A DNA stretch of 64,000 nt, from assembly GCF_034103185.1 (NCBI RefSeq), contig NZ_JAXEGG010000009.1, one strand, 5' to 3'. This document shows positions 1 through 64,000 of the stretch, one piece after another (the first letter of the stretch is position 1; each line of letters starts with the position of its first letter). Both the position numbers and the translations under genes were made by a program. Source of the DNA: Prevotella sp. Lineage in GTDB: Bacteria > Bacteroidota > Bacteroidia > Bacteroidales > Bacteroidaceae. A model generated the notes under the pieces. The model made no database searches, was not told the DNA's origin, and saw only the letters and a program-made list of their open reading frames with translations.

Positions 1-1
1 C

Positions 2-259
2 ATTTTCCTGCTCGAAGGGCGCATGATAGCCGCTGTGGGGGCATTGGCAGGCATAGTCGTCGGATTGTTCCTGTGCTTCCTTCAGCAGACTTTCGGAATA
101 GTGAAGCTCGGAAGCAGCAGCGGTTCGTTCATCGTCGATGCCTACCCCGTAAGCGTTCACTTGTCAGACGTGGTGCTCGTGTTCGTCACCGTCCTTGTGG
201 TGAGTTTCCTGTCGGTGTGGTATCCGGTGCATTACTTCTCAAAAAGACTTCTTAAATAA
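2..259 (+). CDS. 3' part of a LolC/E (FtsX-like) ABC transporter permease, truncated by the window edge
   Basis: Open frame from base 2 (IFLLEGRMIAAVGALAGIVVGLFLCFLQQ...AYPV...WYP), the typical last three TM helices of LolC/E permeases. Confidence 0.8.
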   Translation: MFLLEGRMIAAVGALAGIVVGLFLCFLQQTFGIVKLGSSSGSFIVDAYPVSVHLSDVVLVFVTVLVVSFLSVWYPVHYFSKRLLK

Positions 260-295
260 CAGCCACACAGACGCCACATGCCATTCGCATCAACG

Positions 296-649
296 TTATT
301 GCTTGTCGCGGTCGTAGTGCGGCATATCGTCGGGGAGAACAAAAGAGAACTCCACAAGTCCGCGAACCTCGCCGTCCTCGCGCCAAGGCGTCTGATATAT
401 CAGCTTCCGCTTTCCCCGCTTTGTTATGGTATAGCAGTGTGGCACGTTCTTTTCGAGCATCTCGCGGATTATGCCTTGCGACCTCTCGCTGTGACATGGC
501 AGCATGCTCTTTCCCACCATCGTCTCACCGGGTTTGTTGAATGTCTCCCGCGAACGCTTGTTCATGAATATCACCTTGCCCTCCAAGTCGCACACCGTTA
601 CAGCCCCCTCAATGTCTTCTGCCCAAGAAAACAGTTCTGTTTCTTTCAT
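296..649 (-). CDS. Stand-alone PAS-domain protein
   Basis: 117 aa; AVTVCDLEGKVIFMN, GKSMLPCH and DGEVRGLVEF fit a PAS fold; promoter-like TATCTTTG on the minus strand at 724-731. Confidence 0.8.
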   Translation of the reverse strand: MKETELFSWAEDIEGAVTVCDLEGKVIFMNKRSRETFNKPGETMVGKSMLPCHSERSQGIIREMLEKNVPHCYTITKRGKRKLIYQTPWREDGEVRGLVEFSFVLPDDMPHYDRDKQ

Positions 650-869
650 GATTTATCCTTTGTTTTCTGTTTAATTTTTCATCTGCAATATTACAAATAA
701 ATAATAGAATACGCAAATAATGGCAAAGATATAATAATATTTCACAAACAGATGCACCCAAATTCAATCTTAATAGCAAAGAAGCGTTAGTCTGTAATAG
801 GCGGAAAGAAGTTTTCCGACAGCATCTACTCATTATTTATATATTTACAAACCTAAACCATTTTCAACA

Positions 870-3800
870 ATGAAGAAATCTACTTTATTACTGCTTCTTG
901 TGTGCTTCGTGATGATTGGTTCACGAACTTACGCGCAGGAGGCTTACGGATGGAACCGCAACGACTCGCAAACGCCGGAGAACATCGGGCCATGCAAGTT
1001 CAATGTGGGCAATCCATCGGATTTTCAACTCTTGCGAACCCACGACTACAGCATACGTGCCGGGGCGTTTGCAGGCAAGAAATACTACGTACAGACGTGC
1101 GACAAGTCGGGCGACGACCCCTCGCCGCAGGCTTTCGGCACCTATGATTTTGCCACAGGAACGTTCACTAAGATTGCAACCGGCAACAGCGATGACAAGT
1201 TCTATGACATGGCATACGACTACAAGAACGGCATAATGTATGCACTCGGCAATGCGGGGCGCGTGAGCAGACTGCTGAAAGTTGACCTCAACGACGGCAG
1301 TGTGACCGAAGTGGCAGAACTATACCAAGAGTTCGTGGCTCTCGCTGTTGACCTTCAGGGGCAGATTTATGCCGAAAATCCGTACAGCGAACTCGTAAAA
1401 CTACAACTTGATGGCAACGAGGAGACACTGAACAGTTGCGACTACTCTGCCAACAGCACCCTGCAGTCGATGGGCATCGACCACCGCAGCGAGCGGCTTT
1501 GGTGGGCAATACCTACCGGCAGGGAAGGAACTCAACTGTTAGACATCGATCTCAGCACCGGATATAACGACTCCAACGTGGAGCTTCAGGGCGAAAAACA
1601 AATCGTGGGGCTCGATTTCCCATTCTCAACTGTCAAGGAAGGGGCACCGGGAGCGGTGGAACAACTTGAGATAATACCCACAGGCGGAGGCTCGAAGGAG
1701 GTGAACATCACACTGAAAGCACCACAAAAAACCGTTGGTGGAGGAAATCTCGGAACATTCCGGATACACCTTCTGCGCGACAACAACGAGATTTTCACGA
1801 AAGACAACGCAACGGCAGGCGAACTGATAACCACCGGAGAAACTCTCTCTGCCGATGCCTTATACACTTATCGGGCGTATGCGTCAAACAGCGAGGGCAA
1901 CGGTGAAGAGACCGTCAGGCAGGTATATATCGGCGAGGACATCCCGGACGCTGTTACAAACATACAACTCGAAAAGCTTACCGACGGCAAGGGTTGCAAG
2001 ATTACATGGACTGCGCCTGCCAAAGGCATCAACGGAGGGTATATTCCCGCTGATATAACGTATAACATCACGCGCCTGCCTGATAACGCAGTGATTGCCG
2101 ACGGGATAACCGAAACCACCTGTACAGACAACATCGTGACACATCCTGACAACTACCGGTATAGGATAACCCCCATCGGTCGGGAACAAGGGAAACCCAA
2201 TATGTCTGAATTTATCGTTCTCGGCACTTCTCATATCACGCCATACGAATGTGAATTCACCAACGACGACATGCCTCTGTGGACAATCATAGACCGTAAC
2301 CACGACGGCATCACGTGGAAAAGGCGCATGGCAAACGAGGGTATCTACTGCAGTTATAGCAGCGAAAAGACCGGCGACGACTGGATAGTTTCGCTCCCCG
2401 TGGCACTGAAAGGAAACACAAAATATAAGGTTGTGGTGAACGCTTCGGCTGCAAATCTCGAACTGATTGAGAAAATGAGCCTCTACTTCGGTAAGGGCAA
2501 CAAGGAAGAAAATCTCTCCGGATTTAAGGAAATCGGTCGTTTCGATGTGGCAAACGAGGAGGGCAAACGCTCCAATTACGTGGCATACTATACCCCGGAG
2601 GCTGACAGTGATGAGAATTTCGCCATACGTATGCACTCCGATCCCGACAAGTTCCAGCTCGAAGTGTTCAACATCTTGATAAAAGAGGCATCGGAGGGTT
2701 CGCTGCACGGTACTGTGAAGCACGGCGAAACTCCGCTGCAGGGAGTGAAAGTGTCACTGAAAGGCACTGAATTCACTGCCATCACAAACGCCCAAGGCGA
2801 GTGGAACATGACCAACATACCGGAGTCTGACTACACACTTGAGGCAAGGAAGGAGGGTTATTCGCTGCATACCCAGCCGGTACAGGTGTCTTCAGAGGAG
2901 GACATTGCTATCGACATCGCACTTGACAAGATTGCGAAACTCACTGCCACAGGCAAGGTGACATTCGCCGGAGGGACTGCTCTGAAAGATGCAAAGGTGG
3001 TGATGACGGCTGTCGAAGGCACTGCCGAAGTGAGCGAATATGTGGCATATACCGATGCAGATGGTAAATACTCGCTGAATGATATATATGAAGGGGCGTA
3101 CCTGCTCACTGCCGCTCATCCGGGACTTGTCGCCGAAAAGCGTACAGTGACGATAGCGAAAGACGCGGCGACACTGCCCGAAATCGACCTTAAAGACAAG
3201 GCTGTGGCACCACGATTGGTCACGGTGACAGAGCTGGGCAATGCCGGACACGTGAAGTGGGGCGAGCCTATCGATGTTGACTCCGTTTCATATTACAAAG
3301 GACCGGGTGTGGCTCACATCGGCGTTTTCGCATACACCGAGCGCAGTATCGTGGGCACCGTGTTCCGCAAAGACATGGCAATAACGGCAGTGAAGTGGCA
3401 GACCGACGAGTTCCGCGGTCCTCACAAGAAGGTTGACCTCGTGATTTTTGCCCTCGACAGCAACGGTAATCCCACAAACAACATACTCTACGAACAGAAA
3501 GGAATTGAGAACATCGACAACACGTGGTGCCGCTACGAACTGCCGCAGCCGCTCGTTGTCAGGGGCGGTGCTCTCGTGTCGTTCCGCCACAACGGTTTCC
3601 TGAGCATGCTCGCCGATGCCGGTGTTAACGAAGGACTCGACTTCGAACCTAACGTTCACGTCACGAACAGCGACTATCTGAACAGCGAATTCGAATATCT
3701 TGACAGTCACGACATGCGCAAAAACCTGCTCATCGGCATCGACTACGCCATGACTGACGCCAATGTTACTGCCGTGGCAAACACCATGCAACGCCACAAC

Positions 3801-5354
3801 AGGTATCACATCTACAGAAAATCGGAGAAAGAGGGCGAAGACTGGCAGTATCTTTCATCCACAGATGCCGCCGTGCGCGAATACGACGACACCCAATTCG
3901 GCACCTTACCGATGGGCTACTACAGGTATGCCGTTAAGAGCGTAATGCCCACGGGGGAAGAGTCGGCAATGGCTCTGTCTGACCGTATCGGGCGAAAACT
4001 GCTCGCAAACCTCAACTTCAAGGTGAAAGCAAACGCCGGAATGGGGAATGCCTCACCGCTGATAACCATAAGGGATAAGGACAACAGCGACGCCGTGTTT
4101 ACCGCTACTGCCGGCGATGGCGACACTTGGAGCATCAACGGAGTGGCAAAGACCAACTACTCTCTGCATGCCGAACTCGACGGTTTCGACGACATCGACG
4201 AGACATTGACAATCGAAGGCGAGGCAACCGACTTCGACCACGAACTGAACTTCACCGAAAGACTGCTCCCGGCATATAACCTCAAGATTGAAAAACAGGG
4301 CGAAGCCGACCGGCGCATGCTGTCGTGGAACACCGACAACTTCATCTTCGACGACTTCGAGACCTACGACCCATTCACCGTGGAGCCTGCCACGCCGGAG
4401 ACAAACTGGGTATATTGGGACATGGATAAGGCACAGACGGTGGAGTTTGACAACCTGACATTCAACTTCATGGGCGCACCGATGTCATACATGGCGTTCA
4501 ATCCGTATGAGACAACACCCGCACTGGCGTTCTTCGACACCGGTTCTCTGCCTTATTCGGGACGCCAATACCTCGTGTCTTTCGGCAACCGGGCACAGGC
4601 AAACAAGGATTTGATGTTCTCGCCGATAATCAACTTCACCGGCAAGGCTTCGTTCAGGTTTGTCATAAGAAACTTCACCAACACTCTCGGAGCCGCAACC
4701 ATCAGGGTGGGATACACCGAGGAGGAATATCCCAAGACGCTTGACGACATCGTGTGGACAACCGGCATGATAAGCATTTCGGACAAACAGTGGCAGGAAC
4801 TGGAGTTCGACGTGCCCGAGAAGGCGAAACGCATGGTGTTGATTAACGAGACTCAGAAGGGGTATTTCCTGATGATTGACAACCTCTTCGTGGGCGAGGA
4901 GAACCCGTATGCCGACGGAATGGTGAAGAAACCGCTCGCCGACCGTGCCACCTACGAGGTGAAACTCGACGGAAATGTCGTCAACGGCGTTGACCAAAGC
5001 GGAAAGAATGTGCTGCTGACAGCATTGTCCGGCGGCACGCACACTGCCGAAGTGACTGCCGTTTATGAGTCGGGACGCTCGCAAGTCAAGAGCATTTCGT
5101 TTGAGGTTGAAGGTGTTTCGGGTATCAACGAGGTTGGTGGCGACAGCCGTCCGGCAGTTTACATGAGCAACAACGGCAACCGCATTCACACCACCGACAC
5201 CGTGCAGAACTGGACTATATACGACTTCAGCGGCGCACTCCTGAAGAGTGGCAGCGAGCACGACATCGACCTGAGCAACATTCCTGCCGGTATCTATATC
5301 ATGCAGCTTAACAGCAATACCGGCAGCGAGAGCATAAAGGTTGTGAAAAAGTAG
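870..5354 (+). CDS. Large T9SS-secreted adhesin-like protein (beta-propeller, FN3-like, cleaved-adhesin/choice-of-anchor J, carboxypeptidase-regulatory-like domains, CTD)
   Basis: 1494 aa; signal peptide; FYDMAYDY/LLKVDL propeller repeats; WTIIDRNHDG...DDWIVS and FDDFETY...WDMD adhesin motifs; C-terminal IYDFSG...GIYIM...KVVKK. Confidence 0.85.
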   Translation: MKKSTLLLLLVCFVMIGSRTYAQEAYGWNRNDSQTPENIGPCKFNVGNPSDFQLLRTHDYSIRAGAFAGKKYYVQTCDKSGDDPSPQAFGTYDFATGTFTKIATGNSDDKFYDMAYDYKNGIMYALGNAGRVSRLLKVDLNDGSVTEVAELYQEFVALAVDLQGQIYAENPYSELVKLQLDGNEETLNSCDYSANSTLQSMGIDHRSERLWWAIPTGREGTQLLDIDLSTGYNDSNVELQGEKQIVGLDFPFSTVKEGAPGAVEQLEIIPTGGGSKEVNITLKAPQKTVGGGNLGTFRIHLLRDNNEIFTKDNATAGELITTGETLSADALYTYRAYASNSEGNGEETVRQVYIGEDIPDAVTNIQLEKLTDGKGCKITWTAPAKGINGGYIPADITYNITRLPDNAVIADGITETTCTDNIVTHPDNYRYRITPIGREQGKPNMSEFIVLGTSHITPYECEFTNDDMPLWTIIDRNHDGITWKRRMANEGIYCSYSSEKTGDDWIVSLPVALKGNTKYKVVVNASAANLELIEKMSLYFGKGNKEENLSGFKEIGRFDVANEEGKRSNYVAYYTPEADSDENFAIRMHSDPDKFQLEVFNILIKEASEGSLHGTVKHGETPLQGVKVSLKGTEFTAITNAQGEWNMTNIPESDYTLEARKEGYSLHTQPVQVSSEEDIAIDIALDKIAKLTATGKVTFAGGTALKDAKVVMTAVEGTAEVSEYVAYTDADGKYSLNDIYEGAYLLTAAHPGLVAEKRTVTIAKDAATLPEIDLKDKAVAPRLVTVTELGNAGHVKWGEPIDVDSVSYYKGPGVAHIGVFAYTERSIVGTVFRKDMAITAVKWQTDEFRGPHKKVDLVIFALDSNGNPTNNILYEQKGIENIDNTWCRYELPQPLVVRGGALVSFRHNGFLSMLADAGVNEGLDFEPNVHVTNSDYLNSEFEYLDSHDMRKNLLIGIDYAMTDANVTAVANTMQRHNRYHIYRKSEKEGEDWQYLSSTDAAVREYDDTQFGTLPMGYYRYAVKSVMPTGEESAMALSDRIGRKLLANLNFKVKANAGMGNASPLITIRDKDNSDAVFTATAGDGDTWSINGVAKTNYSLHAELDGFDDIDETLTIEGEATDFDHELNFTERLLPAYNLKIEKQGEADRRMLSWNTDNFIFDDFETYDPFTVEPATPETNWVYWDMDKAQTVEFDNLTFNFMGAPMSYMAFNPYETTPALAFFDTGSLPYSGRQYLVSFGNRAQANKDLMFSPIINFTGKASFRFVIRNFTNTLGAATIRVGYTEEEYPKTLDDIVWTTGMISISDKQWQELEFDVPEKAKRMVLINETQKGYFLMIDNLFVGEENPYADGMVKKPLADRATYEVKLDGNVVNGVDQSGKNVLLTALSGGTHTAEVTAVYESGRSQVKSISFEVEGVSGINEVGGDSRPAVYMSNNGNRIHTTDTVQNWTIYDFSGALLKSGSEHDIDLSNIPAGIYIMQLNSNTGSESIKVVKK

Positions 5355-5422
5355 TCTCACTGAGACAATAACCTTCAGACTGCGGCTTTCAGACACTGCA
5401 ACGCAGGTATGAAAAAGGCATT

Positions 5423-5471
5423 AGAAAAGCCGTATCTTCACTTCATGAAGAAGCGCAGATACGGCTTTTCT
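5423..5471. terminator. Bidirectional intrinsic terminator between convergent genes
   Basis: 15-bp perfect inverted repeat agaaaagccgtatct / agatacggcttttct followed by a T-rich run. Confidence 0.8.
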
Positions 5472-5497
5472 CTTTTATTATTATTAAGGTGTAGCCC

Positions 5498-7672
5498 TTA
5501 TTTCACCACCACCTTGCGTTTTCCAACAGACGTGCCGACCACATATACGCCCTTAGAGAGCGATTTGGTGTCGAAAGAAACCGCGCCCGAAGAGGCTCGT
5601 ATCTTGTCTGTCATCCTGCCATTGGCGTCATACAACACCACCTCGTCGCCGTCAGAAAGACCGGCAACCTCGATTGCCGAACCTGAAACGGCAAACGAAA
5701 CCCCTGTATCACCGCTTTCGATAGTCTGCACACCGGAAGTTATTTCTTCAATAGGAGTGGGAGCAACCATGCCGTAGTCGTCGATATTCATCGCGAAGAC
5801 AGGCCAGCCCTTGTCCTTTGCTATCTTTATGTCGGTCTGTGTTGCCACATTCTTTTCGAGAGTCTTGTCTTTCTCCACAAGGTAAAGCCCCTGCAGATTC
5901 ATGCCGAACCAGTCGTCCCATTCTTCGGCAGGATAAGCCACGTAGGTTGGCAGTGCGTTCATGAACGCCGTCATATTCGCGCCGTTGATGTTGTTACGCT
6001 GCAGTTCGATATGCCTCAAAGCAGAATTTGCAGATAGTTTTATTTCCGTGATAGCGTTGTTGTAGCAGTTCACTTCGCGCAGTTTCGCATTGGCTGATAG
6101 GTCGAGAGTGCCTGCAAGAGCGTTGTCGCGGCATACGAGGAACGTGAGTTCCGGATTACCTGACAGGTCAATGGCGGTCAGCTCATTGCCCCAGCAGCTG
6201 AAGTCTTTCAGTCCCGAGAGCGGCGCAAGATTGATGTTCTTGATTTTGTTGCTGCCGCAATACAGCAGTTCCAAAGCCTTGTTGTCGCCTAACACCAGTT
6301 CGGTAAGGGCATTGTCGTCGCAGTATAACTCCTTTATCATTGGCGACTTCGACACGTCAAGACTCGTAAGAGCGTTTGAAGAACAATCCAATTTAGAGAT
6401 AGCACCGGTGATTACGATATTCTTGTCGATGATTTTGAAGGCTCCCGGCGAGTCATATTCTGCTCCCGTCACTTCCACGTCGCCCTCTGTCTTGATGTTG
6501 AGCGCGATGTATTCGCCCGGCTCGCGCGATGTTGTCATTGTCACCTGCGGCATCTCTTCCTCGTTATACGAGATGAAAGAGGTGCCCCACTCCGGCGCAG
6601 CCTTATACTGTTCGAGAGAGCCCTTGGGCACATAAAGGTTCATTTTATAACTTGGGAACATCACTCCGAATGCTCCTGTCTCCGCCTCCGGAGGCGTGGT
6701 TGCCCTCACGTGAACCTCGGTAAGGCTTGCACAGTTGTCCAGACTTCCAACCAACAGTTTGTTCACCGTGGCAGGGATGTATATTTTCTGCAGATTCTTT
6801 GCGCCGTAACACATACTCACGGGTAGCGTTGTAACGCCTTTGCTGATAACCAACTCCTCAAGTTTCTCTGCGCAATCGAACGCCGACATGTATATAGCGG
6901 TCAGGGTTGAAGGCGTTATGTACTTCACGCGAGGGTCTGCCTGAGGATATGCCACGAGTGCTGTTCCGTCGGCAGTAAGGAGCACGCCGTCAACAAGTTT
7001 GAAGTTGGTGTTGCCCTCATCCATCTCAAACGAAGCGAGGTCAATGCAACCTCCGAATGCACTCTCGCCCACAGTTTCCAGTTTAGAGTTGATTTTCACC
7101 TTTGTCAGGGCTGCGGCATAGAAAGATGATACGCCCACAGACTTGAGCGACTCCGGGGCGATGAACTCCTTGATTGGGACCTTATAGAATGCCCTGTCGC
7201 CTATCTTCTCTACTGTTGAGGGGATGTTCACCTTTTCGAGAAGCGTGCAACTCATGAAGGCAGACGTGCCGATGATTTTCACTCCTTCGGAGAACACCAC
7301 CTCTTCGAGTGCGGAACATTTGTAGAAAGCACTCTTGTCAATCTTCTGCAGGCTTGAAGGCATCACCACTTTCTTCAGAGTTTTGTTGTAACTCATCGAG
7401 TATTCGGGGATAGCACCGGTTGCAGTGCCGGCATTGTCAACTATCGTCACTCCTGCCAAGTCGAGGTTTGCGAGATTGGTTGTTTTCATGAATGCCGAGA
7501 AGTCGGCGTAGTTGATAGTTCCTGTCACCGTAAGGTCGGTGATTTCCGACGGGTTATCTCCCAAAAGGCTGCCCAGAGTTCCGGGTGTGGAGACATCCAC
7601 CGTCCTCGTGCTCTGCGCCCCGACAGCCATCACGACCATAAGGAACGCAAACAAAGTGTAGATTTTTCTCAT
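5498..7672 (-). CDS. T9SS-secreted leucine-rich-repeat surface protein (BspA-type LRR plus a second LRR block, CTD)
   Basis: 724 aa; signal peptide; repeats LxxVxIPSxVxxIGxxAF; later LxxLxCxxNxL repeats; CTD LYDANG...GVYVV...KVVVK. Confidence 0.85.
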   Translation of the reverse strand: MRKIYTLFAFLMVVMAVGAQSTRTVDVSTPGTLGSLLGDNPSEITDLTVTGTINYADFSAFMKTTNLANLDLAGVTIVDNAGTATGAIPEYSMSYNKTLKKVVMPSSLQKIDKSAFYKCSALEEVVFSEGVKIIGTSAFMSCTLLEKVNIPSTVEKIGDRAFYKVPIKEFIAPESLKSVGVSSFYAAALTKVKINSKLETVGESAFGGCIDLASFEMDEGNTNFKLVDGVLLTADGTALVAYPQADPRVKYITPSTLTAIYMSAFDCAEKLEELVISKGVTTLPVSMCYGAKNLQKIYIPATVNKLLVGSLDNCASLTEVHVRATTPPEAETGAFGVMFPSYKMNLYVPKGSLEQYKAAPEWGTSFISYNEEEMPQVTMTTSREPGEYIALNIKTEGDVEVTGAEYDSPGAFKIIDKNIVITGAISKLDCSSNALTSLDVSKSPMIKELYCDDNALTELVLGDNKALELLYCGSNKIKNINLAPLSGLKDFSCWGNELTAIDLSGNPELTFLVCRDNALAGTLDLSANAKLREVNCYNNAITEIKLSANSALRHIELQRNNINGANMTAFMNALPTYVAYPAEEWDDWFGMNLQGLYLVEKDKTLEKNVATQTDIKIAKDKGWPVFAMNIDDYGMVAPTPIEEITSGVQTIESGDTGVSFAVSGSAIEVAGLSDGDEVVLYDANGRMTDKIRASSGAVSFDTKSLSKGVYVVGTSVGKRKVVVK

Positions 7673-7817
7673 TGCGATTGATTTTTAAAGATTGATAAAT
7701 TGTAATTAAAAAGAATAAGTGGTTATTAGTAATAAATCCATATAAATGGAAACTATTCTGCTAAAATTCGATACAATATAAAAGGAGAGAGGGGGAGTTA
7801 TGTCTGTGGAAAGACTA

Positions 7818-8123
7818 TCAGAACAAGTCCGAATGTGTACCGGTTCATATTAGGTTTAGAATATGCAATTCCTTTATTTCTGTTCCCAGTTCCGATGAAA
7901 ACTCATCTTCTTTACTATACACCAACAGCCAATCAGGATGAATATGACATTCTCGCAAACCTGCAAACGCTCCTTTTAACACATGGTCGCACTTATCCGG
8001 TGGCAAAGGTTTGTCTTCTGCCAATAAGCGTATAACCTCATTGAGGTCTTCTTCCGGCATCCTGCGCTTACGAGCGCGCTTCAAGTCACGTTTGTATTGC
8101 CCTGTATAGACTATTTCGCGCAT
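7818..8123 (-). pseudogene. yafQ: YafQ-family (RelE/ParE superfamily) toxin with an in-frame TGA at 7845-7847 before the conserved TGTHSDLF tail
   Basis: DHVLKG...RECHIHPDWLLVY motif; minus strand reads CTA ATA TGA ACC GGT ACA CAT TCG GAC TTG TTC TGA. Confidence 0.85.
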
Positions 8124-8323
8124 TATTTTACGCTTTTCAAATACTCGTCAAAATCTCTGCATCTTGTCACTTTTCCCTCTCTCATTTCTTTGAGTGCGCG
8201 ACGCGTAGCCTCTGCTCCGTTATCCGCTTTTATTGTGGGTATCAAACCCTTTTCGCGCAGATATTCTACAATTCCTCGACCTTCTTTCGTGCGTTCGTTG
8301 ATGCTGATAGTGTACGTTGCCAT
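8123..8323 (-). CDS. Putative antitoxin of the YafQ pair
   Basis: 66 aa directly upstream of the toxin with TAATG stop/start overlap; DinJ/RelB-like C-terminus (AEATRRALKEMREGKVTRCRDFDEY); TACATTTG promoter box at 8364-8371 (minus). Confidence 0.75.
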   Translation of the reverse strand: MATYTISINERTKEGRGIVEYLREKGLIPTIKADNGAEATRRALKEMREGKVTRCRDFDEYLKSVK

Positions 8324-8533
8324 TTTATTGCCTCCTTATTTCTTATATATTATTGTCTCGGTGCAAATGTAATAATTTTCATTTTAACCGCCAAATATCC
8401 GATAGAAAAATGGAAAGGCTCATCGGTAACATTGCGATGAAGCACGGGCGGCACGCTTGCAAGGGAACGTCAAGGGAGGATGCCTGCAATCAGAACCACC
8501 CTCCCGTGACACTTTACGCCGGTATCGTGAATG

Positions 8534-11500
8534 TTATTTCACCACGAACTTCTTTCCGTTCACAACATACACTCCCTTGGGAAGCATGTCTAACGACGTA
8601 GCATTGCTGCGAACCCTCTTTCCCGAGATGTCATAGATGTCGAACGCTGCGCCCTCTGCGGCATCAGTGATGGTTGAAATGCCCGAAGTGCCTGTCTCAA
8701 CATAAACTGTTGCCGGTGCCGACTCGTTGCCATTGGCATAAACCACAGTCACCTGATACTTGTGGCTTCCGTTGAGCGGAGCATTGTCGATAAACTCGTT
8801 GACATCTTTCACAGAACCGATTTTCACACCGTCGCGGTAGATGTTGTAAGACTTCACGTTGCCCGTTCCCTTCTCAAACTTGATGTCGTCGATACCAAGC
8901 CAGTTGCACTGACCGGCGTCGTTCTTGCTCTGTATCGCGAAGAAGAGCGCGCCCTCGGGCAGGTTTACGCTAATCTCTTCCCACATGTTGTTTGATATTA
9001 CGTGGGTGTCGCCTATCTTGACGAAACTCTCCGGTTCGTTATCGGTTGTGGAATAGAGCACGTTTACATTCTCCTTGAACGGTTGCTGCGGCGCGTCATG
9101 GTTTATTGCATAGAAACTTATAGTCTGTGCGTTACCCGAGAGGTCGGGACTGATGAGCCAGTTGTCGTTAGGCGCATTTTCGCTACCGTCTTCGTTTATG
9201 CAGTAGAACGACGACAGGTAAGAGTAGCCGGAATGCCCGGGGAAGTAACTTCCGGCACTGTAATCCACCTCGAAGTTAGTCACCATGAAGGCATATTTCT
9301 CGTACTGATGCGGCAACTGCAGGTCTTCAAACAACGAACCCACGTGGTTCTTGTCACGGTCAACCATCTTCCAGTCGCCTACATTGTCGATAAGCCACGG
9401 CGCATAGTTCTCGAAGTCCTCTGTTATGTTTTCAATCTTCGGCTGCGGAGCCTTCCATGTGAGTTTCACCCCGCCTGCTACATTCGCCCCGGCGAGGTCG
9501 CCCACCGTGTTACCTACGTAGTCATAGAGTTTTATGCTGCCCTCTGCAGAGTTGTTATCGGTGTCCTCGTCGCCGTTGATTGTTATGCTCACGGTTACAG
9601 GCAAGGTCTCCGCTGCTTCCACAACGCTCGTTGCGAGCACCACCGGCACTTCCTTATAACCGAACGCCGACAGCACGTCATTCACGGTTTCGTCGAACAC
9701 TGTCGCGCCGGCAGCCTTCACAGTCACCTTATACCCTGTGGCGTCACTGCTTCCATAGTTCTTCACTTTCACCTTTATCGGAATATTGTTTCCGCGCTGT
9801 GCCTTCTCCGGCAGTATCAGTCCGGCAGCGATGTCGGTGTCTGCTGCCACGGCGATTTTCACGTTGTCGAGGTAAAGGGTCTGCGGAACGCTTGGCGAAC
9901 CGGTCGCTTCAAGTTGAAACCTGAACATCACATACTCCACCGCACCCATGTATTCGGGCACCGTTATCTGCGCAGTCTTCCAGTCTGCCGCCTCACTTAT
10001 GTTGTAAGAGCCCAACATCGTGGGATAGCCTCCGGGCATTATTGCCATTACGTTGAATTTAGCGTCGGGTGATCCGTCGGTCTTGTAGGTGAACGCCAGT
10101 TTCAGTTTGTTGGAAGATTCGAGTTTTATCTTTCCGGTGTTGATATTGAGTTTGTCGTTATATCCCAAGGTTGTGAACTTCAGGCACGACCCGTCGCCGT
10201 CGCCCGAAACCTTTTCGAAGCTCACCACAGACATGCCGTAGTTGTAGCCACTGCCTTCGCCGTCCATCCACCAGAAGTGCTCAAAGTCGTGCTTGAAACC
10301 GTCTGAGAAGCCCTCACGGAACGGCAGAGCGTCGGGTTTGCCCACGATGATAGCATTGGAGTAAGCAAACTCTCCCGTTCCGGCATTGTTTGAGGCAGCC
10401 ACGGCATATTGTTGCAGATGCTGTTCGCCCTCTCCCGTGTTCACGTCGATTTGCGTATCACATTCTCCCATGACGTCTTTCACCACGATTGTGGGTTTGT
10501 TCTCGGCATCGAAGGCACGAATCTTGTAGGTCATCTTGTCGGGATTTACTATTCCGTTGTTCGCTCCGCGTGTCACTGCAGTCCACTGTGCAGCAATGCT
10601 TGTCTTGTTGTCAGAGATTGTAAATGCGTCGGGCATGGCAGGCAGGTCAACACCCACAAAGACGGTTTTCTCCACCTCCGTGCCGCGGTTTCCGGCGTAG
10701 TAGGCTGCTATGCTGTAAGTATTGTTGCCGTTCACCGTGACGCTGTTGTCGTCGTAAGTCCGGTTGCTGCCCGGTGCTATGTTCTTCAGCACGGCGATAA
10801 TCTCCGCATTTCGTGTCACCACAACGCTGTCTATCGCGGTAAGATTGTCTCCGCCCACGTTCTTTGAAGGAGCCTTGAACGAAATCTTCGCCTTCAGGTC
10901 GCCCTTTGCATCGGGCACAACGTTGAAATTCTCGGGCATTGCCGGTGCCGTTGCCGCAGCCCCTTTCTCCACCTTTACATCGAAGAGCAGCAAGCGGTTT
11001 TGGTTGGCATCGCTTATGGCATGGAAACCGATGCAGTATTCTCCGCTCTCGGTCGGGGTGAAAGTCCTTGTTAACGTCACCGTGTCGCCATTCAGTTCTG
11101 TCGGCGGCAGTATGACATCTCCTGCCACGATACTGTTTTTCGTGGCTTCTCTTCCCATTTTCACCTCCATTCGTTCCACGTAAGTCTTGCTGTCGGAGAG
11201 CGCGCGGAACTTAATGTCATAGTTCACTCCGGCTTCCAATCTCATCTTGGGCGAGATGAGCCAGTCGTCGGCTTCGTTCTGCACACTGTATTTATAGCAT
11301 GCACTTTTCGAGCCGTTCCATTTCTCATAGAACTCCCACTTGCCGTCGTCTTCGTTCACATTGATTACGGTGAAGGTTTCAAACACCTCTTGGCTGTCGA
11401 ACTTCACGCTGAACACCGGTGCTGCGCCGTGTCGCTGACTTTTGCCGGCAACAGTCTCGTTGTTCTTTTCCGGCGTGTTCATTGCCCTTGCAATCTTCTT

Positions 11501-11614
11501 TGTCGTGTCAAAAGGTGCACGACCGCTCTGCCCTTTCTGCTGCGCCATACCCGTCGTTGGGGCAGACAGCATTACAGCGATGCAGAGTGAGGAAAGTAGA
11601 TTCTTTTTTCTCAT
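8534..11614 (-). CDS. T9SS-secreted adhesin-like protein (cleaved-adhesin/choice-of-anchor J, FN3-like, CARDB-like, short CTD)
   Basis: 1026 aa; signal peptide; ADDWLISP and NDNWLISPDLSG motifs; EDFENY...WKMVDRD; CTD IYDISGKRV...GVYVVNGKKFVVK. Confidence 0.85.
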   Translation of the reverse strand: MRKKNLLSSLCIAVMLSAPTTGMAQQKGQSGRAPFDTTKKIARAMNTPEKNNETVAGKSQRHGAAPVFSVKFDSQEVFETFTVINVNEDDGKWEFYEKWNGSKSACYKYSVQNEADDWLISPKMRLEAGVNYDIKFRALSDSKTYVERMEVKMGREATKNSIVAGDVILPPTELNGDTVTLTRTFTPTESGEYCIGFHAISDANQNRLLLFDVKVEKGAAATAPAMPENFNVVPDAKGDLKAKISFKAPSKNVGGDNLTAIDSVVVTRNAEIIAVLKNIAPGSNRTYDDNSVTVNGNNTYSIAAYYAGNRGTEVEKTVFVGVDLPAMPDAFTISDNKTSIAAQWTAVTRGANNGIVNPDKMTYKIRAFDAENKPTIVVKDVMGECDTQIDVNTGEGEQHLQQYAVAASNNAGTGEFAYSNAIIVGKPDALPFREGFSDGFKHDFEHFWWMDGEGSGYNYGMSVVSFEKVSGDGDGSCLKFTTLGYNDKLNINTGKIKLESSNKLKLAFTYKTDGSPDAKFNVMAIMPGGYPTMLGSYNISEAADWKTAQITVPEYMGAVEYVMFRFQLEATGSPSVPQTLYLDNVKIAVAADTDIAAGLILPEKAQRGNNIPIKVKVKNYGSSDATGYKVTVKAAGATVFDETVNDVLSAFGYKEVPVVLATSVVEAAETLPVTVSITINGDEDTDNNSAEGSIKLYDYVGNTVGDLAGANVAGGVKLTWKAPQPKIENITEDFENYAPWLIDNVGDWKMVDRDKNHVGSLFEDLQLPHQYEKYAFMVTNFEVDYSAGSYFPGHSGYSYLSSFYCINEDGSENAPNDNWLISPDLSGNAQTISFYAINHDAPQQPFKENVNVLYSTTDNEPESFVKIGDTHVISNNMWEEISVNLPEGALFFAIQSKNDAGQCNWLGIDDIKFEKGTGNVKSYNIYRDGVKIGSVKDVNEFIDNAPLNGSHKYQVTVVYANGNESAPATVYVETGTSGISTITDAAEGAAFDIYDISGKRVRSNATSLDMLPKGVYVVNGKKFVVK

Positions 11615-11627
11615 ACTTTTCTTTTTT

Positions 11628-12011
11628 TTAATTGTTACACTTATCTTGTTTTGTTAATCTTGTTTCAAACTTAACCATAGAGTCGAGCAGAGCGGCGTCG
11701 CTTATGGGCTTCGTGAGATAGTCTATGACGTTCATGTCGCTGTGCTTAGGGTTTCCTTTTCGGTACGGAGTGGCGAAGATTACGGGCGTCAGACGGTTGT
11801 TCGACCTGCGTATCGCGTCTGCACTGCTGCCGTCGGAAAGTTCCACGTCGGCTATTATGAGGTCCACGTCGTGCCTGTTGAGGTATTCGGCGGATGTGTC
11901 CATGTCTTCGATGATGCACAAAAGATTATAGTCGGGGCGCAACTGTCTAACCACTTCCTTTATCTCGAGCGAAGTGAGGTACTCATCCCCCATTATGACA
12001 TATCTCTTCAT
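11628..12011 (-). CDS. Receiver-domain-only response regulator (LytTR-type receiver without output domain)
   Basis: MKRYVIMGDE...IIADVELSDG...VIFATPY...DYLTKP; ends ~20 aa after the KP motif; likely start is the second ATG; TAAATTTG box at 12043-12050 (minus). Confidence 0.75.
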   Translation of the reverse strand: MKRYVIMGDEYLTSLEIKEVVRQLRPDYNLLCIIEDMDTSAEYLNRHDVDLIIADVELSDGSSADAIRRSNNRLTPVIFATPYRKGNPKHSDMNVIDYLTKPISDAALLDSMVKFETRLTKQDKCNN

Positions 12012-12164
12012 TTTATCTCTTTGATATTTCAAATCCAATGCGCAAATTTAGGAAAAAGAACAAAAACGATAAAGCAAAAACTACCGAACTCCGCATTTTT
12101 ATTACCGAAGTGGAATATCGGTAGAATGAATTTGCGACTTATATATCGCCATCCACAGCCTTAA

Positions 12165-12331
12165 TACATGCTCTTTCCTACTGCTGTCGGGGGCATAACG
12201 AAGTGTTGTCGGATATATGTCGGGAAGTAAAACCGCCGATTTTGCACAGCAATTTCGGCGAAATTGGTCGGCAAAACCGGCGAAATTGAACGACAAAACC
12301 GGCGAAATTGCAATGCAACTCCGCCGGTCTT
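12165..12331 (-). repeat. Dispersed intergenic element, copy 1: 22-bp-period array of 15-bp quasi-palindromes plus tail
   Basis: Units at 12229, 12251, 12273, 12295 (degenerate fifth at 12317): aaaaccgccgatttt, aatttcggcgaaatt, aaaaccggcgaaatt x2; tail runs leftwards. Confidence 0.85.
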
Positions 12332-12406
12332 GCTCTATCATTTGGTTTCTTTACCAATCGGATTGGGCTTTATTCGTGTCCAAACAGATGTCTCTCTGCC
12401 CTGTGT

Positions 12407-15292
12407 TTACCTCACTACGAACTTCCGTGTTGTCTTTCCTTTGGCGTTCTCCACGCTCAAGACATACACTCCGGCGGCGAGAGGCAGGCTGACAGTCTTG
12501 CCGGTCGGCACTACAGACAGCACTTTCGTGCCCGACATGCTGAACACTTCCACCTTTTCTGCGCAGCCTTTGTCGCCGGCGCAGTCTATCGTAACGGCGT
12601 GTCCGTTGTCGTGGAATGTGACAAGGATATCGCTGCTGGCGGCAGTAGCATCAGCAATTCCCGACACGTTGCCAATGGTATAAATGCCTCCGTAGTTGAC
12701 GTATTTGCCCACGTTCTCGTATGTTTCCTTATCCTTCTGCGTCTCGATAATCACGAAATAATCGCCGTCGTCCAGTGCCGGTGTGTAGTTCTTGCTGATT
12801 GTCTTTGTCTCGCCCGCTGTCATCTTCAGGCTGAACTCGATGTGCACAGCTTCTCCGCCCGTGCCTGTAATCGGTCTCATGCGGATGTAGAGTTTGCGTG
12901 TGAAGTCCTGTTTTGCCTTCAGTGTGATGCTGAACGGCACTTTCACACCCTTCTGCATCTGCCTCGGGAGAGTGAATTTCTCACACTCCAGCACGAGGTC
13001 GGGGTTCTCCTGCACCTCTACGATGCAATCTTCGAAACTGTTCTCCACGGCTTTCTGTCCCTCTTCGGTGATGTAGTAGGTTCTTATCTTGTACTGTCCC
13101 GGGTCCATGTCAACCCTGTTGTAGTACATCACACTGCGTTCCTCGCCCGATTTGAACGACTCTTTTGTCAATATGAACGGATAAGAGGCGGTGGCGTCAT
13201 CGGCTTTCTCCAGTTTCATCAGCATGTTCACGCAGCCCTCTACGCCGTAATTCCTCACGCCGTGCGATGCCAATATTTTATCGCCTTGCTTCACTTCCGG
13301 AACATAGCTCGGGTATCCAATCCACAGATACTGCTTTGTCTGCCTGATGATAGGCGTTGTTGCCTCGCCCTTAACTTCCATTGTGGCTCTGCCCACGGCA
13401 TCATCCTTGAACGGATAAGCCTCGTATTTGTCTTCGAAAGCCGTCACGTCATACATTCCCGGCTGCAAATCCTCGGGCAGACTCGCGATAAGCGTTATCA
13501 CCTTTTCGCTGTTGTCATATACGCGCTTGGTTGAATTTCCCGCTTCGCCGATGATGTACGACTTCTCCGGATTGTCAACCGAGGTGAACTTCAGCATCAC
13601 TTTGTTGAGGTAGAAGTCGTCGCTGTTGTTCTTGATGTTCAGTCGGAATGCTCCGCTTCCTTTCGCATACAGGTCGCCATCGGTGCTTATCTTCTCCAGA
13701 AGCGTGACATCGGGAACCGGAGTGTTCATCTCTGCGGTCATCTTTCCGCCGGTTATGGTCACGTTTGCGTATGCAGGCAGGTTGTTAGAGTGGCGAAGTC
13801 GGGTGTATTCTGTTTCCCCGTCAGCCTTTATTGCGAACATAGTGCGATACTGTCCGTCCTCAACCCCGTTCACTTTCTCTGAAATGTCCTTCATGCTATA
13901 CTGTATCGCGCCTATCAGTTGTGCCGAACTCGGGTCTATTCCGCGGATGCTGATGTTATCTTCCTTGAGCACTTTCACTATCTGCCCGTCTTTTTCGAGC
14001 ACCGCCGCGATTTTTCCGGTGAACGTTTCAGTGTCGTGGTTCTCCACGAAAGACATGTATTGGAACATGATGTTTGTTGAACCGTATGGGAACACGGCAA
14101 GTCGCGATGCGCCATACACGGGCCAATCACCTTTCTTGTTTGCTGTTGTTGCCGGCTTTATGCCCACGATTATTTCCTGTCCGAGGTTATATCCGCCACC
14201 GTTTGCACCGATTCCGAGGTCGTAGGGGTTCATGGCGTTCACCATGAAGTAGCCGTTGCTCTTTCCATACCAGCCCCAGTTGATGTGCACGAAGTCGTTT
14301 GAGTCGTAGCCGTCGCACACGAAGGCATGTCCTCCCATGCCGTCCTCGTTAGACGCGCTGTAGTAAAGCGGGCGTCCGGCGTTCAGTTCGTTCTTTATCA
14401 TCTGTATCCACTCCGGTGTGGTGTAGTAGTCGCGCACTTTATAACTCATGCCTTTGTCGTAGCCGAAATACTTCACCAGCGCACCCGTTACCATCTGCGA
14501 AAATGCGCCGCTGCCACCGGGCATGTAGGTCATGTTCACCGAGATACCGAGCTGGCTGCACAGAGTTGCCACGGCGTCGTTCTGGTCTTGGTCGGCGTTA
14601 TTTTTCTCAAGGCGTGCCGGCATCTTGCTCCAGTCGTAGGTGGTGGAGCCGAAGTCTGCCGTGAGAGTTCCCACGTTGGATGTGTAGGAATATGTTCCCG
14701 TTCCGTGCTCGGGGTATTTGTGAAACCGCATTATCTGTGCCATTGCTGTGGCAACGCAGCCCACATAGTAGTTCACATCTTTCCCTTCATCGTTCTTGTA
14801 CTTAGGACACTTCAGATTGAACGGTGCGTCCTGTCCCCACTCGGTGTCCTCAAGAAGCGGATTTACCACCGGAGTTCCCGGCTCGTTGGCAAAGTTTCGG
14901 CTTGCCAATGACTCGAAAGTGCCGTTTTCTATCACGTCGGCATAGAACTGCATCCATGCCACGAGGTTGTCGGGAGCGTTCTCGAAGTCGAAAGAACTCT
15001 CGGTGGAGTAAGCCAAAATGTCTGCAACCTCATCGTCGCCGGACACAATCACGAAGCCCTTGCCGTTACCGGCGTTGTATATGTAGTAGGGGGCGTAACC
15101 CTGCTGCGGCGACTTCCTGATGTTCAGTCGCTGCGGGATGTCAAGCAGTTTCGCCTTCGTGCTGCCCGGAATGTTCCGGTTGAGGAAGCGTTCTGCCAGC
15201 AGGCGTGCTTCAGCCTGAGATACTTTTTTAGCGAATACGGATGCCGGAAGCATCGTAATAAGCAGTAACAAGATAGATAAAATTCTTTTCAT
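12407..15292 (-). CDS. Peptidase C10 (streptopain/PrtT/interpain-like) with Spi-type prodomain, C-terminal Ig-like domains and T9SS CTD
   Basis: WGQDAPFN, GCVATAMAQIM (catalytic Cys), GGHAFVCDGY (His), HINWGW; GFVIVSGDD prodomain; start MKRILSILLL at 15292. Confidence 0.92.
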   Translation of the reverse strand: MKRILSILLLLITMLPASVFAKKVSQAEARLLAERFLNRNIPGSTKAKLLDIPQRLNIRKSPQQGYAPYYIYNAGNGKGFVIVSGDDEVADILAYSTESSFDFENAPDNLVAWMQFYADVIENGTFESLASRNFANEPGTPVVNPLLEDTEWGQDAPFNLKCPKYKNDEGKDVNYYVGCVATAMAQIMRFHKYPEHGTGTYSYTSNVGTLTADFGSTTYDWSKMPARLEKNNADQDQNDAVATLCSQLGISVNMTYMPGGSGAFSQMVTGALVKYFGYDKGMSYKVRDYYTTPEWIQMIKNELNAGRPLYYSASNEDGMGGHAFVCDGYDSNDFVHINWGWYGKSNGYFMVNAMNPYDLGIGANGGGYNLGQEIIVGIKPATTANKKGDWPVYGASRLAVFPYGSTNIMFQYMSFVENHDTETFTGKIAAVLEKDGQIVKVLKEDNISIRGIDPSSAQLIGAIQYSMKDISEKVNGVEDGQYRTMFAIKADGETEYTRLRHSNNLPAYANVTITGGKMTAEMNTPVPDVTLLEKISTDGDLYAKGSGAFRLNIKNNSDDFYLNKVMLKFTSVDNPEKSYIIGEAGNSTKRVYDNSEKVITLIASLPEDLQPGMYDVTAFEDKYEAYPFKDDAVGRATMEVKGEATTPIIRQTKQYLWIGYPSYVPEVKQGDKILASHGVRNYGVEGCVNMLMKLEKADDATASYPFILTKESFKSGEERSVMYYNRVDMDPGQYKIRTYYITEEGQKAVENSFEDCIVEVQENPDLVLECEKFTLPRQMQKGVKVPFSITLKAKQDFTRKLYIRMRPITGTGGEAVHIEFSLKMTAGETKTISKNYTPALDDGDYFVIIETQKDKETYENVGKYVNYGGIYTIGNVSGIADATAASSDILVTFHDNGHAVTIDCAGDKGCAEKVEVFSMSGTKVLSVVPTGKTVSLPLAAGVYVLSVENAKGKTTRKFVVR

Positions 15293-15462
15293 AAATTTGC
15301 ATTTGATGTTTGATAATATTCTCCAAGTATCATGTCGCCGTGCTCTTCCGTTCTTTACGAGCCGGGCATGACGTGGTTGCAAAATTAGCATAATATTTTT
15401 ATTCAGCATAAATATTGACATTTTAATTTGCCGTTTTAACATAAAAAGTGGTTTTTTCTCAT

Positions 15463-15470
15463 TACCTTTG
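15463..15470 (+). promoter_or_regulatory. Bacteroidetes -7 promoter box upstream of miaB
   Basis: TACCTTTG matches TAnnTTTG and supports a start at 15489 rather than 15468. Confidence 0.6.
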
Positions 15471-15488
15471 CACCCAAATCAAATTCTG

Positions 15489-16847
15489 ATGAAGAAACTT
15501 TTTATAGAGACATACGGCTGCCAGATGAACGTTGCCGACTCTGAAGTGGTGGCTTCGGTGATGAAAATGGCAGGATATGATGTCTGCGAAGACATCGCGG
15601 AGGCTGACGCAGTGTTCCTTAACACGTGCTCGGTGCGCGACAATGCGGAGCAGAAAATTTATCACCGGTTGGAGGAACTGAACGCCATGAGGCGCAACAG
15701 GCTTGCCGGAGGTGCTGCGCGTAGCCGGGAGCAGGATGCCGCTCCGCTGATAATCGGAGTGCTCGGCTGCATGGCTGAAAGGGCGAAAGACGACCTGCTG
15801 CAGAACCACCACACCGACCTCGTGGCAGGTCCCGACTCATATCTCGCACTGCCCGACCTCATGGCACAGGCTGAAATGGGAAACAAGGCGATGGACATCG
15901 AACTGTCAACCACCGAGACCTACCGCGACATCGTTCCGAGAAGGATATTCGGGGCGAAGATAGGCGGGTTTGTAAGCATCATGAGAGGGTGCAACAACTT
16001 CTGCCATTACTGCATTGTGCCTTATACAAGGGGGCGCGAACGGAGCAGGGATATAGGCAGCATACTGCGCGAAGTGGGCGACCTGAGAGAGCGGGGATAC
16101 CGCGAGGTGACGCTGCTGGGGCAGAATGTGAACAGTTACCGATATGATGCCGACGGAGAGATGACAGACTTCCCCACGCTGCTGCGCCGTGTGGCAGAGG
16201 CTGTTCCGGCAATGAGGGTGCGCTTCACGACATCGCATCCCAAGGACATGAGCGACGAAACACTGCGCGTAATAGCCGAAATGCCAAACGTGTGCAAGCA
16301 CATACATCTGCCCGTTCAGAGCGGAAGTGACCGCATACTGAAACTGATGAACCGAAAATACACTCGCGAATGGTATCTCGACCGGGTGGCTGCAATAAGG
16401 AGGATAGTGCCCGACTGCGGACTGTCAACCGACATCTTCGTGGGCTATCACGGCGAAACCGAGGAAGACCACAGGCTCTCTCTGTCGCTGATGCGGGAGG
16501 TCGGGTACGACTCTGCGTTCATGTTCAAGTACTCGGAACGCCCCGGAACCTATGCCTCAAAGCATCTCCCCGACAACGTTTCGGAAGAGGTGAAGCTGCG
16601 AAGACTCTCGGAACTCATCGAACTGCAGACCCAAATATCGGCAGAACAGAACCGAAAAGACGTGGGGAAGGTGTTCGACGTGCTCGTGGAAAACTTCTCG
16701 AAACGCTCCCGTGAGCAGCTCTGCGGGCGCAATGAGCAGAACAAGATGGTGGTGTTCGGCAAAGGAAACCACCACATCGGGGAAACGGTGAGGGTGAGAA
16801 TAACCGGCTCGTCGAGCGCAACACTGCTCGGAGAACTCTCCGAGTGA
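15489..16847 (+). CDS. miaB: tRNA-2-methylthio-N6-dimethylallyladenosine synthase (radical SAM)
   Basis: ETYGCQMNVADSE, NTCSVR, GCNNFCHYCIVPYTRGRERSR, C-terminal TRAM domain. Confidence 0.95.
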   Translation: MKKLFIETYGCQMNVADSEVVASVMKMAGYDVCEDIAEADAVFLNTCSVRDNAEQKIYHRLEELNAMRRNRLAGGAARSREQDAAPLIIGVLGCMAERAKDDLLQNHHTDLVAGPDSYLALPDLMAQAEMGNKAMDIELSTTETYRDIVPRRIFGAKIGGFVSIMRGCNNFCHYCIVPYTRGRERSRDIGSILREVGDLRERGYREVTLLGQNVNSYRYDADGEMTDFPTLLRRVAEAVPAMRVRFTTSHPKDMSDETLRVIAEMPNVCKHIHLPVQSGSDRILKLMNRKYTREWYLDRVAAIRRIVPDCGLSTDIFVGYHGETEEDHRLSLSLMREVGYDSAFMFKYSERPGTYASKHLPDNVSEEVKLRRLSELIELQTQISAEQNRKDVGKVFDVLVENFSKRSREQLCGRNEQNKMVVFGKGNHHIGETVRVRITGSSSATLLGELSE

Positions 16848-16879
16848 CGGCACGGCGGAATAAGGAAAGGAGGAAAACC

Positions 16880-17800
16880 ATGAACGACAACGGAAATGCA
16901 AGCCTCATGAAGGCATACAACCGATACCTGCGACTGCAGCGAGGACTGTCGGCAAACACGCTCGACGCCTATCAGCGCGACGTGAAAAAACTGATGGATT
17001 ATCTCGACGGAGAGGGCATAAGACCCGTTGACGTAACCCTCGACCACCTGCGCGCGTTCGCCGCTTCGCTCCATGACCTCGGCGTGGGGGCAACATCGCA
17101 GTGCCGGATACTTAGCGGAGTGCGCTCGTTCTGCAACTTCATGGTGCGCGACGGGCGCATGGAGAACGACCCATCGGAACTGCTTGAGAGCCCGCAGACG
17201 GGCAAACACCTGCCCGAAGTGCTATCTACAGAGGAGGTTGACATGCTCGAGGAAGCCATAGACTGCCGCAAATGGGAGGGTCCGCGCAACCGGGCCATAA
17301 TAGAGATGCTGTTCTCCTGCGGGCTGAGAGTGAGCGAACTGGTCAATCTGAAACTGTCTGACATGTACCTCGACGAGCGTTTCATACGTGTCTGGGGCAA
17401 GGGAAACAAGGAGCGGCTTGTGCCAATCTCACCGCGGGCAATAGACGAGTTGAACCTTTGGTTCGAGCGAAGAAACACTATGGAGATAAAGCCCGGCGAG
17501 GAGGATTACGTGTTCCTGAACCGCCGCGGAGCGCATCTCACGCGCACTATGGTGCTGATATTCATAAAGAACTACGCCCGCGACGCCGGCATAAGGAAAA
17601 CCATCTCGCCCCACACGCTGCGCCACTCCTTCGCAACATCACTGCTCGAGGGCGGTGCAGACCTGCGTGCGATACAGGCAATGCTGGGACATGAGAGCAT
17701 CGGGACAACCGAGATATACACCCATGTGAGCACCAAGACGCTGCGAGAGGAAATCTTGCAACATCATCCGAGAAACATCTTGCATGGGGATAACAAATGA
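16880..17800 (+). CDS. xerD: XerD/XerC tyrosine recombinase
   Basis: SANTLDAYQRD, GLRVSEL, ISPHTLRHSFAT, LGHESIGTTEIY; chromosomal operon context. Confidence 0.88.
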   Translation: MNDNGNASLMKAYNRYLRLQRGLSANTLDAYQRDVKKLMDYLDGEGIRPVDVTLDHLRAFAASLHDLGVGATSQCRILSGVRSFCNFMVRDGRMENDPSELLESPQTGKHLPEVLSTEEVDMLEEAIDCRKWEGPRNRAIIEMLFSCGLRVSELVNLKLSDMYLDERFIRVWGKGNKERLVPISPRAIDELNLWFERRNTMEIKPGEEDYVFLNRRGAHLTRTMVLIFIKNYARDAGIRKTISPHTLRHSFATSLLEGGADLRAIQAMLGHESIGTTEIYTHVSTKTLREEILQHHPRNILHGDNK

Positions 17801-17825
17801 ACTACTTGAACAAGAAGAAGAAACA

Positions 17826-19073
17826 ATGGAGATGAATTACAACTCTTTCGAGGTGATGGCACCCGTGGGAAGCCGCGAAAGCCTCGCCGCAGCGATACAG
17901 GCGGGTGCCGACTCGGTGTATTTCGGCATCGGACAACTGAACATGCGCTCGCACAGTGCCAATAAGTTCGGCATCGACGACCTGCGCGACATTGCCCGGG
18001 AATGCGACGCCAACGGCATAAAGACCTACCTGACGGTGAACACCATCATCTATGATGAGGACATAGAGACGATGCACCGGATTGTGGATGCGGCACACGA
18101 GGCTGGCATCACGGCAGTGATAGCGAGCGACGTGGCTGTGATGACCTACTGTAACAGCATCGGACAGGAGGTGCACCTGTCAACGCAACTCAATATTTCA
18201 AACCTTGACTCGCTGCGTTTCTATGCCCGGTTTGCCGATGTGGTGGTGCTCGCAAGAGAACTGAAAATGGAGCAGGTGGCAGAGATTTACCGCGGCATAG
18301 AGGAGCAGAACATCTGCGGTCCGGGCGGAAACCGTGTGCGCATAGAAATGTTCTGCCACGGCGCACTGTGCATGGCAGTGAGCGGAAAGTGCTATCTGTC
18401 GCTCGACAACGCGGCGCGCAGTGCCAACAGGGGTGAGTGTATGCAGCTCTGCCGACGCTCATACATCGTGACAGACCGCGAAACGGGAACCGAATTAGAG
18501 GTTGACAACAAATACATAATGAGTCCGAAAGACCTGAAAACCGTGCGCTTCATAGACAGGATGATGAACGCCGGAGTGAGGGTTTTCAAGATAGAAGGAC
18601 GCGCCCGCAGTGCAGAGTACGTATATACCGTGGTGAAATGCTACAAGGAAGCGATACAGGCAGTGCTGGATGGCACGTTCACCGAAGAACGGAAAGACGA
18701 GTGGGACGAGCGTCTTGCAACCGTTTTCAACCGCGGTTTCTGGGACGGTTACTACCTCGGACAGCAACTCGGAGAGTGGAACAAGGAGTATGGAAGCAGT
18801 GCCACGGAGCGGAAACAGTATGTGGGAAAGGGCATGAAATACTTCTCCAAACTCGGAGTGGCAGAGTTCGCGGTTGAGGCTTGCGAGTTCGGAGTGGGCG
18901 ACAGCATGCTCATCACCGGTCCTACAACAGGCGTGGTATATGTCACACCGGAGGAAATTCACGGCGACGACGGTCCGGTGAGCATAGCCCGGCAGGGCAC
19001 ACGTGTGAGCTTCACAGTGCCGGGAAAGATACGCCCGAGCGACAAATTGTATAAACTGATAAAGGTAAAATAA
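17826..19073 (+). CDS. U32-family protein (TrhP/RlhA-like Fe-S RNA hydroxylase; often mislabelled collagenase)
   Basis: EVMAPVGS, AGADSVYFG, HGALCMAVSGKCYLS, NRGECMQLCR, FKIEGR. Confidence 0.85.
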   Translation: MEMNYNSFEVMAPVGSRESLAAAIQAGADSVYFGIGQLNMRSHSANKFGIDDLRDIARECDANGIKTYLTVNTIIYDEDIETMHRIVDAAHEAGITAVIASDVAVMTYCNSIGQEVHLSTQLNISNLDSLRFYARFADVVVLARELKMEQVAEIYRGIEEQNICGPGGNRVRIEMFCHGALCMAVSGKCYLSLDNAARSANRGECMQLCRRSYIVTDRETGTELEVDNKYIMSPKDLKTVRFIDRMMNAGVRVFKIEGRARSAEYVYTVVKCYKEAIQAVLDGTFTEERKDEWDERLATVFNRGFWDGYYLGQQLGEWNKEYGSSATERKQYVGKGMKYFSKLGVAEFAVEACEFGVGDSMLITGPTTGVVYVTPEEIHGDDGPVSIARQGTRVSFTVPGKIRPSDKLYKLIKVK

Positions 19074-19077
19074 GGAA

Positions 19078-19506
19078 ATGGCAACAATAAACGAACTGCA
19101 AAACGAGGTCATAGAGGAATTTTCCGACTTCGAAGACTGGATGGACAGATACCAGTTGCTGATAGACCTCGGCAACGAACAGGAAGTGCTCGACGAGAAA
19201 TACAAAACACAGAGCAACCTCATCGACGGCTGTCAGAGCAGGGTATGGCTGCAAGCCGACTACATCAACGGGCGTCTGCACTTCTCGGCAGAGAGCGACG
19301 CGCTTATAGTTAAGGGCATAGTGGCTCTGCTGATACGTGTGCTCGACGGGCATACGCCACAGGAAATACTCGATGCCGACCTCTATTTCATCGACCGTAT
19401 CGGTCTGCGCGACCACCTTTCGCCAACTCGTTCCAACGGATTGCTGGCAATGATAAAGCAGATAAAGGCATACGCGCTGGCATACAAGATGAAAGAGGGC
19501 AACTGA
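19078..19506 (+). CDS. sufE: SufE-family Fe-S assembly sulfur acceptor
   Basis: WMDRYQLLIDLG, IDGCQSRVW, ESDALIVKG, LSPTRSNGL. Confidence 0.92.
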   Translation: MATINELQNEVIEEFSDFEDWMDRYQLLIDLGNEQEVLDEKYKTQSNLIDGCQSRVWLQADYINGRLHFSAESDALIVKGIVALLIRVLDGHTPQEILDADLYFIDRIGLRDHLSPTRSNGLLAMIKQIKAYALAYKMKEGN

Positions 19507-19550
19507 GAAGCATCCGGACAACAGAGTATAGGGTTTATGACAATATCCCG

Positions 19551-20108
19551 ATGCCCAAGAAACTGCGAACAATAGAAATCTCGCGACTGTCGCTGAAAGA
19601 CTTCCGCGAGGCAGAGAAACTGCCGCTAACGGTGGTTCTCGACGGCGTGCGCTCGATGTATAACATCGGTTCGGTGTTCCGGACGTGCGACGCTTTCCGC
19701 GTTGAGGAGGTGCTGCTGTGCGGCATTACGGCAACACCGCCACACCCGGAAATCCACAAAACCGCACTCGGAGGCGAGGACAGCGTGGCGTGGAGATATT
19801 TCCCCACGACGCTCGAAGCCGTTGACTATCTCCGCGCAAAACACCGGATGATTTACTCCATAGAACAGTGTGAAGGCTCGGTAATGCTCGGCGACATCGA
19901 CTCCCTCCCCGTATTCGCTGCCGACCGCCGCTCGGAGGGCTGCGCGGTGATATTCGGCAACGAGGTGAAAGGGGTGATGCAGGAGGTAATCGACCGCTCC
20001 GACGGCTGCATCGAGATACCCCAATACGGCACGAAACACTCCCTCAACGTCGCCGTTACAGCCGGCATCGTGGTGTGGGAAGTTGCCCGACGGCTGCTTG
20101 ATACATGA
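19551..20108 (+). CDS. TrmH/SpoU-family RNA 2'-O-methyltransferase
   Basis: VVLDGVRSMYNIGSVFRT, IFGNEVKGV, IEIPQYG...SLNVAV SPOUT motifs. Confidence 0.9.
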   Translation: MPKKLRTIEISRLSLKDFREAEKLPLTVVLDGVRSMYNIGSVFRTCDAFRVEEVLLCGITATPPHPEIHKTALGGEDSVAWRYFPTTLEAVDYLRAKHRMIYSIEQCEGSVMLGDIDSLPVFAADRRSEGCAVIFGNEVKGVMQEVIDRSDGCIEIPQYGTKHSLNVAVTAGIVVWEVARRLLDT

Positions 20109-20116
20109 CCTATCAC

Positions 20117-20178
20117 TCTTTAACCCCAATCTCTAAGTTTGCAATATGAATTGCAAACTTAGAGATTGGGGTTAAAGA
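20117..20178. terminator. 29-bp perfect inverted repeat between convergent genes (likely bidirectional terminator)
   Basis: tctttaaccccaatctctaagtttgcaat-atga-attgcaaacttagagattggggttaaaga. Confidence 0.75.
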
Positions 20179-20226
20179 AAGAAGCCCTGACGCTCTGCGA
20201 AATACATCTTTTTGTCCCGGTGTTTA

Positions 20227-21867
20227 TCAGAAAGTTATCCCCACCGAGGCATGCAGTGCATAACCGCGGTTATCATTCCCGACGTCGTTTTTTCTGTATT
20301 CCGCCCGTGTTTCGGCAAAGAGTCCCATTCCGCTCATGAACTTAGGCACATATTCTGCACGCAGTCCGAATGAAAGCATAGTGTAGGAAGCCAGCGCATC
20401 AGCCACGCATCGCTCTGTCATTCTCTTCTTTGCCGCTGCCACATCGTCTTTCAGGGGCGACGTATAAGTATCATCCGCGGTTGTCGTGAATGCTCCGGAA
20501 ACATTCCGATAATACCGACATCCGATGTCTGCGGCAACGAGCAGATGTCTGCCTTTTGCCTGCCATTGCAGCGTTGCACCGAAATGATTATGCGAGAAGT
20601 GGAGTTCGCTGTGAGGATAGGCATACGATGAAGAATGATGCCGGTGTCCTCCCTGCAGAACAAGTGCGAGTAAATGGTTGCGCCCCAAAGCGAAGTTGGC
20701 AGTTGTTCCGATAAAGACATCGGTGTAACGGTTGGCATACATCGACAGATAACCGCGCACGGCATACTCGTTGGCGATAGATTCGCCGCCGATAATCTCG
20801 TCGCCTCGCCGCTTCTCACCATCCGTTCCGAGCCACACGGCGACACCCTTATCACTCATGGGCGACGCTTTCATCATGCCTTTCCAGCCCAACCGTGCCT
20901 GCCACCGGGTGACATGGAGGCGACTGATTGGCAGCGCGTTGAGGCTCGAAAGGATACGTTTGTAAGGGGTGTATTCGTAACCGGCCGTAAGAATTATGCC
21001 CCCGTTCCCCGCCGTGGGTCGTATGGCGAAGTCGGCTCCGCATCCTGTTGCCTTATAGTAAGCCTTGTTGTTGGTGCCCGAAAAACGCTCATACCAGTTG
21101 CCGAGTCCCGACATCTGATACTCCGGAACGACCCCTTCTTCGCGGAAAAACTCAACAGAATTGGTCTGTTTGTATAATTTCAGTGCCGCTCCGAGAGCCA
21201 GCCAATGGTTCGATATTCTGCGACTTATTCCCATACGCATATTCAGTTCGGTAGTTATTCCTCTCATACGCGGGTCGCTGACGCTCCATTCGTGTTCTGC
21301 ACGGAATGTCAGTTCCTCGCCTATTGTCCATTGTCCGAAGCTCGTTGCACATCCCCCATTGAAGGCATAACGCTCGGTGTTGCGGTCGCCTCCGAGTGTA
21401 TCAGCCAGCACGTAAGGACGTATGGTGTTCCAGTCTGACGATGAGTTCCACTCGACATTGTCACGACGCCCATTCTGATATGACGCCTCGCCCCACACCA
21501 CTGTCGCAGAACGTTGAAAGCGTCCGGCATCATTATCTTTTCCGAAGAGCCTTCTGTAGGTTGCCGCCCTTATGCCTATGTTGCGAAGGACATTTCCTTC
21601 CTGCATCACGAAAGCCTCATCTTCACGACGTTTGTCGGCATAGACGCCCAACTCTCCGTATGTGCTGCCGTATGCCTCGAAGCGAAGTGCAGGGTTCGCG
21701 AACCAAGAATTCTGTGTATTCAGGAAGATATTGTGATGCTCGGCGGAACTTCTGATGACGCAAATTGCGGAGTCGGCTTCCCCCAAAGGCTGTTCACCGA
21801 CAACTGAAGAGGCTGCCGGAACGGTGGTGACGGAAAGTAATGCGAGGCACAGATATAGTCTGTTCAT
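20227..21867 (-). CDS. Outer-membrane beta-barrel protein (DUF6850-like)
   Basis: 546 aa; signal peptide; amphipathic strands; C-terminal ...SVGITF; PYVLADTLGG motif; usual partner of DUF4876 and a TonB receptor. Confidence 0.7.
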   Translation of the reverse strand: MNRLYLCLALLSVTTVPAASSVVGEQPLGEADSAICVIRSSAEHHNIFLNTQNSWFANPALRFEAYGSTYGELGVYADKRREDEAFVMQEGNVLRNIGIRAATYRRLFGKDNDAGRFQRSATVVWGEASYQNGRRDNVEWNSSSDWNTIRPYVLADTLGGDRNTERYAFNGGCATSFGQWTIGEELTFRAEHEWSVSDPRMRGITTELNMRMGISRRISNHWLALGAALKLYKQTNSVEFFREEGVVPEYQMSGLGNWYERFSGTNNKAYYKATGCGADFAIRPTAGNGGIILTAGYEYTPYKRILSSLNALPISRLHVTRWQARLGWKGMMKASPMSDKGVAVWLGTDGEKRRGDEIIGGESIANEYAVRGYLSMYANRYTDVFIGTTANFALGRNHLLALVLQGGHRHHSSSYAYPHSELHFSHNHFGATLQWQAKGRHLLVAADIGCRYYRNVSGAFTTTADDTYTSPLKDDVAAAKKRMTERCVADALASYTMLSFGLRAEYVPKFMSGMGLFAETRAEYRKNDVGNDNRGYALHASVGITF

Positions 21868-22259
21868 TTGAATAACTGTATGTTGAGTTTCACCTCCGAC
21901 GGTTTGTCAAGCACCTCCACATAACTGCTTGCTGCACGGAAGCGGTACACCCGACGTCTGCCGCCATTGATTTTCACTGCCACTTTGCCGTCTGCCGTTA
22001 TGTTGTACGGTCCGCGCATCACCTCGGGGAATGTAACGCTGATGCTGTCCCAGCCGTTTTCGGTCCACGTGAATTTGTTGGTAAGACACTGCATCGACAC
22101 CGTTCCCATTGCCTGCAGCACTTCTATACTGTCGTGGGCGGTCAGTGTCACCCGTGCAGACGTAGTGACACAATCGTCATGCTCCGGCTCACAGGCGTTT
22201 AACAACGCCGTGAGCCAGAGGCATAAGATTAGCGGTGATATGTTTTTTACAAATATCAT
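21864..22259 (-). CDS. Small hypothetical lipoprotein
   Basis: 131 aa; LTALLNAC lipobox-like sequence followed by acidic EPEHDD; stop overlaps the next start (ATGA). Confidence 0.6.
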   Translation of the reverse strand: MIFVKNISPLILCLWLTALLNACEPEHDDCVTTSARVTLTAHDSIEVLQAMGTVSMQCLTNKFTWTENGWDSISVTFPEVMRGPYNITADGKVAVKINGGRRRVYRFRAASSYVEVLDKPSEVKLNIQLFK

Positions 22260-22286
22260 GTCACATTCTCAGGGCTTTTCCCCTCA

Positions 22287-23741
22287 TCACTTCACCAGCA
22301 CTTTTCGTCCGTTTATGATGTAGAGACCCGGCTTGCCGGTGCTATCCACGCGCACACCGTCGATACGATATATCCTCATTTCTTTCCTTTCGTCGTTTCT
22401 CACGCTGTCAATTCCAGTCGTGGCACTAAGCATCGACGGCTCGGCATCGGATATAAAGTCCTCGGTGGAGTTGTTGGTGTCTATCCATTTCCCCTCCTCG
22501 TTCTTCTTGCGAATTACCGAATGGTTGTAGCGACTCTTGTCATGGTCAACGCTACCGCAGTGTGCCCAGCCAGAATCGAGCGTCGGAGCAAGCACGTTCC
22601 ACTGCCATTCTGATGCCACGCTAAGTCCCACGGCATCGACAATCCATGAGTTTGGAAGTTTATATCCGTCGCCGTCCATCGGGTATGAGTTACCGTTGAA
22701 GGTGAACACATAGGTGTAAGTGTATTTGAAGTTATTGATATATTCATCTCTCTTCACTTCCGGTTTTGCAAGCACATACGACTTGAAGCCTCGGTTGTGC
22801 ATGCCCCAGTAAGAGGCACTGTAGTCATACCAGTTATCCATATTTGTCACATCAGGATTGTCGGAGTCTTGAAAATTAGGATTTTCAGACTCGTCGTAGA
22901 ACTCAAAGTTTGCCTTTGACAAATCGAACGACTTGGGATTTACCTCCTTATGGTTTATGGCATTCACTGCCACCAGCACTTCCTCGCCCGGCTCAATGGG
23001 ATAGTCGTGCCCGTTGCCGGGGAAAAGATATATCGCACCTATTGTCGTGGTGTCTGCCATGATATCGGGGGTGTAGTCCTGCTTGTCAACCGACAAGAAC
23101 GCCGTTTCAGCAAAAGCATATCCGTCAAGATAGAGAGTCTCGTTGCTGTTGTTGCCTATTTTCAGGTATTGATCGTCGCTATACTGCTTTCCTTCGGGCG
23201 TTGTCGTACCGGTGAAGAATATCTCACTGATTACGAGAGTCTGCGAACCTATCGGCACGTCGAAGTCTGCCGTTTCCACGATAGCCTTGAACAGATGATA
23301 GAAATCCTCGTTCAGGAAGCCCTGCTTCATCAGTTCCGGCACGTAGAGAGTGACGTTGGCGAAGTCGAAAGAGTTCTCCGACAGTTCTGCCGGTTCTGCC
23401 ATGTAAGCCGTGGTGAGACTCTCACACTGCTTGAAAGCTTCCTCGTTGATGAATGTAACCGACGAAGGAATACGCACGTTGGTAACAGTCTTGGAACCGA
23501 AGAACGCCTTCTTGCCGATTGCTGTGACGTTATAGGTGATGCCGTTGTTGGTTACTTTGGCAGGCAATGTTACGTTTCCGGTATAGGAGTTGTATTCTTC
23601 GGTGGCGTAAGTCACCTCAACGCTGTTGGAACCGGTGATGTTGTAGAACACGTTTCCGTTCTGAAAATCGAAAGCCATTGCGCTGTTTGCCGCAAATGCT
23701 GTAATTGCACAGAGTGCAAATCGGGTAAATGTTTTGATCAT
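22287..23741 (-). CDS. BspA-LRR + DUF4876-like domain + T9SS CTD protein
   Basis: N-terminal FYNITG...VTLPAKVT...VTAIGKKAF LRR; central LVISEIFFTG...DDQYLKIGNN...IGAIYLFPG...DTNNSTEDF; CTD IYRIDG...GLYIINGRKVLVK. Confidence 0.75.
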   Translation of the reverse strand: MIKTFTRFALCAITAFAANSAMAFDFQNGNVFYNITGSNSVEVTYATEEYNSYTGNVTLPAKVTNNGITYNVTAIGKKAFFGSKTVTNVRIPSSVTFINEEAFKQCESLTTAYMAEPAELSENSFDFANVTLYVPELMKQGFLNEDFYHLFKAIVETADFDVPIGSQTLVISEIFFTGTTTPEGKQYSDDQYLKIGNNSNETLYLDGYAFAETAFLSVDKQDYTPDIMADTTTIGAIYLFPGNGHDYPIEPGEEVLVAVNAINHKEVNPKSFDLSKANFEFYDESENPNFQDSDNPDVTNMDNWYDYSASYWGMHNRGFKSYVLAKPEVKRDEYINNFKYTYTYVFTFNGNSYPMDGDGYKLPNSWIVDAVGLSVASEWQWNVLAPTLDSGWAHCGSVDHDKSRYNHSVIRKKNEEGKWIDTNNSTEDFISDAEPSMLSATTGIDSVRNDERKEMRIYRIDGVRVDSTGKPGLYIINGRKVLVK

Positions 23742-23758
23742 AAAAATAATTGTTAGAG

Positions 23759-26539
23759 TTATATATTGAAGTTTATTTCAAGTCCGAAGTACGGCGTTAC
23801 ATACCTGCGAGTGGTATAGTTGTTGCGCGTATAGTCGGGATGAATGTCGAAAATCTTGTTTACGAAGAGCGCAACCATTAACTTATCGCGCAGCAGTCGT
23901 TTCGTTGCCTTGAGGTTAAGGTTCATATAGAAGGGCACAGTCTGTCGCTTTTCTATACCACTATTATATGTACGCACGAGGAACTGCCGCTCCATGTCGG
24001 CTGCATCTGCATCGGTAAAGGGGTGTAATAAGCCATCGGCAGTCATGTAACTCACCGGTCGGGCTTCCTTGTGCATGTGCTCCCGGGCGGTGTACCACAT
24101 ACATTGCGCCGACACGGAAAAGCCCAATGCCAGCCGTGGCACGTCGGTATCGAATGTGAAATTGGTGTTCCACATCTCGCGTATGTATCCATCGTCATCG
24201 TCGTAAAGCCCCACCAGTTCAAGATTACGCCCGGCAACGGTTCGCGAGAGATGTTCCTGCACCACCATAGAGTTGTTGTATTGCGACTTCAACCATGCCC
24301 CGGTAATGGTCATTCGGGTAGCCAACAGCGACCAGCGAGGCGATGAATAGGTGTATTCCACGCCACGTTTCAGAGTCCTGCTGCCGTTACCTGTCTGTCC
24401 GGTGCTGCGCAATACTTGCCGCATCTCGTATGGCAGGGTGTGCGGGTCGGGAGGAGTGGTGATGGAATTGTGGTCTATGCCCGATGTGTCATACCATTTG
24501 TAGGCATAGGAATGATAGTCTGCCATAGGGCGAAATCCCGACTTCATGTCTTCCTCGAAGTATGTCACGATAAGCCGATGTCCTCTCCATGAAGCATCGA
24601 TGCTCATCTCCCATTTGCTGTTACGCGCCGCATTGAGATGATAGTTGGAAGGGTCTTTCACGTATGTCTGCAGCCACACGGAGCGCAGTTCGCGCTTTTC
24701 GTGCCAATAGTTCATCTCCACCATGTCTATGAAAAGGGGCTCGGGATATAACAGATTGATAGTAGGCATCTTGGTATGCTTGCCCCAACCGCCTCGCAGT
24801 TGCAGTTTAAGCGGAGCACCGAAAAATGATATTTGCGGCAGACTCCAGCCTGCGTTAATCCTCGGGTCTGCGTAAACCTTGCCGCACAGGTCGTAACGGC
24901 TGTCGAGATTGGTCATCGTCGAAGTGCGCACTCCTGCCACTAACTGCAGTTGATGACGCAGAACGGGGACTGTGATGTCTGCCTCGGCAAATCCCGACAA
25001 CTGCATCTCGGCAGGCACGTCACGATATTTCCGCTGCCGGGAAGACAGTCCTACGTATAGCGGAAACATCGGGTCGAACAGCTGTCCGTTGCCGAGGTTC
25101 TTGTCGTATTGCCAGTCGGCACCCACTTTCAGGATGTTGCTCATCCACGATGACGGCATGGAAAAATCGGCTTGAGCCTTCACGAAGATGCCCAAAGGTC
25201 GCCCGTCAACCCTATGTCGTCCCGTATATTTATATGGATAGATGAGCACGGCACTGCTTTCGCCCTCTTCGTGGGTGACTGCGGCAGGCTGGCCGTGGTC
25301 TATCTGCACCAGACGCTGCCTGTCGAGAATGTTCTTCTCGAAGTTCACCGATGCCAGCAGTTCTGCCGAGCGCAACCATTCGTCCTCGCTGCGGCTATCC
25401 TGTCGCAATGTGAAATTTGCCGCCCAACGATTTCGGTCGCTCTTATATGAGTCAACACCGCCATAGTTCAGTTCGGGATCAATGTTGTCATCGTCGAACG
25501 ATCCGGAGTAGTCGAGGTTGAGCATGGCGTTCCATTGTCTGCGCCGAGTTTGCCAACCATGCCCTCCGCGCACCGAGAACGACAGCCGTTGATAGGTTTC
25601 CAGCACGTTTCGCGGGTCTCCGTTAGCCTTCAGCCAGTCAGCACTGATGTTCAGAGTCCACCCCATTTCGTCCCACTCCAAGCCCTTCGACACATGCAGC
25701 AGTTTGCTCTCCATGTCTGCCTTGAAACGCGCTTGCAGGCGGTGTCCTCCCCTGCGGCGTTTCACTTTCACAAGTCCGCTCGTAAGGTCGCCGTATTCCA
25801 CGCCCGGAATACCTCTCACCACCTCCACCTGTTCCACGTCATCGGTGGATATGGAACGCATATCCACGCCCGAATTTGTGAAGTCTCTACGGGTTGTTTT
25901 AGAGTCCCACGCACCATTCATGTGCTGCATGTCGGCATTTGTAGATATTGGTGCTCCGTCTATCAAGAAACTTGTTCCCAGCGACGACGTGTTGTATTTT
26001 CCCTCCGGTCGCTCCGTCTCTCGCAGTTTTATTATGTTTGGAGAAGTCAGGTTCGGGTCGCTCGCCATTCCTCCCGGCAGCAATTCCATGAGGTCGCTGA
26101 TGCTTGAGGGCTGCAGATGCTTCATGGCTTGCTTTCCGATTACCGACGATGAGGTGAGTCCGCGACGCTCTGTTGCAGTCACCACCACCTCTTTCAGCAT
26201 TGTGGTTGAGGGCGTAAGGCGGTATGTGGCATTGTTTCTAAGCCTGCCTTTCAGTTCGTCGTAGCCCAGCGAAGATATGATTATGTCTGTTGCTGTGGTG
26301 TCAGCATGTATTGTAAAGAAGCCTTCTGTGTCTGCAATGACTACATTCTGCGGACTGCCGGCAAGTCTTATCCATGCCCCCGGCAGCGGTTCTCCCGTCT
26401 GTTTGTCGGTCACACGCCCCCTTGCCGTGACCTGAGCGGCAGCTGGAACGGTCACCGGCAACAGCACTATATATATTAAAAAGGTATGAAAAACCTGCAA
26501 AGCAAGGCTTGTTTTATGTTTTCTGCATATCTTTTTCAT
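23759..26539 (-). CDS. TonB-dependent receptor with N-terminal carboxypeptidase-regulatory-like domain
   Basis: 926 aa; GRVTDKQTGEPLPGA; EVVVTA; plug DLMELLPG...IDGAPIS...EVVRGIPGVEYG; C-terminal GLEINFNI. Confidence 0.9.
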   Translation of the reverse strand: MKKICRKHKTSLALQVFHTFLIYIVLLPVTVPAAAQVTARGRVTDKQTGEPLPGAWIRLAGSPQNVVIADTEGFFTIHADTTATDIIISSLGYDELKGRLRNNATYRLTPSTTMLKEVVVTATERRGLTSSSVIGKQAMKHLQPSSISDLMELLPGGMASDPNLTSPNIIKLRETERPEGKYNTSSLGTSFLIDGAPISTNADMQHMNGAWDSKTTRRDFTNSGVDMRSISTDDVEQVEVVRGIPGVEYGDLTSGLVKVKRRRGGHRLQARFKADMESKLLHVSKGLEWDEMGWTLNISADWLKANGDPRNVLETYQRLSFSVRGGHGWQTRRRQWNAMLNLDYSGSFDDDNIDPELNYGGVDSYKSDRNRWAANFTLRQDSRSEDEWLRSAELLASVNFEKNILDRQRLVQIDHGQPAAVTHEEGESSAVLIYPYKYTGRHRVDGRPLGIFVKAQADFSMPSSWMSNILKVGADWQYDKNLGNGQLFDPMFPLYVGLSSRQRKYRDVPAEMQLSGFAEADITVPVLRHQLQLVAGVRTSTMTNLDSRYDLCGKVYADPRINAGWSLPQISFFGAPLKLQLRGGWGKHTKMPTINLLYPEPLFIDMVEMNYWHEKRELRSVWLQTYVKDPSNYHLNAARNSKWEMSIDASWRGHRLIVTYFEEDMKSGFRPMADYHSYAYKWYDTSGIDHNSITTPPDPHTLPYEMRQVLRSTGQTGNGSRTLKRGVEYTYSSPRWSLLATRMTITGAWLKSQYNNSMVVQEHLSRTVAGRNLELVGLYDDDDGYIREMWNTNFTFDTDVPRLALGFSVSAQCMWYTAREHMHKEARPVSYMTADGLLHPFTDADAADMERQFLVRTYNSGIEKRQTVPFYMNLNLKATKRLLRDKLMVALFVNKIFDIHPDYTRNNYTTRRYVTPYFGLEINFNI

Positions 26540-26707
26540 AATAATGGTGCAAAAGTATTGGTTTCAAATGATGTCGGCAATACCCAAAAATCGGTATTTT
26601 TAATGTGCGACGCGGTGTTCCATTAAGCCGAAAAACGTTGTTTTACTTGCATATTGCAATGGAATTACTTAATTTTGCAACATATTTTTGATTTAAAACT
26701 ACATATT

Positions 26708-27259
26708 ATGTTCAAGAAAAGCATTAAACTATTCGTGTGTATTTGCATTGCAGCAATCACGCTGAACTCGTGTATCGGGTCGTTCGGACTGTTCAACAAG
26801 GTGTTATCTTGGAACAAGACAGCCACGGACAACAAGTTCCTTAACGAACTCATATTCATCCTCATATCACCGGCATACGCTATCTGCGGCACTGCCGACC
26901 TGCTTGTTCTCAACACAATAGAGTTCTGGTCGGGCGATAACCCGATAGCCTCTAACGTCGGCAAGACACAGAGTGTTATGGGAAGCGACGGCAGGATGTA
27001 TTCCGTGACGACGCTGAAAGACGGATATGAGATAAAGGATGCCGACGGTAAGCAGGTGAATTTCACCTTCGACGAGCAGCAGCAGACATGGTCGGTGGAG
27101 GCAGAGGGCACGAAACAGGTGCTGCTGAAGATGAAAGACAACGACACTGCGGAGATAATGCTCCCCAACGGAGGCACAAAAGACATCTCACTCAACGAGC
27201 AAGGGATGTTCGAAGCGCGCTTGGCGTTGGGCGAAGGCAGTTATTTTGCTGCGCGATAA
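26708..27259 (+). CDS. DUF3332-like lipoprotein
   Basis: LNSCIGSFGLFNKVLSWN...LNELIF...DLLVLNTIEFWSGDNP; TAATTTTG box at 26670-26677. Confidence 0.8.
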   Translation: MFKKSIKLFVCICIAAITLNSCIGSFGLFNKVLSWNKTATDNKFLNELIFILISPAYAICGTADLLVLNTIEFWSGDNPIASNVGKTQSVMGSDGRMYSVTTLKDGYEIKDADGKQVNFTFDEQQQTWSVEAEGTKQVLLKMKDNDTAEIMLPNGGTKDISLNEQGMFEARLALGEGSYFAAR

Positions 27260-27400
27260 GGCACGAGGTATATTCCGCTATATGGCATGCCGATAAGTAT
27301 ATAATACATTCTCAACTCCGCAAAACATACGTTACTTCAGTGGAAAGCATTAGTTCTGCATCATGTGATGATACAGGAAGATAAATATTACATATAGTTT

Positions 27401-27936
27401 ATGAAACGGATATATGGATATGACGACCTTCAACCTGTGTTAGAACGGTTGCTGAAGGGAAAGGAATCGGGCGACTTGGAGTTCAAGTCGGCTAAGGGAG
27501 GGTTCCCTCATTCATTTTGGGAAACGTATTCTTCGTTTGCCAATACTGACGGTGGCGTTGATAAAATTATGCGTGGTTGGGAAGATATCATGTATATGGA
27601 ATGAATGTTGGACTTAATGTAGGACTTCAGGTGCCTAATGTAGGACTTAATGATGATAATGTAGGACTTGACAATAGCAATGTAGGACTTAATGACAACA
27701 TTGCCGATAAGAGAAGATATTCTCAACAACAACTACGCGAACTCATAGTATCTTACTGCACAGAATGGAGGACTGCAGAAGAAATTGCAACAGAAGTGGG
27801 TAGAAACATTGTATATATCAGAGACCGGGTGCTTCCAAAACTGTCAGACGTTATAGAGAAGAGGTATGATATTCCTCACCATCCGCATCAGAAATACAAG
27901 GCAAGACAAATGGGAGAAAAAGAAGTATTACGTTAA
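27401..27936 (+). pseudogene. Internally deleted and frameshifted AlbA_2 (Schlafen-like) / RecG-C-type regulator remnant
   Basis: [31 protein letters not shown] joins directly to VDKIMRGWE, then a frame change to NVGL repeats and a wHTH-like tail (DIPHHPHQKY). Confidence 0.75.
27604..27690 (+). repeat. Coding tandem repeat aatgtaggactt (NVGL), mostly 21-bp period
   Basis: Copies at 27604 (one mismatch), 27616, 27637, 27658, 27679. Confidence 0.9.
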
Positions 27937-27949
27937 ATAAACAACAGAG

Positions 27950-29926
27950 ATGAAACGTTTTGGGAAGGCTGTCAGGTTCCTGTTTGAGGTGCATCTGCTG
28001 GGGCTTGCGGTGCTCACGGTGTTCCGCATTATAGAATTCTTGGTGCTGAAAGACATGCTCACGCCGGCCGTGAGAGGCGAAACGTGGCTGCAGATGGGGG
28101 CTTTCGTGCGCGGCTTGTGGTTCGACAACGTGATTGCCTGCTACATAATGGCTGTGCCGATGCTCGTGGTGATGCTTGCGGCATGCTTCAACGCCCACCA
28201 CAGAGGGTGGCAGCGGTTTGCCACATGGTGGTTTTCGATACTCTACCCCTTGGCTTTTGCCGTCTCTGCTGCCAACATTCCGTATTTCGCTTTCTTCTTC
28301 AAGAACATCAATTCGGGCATTTTCGAGTGGTTCGGATATGCCGGAACCACTGCCGGGATGATGTTTCAGGAGAGCAGTTGGTGGCTTTACATCATCCTAT
28401 TCATCGTGATTACAGCGATATTCTTATGCCTTTTGTGGATTATTGAAAGGCGAACATTCAAAGACATTCAGACTACCGGAGAGACAAGACTCCGCCCCTC
28501 GGGCATCGCTTTGCGACTCGCCGCTACCTCAATTCTGCTCGGTCTGTGCTTCTTCGGCATCAGGGGGCGCACGGGATACAACCCGATAAAGATAAGCGCG
28601 GCATACTATTGCAACGACTCTTTCCTCAACCAACTCGGCATAAACCCGGCTTTCAACCTGCTCACGAGCACACTCGACGACATGCGCAAGGAGAATCGCT
28701 CGCTCAATCTCATGCCCACGGCAGAGGCAGTGACCATTGCCCGCCGCAGCCTCGGTATCGAGGGCAACAACGTTGACAGCCTGTATGTGCTGAGAAGAGA
28801 GATAAGGGGAGTGGAGAACGGCGATGCGGCGGGCATGAACTCTTCACGACCGAATGTGGTGATAATACTGATGGAGTCGATGTCGGCAAACTTCATGCAG
28901 AGCTTTGGGGCACGGGAAGAACTCACTCCGGTGCTCGACGAGATGTACCGCAATTCACTTTCGTTCAGCAATTTCTACAGTACGGGAATACACACCAACA
29001 TGGGCATGACCGGAACTTTATACTCCTGCCCTGCCATTATGAAGCGAAACCTGATGAAAGGGACTGTTACACCGAGGCGGAACGGACTTCCCACGGTGTT
29101 GAAAGAGAACGGTTATCACAATATGTTCTTCATGACCCACGAGTCGCAATACGACAACATGAAGGCTTTCTTCGCACAGAACGGCTACGACGACATCTAT
29201 GCGCAGGAGGATTATCCTGCCGGAAAGGTGGTCAATGCGTTCGGTGTGAGCGACGACTTCCTGTTCGACTTTGCCCTCGAAAAGATAAATCTGCAGGCAA
29301 AGAGCGGCACTCCGTTCATGGCAACATTGCTCACCATAAGCAATCATCCGCCCTACGTGATACCCGAAGGCTTCAAGTGCAAGAGCAAGAACCCTGAAAC
29401 GCAGATAGTGGAGTATGCCGACCACTGCATCGGTGAGTTCATCAAGGCGGCTCGCAGGCAGCCTTGGTACGACAGAACGATATTCGTAGTGCTCGCCGAC
29501 CACGGCAAACTGGTGGGCGAGGCAGATGCCGAACTGCCACAGAGTTACAACCACATACCGATGATGATATTCGGAAACGGTATTCAGCCGCAGGTGTACG
29601 ACGGACTCGGATGTCAGATAGACGTGATGCCTACATTGCTCGGCATCATGCGCATAGGCTACACCTTCGACGGGTTTGGTCAGGACTTGCTGCGGCAGCC
29701 GCGCGAAATGGTGTTCTACAGTGCCGACAATCAGATTGTGGCGCGCAGCAAAGAACAGGTTCTCGTGTATTCCCCCGAACTGCAGAAGAGTTTCGCTTAC
29801 GTCGTGAAACCCGATTGGCAACTCGTTCAGACGACACCTTCCGAGACCACCGAACACCTGAAACGCTATGTCTTTGCGATGATAGAAACAGCAGAATTTA
29901 ACGAACGGCAGAGCCGGAACAGATAA
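27950..29926 (+). CDS. LTA-synthase-family membrane sulfatase/phosphotransferase
   Basis: N-terminal TM helices; NVVIILMESM; GIHTNMG; TISNHPPY; VLADHG. Confidence 0.88.
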   Translation: MKRFGKAVRFLFEVHLLGLAVLTVFRIIEFLVLKDMLTPAVRGETWLQMGAFVRGLWFDNVIACYIMAVPMLVVMLAACFNAHHRGWQRFATWWFSILYPLAFAVSAANIPYFAFFFKNINSGIFEWFGYAGTTAGMMFQESSWWLYIILFIVITAIFLCLLWIIERRTFKDIQTTGETRLRPSGIALRLAATSILLGLCFFGIRGRTGYNPIKISAAYYCNDSFLNQLGINPAFNLLTSTLDDMRKENRSLNLMPTAEAVTIARRSLGIEGNNVDSLYVLRREIRGVENGDAAGMNSSRPNVVIILMESMSANFMQSFGAREELTPVLDEMYRNSLSFSNFYSTGIHTNMGMTGTLYSCPAIMKRNLMKGTVTPRRNGLPTVLKENGYHNMFFMTHESQYDNMKAFFAQNGYDDIYAQEDYPAGKVVNAFGVSDDFLFDFALEKINLQAKSGTPFMATLLTISNHPPYVIPEGFKCKSKNPETQIVEYADHCIGEFIKAARRQPWYDRTIFVVLADHGKLVGEADAELPQSYNHIPMMIFGNGIQPQVYDGLGCQIDVMPTLLGIMRIGYTFDGFGQDLLRQPREMVFYSADNQIVARSKEQVLVYSPELQKSFAYVVKPDWQLVQTTPSETTEHLKRYVFAMIETAEFNERQSRNR

Positions 29927-29990
29927 TCGGCGGCACGACCGGCGGATATATATAAATAGGTATATAACAAAGAACAACATAATTACACAC

Positions 29991-31757
29991 ATGAAGAGTA
30001 GGAAAACGATGCTTGCGGTGGTGGTGGCGATATGCGCCGCCATGCTCATGACGTTTCTTCCGCTTACGGAATACAACTCCAAGGGAGAGCCGCGGGAGGC
30101 GATAGTGGCAGTGACAATGCTGAACAGCGGCAACTGGATACTGCCGGTGAACAACGGTGGCGACATGGCTTACAAGCCGCCACTTTTCCATTGGGCTGTC
30201 GCGTTGTGCTCTCTGCCGCAGGGATATGTCAGCGAAGCAACCTCGCGAATGCCCTCCGCGCTGTCGCTGATGGTGATTGCGGGCATGCTGTTTCTTTTCT
30301 ACTCGAAGCGCAGGGACACGCCGACGGCTTTCCTCGCTGCCATGCTCACGCTAACCTCCTTTGAGGTTTACCGCTCCGGGGTGAACTGCCGCGTGGATAT
30401 GGTGCTCACGATGTTCATAGTGCTTGCGATGCTGTTTTTCTATCGTTGGCTGGAACGCGGCTGCCGCGGCATACCCTTGTGGGCAGTGCTTTTCATGAGT
30501 GGTGCCACGCTTACGAAAGGTCCGGTGGGGATAATACTGCCCTGCGCGGTGGCAGGAGTGTTCGTGCTGCTTCGTGAAAAGAGGAAAATGCTGCCCCTGT
30601 TCTATATCTTCCTGTCCTCGCTGCTTGCCCTGATACTGCCGCTGTGCTGGTATTTCGCAGCCTACAAGCAGGGCGGCGACGAATTCCTTGCCCTCGTATA
30701 TGAAGAGAATGTGTTGCGACTTCTGGGCAAGATGTCGTATGAGAGCCATGCTCACAACGCACTCTACAACTTCCAGACATTGATAGTGGGGTGGCTGCCG
30801 TGGGCGTTGTTGCCGCTCATCTCGCTCTTCTTCCTGCGCAAAAGGCATTTCGGAGCGGTGCGTAAGTTCATTGACAAGCCCCGCGGCCGGCTTGAAAGGC
30901 TTCGCAACATGGAGTCTATGGAACTCTACACTTGGCTCGCTTTCATCATCGTTGTGGCATTCTATTGCGTTCCTAAGAGCAAACGCAGCGTCTATCTCCT
31001 GCCTGCCTATCCGTTCATGGCATGGCTTTTGGCGGAATGGATGATGTGGATAAACAGCAGGAAACCTGTCGTCACGAGGATATTCTCGGGCATTATGGGT
31101 GGCGTGGCATTGCTTTTGGGCATAGGTTGCATTGTATTGCAGTTTCATCCCATTGCCCTCGACTCTTTTCATGGCAGGCATGCGTGGCAGAACAGGCAGA
31201 TGTTCGGGGCATTGCAAGACATCGGTTTCACCCCCTTGAGCATCACAGTCATACTCATGACCCTCGCCGCCGGCATCTTCACGATATACACTCTCGCCCG
31301 CCGCTCCACTCGGCTTCAACAGGTAACACTTTCAAAACGAAGCGAAGGAAATCCGCTCACAGCTCACAGCTCATCGCTCATCGCAACCCTCGCCACCTAC
31401 GTCTGCCTCTACGCCCTGCTCCTTCCGACCATACAGAACGTGAAAAGCGACCGCCCCCTCGCGGAGCATATCAGCCGCACTTTGCCCACAGACAGACTTT
31501 ACTCCTTTGTCGCAGAGCCGATGATGCACTTCTTCGGGACCAACTTTTATCTCGGAGACAGGATAAAACAGTTTGAGAAGGAGCAACCTGAAGAGGGCTA
31601 CCTGATGATTGCCGACGGCGATCGTGCCGACTTCTTTACACGACATAAAGACTATGTGTTTGAGGAAGTGGATAATACCGGGCACCCCGCAACGGAACTG
31701 AAGCAAACCATTTATTTCTACGAGTTTACAGAGAAAGACCGAAAGTCGCATAGGTAA
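29991..31757 (+). CDS. ArnT/GT83-like (PMT_2) membrane glycosyltransferase
   Basis: GEPREA...YKPPLFHW...SRMPSA...RVDM...LTKGPVG...KRSVYLLPAYP. Confidence 0.85.
   Translation: MKSRKTMLAVVVAICAAMLMTFLPLTEYNSKGEPREAIVAVTMLNSGNWILPVNNGGDMAYKPPLFHWAVALCSLPQGYVSEATSRMPSALSLMVIAGMLFLFYSKRRDTPTAFLAAMLTLTSFEVYRSGVNCRVDMVLTMFIVLAMLFFYRWLERGCRGIPLWAVLFMSGATLTKGPVGIILPCAVAGVFVLLREKRKMLPLFYIFLSSLLALILPLCWYFAAYKQGGDEFLALVYEENVLRLLGKMSYESHAHNALYNFQTLIVGWLPWALLPLISLFFLRKRHFGAVRKFIDKPRGRLERLRNMESMELYTWLAFIIVVAFYCVPKSKRSVYLLPAYPFMAWLLAEWMMWINSRKPVVTRIFSGIMGGVALLLGIGCIVLQFHPIALDSFHGRHAWQNRQMFGALQDIGFTPLSITVILMTLAAGIFTIYTLARRSTRLQQVTLSKRSEGNPLTAHSSSLIATLATYVCLYALLLPTIQNVKSDRPLAEHISRTLPTDRLYSFVAEPMMHFFGTNFYLGDRIKQFEKEQPEEGYLMIADGDRADFFTRHKDYVFEEVDNTGHPATELKQTIYFYEFTEKDRKSHR
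31355..31384 (+). repeat. Heptamer tandem repeat inside the ArnT-like gene
   Basis: gctcaca gctcaca gctcatc gctcatc gc. Confidence 0.8.
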
Positions 31758-31901
31758 GGAGTGCGTAAAGACAAAATAGGGAGATAGAAAAAGCAGGAAC
31801 AGGGGTATATAAAGGCAGCAGACTCCCGGGGGGTAATGAAATAACTTCCGGAAGTCTGCTGTTAAGTTTGCTGCGTAATGCAGTATTACGACAGAGCAAT
31901 G

Positions 31902-32561
31902 TCAGAGTTTTTCGCCGAAACAGAGGTCGCCGGCGTCGCCAAATCCCGGCACGATGTACTTGTGTTCGTTCATTCCCGGGTCAACAGCGGCAGCCCATAC
32001 AGTGGTGTTCTCCGGCGGAAGCGACTGCTTCAGCACCTCAAGTCCTTCGGGAGTGGCAATGACACAGGCTATATGAACCTGCTTCGGCTTGCCGTTCTTG
32101 ACAAGTGCTTCATAGGCGGCAGCCATCGAACCGCCCGTTGCAAGCATCGGGTCAACGATGATAAGGGTCTTTCCTTCCAGCGAGGGGCACGCCATGTATT
32201 CGGTGTGTACGCCCACTTCGGTGTGCTCACGGTTGGTGTACATGCGGAAAGCAGACACAAAACCGTTCTCGGCATGGTCGAAAACGTGGAGGAAACCCTC
32301 ATGGAACGGAAGCCCGGCACGCAACACCGTGGCAATCACTATCTTGTCTTCAGGCACTTCCACCGTGGCAGTACCGAGCGGCGTTTCCACCTGAATGGAG
32401 GCGTAGGTGAGCAGACGGGAGACATTGAACGCCATTATTTCACCAATCCTCCTTACGTTGTTACGAAACAAAGTGCGGTTGTCCTGATACTCCTTGTCGC
32501 GAATCTCGGCAAGATATTGCCCGAGAATGCTCTGCTGCTCACTAAGATTTATTATTTCCAT
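31902..32561 (-). CDS. upp: Uracil phosphoribosyltransferase
   Basis: VLRAGLPF, IIVDPMLATGGS, YIVPGFGDAGDLCFG. Confidence 0.95.
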   Translation of the reverse strand: MEIINLSEQQSILGQYLAEIRDKEYQDNRTLFRNNVRRIGEIMAFNVSRLLTYASIQVETPLGTATVEVPEDKIVIATVLRAGLPFHEGFLHVFDHAENGFVSAFRMYTNREHTEVGVHTEYMACPSLEGKTLIIVDPMLATGGSMAAAYEALVKNGKPKQVHIACVIATPEGLEVLKQSLPPENTTVWAAAVDPGMNEHKYIVPGFGDAGDLCFGEKL

Positions 32562-32837
32562 TGTATATATGTTATCTTACTTATACTGTCCGTCTGCACC
32601 CATACACATTCGTAGGAGACACCCACGACAAAGCAAAGGCATCGCGCTTGTCGTTAATGTCTTCATAATCTTATGGTTAAGTAATCGGTGCGCAAATATA
32701 CGAATAATTGCTGTTTTTTGCCAACTCTGTGTTACAAAAATGTTTTATCAGGGCTTTTTTTGGGATATTTTAACTAAAAAACATGGTCGGGCAGACTTTT
32801 TGTCACACCAAAAAACCACTTGTTCGGGAAAAAGAAC

Positions 32838-32845
32838 TACCTTTG
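32838..32845 (+). promoter_or_regulatory. -7 promoter box of pckA (divergent from upp)
   Basis: TACCTTTG; the upp box TATATTTG lies on the minus strand at 32693-32700. Confidence 0.6.
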
Positions 32846-32920
32846 TAGCCGAAAGATTAAAGTAAATTTAAACCTTATTTTTAAAGGTAACAACGAACAT
32901 TTAAATTTTTTATTTCATCT

Positions 32921-34534
32921 ATGGCAAAGTTAGATTTGACAAAGTATGGCATCACCGGAAGCACGGTGATTGCACACAATCCGTCTTATGAAACGCTCTT
33001 CAACGAAGAGATGAAACCCGAACTCACAGGCTATGACAAGGGACAACTCACCGAACTCAACGCCGTAAACGTGATGACCGGCATCTACACCGGCCGTTCT
33101 CCAAAAGACAAATACATCGTTGACGACGCACAGAGCCATGAAAAGGTGTGGTGGACTACCGACGAATACAAGAACGACAACCACCCCATGACCGAAGATG
33201 TGTGGCATAAGGTGAAGAGTATAGCGATAAAGGAACTTTGCAACAAGAACCTCTACGTGGTGGATGCGTTCTGTGGTGCCAACGAATCGACACGCCTCGC
33301 GGTGCGCTTCATCGTGGAAGTGGCATGGCAGGCACACTTCGTGACAAACATGTTCATACGCCCCACGGCAGAAGAACTGGAAAACTTCGAGCCTAACTTC
33401 GTGATATACAACGCTTCGAAGGCAAAGGTGGAGGACTACAAAGAACTCGGACTGAACTCTGAAACCTGCGTGGCATTCAACACCACAAGCCGCGAACAGG
33501 TAATCATAAACACATGGTATGGCGGCGAAATGAAGAAGGGTATGTTCTCAATGCAGAACTACTATCTGCCGCTGCAGGGCATAGCATCAATGCACTGCTC
33601 GGCAAACACCGACAAGAACGGCGAGAACACCGCAATCTTCTTCGGACTTTCGGGAACCGGAAAGACCACTCTCTCTACCGACCCTAAGCGTCTTCTCATC
33701 GGCGACGACGAGCACGGATGGGACGATGAGGGCGTGTTCAACCTCGAAGGCGGATGCTATGCAAAGGTGATTAACCTCGACAAGGAGAGCGAGCCCGACA
33801 TCTACAACGCCATAAAGCGCGACGCACTGCTCGAAAACGTGACCGTTGCTGAAGACGGAAAGATTGATTTCGCCGACAAGAGCGTAACCGAGAACACCCG
33901 CGTTTCTTACCCGATAGAGCACATCACAAACATCGTGAAGAAGGTGAACGGCAAGAGCGCAGGCCCGGCAGCGAAGCAAGTCATCTTCCTCAGCGCAGAC
34001 GCTTTCGGAGTGCTTCCGCCCGTTTCGATACTCGACCCCGAACAGACAAAATACTACTTCCTCTCCGGATTTACGGCAAAACTCGCCGGAACGGAGCGCG
34101 GAATTACCGAACCCACACCGACGTTCTCTGCCTGCTTCGGTCAGGCTTTCCTCGAACTGCATCCCACAAAGTATGCCGAGGAACTGGTGAAGAAGATGCA
34201 GCAGAGCGGCGCAAGGGCATATTTGGTGAACACGGGCTGGAATGGCACAGGCAAGCGCATATCAATCAAGGACACGCGCGGCATCATAGATGCTATTCTG
34301 AACCACTCCATCGACGAGGCACCGACGAAGAAAATACCTTACTTCAACTTCACTGTTCCGACGCAACTCGAAGGAGTTGACCCCGCAATCCTTGACCCGC
34401 GCGACACATACACCGACGCATCGCAGTGGGAAGAGAAGGCGAAAGACCTCGCCGGACGCTTCATCAAGAACTTCAAGAAGTATGAAACCAACGAGTCGGG
34501 AAAGGCTCTCGTGGCAGCCGGTCCGAAGCTCTGA
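32921..34534 (+). CDS. pckA: Phosphoenolpyruvate carboxykinase (ATP)
   Basis: [54 protein letters not shown]. Confidence 0.97.
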
Positions 34535-34551
34535 AAAGAGGCATAGATATG

Positions 34552-34597
34552 AAAAAGAAAGTCCTGCAGGCTGTTGTCTGCGGGACTTTTTCTTTTC
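34552..34597 (+). terminator. Intrinsic terminator after pckA
   Basis: aaagtcctgcag...ctgcgggactttttctttt stem plus T-run. Confidence 0.75.
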
Positions 34598-34694
34598 TAT
34601 CATAACAGAAAGTGACATAATATATAATATAAGGTGACATAATGCACCGCAATTCATAATCAACGGTGCGGCGATAGGATGTCAACGGCGCGGC

Positions 34695-34835
34695 AAAATC
34701 GGCGAAATTGTTTTGCAAAATCGGCGAAATTACTCGGTAAAAACGCCGAATTTACTTTTCAATTTCGCCGATTTTACTTTCCACCATATATCAAACCTCA
34801 CCGCATTCCGGCACCAACGGCATAGCGAAAGCATG
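34695..34835 (+). repeat. Dispersed intergenic element, copy 2: 22-bp-period array plus tail
   Basis: Units at 34695, 34717, 34739, 34761: aaaatcggcgaaatt x2, aaaaacgccgaattt, aatttcgccgatttt; tail 34776-34835. Confidence 0.9.
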
Positions 34836-35059
34836 CTTCCATGCCTCGCAATGATGAACGATGCCGGGCGCAGTCATCGCCATCGAAACAGCCATTACAG
34901 CCAACAAAAAGTCCTCTTTTTCAATGTTTTTCAACAATATCCTGCCCACCGGCCAAGAAAAGGGCAAAATTATGCGTTTTTATTTTGTTATTTGAATTGT
35001 TTTTAAGACCTTTGCAGGCACTATATTCTTAAATCTAAGTTAACGTCAAAAAATTAAAA

Positions 35060-36910
35060 ATGACTGAACAAGGCCAATTAGAAGTCAAGGAACTCGAACA
35101 GGTTGTGGTTCGATTTTCCGGTGACTCCGGCGACGGTATGCAGCTCGCCGGCAACATTTTCTCAACAATCTCTGCTACCGTAGGCAACGGCATAAGCACG
35201 TTCCCGGACTATCCTGCAGACGTTCGTGCCCCACAAGGTTCGCTGACCGGTGTCTCCGGGTTTCAAGTGCACATCGGAGAGGGACGCGTCTATACACCCG
35301 GTGACAAGTGCGACGTGCTCGTGGCAATGAACGCGGCGGCTCTGAAAACACAGTACAAGTATGCCAAGCCTCAAGCTACTATCATCATCGACACCGACTC
35401 TTTCGGCGCGAACGACCTCCGCAAGGCGGCTTTCCAGACCGAAGACTACCTCGGCGAAATGGGCATAGACCCCGACCGGGTAATCGAATGTCCGCTAACG
35501 CAGATGGTGAAAGACTGCCTGAAAGACTCGGGAATGGACAACAAGGCGCAGCTGAAGTGCCGCAACATGTTCGCACTCGGCATAGTGTGCTGGCTGTTCA
35601 ACCGCGACATCAGTCTCGTGGGCAACTATCTGCGCGACAAGTTTGCCAAGAAACCGGAGATTGCCGAGAACAACATCAAGGTGGTACAGGCCGGTTACGA
35701 CTACGGGCACAACGTGCATGCCAGCGTGCCGGCAACCTACCGCATCGAGTCGAAGAACAAGGTGAAAGGCAGGTACATGGACATCACGGGCAACAAGGCA
35801 ACGTCTTACGGACTGATTGCTGCCGCAGAAAAGGCGGGCTTGCGACTGTTCCTCGGTTCCTACCCTATCACTCCTGCCACCGACATCCTCCACGAACTGT
35901 CAAAACACAAGTCGCTCGGAGTGATTACGGTGCAGTGTGAGGACGAAATCTCGGGCTGCGCAACTGCCGTGGGAGCATCGTTCGCAGGTGCACTCGCCGT
36001 GACATCAACGTCAGGACCGGGTCTGTGTCTCAAGAGCGAGGCAATAAACCTCGCCGTAATCGACGAACTGCCGCTCGTCATAGTGGATGTGCAACGCAGC
36101 GGTCCGTCAACAGGTATGCCCACAAAGAGCGAACAGACCGACCTGCTTCAGGCTCTCTACGGACGAAACGGCGAAAGTCCGATGCCCGTAATAGCGGCTG
36201 TCTCGCCCACCGACTGCTTCGATGCAGCCTTCGAAGCGTCAAAGATTGCCGTGGAACACCTCACTCCGGTGATACTGCTCACCGACTCTTTCTTAGCTAA
36301 CGGCTCCGCTGCGTGGAAACTTCCCGACATCAACAAACTGCCGGAAATAAAGCCCCACTATGCCCTGCCGGAGCAAAAAGGCAAATACACACCATACGAA
36401 CGCGACCCGGAAACAGGCGCACGCTATTGGGCTATACCCGGAACCGAGGGTTACACACACATCATCGGAGGTCTGGAGAAGGACGGCAAGACAGGTGCTA
36501 TATCCACCGACCCGGAGAACCACAACACGATGTGCCGGCTACGCGCAGAGAAAGTGGCGCGCATCGCAGTGCCCGACGTGGAGGTGCTCGGCGACAAAGA
36601 CGATGCCGAACTGCTGCTAGTGGGCTTCGGTTCAACCTTCGGACATCTCTATTCTGCAATGGAAGAACTGCGCAAGCAGGGCAGAAAGATTGCTCTGGCA
36701 CAGTTCCGCAACATCAATCCGCTGCCTAAGAACACCGCAGAGGTGCTCAAACGCTACCCGAAAGTGCTGGTGGCAGAACAGAACTTCGGACAGTTTGCGG
36801 CTTACCTGCGCAGCAAGGTTGACGGCTTCGTGCCTTATCAGTATAATGAAGTAAAGGGACAGCCGTTCCAAGTGAATGAAATAGTAGATCACGTAACCCA
36901 AAAATTCTAA
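35060..36910 (+). CDS. korA: 2-oxoacid:ferredoxin oxidoreductase alpha subunit
   Basis: FSGDSGDGMQLAG, GSYPITPATDI, EDEI, TSTSGPG, QRSGPSTGMPTK. Confidence 0.92.
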   Translation: MTEQGQLEVKELEQVVVRFSGDSGDGMQLAGNIFSTISATVGNGISTFPDYPADVRAPQGSLTGVSGFQVHIGEGRVYTPGDKCDVLVAMNAAALKTQYKYAKPQATIIIDTDSFGANDLRKAAFQTEDYLGEMGIDPDRVIECPLTQMVKDCLKDSGMDNKAQLKCRNMFALGIVCWLFNRDISLVGNYLRDKFAKKPEIAENNIKVVQAGYDYGHNVHASVPATYRIESKNKVKGRYMDITGNKATSYGLIAAAEKAGLRLFLGSYPITPATDILHELSKHKSLGVITVQCEDEISGCATAVGASFAGALAVTSTSGPGLCLKSEAINLAVIDELPLVIVDVQRSGPSTGMPTKSEQTDLLQALYGRNGESPMPVIAAVSPTDCFDAAFEASKIAVEHLTPVILLTDSFLANGSAAWKLPDINKLPEIKPHYALPEQKGKYTPYERDPETGARYWAIPGTEGYTHIIGGLEKDGKTGAISTDPENHNTMCRLRAEKVARIAVPDVEVLGDKDDAELLLVGFGSTFGHLYSAMEELRKQGRKIALAQFRNINPLPKNTAEVLKRYPKVLVAEQNFGQFAAYLRSKVDGFVPYQYNEVKGQPFQVNEIVDHVTQKF

Positions 36911-36915
36911 GAAAA

Positions 36916-37917
36916 ATGTACACAGCAAACGATTATAAAAAGGGATTACCCCGCTGGTGTCCGGGTTGCGGAGACCACTTTTTCCTTGCATCGCTCCACA
37001 AAGCAATGGCTGAAATAGGCGTTGCACCACACGAGACGGCAGTGATTTCGGGCATTGGCTGCTCAAGCCGACTGCCTTATTATGTCAACACCTACGCCAT
37101 GCAGACAATCCACGGGCGTGCCGCAGCTGTCTCCACCGGCGCAAAGGTGGCGAACCCTAACCTCACCGTATGGCAGGTTTCGGGCGATGGCGACGGGCTT
37201 GCCATTGGCGGCAACCACTTCATTCATGCCATGCGGCGCAACATAGACATAAACATCATACTGCTCAACAACCGCATCTACGGTCTGACAAAGGGACAGT
37301 ACAGCCCCACTTCGCCGCGCGGTTTCGTGTCGAAGTCGTCGCCCTACGGCACCATTGAAGACCCGTTCCGCCCGGCAGAACTGTGTTTCGGAGCACGCGG
37401 ACACTTCTTCGCACGCGCCGTTGCAACCGATGCAAAGGGCACGCAGGAAATTCTCAAGGCGGCAAAACAGCACAAGGGAGTTTCGGTGTGCGAGATACTG
37501 CAGAACTGTATCATCTTCAACAACGGCACTCACGACTCGGTATATACCAACGAGGGGCGCAAGAAGAACTGCATCTACGTGCGTCACGGCGAGAAACTGG
37601 TGTTCGGCGAGAACAACGAATTCGGTCTTGTGCAGCAGGGATTCAGTCTGAAAGTGGTTGAGATTGGCAAGGATGGCTACACGCTCGACGATGTTCTCGT
37701 GCACGATGCACATTGCGAGGACAACACCTTGCAGCTGAAACTCGCCGAGATGTCTAACGAAGACGGCTTCCCAGTAGCCCTCGGAGTAATCCGCGAAGTG
37801 GAAGCACCGACCTACAACGATGCCGTTTATGCCCAGATAGAAGAGGTTTCGGCAAAGAAGAAGTATCATAACTTCAGCGAACTGCTCGAAACAAACGATA
37901 TATGGGAGGTGAAATAA
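36916..37917 (+). CDS. korB: 2-oxoacid:ferredoxin oxidoreductase beta subunit
   Basis: WCPGCGD, SGIGCSSR, HGR, GDGDGLAIGGNH...NN TPP-binding motif. Confidence 0.92.
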   Translation: MYTANDYKKGLPRWCPGCGDHFFLASLHKAMAEIGVAPHETAVISGIGCSSRLPYYVNTYAMQTIHGRAAAVSTGAKVANPNLTVWQVSGDGDGLAIGGNHFIHAMRRNIDINIILLNNRIYGLTKGQYSPTSPRGFVSKSSPYGTIEDPFRPAELCFGARGHFFARAVATDAKGTQEILKAAKQHKGVSVCEILQNCIIFNNGTHDSVYTNEGRKKNCIYVRHGEKLVFGENNEFGLVQQGFSLKVVEIGKDGYTLDDVLVHDAHCEDNTLQLKLAEMSNEDGFPVALGVIREVEAPTYNDAVYAQIEEVSAKKKYHNFSELLETNDIWEVK

Positions 37918-37957
37918 GAACTTAACCCTTTGCCAAGACATGGCAATATGATACCAA

Positions 37958-37996
37958 GGGGGTGAGAGAACAATATTCTCCCGCCCCCTTTCTTTT
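37958..37996 (+). terminator. Intrinsic terminator after korB
   Basis: gggggtgagagaa-caata-ttctcccgccccc then tttctttt. Confidence 0.7.
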
Positions 37997-38055
37997 GATT
38001 AGTGGCGACGGAACAAGAGGGAAAAAGAGCATGGATAATAACCAAAAGAGAGTAT

Positions 38056-39090
38056 ATGAAAAATAGAAGAACGGTATGCAACAGCATGCTTACATCGACG
38101 ATAATCATCGTCGCTACATACATTGTGTTTCAAGCTTTCTACAACTTGATAGCCTTCAAGTCGCTATTTCCTTATCAGGATATATACGACTTCAAGATAA
38201 GCGTGGCGAGCAACCTTGTCCCTGTGATTGTTCTTTTTGTCTTCAACTTCACCTTTGTGTTCCGAATAAACAGACTGCGGAACATCATCTATAAGATACT
38301 TGCCGACGTAACAATATCTTATCTCTTCCTCGTGGTGCTCAACTTCGTCTTCATCCTCATCATGCGAAAGCCCGACCCGTCAAGCATTGACTGGGCAGGA
38401 ACGATGTTCTGCAATACATTTATACTGATGGGAATGGAGATGTCGTTCTATATCCGGCACTATCAGAGCTCGTTGAGACAGGCGGAGGAGTATAAAAGAC
38501 GGGTGCTTATGTATCAGTATAACGCCCTGAAAGCACAGGTGAACCCACACTTTCTCTTCAATTCTCTCAACATTCTGTATTCGCTTATAGCGATAGACCA
38601 GAAGAAATCGCGGCATTTCGTGATGTCACTTTCCGACATGTATCGCTACATCATGACCCAACAAGACAAGGAAAGGGTGCCGCTGGAAGACGAACTCGGC
38701 TTCCTTGCGTCATACGTTGAGGTGCTGAAAATGAGATACTACAACCAATTCGACGTGAAGATAGAGGGCGCGGAACTCGTGAAAGACCAAGAGATAATTC
38801 CTTATACGCTGCAACTGCTCATGGAAAACGTAACGAAACATAACGTCATATCGCAGCGTTTCCCTCTGGAAGTGAGCATAAAAATCACGGAGAATGACAT
38901 AAGAGTGTCTAACCATATACGCACAAGACAGTCGGCATCGTCGTCGGGTATAGGACTGAGATATATCACCGAACTGTATCAACAGAACGGAAAAGACTTC
39001 GTATATACCAACGACGGCAACACCTTCGAGGCTGTAGTGCCCTATCTTGACAAAGAAAAAAGAACCGAACACTTACCGAAACCACTATAA
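38056..39090 (+). CDS. LytS-type sensor histidine kinase (His_kinase family)
   Basis: N-terminal TM helices; LKAQVNPHFLFNSLN; LQLLMENVTKHN; SGIGL. Confidence 0.9.
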   Translation: MKNRRTVCNSMLTSTIIIVATYIVFQAFYNLIAFKSLFPYQDIYDFKISVASNLVPVIVLFVFNFTFVFRINRLRNIIYKILADVTISYLFLVVLNFVFILIMRKPDPSSIDWAGTMFCNTFILMGMEMSFYIRHYQSSLRQAEEYKRRVLMYQYNALKAQVNPHFLFNSLNILYSLIAIDQKKSRHFVMSLSDMYRYIMTQQDKERVPLEDELGFLASYVEVLKMRYYNQFDVKIEGAELVKDQEIIPYTLQLLMENVTKHNVISQRFPLEVSIKITENDIRVSNHIRTRQSASSSGIGLRYITELYQQNGKDFVYTNDGNTFEAVVPYLDKEKRTEHLPKPL

Positions 39091-39092
39091 AT

Positions 39093-39854
39093 ATGAGATA
39101 TGCCATAATAGAAAACGAGCATTTCGCACTCGAAAGTCTTAAAAAGACTATTGCCATGTTGCGCCCCGACTATCAGTTTGTGTTCGCCTCCGAGTCGGTG
39201 GAAGACAGCATCGCGTATTTCAATTCACGCCCGGAGGTTGACCTCGTGTTCATGGACATAGAACTCGTTGACGGCAACTGCTTCGAGATTTTCAACGAGG
39301 TGCAGGTAGCCGTGCCCATAATATTCACCACGGCATACGATGAGTTCGCACTTCAGGCGTTCAAGGTGAACAGCGTGGATTATCTTCTCAAGCCCATACA
39401 TGAGGGCGACCTTGAGAAAGCTTTGCTGAAATACGAGCGCAACAGCACTGCCAAACCGATGGCTATCGACCTCTCAAGACTCTACGACAAGGTGGCAGAG
39501 AACTGGCAGAAGCAGCGCATACTGACCATTAGCGGCGACAGTTATTCCTACGTTGAGACGAATGATATAGCGTTCTTCGCAAGCGAGGATAAGTGTATTT
39601 TTGCCTACCGGAAAGGCGGAGGACGCCGACTCACCGAGATGACAAGCCTTTCAGAAGTGGAGAACATCGTCAGACGGCGCGAGTTTTTCAAACTCTCACG
39701 CGACATTGTGGTTCACATCTCCTCAATAGAGTCGGTCCGTAAGTTCTTCCACGGGCGTCTCTCAGTCACCGTAAAGGCCGGCGAGGAACAGCGCGATGTA
39801 GTGGTCAGCACTGCCAAAAGGAAAGAATTTCTCAACTGGCTCGGCGGGAAATGA
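39093..39854 (+). CDS. LytTR-family response regulator
   Basis: FMDIELVDG, IFTTAYDE, DYLLKP; C-terminal FFKLSRDIVV LytTR domain. Confidence 0.92.
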   Translation: MRYAIIENEHFALESLKKTIAMLRPDYQFVFASESVEDSIAYFNSRPEVDLVFMDIELVDGNCFEIFNEVQVAVPIIFTTAYDEFALQAFKVNSVDYLLKPIHEGDLEKALLKYERNSTAKPMAIDLSRLYDKVAENWQKQRILTISGDSYSYVETNDIAFFASEDKCIFAYRKGGGRRLTEMTSLSEVENIVRRREFFKLSRDIVVHISSIESVRKFFHGRLSVTVKAGEEQRDVVVSTAKRKEFLNWLGGK

Positions 39855-39996
39855 GCAACAACAAACCTGTCCTTGGGAAGAATAAGCATTGGTTTTTCCG
39901 TTGCGATACCGCTTGCGGACTATTATAACCCGTCTCATCATAGGTGAGCCATTGCTCGTTTGCCCATAAATACCACTACGGTTTCCCCATATTTTG

Positions 39997-42111
39997 CTAC
40001 TCCTGCGCTCCATCTGACAGCACCACCGAAAGGATTTCCTCGCCGTATTGCTCTGCCGATTTCTTTCCGAAGTAAGGGATAGCGATGAGTTCTTCGATTG
40101 TCTGCGGACTGTTGTTCGCTATCCCGATGAGGGCTTTCTGCTTTATTATGGTGTAGGGAGGGATTGCGAGTTCCACGCTCTTGTTCCACCGCCAACGGCG
40201 GAGAGCCTCGAAAAGTTTCTGATTTTTCACGTCGTCATTGTTCACTTCAGCCTTCTCCGCAGCACGTCTGCCGCCCCGGTTCCGCTTCTCCGGCTTCTCC
40301 GTTCTGCCGTCGAGAACACCGAGAGTAACCCTTTGCTTCAAACGCATGAACGTGGCAGGACTGAAACCGGCAATCGCCACCTCTTTCAGCATTGCCGTTT
40401 TCATCTCGTAAATCATGCACATGTCTGCCACGGCATCGTCGAAACGCTTTCTCACATGCTTGCTGTCGGTGTCGGCAACGGTGGCAGGGAGCAGGTCGCC
40501 GAGCACGTCTGTCACGGTGTTGAGGAAGTAAGTGGCACTGCGTTTCACACGTTCGGCAAACTGCGGAGCGAGGAGTTGTGAGCCGTTCATCCCTACGAAC
40601 ACTCCAATCCACTTGCGCGACACCTCCACAACCTTGTCTTCGATGTCCTTCCGAGCCTGTCTGTGGGCTGCCGCAAGTCGCGGATAAGACGACGAGAAAT
40701 GCTCCTCAAGCACCCGTGCGAGCTGGTTGTCGCTGCGCTGCAGGTCGCTGAAGTCGAACAGTTGGCGCAGTTGCTCTATGTGAAACTGCTCCTTCAGTGC
40801 CGGCAGCATGCTTATACTCTTCCGCGCTGCCTCGCCTTGCTGCGCGATGTAGCATCCCACCCGGCTGTCGTTCATTATGTTCTCCGGCACCACGGGCTTG
40901 GCAAGCACCAGTCCGGCGAGCGACTTACAGCGGCTCAGTGCCACATAAACCTGCCCTGCGGCAAACGAGAATGCGGCGTCTATTATGGCATGTTCGAAGG
41001 TGAGTCCCTGACTCTTGTGTATCGTTATCGCCCATGCAAGGCGCAGCGGCAGTTGCCTGAACACCCCCTGAACGATGCTCTCAATCTCTTTTGTCTTGTC
41101 GTTGAGTTCGTATTTCGCATTCTCCCACTCCATCGGTTCCACCTCAATCTCGCTGTCGTCGCCCGGACATGCCACGCTTACATGCCTCTCATCTATGCTC
41201 GTCACCCGCCCGATGCGCCCGTTGTAGAACCTCCCTGCGGGGTCGTTCTTTACGAACATCACCTGTGCCCCTTCCTTCAGTGTCAGTTCTACGTCTGTGG
41301 GATAGGCATATTCGGGGAACGTTCCCTCCACCTCTGCACTGAAACGATAGGGCTTCGAAGCAATACCGGAGAGTTCGTTCTCGTTGTATGAGTCGGCAAG
41401 GTTGTTGTGTGTGGTAAGTCGTATATAACCATCCTCGGGGCGAGGGTGGAACTCTGGTATGCAGCGTTGGTTGAGCAGTGCAATGTCTTGAGGCGTTACA
41501 TGCCCCTCGCGGATGTTGTTCAGCAGGGCGATGAACTCGGGGTCTTGCTGCCGATAGACGTGTTTCAGTTCGAGTGTTACATAAGGAGTCTGCATCAAAG
41601 CCTTCGAACCGAAGAAGTATGGTGTGTTGTAGTAAGCCTGCAGCAAGGCATGGTCGGTCGCCGTAACCACGGGAGTGAGTTGTTGCAAGTCGCCAATCAT
41701 GAGCAGTTGTACGCCACCGAAAGGTCGGTGCGGGTCGCGAAACCGGCGCATCACGCTGTCTATTGCGTCAAGCAAGTCGCTCCTCACCATAGATATTTCG
41801 TCGATAACCAGCAGGTCGAGCGTGCGCAGCAGTTTCTTCTTCTCTTTCGAAAAGTCGAATCGTTCCTTGTAATGCGCATTGGGAACGTATGGCGACAGTG
41901 GCAACTGAAAGAAGGAATGGATTGTCTGTCCGCCGGCATTTATCGCCGCGACACCCGTCGGAGCCACCAACGCCATGCGCTTAGGCGAGCGTTTTTTCAG
42001 CTCATGCAGAAATGTGGTCTTGCCCGTTCCCGCCTTCCCTGTCAGGAAAATGCTCACGCCGGTGTTCTCAACGAAGTCCCATGCCAGCAGCAATTCTCTG
42101 TTCTCTTCCAT
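39997..42111 (-). CDS. PIF1/RecD-like helicase with C-terminal HRDC domain
   Basis: GKAGTGKT, DEISM, GDLQQL, AITIHKSQGLTF, YVALSR; HRDC LFEALRRWR...PPYTI. Confidence 0.9.
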   Translation of the reverse strand: MEENRELLLAWDFVENTGVSIFLTGKAGTGKTTFLHELKKRSPKRMALVAPTGVAAINAGGQTIHSFFQLPLSPYVPNAHYKERFDFSKEKKKLLRTLDLLVIDEISMVRSDLLDAIDSVMRRFRDPHRPFGGVQLLMIGDLQQLTPVVTATDHALLQAYYNTPYFFGSKALMQTPYVTLELKHVYRQQDPEFIALLNNIREGHVTPQDIALLNQRCIPEFHPRPEDGYIRLTTHNNLADSYNENELSGIASKPYRFSAEVEGTFPEYAYPTDVELTLKEGAQVMFVKNDPAGRFYNGRIGRVTSIDERHVSVACPGDDSEIEVEPMEWENAKYELNDKTKEIESIVQGVFRQLPLRLAWAITIHKSQGLTFEHAIIDAAFSFAAGQVYVALSRCKSLAGLVLAKPVVPENIMNDSRVGCYIAQQGEAARKSISMLPALKEQFHIEQLRQLFDFSDLQRSDNQLARVLEEHFSSSYPRLAAAHRQARKDIEDKVVEVSRKWIGVFVGMNGSQLLAPQFAERVKRSATYFLNTVTDVLGDLLPATVADTDSKHVRKRFDDAVADMCMIYEMKTAMLKEVAIAGFSPATFMRLKQRVTLGVLDGRTEKPEKRNRGGRRAAEKAEVNNDDVKNQKLFEALRRWRWNKSVELAIPPYTIIKQKALIGIANNSPQTIEELIAIPYFGKKSAEQYGEEILSVVLSDGAQE

Positions 42112-42149
42112 CGTTCCTTTCCTTCTTCAGTGATTGCAAAGATAGCAAT

Positions 42150-42293
42150 TTATATCCTTTCGGCAAAGCAAAGGATGCCTAAAAGAGTCTCATCGGCATC
42201 ATGTAATAAAATAAAATCGCCGAAATTGAAGACCAAAATCGGCGAAATTACAAAGCAAAATCGGCGAAATTGGTCAGTAATTTCGCCGATTTT
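42150..42293 (-). repeat. Dispersed intergenic element, copy 3: 22-bp-period array plus tail overlapping the helicase promoter
   Basis: Units at 42213, 42235, 42257, 42279: aaaatcgccgaaatt, aaaatcggcgaaatt x2, aatttcgccgatttt; -7 box TATCTTTG at 42137-42144 (minus). Confidence 0.9.
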
Positions 42294-42308
42294 GCTGCGT
42301 GATACGTA

Positions 42309-43004
42309 TCAGAAGTTGACTCCAAAGGTGAGCATCACCGCGCTGTTTTTGCACTCATCGAAGTCGTCGTGACCGATGTTGGCAAGTCCGAGGTCGTAAG
42401 TGAGGTCGGCATAGAACATGTCTATACCCACGCCAACGCCCATTCTCAGACCGGCGTCGAGACGTTCGAAGGCACTGTCGTAGTCGCCGTCGAACGAACT
42501 ATATGCCTTGCGGTTGTTGTAGTTCTTTATTTTTCCCGACACTCCGCAGGCGAAATAGCCTCCGAAGAACGGCTGTATGGAGAACGTGTTGTCGATGTTA
42601 TAGGCATATTTCATCACGAACGGCAGTTCCACATAGCCGAGATTGTAGGTGAAGTCAAACGGAGCTTTCTTGTTCTTCCCGCCCTTCTCTATGTAGTATA
42701 GTCCCGACTCGAAGTAGAGCGGGGCGCGGTCGGTAAGCCCTACGCCAACGGCCAATCCCACGTTCAGCCCGGTCTTGGTCTTGCCTCCGTCTAAAAGATG
42801 ATTGTCGGAGTTCACGGTGGTGAATGCCGGACCAACCCTGAAGCCGTAGTAAACATCGCGATTGTTGTAATTACCGCGCGTTCTTCTGCCGTAATCCAGA
42901 CGCTGCGTGTTGCGGTTATAATACTTACTCCGTTTGTAGTTCTGTGCGTATGACGGCATCATAACCAATGCTGCCAATGCGATAGTTGCGATGATTTTCT
43001 TCAT
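42309..43004 (-). CDS. Outer-membrane beta-barrel (porin-family/OMP_b-brl) protein
   Basis: Signal peptide MKKIIATIALAA; YVELPFVMKY; DAGLRMGVGV; C-terminal TFGVNF; TATCTTTG box at 43037-43044. Confidence 0.85.
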   Translation of the reverse strand: MKKIIATIALAALVMMPSYAQNYKRSKYYNRNTQRLDYGRRTRGNYNNRDVYYGFRVGPAFTTVNSDNHLLDGGKTKTGLNVGLAVGVGLTDRAPLYFESGLYYIEKGGKNKKAPFDFTYNLGYVELPFVMKYAYNIDNTFSIQPFFGGYFACGVSGKIKNYNNRKAYSSFDGDYDSAFERLDAGLRMGVGVGIDMFYADLTYDLGLANIGHDDFDECKNSAVMLTFGVNF

Positions 43005-43411
43005 ATAAAAACGTTTTTTTAGTACTAAATACGGCGCAAAGATATTGTTTTTCGTGCAAACACCAAAGAGATAACCCCCATTTGTTGTAGGAAAATCCCT
43101 ACTTTTACAAAAAAGGAATACCTTCTTATTGATATATGAACACATGCAAACTTTGTTTTTGTGACAACAAAAAAATTGAACCAAAATCATTCATTATATA
43201 TCATTCTGACTGTGTTCTGTTATCTGTAAAATTGGTTTTAATTTTATCAAAGGCATAAAAGAACTCGCAAAGAGGAAGTGACAAAAAAATAATAAAAAAC
43301 GAACTATGGATGTAGATTAAATGTAACGATTATACAGAATATAAAACTTATGGTCAAAATTACAGATTATCGTTTAAATCATTGTAACTAATATTTGTTT
43401 ACTTCTTATTT

Positions 43412-44152
43412 TCATACACATTCTTTGTTCGTATATAATAGTCTTAGATTTGGCTGCAATATCCTAAAACCACTTCCATGATCATGAGTTCTTCCATTGG
43501 AATAACTCCCTATTCTTATATCAAACATAATCAACCCTTGGTCTAACAAGTCTAAAAAATTATCAAATGATGGTTCTGTATATATTTCTGCTTTATCGAA
43601 ATAAAAATATTCCTCACCACCTTCGTATTTTCTTTTTGCACTTACATAAAACAAATTGTTGAGCTTTCTTTTAAATGTATTTTCCAATACATTGTAGTTA
43701 TAGCCTACAGAATCATCCAAAAGATTATTATTATTTATGTCATACACACCTATCTTTATTGTTTTCTGCAGTCTGTCATTTATTAACTTAAAGGATAGTT
43801 TGCCGGCAAAAGTGTTGTAATTGTTGGCAAAAAGAGAAGTATGTAATTTGTTTAATCCCATTTTCTTCGGGTTATCATAAGGAACTCCGTATTTGGAATT
43901 TAAATATTTATTGGCACCTTTGGGAAATGAAGGAGATTTTGTAAACAATGTTATATATGAACAAGTTTCCTCTCTATGTGCCTTAATCTCGAAGCCTGCC
44001 AAATCCGGTTGGTCTGAATTATTTTCCAAAACACCGATATAATCTTCAAATGTTTTGCCTATGCCAGTATCATTTGTGCGCCTGCTTCTTACATATCCAA
44101 GTTTTTTCACTTCATGGAATTTTCGTATTATAAAGTCTTTGTTACTCTCCAT
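43412..44152 (-). CDS. MvaI/BcnI-family type II restriction endonuclease
   Basis: NDTGIGKTFEDYIGVLENN...PD...EIK...ITLFTKSP...HDHGSGFRI, the MvaI/BcnI PD-(D/E)xK pattern; AT-rich. Confidence 0.85.
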   Translation of the reverse strand: MESNKDFIIRKFHEVKKLGYVRSRRTNDTGIGKTFEDYIGVLENNSDQPDLAGFEIKAHREETCSYITLFTKSPSFPKGANKYLNSKYGVPYDNPKKMGLNKLHTSLFANNYNTFAGKLSFKLINDRLQKTIKIGVYDINNNNLLDDSVGYNYNVLENTFKRKLNNLFYVSAKRKYEGGEEYFYFDKAEIYTEPSFDNFLDLLDQGLIMFDIRIGSYSNGRTHDHGSGFRILQPNLRLLYTNKECV

Positions 44153-44426
44153 AAATTATTATTTTCTCAATTAAAGTATCTATTATGTTACCACTATTAA
44201 AATCATCTTCATCCAAGAAAATTTGTTCTATTCGTATTTTAAATACATTACATAAGGCATTTATTTGACTTAACGTGTATTTGTGAGGTCTATGTGGACT
44301 TTCAATATTACCAATCTGCCCATTACTTAAACCCAACACAGCCCCTAACTGCTGTTGACTATAACCATTATCCTGTCTTAATTTTCTCAATTTAAATATT
44401 ATTATTTGCTGATATTCTGATTTCAT
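44142..44426 (-). CDS. XRE-family HTH controller (C) protein
   Basis: LRKLRQDNGYSQQQLGAVLGLSNGQIGNIES; overlaps the start of the endonuclease gene by 11 bp. Confidence 0.85.
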   Translation of the reverse strand: MKSEYQQIIIFKLRKLRQDNGYSQQQLGAVLGLSNGQIGNIESPHRPHKYTLSQINALCNVFKIRIEQIFLDEDDFNSGNIIDTLIEKIIIYGE

Positions 44427-44545
44427 TGGCTATTTTTTAGTACATTTGCAGGCAAAATTATTCAATTTTAGCGCATTAAACGCTCTCATTTTGAAAGTAT
44501 TTTGTATCTTTGCATTATCATTATGAAAGTTATATGTAGTACAGT

Positions 44546-45784
44546 ATGTATAAAAGAGAAATAAATGACATGTGGAGCTTTAAAGAAGCAGACACGAAAG
44601 AGTACACCCATTGTTATCATACATATCCTGCAATGATGATTCCACAAGTGGCAAGAACTCTCATAAAGGAGTATCGACCGGAGGGAAAGTTAGATTTAAT
44701 ACTTGACCCTTATATGGGAAGTGGTACGACTTTAGTTGAGGCTTCATTAGCAGGGATAAATTCTGTTGGTACAGACTTAAACCCACTGGCAAGATTTATG
44801 ACCAGCGTAAAGACAAAGCACTACAACTATAATAATCTTTTAATGCAATTTCGGGAGATACAATCACATCTGATATTTTATTCAGAGAAAAATGTAAAAA
44901 TACGCAATTTCGATAGAATTTCTAATTACTCATTCTGGTACAATGAAGAAACTCTGATGAAATTATCATACTTGTCACAATTGATAGAGAATGTGGAAGA
45001 CAAAGATTTCTTTAATGTTGCTCTTTCTGAGACGATAAGAGAAGTGTCGTTTACACGTAAGGGTGAATTTAAAAGATACCGAATGAATGAAAGTAGCATC
45101 GCCAAATTCAACCCCGATACTTTCAATCTATTTGAAAAAAAAGTAGTAAGAAATTTGGAGGGATTAAACAGTTATAACAGTAAAGTCAATAAAGATGTTG
45201 CTGTCGGCATATATGGTTTTAATACAATAAATGGTATTCCCTCCGATATAATAAATGAAGGCGATATTGATATGGTCGTGACCTCGCCTCCTTATGGTGA
45301 CAGTAAAACTACTGTTGCTTATGGACAATTTTCAAGGTGGGCAAATGAATGGTTTTGTTTTGACAATGCAAAGAACTTAGATACTATTCTTATGGGGGGA
45401 AGTAAGGCAACTAAAGAAATCTTCAAAACAAACACTATTAGAAATATTTTAGATAAAATAGACCACTTAGAACATAAAAGATATCTGGAAGTAGTATCTT
45501 TTCTAAACGATTATTACCTATCAATCAAGAATGTATCAAAATCTGTTAGAAGCCGTGGTACTGTCTGTTATGTTGTGGGAGATAGGAGAGTTAAAGGTAT
45601 TCAGATACCATTGGATTACTTTACTGCTGAAATGTTTGAAACTTTTGGATTTAAACACGAAACCACAATAGTAAGAGAAATTCCAAATAAAAGAATGCCT
45701 TCTAAAACAAGTCCAACCAATAAAGTTGGAGAAAAAGTAAGTACTATGAGCAATGAATACATCGTAATACTTAATAAAAAGTAA
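44546..45784 (+). CDS. N4-cytosine DNA methyltransferase (M.MvaI-like)
   Basis: TKEYTHCYHTYPAMMIPQ, DPYMGSGTT (SAM motif I), VTSPPY (N4C motif IV); divergent from C-R; AT-rich. Confidence 0.88.
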   Translation: MYKREINDMWSFKEADTKEYTHCYHTYPAMMIPQVARTLIKEYRPEGKLDLILDPYMGSGTTLVEASLAGINSVGTDLNPLARFMTSVKTKHYNYNNLLMQFREIQSHLIFYSEKNVKIRNFDRISNYSFWYNEETLMKLSYLSQLIENVEDKDFFNVALSETIREVSFTRKGEFKRYRMNESSIAKFNPDTFNLFEKKVVRNLEGLNSYNSKVNKDVAVGIYGFNTINGIPSDIINEGDIDMVVTSPPYGDSKTTVAYGQFSRWANEWFCFDNAKNLDTILMGGSKATKEIFKTNTIRNILDKIDHLEHKRYLEVVSFLNDYYLSIKNVSKSVRSRGTVCYVVGDRRVKGIQIPLDYFTAEMFETFGFKHETTIVREIPNKRMPSKTSPTNKVGEKVSTMSNEYIVILNKK

Positions 45785-45869
45785 AGTATAAAAACCATAA
45801 CGGGATGAAATAAAATAATTAAAAGCAATGTCAGTAAAGACATTGCTTTTAATTTATGTAGGAAAATCC

Positions 45870-46889
45870 CTACTTTCTCTTGAACAATACCATTGCCACG
45901 ATGGGCGCGCCGACCAGTGCCGTGACCGAATTGATTGGCAAAGCACCCTCGAAACCGGGCATGCGGGCGATGATGTTGCAGACAAGGGCGAGGGCAGAAC
46001 CGGTGAGCATGGTTGCCGGCATGAGCACCCGGTGGTCGCCGGTGCGCCATATCGAACGGCAGAGATGCGGCACGGCAAGCCCGAGGAACATAATGGGTCC
46101 ACAATAGGCAGTGACGATTGCCACGAGCACACCGCTGCAACCGATTACCAGAAGGCGTGAACGGCGGATGTCAAGACCGAGGTTGCGTGCATAGTCTTCG
46201 CCCAAAAGGAGCAGGTTCATGGTCTTCACAAGGAGCATGGAAAGCGGTATCAGCACTGCCATCAGGGTTACAAAGAGCCACACCTGACCGGCAGAGACTC
46301 TCGAGAAGCTGCCCAGTCCCCATACCACGTATGCCCGGAGGTCTTCCTCGGCAGCAAAATATTTCAGCACACCGATTATCGCCGTTGCCACATATCCTAT
46401 CATAACGCCGATGATGAGGAGCGTCACGTTGCCCTTGACCCTCTGCGCCACATAGACAATCAGCGACATCACGGAGAGCGAACCGATGATTGCTCCCAAC
46501 GACAATGCCGCGTTCCCGGCTATGCCAAGGCTGCTCATCGCCACTCCTCCGATGCTTCCTGAGACGAGCACCATAAGTCCTACGCCGAGCGAAGCACCGT
46601 TGCTGATACCCAGCACCGACGGTCCTGCCAGCGGATTGTGGAACACCGTCTGCATCTGCAGACCCGATATGGCGAGTCCGGCACCGGCAACCATAGCGGT
46701 GAGTGCCTGCGGCAGGCGCGATTTCATTATGATGTTCTGCCACACCATTGAGCTGTCGTCGCCTCCGGTGAGAATGTCCCACACGTCGGCAATGGGTATT
46801 TTCACCGTTCCGAGCATCAGGTTGACGAAGAACATTGCCACGATGACGAGCATCATAAGCAGGAAGAAACGGAAGTTTTTTTTACTCAT
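45870..46889 (-). CDS. btuC: FecCD/BtuC-family ABC permease
   Basis: RLPQALTAM, MQTVFHNPLAGPSVLGISNGA, GEDYARNLG, GPIMFLGLAVPH. Confidence 0.85.
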   Translation of the reverse strand: MSKKNFRFFLLMMLVIVAMFFVNLMLGTVKIPIADVWDILTGGDDSSMVWQNIIMKSRLPQALTAMVAGAGLAISGLQMQTVFHNPLAGPSVLGISNGASLGVGLMVLVSGSIGGVAMSSLGIAGNAALSLGAIIGSLSVMSLIVYVAQRVKGNVTLLIIGVMIGYVATAIIGVLKYFAAEEDLRAYVVWGLGSFSRVSAGQVWLFVTLMAVLIPLSMLLVKTMNLLLLGEDYARNLGLDIRRSRLLVIGCSGVLVAIVTAYCGPIMFLGLAVPHLCRSIWRTGDHRVLMPATMLTGSALALVCNIIARMPGFEGALPINSVTALVGAPIVAMVLFKRK

Positions 46890-48022
46890 TCTATCAGTTT
46901 ATAGTATTTCGGGGTATGGTCTTTCAACACTTCGGGGTGGAAAGCTTTGATGAAGTCTTTCAGCAGAATGTCCGGCTCCATAGCCGAGAGTTCGTTGAGC
47001 GGTGTATTGTTTATGTCGCAGCACACCACCTTTTTCTGCTTAAACGCCTTGAAGTCGGCATAGCGCGGGTCTTCTTCCGCGTGCAAGGCATAGGAAAAAG
47101 GCTCCTTCTCCTTGTTCTGTATTATCCAGAAATCGGCGTTCTCAGCCTTCGAATAAACCACCTCAAAGTCTATAAAAACTCCTCCTGTGCGCTCATCGTC
47201 GAGCATGAAATACTGCCCCGCGGCATCATCCACTATCTCTGCGATGAAACTCTTGCCGCCCATAGCATACCAGTTGTCGCCGTGCATCTTCCCGTAAAGC
47301 ACCCACGGCATCGTCTCATACTTGGGAAGCATCGCCTTGGTGTTGTTGTAGTTGCGCTCCACTTCTGCGAAAATGGCGTTTGCCTCGGCTGTCTTGCCTG
47401 TGAGAAGTCCCACAAACTTTATCCATTCTGCCTGTGCAAGGGGCGACACTTCCTCATATCCCATGTATGGAACAAGCGGCGAACCGGTGTCGCGGAGTTT
47501 GTCGAATCCTCCGCGTTTCGACAGCGATATGAGTATCACATCGGGCTGCACTGCCATTACCAGTTCCTCGTCGAAGTTTCCTTCCTTGCCAATCTTCAGG
47601 ATGCGTTTGTCCTTGATGCGCTGTTTCAGGTCTTTGTCGAAGAGTCGTTTTGCACTCGCAATAGCCTTAACGAAGTCGAGAGCACCGAGTTTTATGAACC
47701 CTCCGAGCTGCTGTGTCGTCATGCAGATTACGCTCTTCACCGGTGTTTCTATCACTGTGTAGCCTGCCGGTATTCCGTCGGGCGATGTTCCGCGTGGCAC
47801 GAGTGCAAAGCGATGAACCGCCGAGGTGTCTGCTCCCTGCGGATTTTTTATCTCCAACAGCCGGAAGCCTTGTTTCTCTTCCACGCTAAACCCCTGTGCA
47901 TATTTCAGACTAACTCTTGCCGTGTCGTTACCGTTTTCGGCATTGCCATTGCCGTTGCCTGTTGTCCTGCCGCATCCCACAAGTAATGCTGCGAGGAATG
48001 AGAAGATGATGATTTTCTTCAT
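46886..48022 (-). CDS. btuF: ABC substrate-binding lipoprotein (BtuF/Fe-siderophore type)
   Basis: LLVGC lipobox; IKYAQGF-like motif (LKYAQGF); E..PLAQAEWIKF; EPDILLKD. Confidence 0.8.
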   Translation of the reverse strand: MKKIIIFSFLAALLVGCGRTTGNGNGNAENGNDTARVSLKYAQGFSVEEKQGFRLLEIKNPQGADTSAVHRFALVPRGTSPDGIPAGYTVIETPVKSVICMTTQQLGGFIKLGALDFVKAIASAKRLFDKDLKQRIKDKRILKIGKEGNFDEELVMAVQPDVILISLSKRGGFDKLRDTGSPLVPYMGYEEVSPLAQAEWIKFVGLLTGKTAEANAIFAEVERNYNNTKAMLPKYETMPWVLYGKMHGDNWYAMGGKSFIAEIVDDAAGQYFMLDDERTGGVFIDFEVVYSKAENADFWIIQNKEKEPFSYALHAEEDPRYADFKAFKQKKVVCCDINNTPLNELSAMEPDILLKDFIKAFHPEVLKDHTPKYYKLIE

Positions 48023-49833
48023 TTCGTTACGTTTTCTGATATTAAAATTATGTCTATATTGCCGTCGGGCAGCAGCGGGTCGCAGTGCTCATGGCAGTGT
48101 TTTATTATTACTTTCTCCAATCTTTGCATCTCTTCAGTGGTCAGAACCGACCACATTTGGCGAGCCATGTTGAGCCCTTCTATGTCTTTCTCCACCTCTG
48201 CCTCTGCCAACATCTGCTTCAGGAAGTCGATGTTCATGGTCGTTTTGTGGCTGTGGGTGTCAAGTTTTCCCTCTGCCAGTTTCACCGCCTTGCCTATCAT
48301 CACTCCCATTGCCAGCCTTTCCACACCCAGTTTGCGGGCAATCTTTATCGTCTCACCGATGAAATTGCCGTAGTGTATGAACGCCTGTTCGGGCAGTTCG
48401 GGGTAGAGGGAGCGCATGAAACGCTCGCTTTTCGCCCCGCTGTTGATTACGATTTGAGGAGTGAGCAAGGGGCGATTTTGGTTGGTAACGGACAGACCTA
48501 CCGACATCTCTTTGCGTATAGAGTTAATCCAAGCCTCCGAAGAGAAGGGCTTGACGATGCCGCTCGTGCCAATGATACTTATGCCGTCAACCACTCCGAT
48601 GCGCGGATTGAACGTGCGCTTTCCGGTCTCCCTGCCCTCGGGAACAGTGATTGTCAACGTCGCCGACACTCCTTCCGGCAGCAGCGGCAGCACGTTAAGG
48701 CGTATCATTTGCTGCGGAACTTCGTTTATAGCGGCACTGCCGATGGGCAAGCCCAGCCCCGGCAAGGTGACACGACCTACACCTTCGCCGCCTATTATGT
48801 TGAGCGTTGAGGGGCGAGGAGGGAGAGATGAGGGGTGAGAGAGGGGTGATGTCAGGGGATGGAATACTATCGTTGCCACGATGTCAAGACCGTTGGTGAT
48901 GTCGGGGTCGTCGCCTGCGGTCTTCGTAACGGTGGCAGAGTTTTCGCCGAGAGAGGTGACGCGCACCTCTATGTCCTCACCGTCGGGGATGCGCACGCTC
49001 ACCGTCTGCCGTCTCGTAATTGCTGCAATGGCAGCGGCAGTGGCACATGTGCCGGTGGTGATGCCGGTCTTCAGTTCGTAGAAGTCGGGCAATATCTCCT
49101 GCGTTTTCAGGCGTAGTCCGTGCGGTCCGTTCACTCTCATGAACTTCACTTGCGCGGTGTCAACAGCCGGTCGCTTCACAACAAAGACGGCAATGCCTGC
49201 CTTTCGTGCCGCCTCCACTTTCTCTTCGAAGCCTCCGCTCTCGCCACTCTCCTTTGTTATTATGGCATCGGGGCGCAGTGTGTGTATCGTTGCCGCGGTG
49301 GGTTCGTCGTCATAGAACGTGAGATATTCCCTCGGGAAGCCGTTGCGCAGTGCCAAATCCACCGACGAGTCGCGGTTCAAGATGCGGAACCACGTGCGAT
49401 GCCGCCTCCAGAAAGGTTTCAGTCTGCCTATCGTCTGCACTCCAGTGAGGGCGAGAAGTCGCTCCACGCCGCGGCGTTCCATTTGCTCCACGGCGTCGTT
49501 ATAGTCCTCACACCATACCATGTCATCGCTCCGCGGAGGATATTGCCGCTCGTATCTTATCACCGGCAGTTGCTTCCTGCGCGCCGCCTCGATGATGTTG
49601 CGGTGCAGATTTTCGGCAAACGGGTGTGCAGCATCAATGATAAGAGCAATGCCTTTCTCGTCGCAGAACTGCCCGATGGTGTCGATGTCCATTGCCCCGG
49701 TGGTGCGGACACCGTGCACGAGGTCTATTTCCTGCTCGCTTCCACGAGTGGAATAATAGAACGTCTTGCCCGCATCTTCGAGCGCAATGGCTGCCTTCCG
49801 CCCTTCAGTAGTGCCGCCGAAAACCAAAATCAT
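48019..49833 (-). CDS. cbiD: CbiJ(CobK)-CbiD fusion
   Basis: ILVFGGTTEGR, IDAAHPFA, TKESG (CbiJ); KTGITTGTCATAAA, RTFNPRIG..GISIIGTSG (CbiD). Confidence 0.92.
   Translation of the reverse strand: MILVFGGTTEGRKAAIALEDAGKTFYYSTRGSEQEIDLVHGVRTTGAMDIDTIGQFCDEKGIALIIDAAHPFAENLHRNIIEAARRKQLPVIRYERQYPPRSDDMVWCEDYNDAVEQMERRGVERLLALTGVQTIGRLKPFWRRHRTWFRILNRDSSVDLALRNGFPREYLTFYDDEPTAATIHTLRPDAIITKESGESGGFEEKVEAARKAGIAVFVVKRPAVDTAQVKFMRVNGPHGLRLKTQEILPDFYELKTGITTGTCATAAAIAAITRRQTVSVRIPDGEDIEVRVTSLGENSATVTKTAGDDPDITNGLDIVATIVFHPLTSPLSHPSSLPPRPSTLNIIGGEGVGRVTLPGLGLPIGSAAINEVPQQMIRLNVLPLLPEGVSATLTITVPEGRETGKRTFNPRIGVVDGISIIGTSGIVKPFSSEAWINSIRKEMSVGLSVTNQNRPLLTPQIVINSGAKSERFMRSLYPELPEQAFIHYGNFIGETIKIARKLGVERLAMGVMIGKAVKLAEGKLDTHSHKTTMNIDFLKQMLAEAEVEKDIEGLNMARQMWSVLTTEEMQRLEKVIIKHCHEHCDPLLPDGNIDIILISENVTK
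48801..48860 (-). repeat. Heptamer-period low-complexity insert inside the cbiD part
   Basis: Plus strand tgagcgt tgagggg cgaggag ggagaga tgagggg tgagaga...; encodes HPLTSPLSHPSSLPPRPSTL. Confidence 0.7.
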
Positions 49834-49869
49834 ACTTCAACCACGTTTATCTTATTATCCACGCAGGCT

Positions 49870-51630
49870 TCAATTCCTGAACAAGTGGCTGAAATTCCGG
49901 TCGTACAGCAACGACGTATTGGAGCGGTTGTCTATCGCTTCGCCCACCACAATCATCGTTGTAAGCGTGAGGTCGTGACTCTTTACTATCTCTGCGAGGT
50001 TCTTCAACTTACCCCTGTATATCGCCTGATCTTTCCACGTGAGGTGGTAGCAGGCAGCAATGGGGGTGTCTTCGGGATACTCCTCAAGCAGCTGTGCCTG
50101 CACATCATCCACTATCGAGGCACTGAGGAAGATGCACATGGTGCTCTGCGAACGCGCCAGCAAGTGCAGTTTCTCCCGCTCAGGCATCGGTGTGCGCCCT
50201 TCGCCGCGTGTGAGTATTATCGTCTGACAGCGTTCCGGAATGGTGAATTGCGACCGCAGTTCTGCCGCAGCCGCGAGGAACGATGATATGCCGGGCGTGA
50301 TGTGGTAACTCATGCCGTGCTCATCGAAGAACGCCATCTGCTCCTGTATTGCCCCGAAAATGCACGGGTCGCCGGTGTGCAGGCGCACTATGAACGCGCC
50401 ACGGTCATAGAAACTCTTCATCAGTGAGCACTGTTCGTCAAGGTTCATGTCTGCCGACGAGCGCACCGTGGCACCCTCCTTTGCGCAGAGAGTGAGTTCG
50501 CGGGGCACCAAAGAGCCTGCATACAGTATAAGGTCGGCACGCTCGAGCATCCTTCTTCCGCGCACAGAGACCAGCTCCGGGTCGCCCGGACCGGCACCGA
50601 CAATCTCGATATGCCCTCTACGCAGCCACCTTCTGCCTATTGCTGCGGCAACAGTGAAGTTGCTTCCTTTCTGCTTTTCTATCAGCATTTCGCCACCATC
50701 GGCCAGCAGCAATGCCGCCGCCTCGCTCACACTTGGCGTACCGACGTGCTTCGCCACCGTTTCGCTTGGCGTTGGAACGTCAATCTCCGACAGCTGCGAT
50801 GCGGTGAAAAAGGTGAAATCCTCACCGTCTGCAATCATCCGCCTAACCACCGGTTCGTCGCTTTTTATGTCTATCGTGGCATATCGGCACGCCTCATCCA
50901 TGATACCCTTTGCGGCTACAGCAGAGCGTATTCCGCTTATAACATCGTCTGCAGGGGCAGCCTGATGCGCCAGTCCTATGCCCACCGAAACGGCGCGCGG
51001 CACGAAACGCAGGCACAGCATGCCCTCGGGCACGGCTCGGCGGAACGGCGACACGATGATGCACAGCGCGAAACCTCCCTGCGAGAGTTCCTCCTCGCTG
51101 CCAACGATGGTGACATGCTCCGGCTTTGTTTCCTCCAGAAAGTCGGTTCCGCGGTCGCGAGTCTCAAGCCAGAGAGCCGTCGGCTGCCTGTTGACAAAGG
51201 TGGTGATGATGTTGTTCATGGCATTGTCGGCAACCTCGCTCCACCCGAAGTCGGAGGCGATGGTGTCGAGAGCCCACAGTCCTTGGTTGTCGCTCTGGGT
51301 CGTGATCACCGGTCGCGCCCCAATCGCCGCAGCCACCTCGCGCGCCAGTCGGTTTGCTCCCCCCACGTGTCCCGACAGCACCGAAATCACGTTTCGCCCC
51401 ATGCTGTCAACGCATATCACGGCAGGGTCGGTGTGTTTGTCGCCGATGAGCGGCGCGACAGTTCTCACACAAATGCCCATTGCACCAATGAATATGAAAG
51501 CATCGCGCTCGTTGAAGAGCCGCGCAACGTCGCTGCGACCGGCCATGTCTATATCTCCGCCGACGGTCTTTTTCAGAGTTTCGGCAATGTTGTCACCCTC
51601 CTGAGTGACCGTTATGATTGATATTCTCAT
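49870..51630 (-). CDS. cbiF: CbiG-CbiF(CobM) fusion
   Basis: KHTDPAVICVD..LSGHVGGAN, GTPSVSEAAA (CbiG); VGAGPGDPEL, RLHTGDP, PGISSF (CbiF). Confidence 0.92.
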   Translation of the reverse strand: MRISIITVTQEGDNIAETLKKTVGGDIDMAGRSDVARLFNERDAFIFIGAMGICVRTVAPLIGDKHTDPAVICVDSMGRNVISVLSGHVGGANRLAREVAAAIGARPVITTQSDNQGLWALDTIASDFGWSEVADNAMNNIITTFVNRQPTALWLETRDRGTDFLEETKPEHVTIVGSEEELSQGGFALCIIVSPFRRAVPEGMLCLRFVPRAVSVGIGLAHQAAPADDVISGIRSAVAAKGIMDEACRYATIDIKSDEPVVRRMIADGEDFTFFTASQLSEIDVPTPSETVAKHVGTPSVSEAAALLLADGGEMLIEKQKGSNFTVAAAIGRRWLRRGHIEIVGAGPGDPELVSVRGRRMLERADLILYAGSLVPRELTLCAKEGATVRSSADMNLDEQCSLMKSFYDRGAFIVRLHTGDPCIFGAIQEQMAFFDEHGMSYHITPGISSFLAAAAELRSQFTIPERCQTIILTRGEGRTPMPEREKLHLLARSQSTMCIFLSASIVDDVQAQLLEEYPEDTPIAACYHLTWKDQAIYRGKLKNLAEIVKSHDLTLTTMIVVGEAIDNRSNTSLLYDRNFSHLFRN

Positions 51631-52859
51631 TTTTTTCTTGCTTTAAGAATGTTTATCGGGTGGTATAAATCTATTGCTACGCGCAGGGGCTGTTCCACGG
51701 TAAGTCCCGCTTCGGCAGCGGCATTGTTGAAAATCTCTATGCTGTCGCGCGGAATACGCGGGTCTGTCGTGGTCTCCACAGCCACGCAGTTGTACACTAT
51801 CACCCCTCCCGGTGTCATCTCCCGCGCCGCCTTCAGTATTATTTCGCGCAGATGTCCGCCATGTCCGCCGATGAAAACGGCGTCGGGGTCGGGGTACGCA
51901 GAGGTGTCGGCATCGAGGAAGTCGCCCATTGAGATGTTTATCCCCGGTGTCCCTAAGCGTCGCATATTGGTGTTTATGATGTCTTCACACTCACTCCTCG
52001 TCTCGAACGACGTCACGTGAAGTTGCGGGAATTGCTGCCTCGCCTCTATCGAAACCGAGCCGGTGCAGAACCCGATGTCCCACAGCGAGCGGCGATGTTG
52101 CAGTTCGAGGGCAGCGAGGGTGAGGTGGCGTATCGGAGCCTTGGTTATCATCAGTGGTCTGCCGGGCAGCGAAAGAAACTCCGCATCGGGAATTGGAACC
52201 ATTTTCTCGCGCTCGTTCACGGCAGTGATAATCACGCAGTTGGGCATGAGAGCCTCATATTCCGCAGCCTCTTCGAGCGAAAACGTGCCAACCCTCTCGC
52301 CGCTATCATTGCCCAGCAGTTCGCCGATGTGCATCACGTAGTTGTCGTAGCCGTATTCCAGCATGCGTCGCGCAATGGCAGCCGGTGTATGATTTCGGTC
52401 GGTGAGCACCCCAATCTTGGGCATCCTCCTTATCAATGCGGTGTCAAATTCGTGCCACGGGCGACCCGTAAGCGTCACCGTCTGCATGTCGTGATACGGC
52501 AGCAGCAGTCGGTGGGCAAGCGTTTGCAACGAGTTGAGCGTGGGCATTGTCTTTATCACAGCCCCCGGTATGCGCCTCTGTATGGTGGCAGCGAAGCCGA
52601 AGAAAAGCGGGTCGCCGGAAGCGAACACAACGATGGTGTCGCCTGTCTTCTCATATTCTGCAAACACATCGTCGAGCGGTACGGTGATGTCTATCCACCT
52701 CGCGCCTGCCGGGAGCAGGTGTGCCACGATGTCATGGTGACGCTTTCCGCCGGAGAAAACCCTGCCGGAGGCAATCGCCTGCAGTGCATCGCGCGACAGC
52801 GACGGGTCGTGACTATCGTCGATACCTATTACTATATAGTCGGCTCTGCGTTCTGTCAT
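51627..52859 (-). CDS. cbiE: CbiE-CbiT precorrin-6Y C5,15-methyltransferase (decarboxylating)
   Basis: VFASGDPLFFG, LTGRPW; WDIGFCTGSVSIE, VFIGGHGG; start MTERRADY overlaps the upstream stop (ATGA). Confidence 0.9.
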   Translation of the reverse strand: MTERRADYIVIGIDDSHDPSLSRDALQAIASGRVFSGGKRHHDIVAHLLPAGARWIDITVPLDDVFAEYEKTGDTIVVFASGDPLFFGFAATIQRRIPGAVIKTMPTLNSLQTLAHRLLLPYHDMQTVTLTGRPWHEFDTALIRRMPKIGVLTDRNHTPAAIARRMLEYGYDNYVMHIGELLGNDSGERVGTFSLEEAAEYEALMPNCVIITAVNEREKMVPIPDAEFLSLPGRPLMITKAPIRHLTLAALELQHRRSLWDIGFCTGSVSIEARQQFPQLHVTSFETRSECEDIINTNMRRLGTPGINISMGDFLDADTSAYPDPDAVFIGGHGGHLREIILKAAREMTPGGVIVYNCVAVETTTDPRIPRDSIEIFNNAAAEAGLTVEQPLRVAIDLYHPINILKARKK

Positions 52860-54283
52860 ACGTCTCTGCCGGGCATTAACTGTTGCGCATCGTCCCATGC
52901 CAGTATGCTGTTGACCAGCGTTGCGGCAAGATTGCTTCCCCCCTTGCGCCCTTCCACGATTATCTTTGGCACGTCGCGGAACACCTTCACCATGTGCTTC
53001 GACTCGCACACGTGTACGAAACCCACCGGTGCGGCTATGATGCCGGCAGGCTTTGCCTTGTCCTGACGCATCAAAGAGCACAGTTCGATGAGTGCCGTGG
53101 GAGCATTGCCGAACACGAACAGCGCGTCGGGATGTTCCTCCACTGCCAGCCTGATGCCAGCCTGACTGCGCGTGATGCCTTTCTTCTTTGCCATTTCAGC
53201 CACGCGAGGGTCGGCAAGATAACACTTCACCTCAATCCCCATTCTGCTGCAAGCCGCCTTTCGTATGCCTGCGGCAGCCATTGTTACGTCGGTGACGATG
53301 GTGTTGAGTCTGCCTTTTTCAATCTCCCCGAACATGCGCGGCACAGCCTCCTCGGTGGTGTATATTATATCCTCCATTGCGAAATCGGCACTTGTGTGAA
53401 TGGCATGCAGCAAGGGCCAGAGGCGGTAGAGCGGAGCGTCGGGGTTGCTCATCTCGGAGCGTATGGTGCGGAAACTCTCCATCATAATCTCCTGCCCCAC
53501 GCCCACTTCTTTATTTCCGCCGTCGCCTTCGGTATTCTCCTCGCGGTAATATCCTCGCGGCGTTATCATCGAACCGCCGTGGCAATAACTCTGGCTGTTG
53601 CCTATTATCACCACGGTGAACATGTCTATCTGTTCGGGGTCAAACTCTCCGAGTGTCGTTTGAAACACTTCCTCCTCCGGTCTGCCCGCCTGACGCACGT
53701 AGCCCACCGGTGTTTTCGGGTCGCGGTGCATGAGGAAAATCTCCTGAAGGCGGTAGAGTTGCCAGTAGCGGCCGTTGCTCTTGGGGTTATACACGGCAGT
53801 AACGAAGTCGGCTTCGGCAGCTGCGGTGATGCGTTTCTCTATCGTTGCCCACGGAGTCATGAGGTCGCTGAGCGAGATAACGCAGAAGTCGTGCCCCACG
53901 GGAGCACCGAGCAGCGACGCAGCCTTCTGGAAAGCCGAGATGCCGGGAAGCGAAACAATCTCGATGTCGGCATCGGCATACCGGCGTTTCATCTCGTAAA
54001 TCAGCGGTGTCATACCGTAGATGGCGGCATCGCCGCTGCTTATCACCACCACGTGCTGCCCCTGCATAGCCATGTCGAATGCCTGTTGCGCACGGTCGCG
54101 CTCGCGTTTCATCCCTGTGTCTATGCACCGGCACCCCTCTTTCACATACTTCTCGATGAAGCGGAAGTAGTATTTATATCCCACCACCACGTCTGCCTCG
54201 CCGATACTCTTTATCACTGCCGGCGTGATGTCTGCCTCGCTGCCCGGTCCTATGCCTGCAACGGTAATCCTTGCCTTGCCCAT
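52856..54283 (-). CDS. cbiH: CbiH(CobJ)-CbiC(CobH) fusion
   Basis: VAGIGPG, ISSGDAAIYG, ISLSDLMTPW, YNPKS (CbiH); IHTSADF, GNAPTAL, PVGFV, GRKGGS (CbiC). Confidence 0.92.
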   Translation of the reverse strand: MGKARITVAGIGPGSEADITPAVIKSIGEADVVVGYKYYFRFIEKYVKEGCRCIDTGMKRERDRAQQAFDMAMQGQHVVVISSGDAAIYGMTPLIYEMKRRYADADIEIVSLPGISAFQKAASLLGAPVGHDFCVISLSDLMTPWATIEKRITAAAEADFVTAVYNPKSNGRYWQLYRLQEIFLMHRDPKTPVGYVRQAGRPEEEVFQTTLGEFDPEQIDMFTVVIIGNSQSYCHGGSMITPRGYYREENTEGDGGNKEVGVGQEIMMESFRTIRSEMSNPDAPLYRLWPLLHAIHTSADFAMEDIIYTTEEAVPRMFGEIEKGRLNTIVTDVTMAAAGIRKAACSRMGIEVKCYLADPRVAEMAKKKGITRSQAGIRLAVEEHPDALFVFGNAPTALIELCSLMRQDKAKPAGIIAAPVGFVHVCESKHMVKVFRDVPKIIVEGRKGGSNLAATLVNSILAWDDAQQLMPGRDV

Positions 54284-54429
54284 ATATCTGATAATATTGC
54301 TGTTTTGTTTTATCCCAAATCGGTCGTCAGACCACTTATGTACGCCTTCGATAAGAACGACACCCAATCTGTCGGGCAATCGAACACAATCAGTACGCGC
54401 TCTAACTACCTACTTGGATTATCTGAATG

Positions 54430-54437
54430 CAAAAATA
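54430..54437 (-). promoter_or_regulatory. Internal -7 promoter box upstream of cbiH-cbiC
   Basis: TATTTTTG on the minus strand ~150 bp before the start, in an AT-rich patch. Confidence 0.5.
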
Positions 54438-54537
54438 CAAAAAAAAGTTCAAGCATGTTTTATTTCACCAATCTTTTTTATCCGTAGCGTTGCGGGCATC
54501 GCAGATAATGGCGATAGCGTACGGAATATTTTGGCAA

Positions 54538-54681
54538 ATATGCGCTTTCCGCCTTTGGTTTACGCCATAATGCTGCGCGTCCGGGCATGTTGCGTAAAGT
54601 AAATTCGGCGAAATTGCAAACCAAAATCGGCGAGATTACTTTGCAAAATCGGCGATTTTGGTCGGCAAAACCGGCTGTTTT
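54538..54681 (-). repeat. Dispersed intergenic element, copy 4: 22-bp-period array plus tail
   Basis: Units at 54601, 54623, 54645, 54667: aaattcggcgaaatt, aaaatcggcgagatt, aaaatcggcgatttt, aaaaccggctgtttt. Confidence 0.88.
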
Positions 54682-54729
54682 GCAAAACGCCTTATTATAT
54701 ATCACGCTGCAACATGCTGCCTACAGGGT

Positions 54730-54790
54730 AAAAAAAGAACCCGCATCGGGAGCGGTCGGTATTCCTGCCGGTCTCACGATGCGGATTTCT
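54730..54790 (-). terminator. Intrinsic terminator after cbiK
   Basis: agaacccgcatcg...cgatgcggatttct stem; the A-run on plus is a U-tract on minus. Confidence 0.65.
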
Positions 54791-54847
54791 ATTTATCGTC
54801 TCTCACGCCATGCGTTGCGCTTGGCACGAGGAGTTGCGGGTCAAAGT

Positions 54848-55993
54848 TTACTCTGCAGCTGTGGTTGGAGTGGAGAGGGCTTCGTCTGTTCCGAGTTTCT
54901 TGATAGCCTCTTTTGTGTGTTCTATCCACATCCGGCGCACTGCCGAACGCTCGCCGAGAGCCGGGATATACTCACTGCCTTCCTTATATCCCTTCCAGCA
55001 AGCCTCTGCCTTGGGATAGTTAGTCTCGTAAGCAGTGGTTTTGAAGCCCTTTGCGTTGAGGTAGCAGTACCAGCTTTCCTCGTCGTCGGGGTCTGCCATG
55101 TCGTTGTGAGCATGGTCGCCGGCGATGAACATCAGCGGATAGAGCTGCACCTTGGTGCCCTTCTTCAGACCTGTTTTGAGCATACGTTCATACATGTCGG
55201 GGAGCAAATTGCCGGGCATGTCAACCGTTCCTACGAACAGTTTTTGGGAAAGCAGTCCGTTGAAGGCATTCTCAAGTTCAGTGTAACGCCGGTTTGCTCC
55301 GTCGTAGTCGTAACCTTCAGGGTTGCCGTGACCCATGAAAGCCACAACACCTTCTTGGAGAGCAGCCTTTATGTCCTTCTCTTGAAGGAGGTTTTTGGCG
55401 AGTGTAGTCACATCAGCATCTTCTGCCATCAGCGGTGTTCCCACCACAACCTGCTTGTCGATGCTCTTCATGTATGCTTCGGTGAAGTCGCCGTTGTGGT
55501 TGTTCATGAAGTCTTTCACGTAAGAGTCGCGCACGCGGCGGTATTCCTCACCGGGTGTAACCTGCAGCGACTGCACCACAATCTGCTTGTAGCCTGCCAG
55601 TCCGATTGCTGTGAGCCAGTGCTCGGGATCGAAGTATTCGCGCACCTCTGCACCCTCTGCCTTGTGCTCTCCGGCACGTGCATTGTTGATACAGATAGCC
55701 GAAGAGAACGAGAGATAGACATCGTAATTCGGGAATGTCTTCTCATATTCGCTCTTCACGGAGTCGAATGTGTCGAAAGCCTGCTGCCATGTAGCACCGA
55801 AGGCAACGAGGAGGATTACCTTGTCGCTCTTCTTGTGTTTCTTTACGGTTTCGTTAACCACATTCTGGTAGCGGTCGTAATTGGACTGCCCACCGTTGTT
55901 GTCGTCATCGTCGTCACCGCAAGAGGTGAACGCCACAGAACCAATAATTGCCATCATGGCAATCATCAAAAACTTAATCTTCTTCATAATCAC
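54848..55993 (-). CDS. cbiK: CbiK-type cobaltochelatase carried on a lipoprotein
   Basis: AFTSC-GDDDDDNN lipobox plus acidic export signal; ILLVAFGAT, GEEY, FMGHGN and AGDHA metal-binding His motifs. Confidence 0.88.
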   Translation of the reverse strand: MIMKKIKFLMIAMMAIIGSVAFTSCGDDDDDNNGGQSNYDRYQNVVNETVKKHKKSDKVILLVAFGATWQQAFDTFDSVKSEYEKTFPNYDVYLSFSSAICINNARAGEHKAEGAEVREYFDPEHWLTAIGLAGYKQIVVQSLQVTPGEEYRRVRDSYVKDFMNNHNGDFTEAYMKSIDKQVVVGTPLMAEDADVTTLAKNLLQEKDIKAALQEGVVAFMGHGNPEGYDYDGANRRYTELENAFNGLLSQKLFVGTVDMPGNLLPDMYERMLKTGLKKGTKVQLYPLMFIAGDHAHNDMADPDDEESWYCYLNAKGFKTTAYETNYPKAEACWKGYKEGSEYIPALGERSAVRRMWIEHTKEAIKKLGTDEALSTPTTAAE

Positions 55994-58103
55994 TTTGTTT
56001 TACGTTAGAATTGAATTTATTTGAGGTTTTCTTACCTTTCGAAAACTTTATCGTGAACTTTGCATATATCGTGGTGCCGGGTGTGTTCGTGCCGAGATGC
56101 AGCCCGTGAGGGGTGCGGTCAACATAGTTGAAGATGTTGTCAACTCCTGCCTCTATGCTGTAACTCATGGTCTTGCTGCGCCCGAAGTCGTGGACGGTGT
56201 TGATGCGCCAGATGTTGTAACCCTTTCCGTTGCCATTGATTTGATAGTATCTTTTCGACGACATCTTGCCGTATAATCCTATTCCGAGTGAATAGTTCGA
56301 CGAGAAGGTGTGGTTCCATGTAGCGAACACGTTACCCTTGTGGCGCGCCATACCGTCGATGATGACGCGGTTCATGGTATTGTTCTCGCTGTTGTAGAGG
56401 TTTGCCCGGGTGTTGAGATAACTGTATCCCACCCCCATGCTGAACCCGCGCACGCGGTATCTGGCAGAGAAGTCGATGCCCACGGTCTTGGCGTCTTCCA
56501 CGTTGCGGTATTGTCTTACTGCCATAGGGTCGTATTCCACGATATATTCTCCCGGTGCTTCGGAGTTGGGTATTGTCACCAGCGTAATCATGTTATCCAC
56601 GCGGTTGTGGTAGGCAGTCAGCGTAACCGACAGTCCGTTGGCGTTGTATTCGCCCCCGAGCGAGAAATAGTTGCTTGACTGCGGCTTCAGGTCGGTGTTT
56701 CCGAGGTATAGGTATGTTCCTATCATGCTCCTCACGTAGCGGTAATACATCTCCTTGGTGGTGGGCACTTTGAATCCCTGACTCCACGTTGCTCTCCAAC
56801 GCAGCCGCTCTCCGGTGCGCAGCATGGCAGAGAGTTTCGGTGTGAGTCGGTAGCCGAACATGTTGTTGTGGTTAAGTCGCAGTCCGGCACTGATGTTGAG
56901 CCACGGTATGAAGTCGAACTCATCCTGCACGTATATCGCCTCGTGGCTTGCATCAGCCTTGCCATCCACCACTCTTGCCGGTGCCTTCAGCCAGTCGTAT
57001 CTGTACTCCATTCCCACCGACAGGCGGTTGTTGCAGGGCAGCGTGAACACACCCTTGACTTCGGCAATGGTGCGCTGTTGGTCGCTCTGAAGCAGCTGTT
57101 GAGTGGGGAAATACGGGTAATAGTGAGTAAACTTACCTTTATAATATCCGTCTGTAAGCGTGGTATCGGTGAAGAGATAATAGTATGCGTGCCGATCCCA
57201 GCTCACGTCGAGCGTGATGTAGTCGGTCTTAGACAAATTCAGTCTCGCACCGCCTCCGGCAGAGACGTTGCGATACATGAGGTCGAAAGTGTGGACATCG
57301 GTTGAGGCATACTTGCCCGACGGTCTGAATATCCGTTTCCAATAGAAACTTCCATCGGCGTAAATCTGCAGTTTCTTAGTGGCTTGATAGGTCAGCCTCT
57401 CGGCTATCTGCCAGTTGGTATGGCGGTTTGCGGTCTTGTTTCGGGAGTCGGTGATAAGGAATTCGGTCTGGTGTATGTCCTCTACCGATGTGTTCTGCCA
57501 GCCGTCGTTGTGCTGCCATTGGAAGTTAGTGAACGACTGCAGTTTGCCTATTGTAAGTCCCAGTCCGTTATGTTGCCTAACATCTCCGTAACTTCCCACC
57601 CTCGTTGAGTTCTCCACGAGTATTCCGTCGTTGTGCTTCTTGGTGATGATGTTCACCACGCCCGCTATTGCATCGCTTCCGTATAGTGCCGACGAAGCAC
57701 CCTTCACGATTTCTATATGGTCGATGTTCTGCGGGTCTATGAGTCCGAGGTCGTTGTCTCCGCCGTTGTCTCCGTGTATTCTCCTTCCGTCGATGAGGAT
57801 GAGTATGTAGGAGTTTCCGAGCCCGTTGATTTGCATTCTCGACCCCATGTCGCTCTGGTTGAAGTCGAACGATGCCGACAACATTCCCAAGATGTCTTCT
57901 ATGCTGCGTGCTCCGTAGTTGCGAAGTTGCTTTCCGCTGATTACTTCTGTCTGCACAGGGGCGTTCTTCAGCAGATGTTCTGTGCCGGTACCCGTGACCA
58001 CCACCTCGTCGAGAGTGACTTCCTTGTCACTCACGACTTGTGCCGAGGCGGTCATTGTCAGGGCACATAACGTTACTGAAACTATCAATAGTCGTTTGCG
58101 CAT
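55974..58103 (-). CDS. TonB-dependent receptor (BtuB/CirA-like)
   Basis: LDEVVVTGTGT, ILIDGRRI, IEIVKGASSALYGSDAIAGVVNIIT, EAGVDNIFN. Confidence 0.9.
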   Translation of the reverse strand: MRKRLLIVSVTLCALTMTASAQVVSDKEVTLDEVVVTGTGTEHLLKNAPVQTEVISGKQLRNYGARSIEDILGMLSASFDFNQSDMGSRMQINGLGNSYILILIDGRRIHGDNGGDNDLGLIDPQNIDHIEIVKGASSALYGSDAIAGVVNIITKKHNDGILVENSTRVGSYGDVRQHNGLGLTIGKLQSFTNFQWQHNDGWQNTSVEDIHQTEFLITDSRNKTANRHTNWQIAERLTYQATKKLQIYADGSFYWKRIFRPSGKYASTDVHTFDLMYRNVSAGGGARLNLSKTDYITLDVSWDRHAYYYLFTDTTLTDGYYKGKFTHYYPYFPTQQLLQSDQQRTIAEVKGVFTLPCNNRLSVGMEYRYDWLKAPARVVDGKADASHEAIYVQDEFDFIPWLNISAGLRLNHNNMFGYRLTPKLSAMLRTGERLRWRATWSQGFKVPTTKEMYYRYVRSMIGTYLYLGNTDLKPQSSNYFSLGGEYNANGLSVTLTAYHNRVDNMITLVTIPNSEAPGEYIVEYDPMAVRQYRNVEDAKTVGIDFSARYRVRGFSMGVGYSYLNTRANLYNSENNTMNRVIIDGMARHKGNVFATWNHTFSSNYSLGIGLYGKMSSKRYYQINGNGKGYNIWRINTVHDFGRSKTMSYSIEAGVDNIFNYVDRTPHGLHLGTNTPGTTIYAKFTIKFSKGKKTSNKFNSNVKQSDYEED

Positions 58104-58116
58104 CGTCTTTTCTTTA

Positions 58117-60294
58117 TCAGTACTTGAACTTTATGGAGCAGCTGACGTAGAATGTCCGTCCGGGGTTCAGCGTTGCATAGTTGCTGTTGTAGGGACGGTC
58201 GTCGGTCCAGTCGAACACGTTCTCAACTCCGAAACCGGGTTCCAAGATGAGTTTCTTGAGGCTGAAGGTGTGGCGTGTAGAGATGTCCCACATGTTATAA
58301 TGCGGCGCGTAGCCGTAGCTTTCGCTGAAACGGCGGCTGTAGATGCGACCGTTCACGTTTGCATGGAGCGTATATAGTCCCCAAGAGCGTGCCCACTGTG
58401 CGCCCATTGTCCAAGCATTCTTTATCGTTTTGTCGAGAGTTGCGTCGGTGTCGTCGTCTTTTGCCTTCAGGTGAGTGTATGCAGCGTTGAGCGAGAGACC
58501 GCAGCCGAGGTTGGCGTTCATGGCAAGTGTGGTTCCGAGTACTGATGCGTGGTTTATGTTCTGACGCTGTCTCACGGTCTTGTGTCCGTATTTTGCCATT
58601 GCCTCATCGCCCTGTGCTATCGTCACATAGTCAATCATGTCTCTCACCTTGTTGAGGAATACGTTTCCCGAAACGGTGAGCCATGACATTTGATATTCTG
58701 CATTGAAGCCGAAGTAGTTGTTCTTCTCTGCCTTCAGTGCGGTGTTGCCGATGGTCATTCGGTCGATGGTCTTTGCCACGTCGGTGGCATAGATTTCGCT
58801 CAGCGTCGGTGCCTTATATCCCATTGCGTAGTTTGCGCGCAGGTTGAGTCCGCCAATGCGGTACATAAGTGCGACGTTGGGTGTGGCGTAGTTGTGGAAA
58901 TTGCTGTGGTAAAGGTATCTCACTCCGAGGAGCGCATGCAGTCCGCCGCCTATCGTCATCTCGTCTTGAACGAACATGGCGAATGTGCTCGACATCTCTT
59001 TATTGATGTTGTCGCTGGTGCTCTTGAGAGCATCTATCTGATAATCCACGCCCACCGAGAGTTTGTTCCAGTCGGCAAGTGTGAACACTCCCTTGAGAGT
59101 TGCCTCGTGGAAGCGTGTGCGCTTTCTCATCACCGATGTTCCCTTGGGTGTGGTTATGTTGCCCTTTTTGTCCTTGATGTCAACGATATAGTCGTATTTA
59201 GAGTTGAAAATGTCTGTATTGTAGTCGAATGTGATATACGATTTTTCGGTCGTTATCATCTTCATACCGAATGCGTATCCGTATGTTTCGTGCTTGATGT
59301 CGTAGTTGTAAACTTCCTCCGGGCGGTCGGTCTTGTAACGGTAGAAGTTTCCCTCGGTATAGAACGAGAGGCGGTCGTTGGCGTCGTAGGTAAACCTTTG
59401 CGTCACTCCGTCGTCGTGGAAACCGGCAGACGCAATCTTGTTTGTCTCTACGAGTTCGCCTTTCTTGTCTATCTCGTATGGCGAGAGTTGCCATGTGTCA
59501 GCCTCCTGATGCTTGTATGAGGTGTAAGAACCGAACTTTCCCTTCTGCACATCGAGGTTGGCAGACTCCGTAATCCTGCCTTTGTTTGCAATCTTGAAGT
59601 CGTTCTGCACCTCCACGGTGTTCTTGGAGTCGTTGGTGATGATGTTTATAACGCCCCCTATGGCGTTTGTTCCGTAGAGCGTTGATGCCGCGCCGTTGAG
59701 AATTTCCACGCGCTTGATGTTGGCAACGTTCATTCTCTGCCATGTGTCATCGCCCGAAACGCGCCTGCCGTTGACAAGGAAGATGTAGTAATCGTCGGTC
59801 ATTCCGTTCAGCGATACAGTCGAGCCCATGCCGTTTACCATGCTTGTGAACGAGGGAGAGATTTTCTGGAGTGCCTCAAGAAGCGATGTTGCGTTTGTGG
59901 CTGCGATGTCACTTGCCGTGACAACCTGCACCGGCACGGGGCTGTCTTTCAGTCTGTGGTGGGTTCCTGTGCCCGTAACCACCACCTGACCGATGTTCTG
60001 CGATGTCGGTGTCATGTTGATTTTCACCTCTTCTGTCGTACCAACGGGCAGCGACACGGGGGCATAACTCACGTGGGTTATGCTCAACTTGTGTTTCTTG
60101 TCGGGAAGGTTGGTAATTTTGAAACGCCCCTCCGCGTTGGTAACACCTTTCGCCAGACTGTTATCCACACGGATATTGGCGTCTCTAACGGGCCTGCCGG
60201 TCTCGGCGTCGGTCACTACTCCACTCACTACTGTTTGTCCCCACGCATTTGCACAGGCAACAGCGAAAATGATGCTTGCAGCAATCTTTTTCAT
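58117..60294 (-). CDS. TonB-dependent receptor with N-terminal carboxypeptidase-regulatory-like domain (BtuB-like)
   Basis: VVVTGTGT, VEILNGAASTLYGTNAIGGVINIIT, GVENVFD; first gene after the B12 riboswitch. Confidence 0.9.
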   Translation of the reverse strand: MKKIAASIIFAVACANAWGQTVVSGVVTDAETGRPVRDANIRVDNSLAKGVTNAEGRFKITNLPDKKHKLSITHVSYAPVSLPVGTTEEVKINMTPTSQNIGQVVVTGTGTHHRLKDSPVPVQVVTASDIAATNATSLLEALQKISPSFTSMVNGMGSTVSLNGMTDDYYIFLVNGRRVSGDDTWQRMNVANIKRVEILNGAASTLYGTNAIGGVINIITNDSKNTVEVQNDFKIANKGRITESANLDVQKGKFGSYTSYKHQEADTWQLSPYEIDKKGELVETNKIASAGFHDDGVTQRFTYDANDRLSFYTEGNFYRYKTDRPEEVYNYDIKHETYGYAFGMKMITTEKSYITFDYNTDIFNSKYDYIVDIKDKKGNITTPKGTSVMRKRTRFHEATLKGVFTLADWNKLSVGVDYQIDALKSTSDNINKEMSSTFAMFVQDEMTIGGGLHALLGVRYLYHSNFHNYATPNVALMYRIGGLNLRANYAMGYKAPTLSEIYATDVAKTIDRMTIGNTALKAEKNNYFGFNAEYQMSWLTVSGNVFLNKVRDMIDYVTIAQGDEAMAKYGHKTVRQRQNINHASVLGTTLAMNANLGCGLSLNAAYTHLKAKDDDTDATLDKTIKNAWTMGAQWARSWGLYTLHANVNGRIYSRRFSESYGYAPHYNMWDISTRHTFSLKKLILEPGFGVENVFDWTDDRPYNSNYATLNPGRTFYVSCSIKFKY

Positions 60295-60374
60295 TTTTAA
60301 TACTTGATTTTTAATTTGAAAAAATGCTTTGCCGACGCCCCTAATCCCGGAGACAGTCGTAACAGATAAACTTT

Positions 60375-60555
60375 AATGGCAGGTTTCCTGGCTTACTCCC
60401 GAGATGCCTCGCCTTCCCACGGTATCAAAACCACAGTGGCTTCGTCTTGATGGCATCTCAAACTAAAGGAGATTACAGTAGCGGGTACTGCTCAGGTGTC
60501 ACACCTGATTCCCTTTCATGCCGCGTGTGAAAACACGAAACATCACCAATCGTTT
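60375..60555 (-). ncRNA. Cobalamin (AdoCbl) riboswitch
   Basis: Minus strand AAAGGGAATCAGGTG..ACACCTGAGCAGTACCCGCTACTGTAA...GCCACTG...GGGAAGGCG...AAGCCAGGAAACCTGCC; TACCTTTG promoter box just 5' (60557-60564). Confidence 0.95.
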
Positions 60556-60608
60556 GCAAAGGTAATAAATATTTATTTATTTAGAATATTTAAATGAAAA
60601 TTATTTAG

Positions 60609-60616
60609 TATTTTTG
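60609..60616 (+). promoter_or_regulatory. -7 promoter box of the divergent cbiA-cbiP gene
   Basis: TATTTTTG 29 bp before the ATG; back-to-back with the riboswitch promoter. Confidence 0.55.
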
Positions 60617-60644
60617 CACGAAATTACATGTTACCCTTTGTTTT

Positions 60645-63428
60645 ATGGATAAAAACGAACCGTCACGCCATAGGAAAGCGAGTGCTTTCGTGATTGCGGC
60701 AACAAACTCCGGATGTGGCAAGACAACGATTACTATCGGACTGCTGCGCGCAATCTCGCGGAGAACCGGCGAGGTGCAGCCTTTTAAGTGCGGTCCCGAC
60801 TATATTGACACTCAATATCACCGCATGGCAGCAGGCGAGGAGAGCGTAAACCTTGACACATTCTTCATGTCGGCAGAACATCTGAGACGTGTTTTTGCCC
60901 ATTATGCCAAGAGAGTGAATGTGGTGGAGGGTGTGATGGGGCTCTGGGACGGCAAGGAGCGTTGGCATGGCAGCACGGCAGAGGTGGCTTCGATGCTCTC
61001 GTTGCCTGTGGTGCTGGTGGTGAACGCCCGCAGCATGGCATACAGTGCGGCTGCACTGGTGGAAGGCTACAGGCGGTTTATACCGAAAGACATGCCAGAT
61101 GCTCCACGCATTGCCGGTGTGATATTCAATCAGGTGGGCTCTGCCCGCCACGAGACGATGCTGCGTGATGCCTGCCGCGATGCCGGGATGAGGTGTTTCG
61201 GGTGTATTCCGAGGGTGAAAGAAATGGAGATACCGTCGCGACATTTGGGGCTTACGCTCGACAAGCAGAAAGACATTGAGAGACTCATAGAGCGCGCTGC
61301 CGAAGCGGTGGAGGATAATGTGGATATTGATTTGCTGCTTTCGGAAACCGAAAAGGCAGTTCCCGAGGCACTCCCTACCGACCTTTTGTGGGCGCGAGAC
61401 GCCTCCTTTCCTTGGGGAGAAAGCCGCAAAGAGAAGATTGCCGTGGCGCGAGACGAGGCTTTCTCGTTTGTGTATCGCGAAAACATCGACCGCATGCGTA
61501 CACTCGGGGAGGTGGCGTTTTTCTCACCGATAGCCGACGAGTCGCTGCCCGAAAACACCACCCTGCTGTATCTTCCGGGCGGTTATCCGGAGTTTTTCCT
61601 GCCGGAACTGAGCCGTAACAGCAAGATGATTGCTGCCGTAAGACAATATATTGAGGGTGGCGGACGCTGTCTCGCGGAGTGCGGAGGGATGATGTATCTG
61701 TGCCGGAACATCACCGACGCCGACGGCACGGCATATCCTATGGTGGGCGTGTTGCAGAAAGAAGCCACCATGAAGGGCGCAAGGCTTCATCTGGGCTACC
61801 GCGAGAAGAACGGCTGGAGGGGACATGAGTTCCATTATTCGGAAATATCGGGCGACACGGAAGACGAAATATCACCTTATTATATATATAAGAACACCCT
61901 CGCAGGGTATATGCACCACTATTGGGGTGAGCGCAGACAGGAGGAAGAAAAGGCTGAAGACCGTTCGGGAAAACTGCATAACGTGATGTTTGCAGGCACA
62001 GGCAGCGACGTAGGCAAGAGCATCGTGGCAACGGCTTTCTGCCGGATTTTCAAACAGGACGGCTATTCGCCCGCACCGTTCAAGGCGCAGAACATGGCAC
62101 TAAACTCCTATGCCACAGCCGACGGACTTGAAATAGGGCGGGCGCAGGCGGTGCAGGCGGAGGCGGCAGGAGTGGAATGTCACACCGACATGAACCCTTT
62201 GCTGCTGAAACCTAACAGCGACCACACCTCGCAGGTGGTGCTCAACGGACGACCGATAGGCAACCAACATGCCACGGAATATTTCCGCAGAGAGGGTCGT
62301 GAGCAGCTGCGCACCGCCGTGTGTGAGGCTTTCGACCGCCTTGCCATGCGCCATAACCCCGTTGTCATGGAAGGTGCGGGGAGCATAGCGGAGATAAACC
62401 TGCGCGACGTTGACATCGTGAACATGCCTATGGCACGCCATGCCGACGCCGACGTGATACTCGTCGCCGACATCGACCGCGGCGGAGTGTTCGCCTCGGT
62501 GTATGGAACGGTGATGCTGTTGCCGGAGAGCGACCGCAGAAGAGTGAAGGGAATAATCATCAATAAGTTCAGAGGCGACATGTCGCTCTTCGAAGAGGGG
62601 CGCAGGATGATTGAACAACTGTGCGGCATACCGGTGCTCGGAGTGCTGCCATACCTGAAAGACGTGCACATAGAAGAGGAGGACTCGGTGTCGCTCGAAC
62701 TGAAAAACCGCGAGGCAATGGCAGGAAAGGTGAATGTGGCAGTGGTGATGCTGAGGCATATATCCAACTTCACCGACTTCGATACGCTCGAACGCGACCC
62801 TCGGGTGCATCTCTTCTACACCAACAACAACGAGGAAATAATGAAAGCCGACATAGTTATCCTGCCCGGAACGAAGAGCACTATCGCCGACCTTGTGGAA
62901 CTTCGGCGCAACGGCGCGGCACAGGCTGTGATGAGGGCTCACCGCAACGGTGCAACGGTGATTGGCATCTGCGGCGGCTATCAGATAATGGGAATGGAGG
63001 TTGCCGACCCCGACGGAGTGGAAGGCGATGTGGAACGCATGCCCGGACTGGGACTGCTGCCGCTATACACGGTGATGGGCGGGGAGAAAACAACGGTGCA
63101 GACGGTGTTCGACTTCAATGGGAACGAATGCCGTGGATATGAGATACACATGGGGAAAACCACCGACAAGGAGGGCACTTCCCACCGTTCGTTCTCTGCC
63201 GGAGACACCTGCTGGGGAACATATATCCACGGAATACTCGACAATGCACCCGTGATAGAGCATATCCTCGAACCTTTCTCGGCTTCAATGAGACAGAAAC
63301 AAGGCGACGAAATGCTCACAGCAACGGAATACAAGAACCTGCAATACGACAAACTTGCAGATGCCGTGAGACGCAGTGTGGATATGGAAAAACTCTACGA
63401 GATACTCTCGGGAGGGGCGAAGAGATAA
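60645..63428 (+). CDS. cbiA: CbiA(CobB)-CbiP(CobQ) fusion: cobyrinate a,c-diamide synthase plus cobyric acid synthase
   Basis: NSGCGKTT, FKCGPDYID, VEGVMGLWDG, GGYPE, AECGG; then GTGSDVGKS, PFKAQNM, EGAGSIAE, GICGGYQ, WGTYIHG. Confidence 0.95.
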   Translation: MDKNEPSRHRKASAFVIAATNSGCGKTTITIGLLRAISRRTGEVQPFKCGPDYIDTQYHRMAAGEESVNLDTFFMSAEHLRRVFAHYAKRVNVVEGVMGLWDGKERWHGSTAEVASMLSLPVVLVVNARSMAYSAAALVEGYRRFIPKDMPDAPRIAGVIFNQVGSARHETMLRDACRDAGMRCFGCIPRVKEMEIPSRHLGLTLDKQKDIERLIERAAEAVEDNVDIDLLLSETEKAVPEALPTDLLWARDASFPWGESRKEKIAVARDEAFSFVYRENIDRMRTLGEVAFFSPIADESLPENTTLLYLPGGYPEFFLPELSRNSKMIAAVRQYIEGGGRCLAECGGMMYLCRNITDADGTAYPMVGVLQKEATMKGARLHLGYREKNGWRGHEFHYSEISGDTEDEISPYYIYKNTLAGYMHHYWGERRQEEEKAEDRSGKLHNVMFAGTGSDVGKSIVATAFCRIFKQDGYSPAPFKAQNMALNSYATADGLEIGRAQAVQAEAAGVECHTDMNPLLLKPNSDHTSQVVLNGRPIGNQHATEYFRREGREQLRTAVCEAFDRLAMRHNPVVMEGAGSIAEINLRDVDIVNMPMARHADADVILVADIDRGGVFASVYGTVMLLPESDRRRVKGIIINKFRGDMSLFEEGRRMIEQLCGIPVLGVLPYLKDVHIEEEDSVSLELKNREAMAGKVNVAVVMLRHISNFTDFDTLERDPRVHLFYTNNNEEIMKADIVILPGTKSTIADLVELRRNGAAQAVMRAHRNGATVIGICGGYQIMGMEVADPDGVEGDVERMPGLGLLPLYTVMGGEKTTVQTVFDFNGNECRGYEIHMGKTTDKEGTSHRSFSAGDTCWGTYIHGILDNAPVIEHILEPFSASMRQKQGDEMLTATEYKNLQYDKLADAVRRSVDMEKLYEILSGGAKR

Positions 63429-63503
63429 AACTCTCTTAACCCCCAATTCAAATTCCCGATCATAAATTTTGTATTGTCTCATGTTTCGCGTAACTTTGCA
63501 GCC

Positions 63504-64000
63504 ATGAAGACCATAATGCTCATAAATCCAAAGTATGAAGGACTGCGCCGGTGGCTCGAAGAGATGCCCGGAAAGTTCTGCTGCGAGGGTCGTGAGATAT
63601 ATAATCTGCGTAATACCATAAAGGTGATTGACGCCCCGGGAGGGCTTGTCCTAAACGTGAAACGCTACCACAAGCCGAAATTCCCGAACTCGCTGATTTA
63701 CTCCTTTGGTCTTCGTAAACCTAAGGGCAGGCGCGCATTTGAATACCCCGGACGCCTCTTGGCAGCAGGCATAGACACCCCCGAACCGGTGGCATATATC
63801 GAACAGCGCACCGCAGGACTGATAGCTTTCTCCTTTTTCGTGAGCATACACTATTGCAACTGCCACACAATGTACGAGGTGGCAAACCGAAGCACTGCCG
63901 ATTGCGCACCGCTCATGGAGTCGCTCGGGCATTTCACGGCGCGTCTTCACGATGCCGGGATATTGCATCTCGACTACACTCCGGGCAATATCCTGTGGGT
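63504..64000 (+). CDS. Kdo/InaA-family lipopolysaccharide kinase, truncated by the window edge
   Basis: MKTIMLINPKY...RNTIKV...NVKRYHKP...KGRRAFEY...TPEPVAYIE...LHDAGILHLDYTPGNIL; TAACTTTG box at 63491-63498. Confidence 0.85.
   Translation, partial: MKTIMLINPKYEGLRRWLEEMPGKFCCEGREIYNLRNTIKVIDAPGGLVLNVKRYHKPKFPNSLIYSFGLRKPKGRRAFEYPGRLLAAGIDTPEPVAYIEQRTAGLIAFSFFVSIHYCNCHTMYEVANRSTADCAPLMESLGHFTARLHDAGILHLDYTPGNILW

Follow-up and report, generated by a model that had tools for sequence, protein, structure and literature searches.

The window analyzed here (the whole stretch of 64,000 bases, C9:17416-81415 of a Prevotella sp. genome of 2,313,016 bases, 21 contigs, and 48.1% GC) carries a compact cassette of three genes, R, C, and M, all of which have intact reading frames. 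The R gene (positions 43412-44152, minus strand) encodes a 246-aa MvaI-like Type IIP endonuclease with predicted cleavage at CC/WGG. It is overlapped by 11 bp by the gene of a 94-aa controller (C) protein with a Cro/C1-type HTH domain (44142-44426, minus strand; PF13443/PF01381). The M gene, divergent from C-R, encodes a 412-aa DNA methyltransferase (44546-45784, plus strand; PF01555). Within the 119-bp divergent promoter region between M and C-R lies a near-palindrome, CTCTCATTTTGAAAG (44483-44497), which is a conserved block among 8 aligned cassettes and takes the form of a perfect palindrome, CTCTCAAATTGAGAG, in P. phocaeensis. A small HTH gene overlapping R and a palindrome in the promoter region are features of C-protein-controlled cassettes, and it is plausible that CTCTCATTTTGAAAG is the C-box operator recognized by the C protein. 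NCBIfam provided no useful name for R, C, or M, and the names of the methylase homologues were generic and did not include a specificity.

The endonuclease matched the PF15515 (MvaI_BcnI) profile over its entire length (E = 2.1e-64, profile positions 1-227 of 227), and its match to R.MvaI (PDB 2oa9; E = 4e-36, 128 bits, ~40% identity) was far above that to R.BcnI (PDB 2odh; E = 1.7e-12, 51 bits). In R.MvaI, catalysis depends on Glu36, Asp50, Glu55, and Lys57, while base contacts are made by Arg25, Asn28, Thr29, Asn45, Asp207, Arg209, Tyr213, His223, Asp224, and His225, among which Arg209 contacts the O4 of the central thymine (PMC1874612). The endonuclease keeps the four PD-(D/E)XK residues (E36, D50, E55, and K57), all identical to those of 2oa9, along with nine of the ten base contacts (R25, T29, N45, D207, R209, Y213, H223, D224, and H225), N28 being replaced by Asp; in the N-terminal half of the alignment, its numbering is the same as that of PMC1874612. 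At the diagnostic sites, both MvaI and the endonuclease described here read DIRIG and THDHG, where BcnI reads DLCID and PHDRG. The methyltransferase displayed an N-terminal motif I (DPYMGSGTT, residues 54-62) and a TSPPY motif IV (residues 246-250). The SPPY form of motif IV is typical of N4-cytosine methylases. The product of M.MvaI is given as Cm4CWGG in PMC3001055.

The closest characterized counterpart of this cassette is the MvaI system of Kocuria varians (PDB 2OA9/2OAA). Both have a single-domain PF15515 endonuclease of ~246 aa, the same catalytic residues (E36, D50, E55, and K57), the same major-groove readers (D207, R209, H223, D224, and H225), a methylase with TSPPY, and the target CCWGG, which is predicted in our case. 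The endonuclease here is nevertheless only ~40% identical to its counterpart, with N28 changed to Asp and H214 to Ser. Moreover, it is found in an anaerobe of the Bacteroidota, whereas Kocuria is an actinobacterium, and its cassette includes a C gene that overlaps R and a divergent M gene. BcnI of Brevibacillus centrosporus (2ODH/2ODI), which cuts CC/SGG, belongs to the same fold family and shares the monomeric two-lobed architecture and the cut position (PMC1874612, PMC3203586). However, its match is the weaker one, it has Cys and Arg at the positions of R209 and H225, and CCSGG is not avoided in the genome under study.

The target itself is nearly absent from the surrounding DNA. An exact count over the window returned a single CCWGG (CCTGG on the plus strand, CCAGG on the minus strand) at 60387-60391, in agreement with the lone site reported by the sequence-only reading, alongside 111 CCAG, 216 CCTG, and 117 CCSGG. 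That reading had expected about 125 CCWGG sites, a figure that holds as a zero-order estimate (133) but not under a maximum-order Markov model, which predicts only 36 because the CCAG/CTGG tetramer is itself rare. One site against 36 corresponds to P(X<=1 | 36) = 8e-15. Meanwhile, CCSGG, which had been described as common, stands at expectation (117 vs Markov 122). Genome-wide, CCWGG occurs 166 times vs 1,422 expected under the Markov model (ratio 0.117) and 4,029 under zero order (ratio 0.041), and its Markov ratio is the bottom value of all 512 strand-pooled 5-mers. This density corresponds to 4.6 sites per window (P = 0.057 for one), so that a single site is locally unremarkable. The one-mismatch neighbours of CCWGG displayed Markov ratios of 0.83-1.59 across the genome. 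Markov-corrected counts place CCWGG far below expectation in the window, the genome, and the nearest sampled relative (G133, described below).

Codon usage provided insights into how the word was removed. In a crude gene set of 1,142 long ORFs, Pro codons CCA/CCT preceding Gly fall to 2.7% in the CCWGG-forming context (36% elsewhere), and NCN codons with a final C preceding TGG to 0.9% (26% elsewhere). Likewise, in the C_G context Gln is encoded by CAG in 5.8% of the CCWGG-forming cases (67% elsewhere) and Leu by CTG in 1.0% (31% elsewhere). Synonymous avoidance of CCWGG is thus 13- to 30-fold and extends to all three frames. The route of removal varies by frame, being a W to S change at the centre, any change of the third base, or a G to A change. 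The avoided thing is the DNA word itself, not any peptide. Markov under-representation, specificity for the site, and an effect exerted on the DNA instead of on the protein are the marks of restriction-site avoidance, and all three were found here.

The only CCWGG of the window (60387-60391, minus strand) sits within a full-length cobalamin riboswitch (RF00174; 60361-60563, minus strand; Rfam 83.6 bits, E = 4e-19, gathering score 31.5) located upstream of two TonB-dependent receptors (58117-60294 and 55974-58103). It falls in the B12 box, of consensus AGCCAGGAgACCuGCC, and reads CCAGG in the RNA sense. The genome encodes four cobalamin riboswitches, and the other three read AGTCAGAARACCTGCC. 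Among 22 riboswitches from 11 relatives, the B12 box lacks CCWGG in 21 (mostly GTCAGAA, some GCCAGAA) and reads GCCAGGA in one, regardless of whether the genome avoids CCWGG. A single G to A change would remove the riboswitch CCWGG, and such a variant is found in nature. Because the three other riboswitches of this genome and 21 of the 22 in relatives lack CCWGG, CCAGG is dispensable in this riboswitch family, and the site is most readily understood as one that persisted through weak constraint or chance, not by necessity.

The sequence-only reading had proposed that CCWGG was purged except where RNA function forbids it. This holds for the tRNA genes, which in 3,782 bases contain 16 of the 166 CCWGG sites, a 65-fold enrichment; it does not hold well for the riboswitch that had suggested it. 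The surviving sites are clustered, as 59 of the 163 binned sites fall in 15 of 232 10-kb bins. These bins also contain more of the other avoided words, and those listed have a GC content of 39-49%. Over all bins, CCWGG density correlates positively with the density of the other avoided words (Spearman 0.23-0.29, p < 1e-3) and negatively with GC content (Spearman -0.23). This is as expected of recently imported DNA.

CCWGG is one among ~15 palindromes avoided throughout the genome. The Markov ratios of the depleted 4-mers are 0.04 for CTAG, 0.10 for GGCC, and 0.13 for GATC. Among longer words, they are 0.02 for GTCGAC, 0.04 for AGCGCT, 0.05 for GTATAC, 0.08 for CATATG, GTAGAC, and ATGCAT, 0.09 for CTTAAG and GGCGCC, 0.10 for CCATGG and AGCGCC, and 0.29 for GAATC. 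With the exception of GAATC, all of these words are depleted as much as CCWGG or more. Some of them form full degenerate sets: GTATAC, GTCGAC, and GTAGAC together make up GTMKAC (AccI-like), while AGCGCT, GGCGCC, and AGCGCC make up RGCGCY (HaeII-like). The avoidance of entire degenerate sets suggests past or present systems with GTMKAC and RGCGCY specificities, and GAATC at 0.29 may hint at GANTC. The long list of depleted words marks this genome as one shaped by many restriction systems.

Avoidance profiles differ by Prevotella species. Avoidance of CTAG is common to most of the genus, and GATC is avoided by most of the 20 nearest relatives. In samples of 20-60 kb, several genus members (G001, G007, G009, G014, and G018) are nearly without CCSGG, because CCGG itself is strongly depleted (for example, 4 occurrences in 60 kb of G009). 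In the genome under study, CCAG/CTGG is ~2-fold depleted in all 5' and 3' contexts, beyond CCWGG, with CCAGA, CCAGC, and CCAGT at 0.40-0.56 of the zero-order expectation. The W-swapped CCTG/CAGG is undepleted, and the window contains 176 CCAG/CTGG vs 414 CCTG/CAGG. No resident system that would explain the depletion of CCAG/CTGG was identified in the genome.

The cassette occupies an AT-rich island (43106-45856; 30.9% GC vs 51.9% in the rest of the window). The island has no CCWGG, which is uninformative since only 1.1 would be expected. It is bounded by two perfect copies of a 20-bp direct repeat, TGTAGGAAAATCCCTACTTT, both on the plus strand. The left copy is at 43086-43105 and the right one at 45857-45876, where it overlaps the stop codon of a FecCD/BtuC-like permease gene (45870-46889, minus strand). 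These are the only two copies of the repeat in the genome, even when 3 mismatches are allowed, and the repeat is therefore not a member of a dispersed Prevotella repeat family. Adjoining the right repeat on its island side, a hairpin with a perfect 16-bp stem and trailing T's (45817-45854) is likely the terminator of the methylase gene. This hairpin resembles one at the equivalent place in the nearest sampled relative; thus, the exact right boundary of the insertion is uncertain.

That relative, G133, displayed 87% nucleotide identity over the oxidoreductase genes, where all others displayed at most 77%. To the left and right of the island, G133 and the window are collinear, and in place of positions 43113-45873 G133 has ~117 bp of unrelated sequence. 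G133 has one copy of the repeat, with 19 of its 20 positions matching, followed by ~97 bp of unrelated spacer. Neither a PF15515 gene nor a methylase homologue was found in G133. It is nonetheless poor in CCWGG, with 43 sites in 246 kb (ratios of 0.32 Markov and 0.12 zero-order) and 3 sites vs 56 expected (Markov) in an 80-kb syntenic block. Meanwhile, the 20 next-nearest relatives (75-77% identity at the oxidoreductase locus) have normal CCWGG content (Markov 0.59-1.01), while nearly all of them avoid CTAG and GATC. Since G133 is depleted and those 20 are not, the purge arose once these relatives had split off and, at the latest, in the ancestor that this species shares with G133. The earlier proposal of a lineage-level exposure to CCWGG systems is supported by G133, depleted in spite of having no cassette, although the lineage concerned is a narrow one made up of this species and G133.

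As for the island itself, 20 outgroups gave a match to the permease gene only, with no conservation of the OMP-permease junction or of the repeat; because they do not have the OMP-btuC junction, gain and loss of the island are not polarised. The locus is present in contigs of four short-read pig-gut metagenome runs, which come from three studies. In one run, a 16.6-kb contig is identical across positions 41500-47500. The left border is spanned by short contigs of two other runs, and contigs of two runs extend into the right repeat. No joint corresponding to an empty site across the island was found in these four runs, only the occupied form.

The arrangement is reminiscent of the R-M gene insertions for which Furuta et al. 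2010 reported long target duplications (PMC2853133). As in those cases, the island contains only R-M genes, without integrase or transposase, and the direct repeat at its borders is single-copy in the related genome and found nowhere else. In contrast, long target duplications are defined by repeats of >30 bp and by flanks that are continuous in the genome with the empty site. The repeat here is 20 bp, below the 30-bp threshold, and the sequence of G133 past its single copy is unlike that which follows the right repeat in our genome. Because it does not continue into the right flank, this is not a simple insertion.

Homologues of the cassette allowed the association between gene content and site depletion to be followed across genomes. 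Among 400 genomes of the same GTDB genus, five others encode a close homologue of the endonuclease (57-70% identity): Hoylesella marshii (G157), P. falsenii (G049), P. phocaeensis (G012), G294, and G367, in which it is a pseudogene. CCWGG is scarce in all five, its zero-order ratio in 17-80 kb away from the cassette being 0.19, 0.00, 0.05, 0.01, and 0.10, respectively, and in all of them CCSGG is near expectation (Markov 0.66-1.18). In the 42 genomes without a close homologue, the zero-order ratio is mostly 0.36-1.29 (Mann-Whitney p = 2e-4, from samples of 10-80 kb per comparison genome whose phylogenetic independence is not formal). Two genomes, G019 and G262, are depleted of CCWGG even though they have no close endonuclease homologue. 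The same pattern was observed in the DNA around 11 close homologues (Bacteroidales and a single Flexilinea MAG), which contains 15 CCWGG vs 76 (Markov) and 159 (zero-order) expected, together with 64 CCSGG vs 76 (Markov).

Nine homologous loci keep the M / C-R architecture, none of them with the neighbour genes seen here, and the methylase homologues adjoining R in loci L001-L010 are 62-79% identical. In nine of the nine other hosts examined, the GC content of the cassette (0.32-0.40) is below that of its flanks (0.43-0.52). AT-richness thus characterizes this family of cassettes, and the low GC of the island does not date its residence. This removes the conflict that had earlier been seen between deep avoidance and an AT-rich, apparently foreign island.

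Several side observations concern relatives of these enzymes. In G367, a stop or frameshift interrupts the gene of the MvaI-like endonuclease (G367:C18:17243-17982), but the adjoining methylase (63% identical) is intact. This genome is still CCWGG-poor (4 sites vs 30 Markov), and the locus looks like an R-M system in decay. PF09019 (EcoRII-type) had no match in the genome under study or in G133, G019, G009, and G262, nor did it have any in the controls. Seven genomes (G108, G175, G187, G173, G262, G284, and G388) encode ORFs of 395-430 aa with a distant MvaI/BcnI-like domain (26-30% identity), which match the two-domain enzyme UbaLAI in size. Four of the five hosts sampled are not CCWGG-poor and G262 is partly depleted (G388 is represented by 3 kb and G284 was unsampled). 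As four of the five sampled hosts retain the site, these enzymes may recognize a different target or may have arrived recently.

Based on these findings, we postulate that the scarcity of CCWGG is a case of classical restriction-site avoidance driven by an MvaI-family R-C-M cassette, an explanation in which we have high confidence. The counts, the anatomy of the cassette, its conserved residues, the codon bias, the empty site, and the association across genomes are the observations from which we infer its cleavage and methylation specificity, its activity, and the direction of causation. In the proposed mechanism, the endonuclease would cut CC/WGG as a monomer, the methylase would protect CCWGG as N4-methylcytosine, and the C protein would time their expression through the palindromic operator. 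Whenever methylation lapsed, chromosomal CCWGG sites would become lethal targets, so that variants that had lost sites would be favoured. The outcome would be a purge of ~9-fold (Markov) to 25-fold (zero-order), achieved mostly through synonymous codon choice, with survivors concentrated in tRNA genes and in stretches of apparently recent acquisition. G133 would then carry the trace of a lost system.

This explanation presumes that the cassette recognizes CCWGG. As PF15515 spans both MvaI and BcnI specificities, and as identity to R.MvaI is only ~40%, the target might instead be CCSGG or another word, with the scarcity of CCWGG due to an unrelated cause. The far better match to MvaI than to BcnI (128 vs 51 bits) and the presence of the MvaI-type determinants R209 and H225 where BcnI differs speak against this, as do the genomes themselves, since CCSGG occurs about as often as expected both here and in every homologue-bearing genome, while all of them are depleted of CCWGG. 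We consider a non-CCWGG target very improbable. The earlier claim of a CCWGG-specific resident system therefore stands, being backed by the MvaI-over-BcnI match, the conserved MvaI contacts, the TSPPY motif, and the homologue-bearing genomes that are CCWGG-poor and CCSGG-normal; the system is very probably CCWGG-specific, an assignment that draws on homology (~40% identity to R.MvaI) and on correlation. A mutational origin deserves equally little credence. A Dcm-like C5-methylase could mark CCWGG, with deamination of 5-methylcytosine eroding it to CTWGG/CCWAG, and the shift of Gln from CAG to CAA in the C_G context is the change expected from deamination. The genome does encode one C5-methylase domain (C4:6331-7320), as part of a fusion with an N6 methylase that has an NPPY motif. 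However, the deamination products CTTGG/CCAAG are not in excess (Markov 0.88, zero-order 0.70), the W to S change at the centre in the Pro-Gly frame (CCC/CCG) is impossible through deamination, the NCC-TGG frame was purged through third-base changes to A, G, or T, and the motif of the resident methylase is of the N4 type (TSPPY). The differing routes of removal, the products without excess, and the single C5-methylase domain make a Dcm-type cause unlikely. The ORF in question (856 aa, C4:4837-7407), which lies outside the window, combines an N-terminal PF00145 C5 domain with a C-terminal NPPY domain of the N6-adenine type, and it is the sole C5-methylase of the genome.

Because G133 is depleted without a cassette, the copy described here need not have caused the purge; an unrecognised system from a different family, also specific for CCWGG, may have played a part, and the correlation across genomes could also run in reverse if cassettes establish more easily where sites are already rare. 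The cassette might be recent, with an earlier CCWGG system of the same or another family having purged the ancestor before being lost, and the present copy having later inserted between the OMP and btuC-like genes and simply profiting from a near-site-free genome. Such a history would account for the empty site of G133 with its ~117 bp of unrelated spacer, for the depletion of G133 without an R or M homologue, and for an island bounded by a perfect 20-bp direct repeat that is absent elsewhere in the genome. It also suits the occurrence of the cassette in only five distant species among 400 genus members, in a different context in each, and the contrast between 31% GC in the island and 52% in the rest of the window. 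But AT-richness is a family trait and provides no clock, loss from G133 via recombination between the repeats would look alike, outgroups without the OMP-btuC junction leave gain and loss unpolarised, and the pig-gut metagenomes of three studies contain the occupied form only. In addition, the purge is deeper here than in G133 (Markov 0.12 vs 0.32), which is what continuous action in this genome would produce, and the difference fits continued pressure here and relaxation in G133. Taken together, a recent arrival is a serious contender that in our view falls somewhat short of being probable, and we lean towards ancestral retention in this species with loss in G133 over an older system that was lost and then re-acquired here.

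A more far-reaching version of this history is that genome composition serves as a memory and thereby influences the choice of R-M cassettes able to settle. The purge would have been made by an earlier system that was lost, and an AT-rich MvaI-family cassette circulating in Bacteroidales would preferentially re-invade lineages that are nearly free of its sites. We regard this as speculative and rather unlikely. If true, the costs of establishment and of post-segregational killing would be minimal in such lineages, and the association between cassette and depletion over six unrelated Prevotella species would be due to the filtering of incoming cassettes no less than to purging by resident ones.

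Restriction-site avoidance driven by the MvaI-family cassette, our preferred explanation, agrees with what is known of Type II systems. Rusinov et al. (2015) found the site to be avoided in 48% of the site-genome pairs for which a system is resident and reported that avoidance depends on the residence time of the system and persists after its loss (PMC4687349). As in their cases, an orthodox Type II site is under-represented in its host genome, the avoidance is common to a close relative without the system, and avoided sites outnumber identifiable systems in the genome. There is no difference in kind; what sets the present case apart is the unusually deep depletion and the three-frame codon signature. 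Avoidance of Type II sites, its dependence on residence time, and its persistence after loss are already known, and no new mechanism is described here. What is new is a clade of MvaI-family cassettes in Bacteroidales with a predicted specificity, together with an unusually deep and cleanly dissected purge whose age is bracketed by a pair of sister species.

These findings make a teaching case of site avoidance, with a 25-fold synonymous purge in three frames, survivors in tRNA genes and recent DNA, and a sister species that retains the footprint without the genes. They also correct the idea that the core of a riboswitch protected the last site. Finally, the cassette predicts a methylation barrier (m4C at CCWGG) that matters for the transformation of this pig-gut Prevotella, and the other avoided palindromes predict further barriers.
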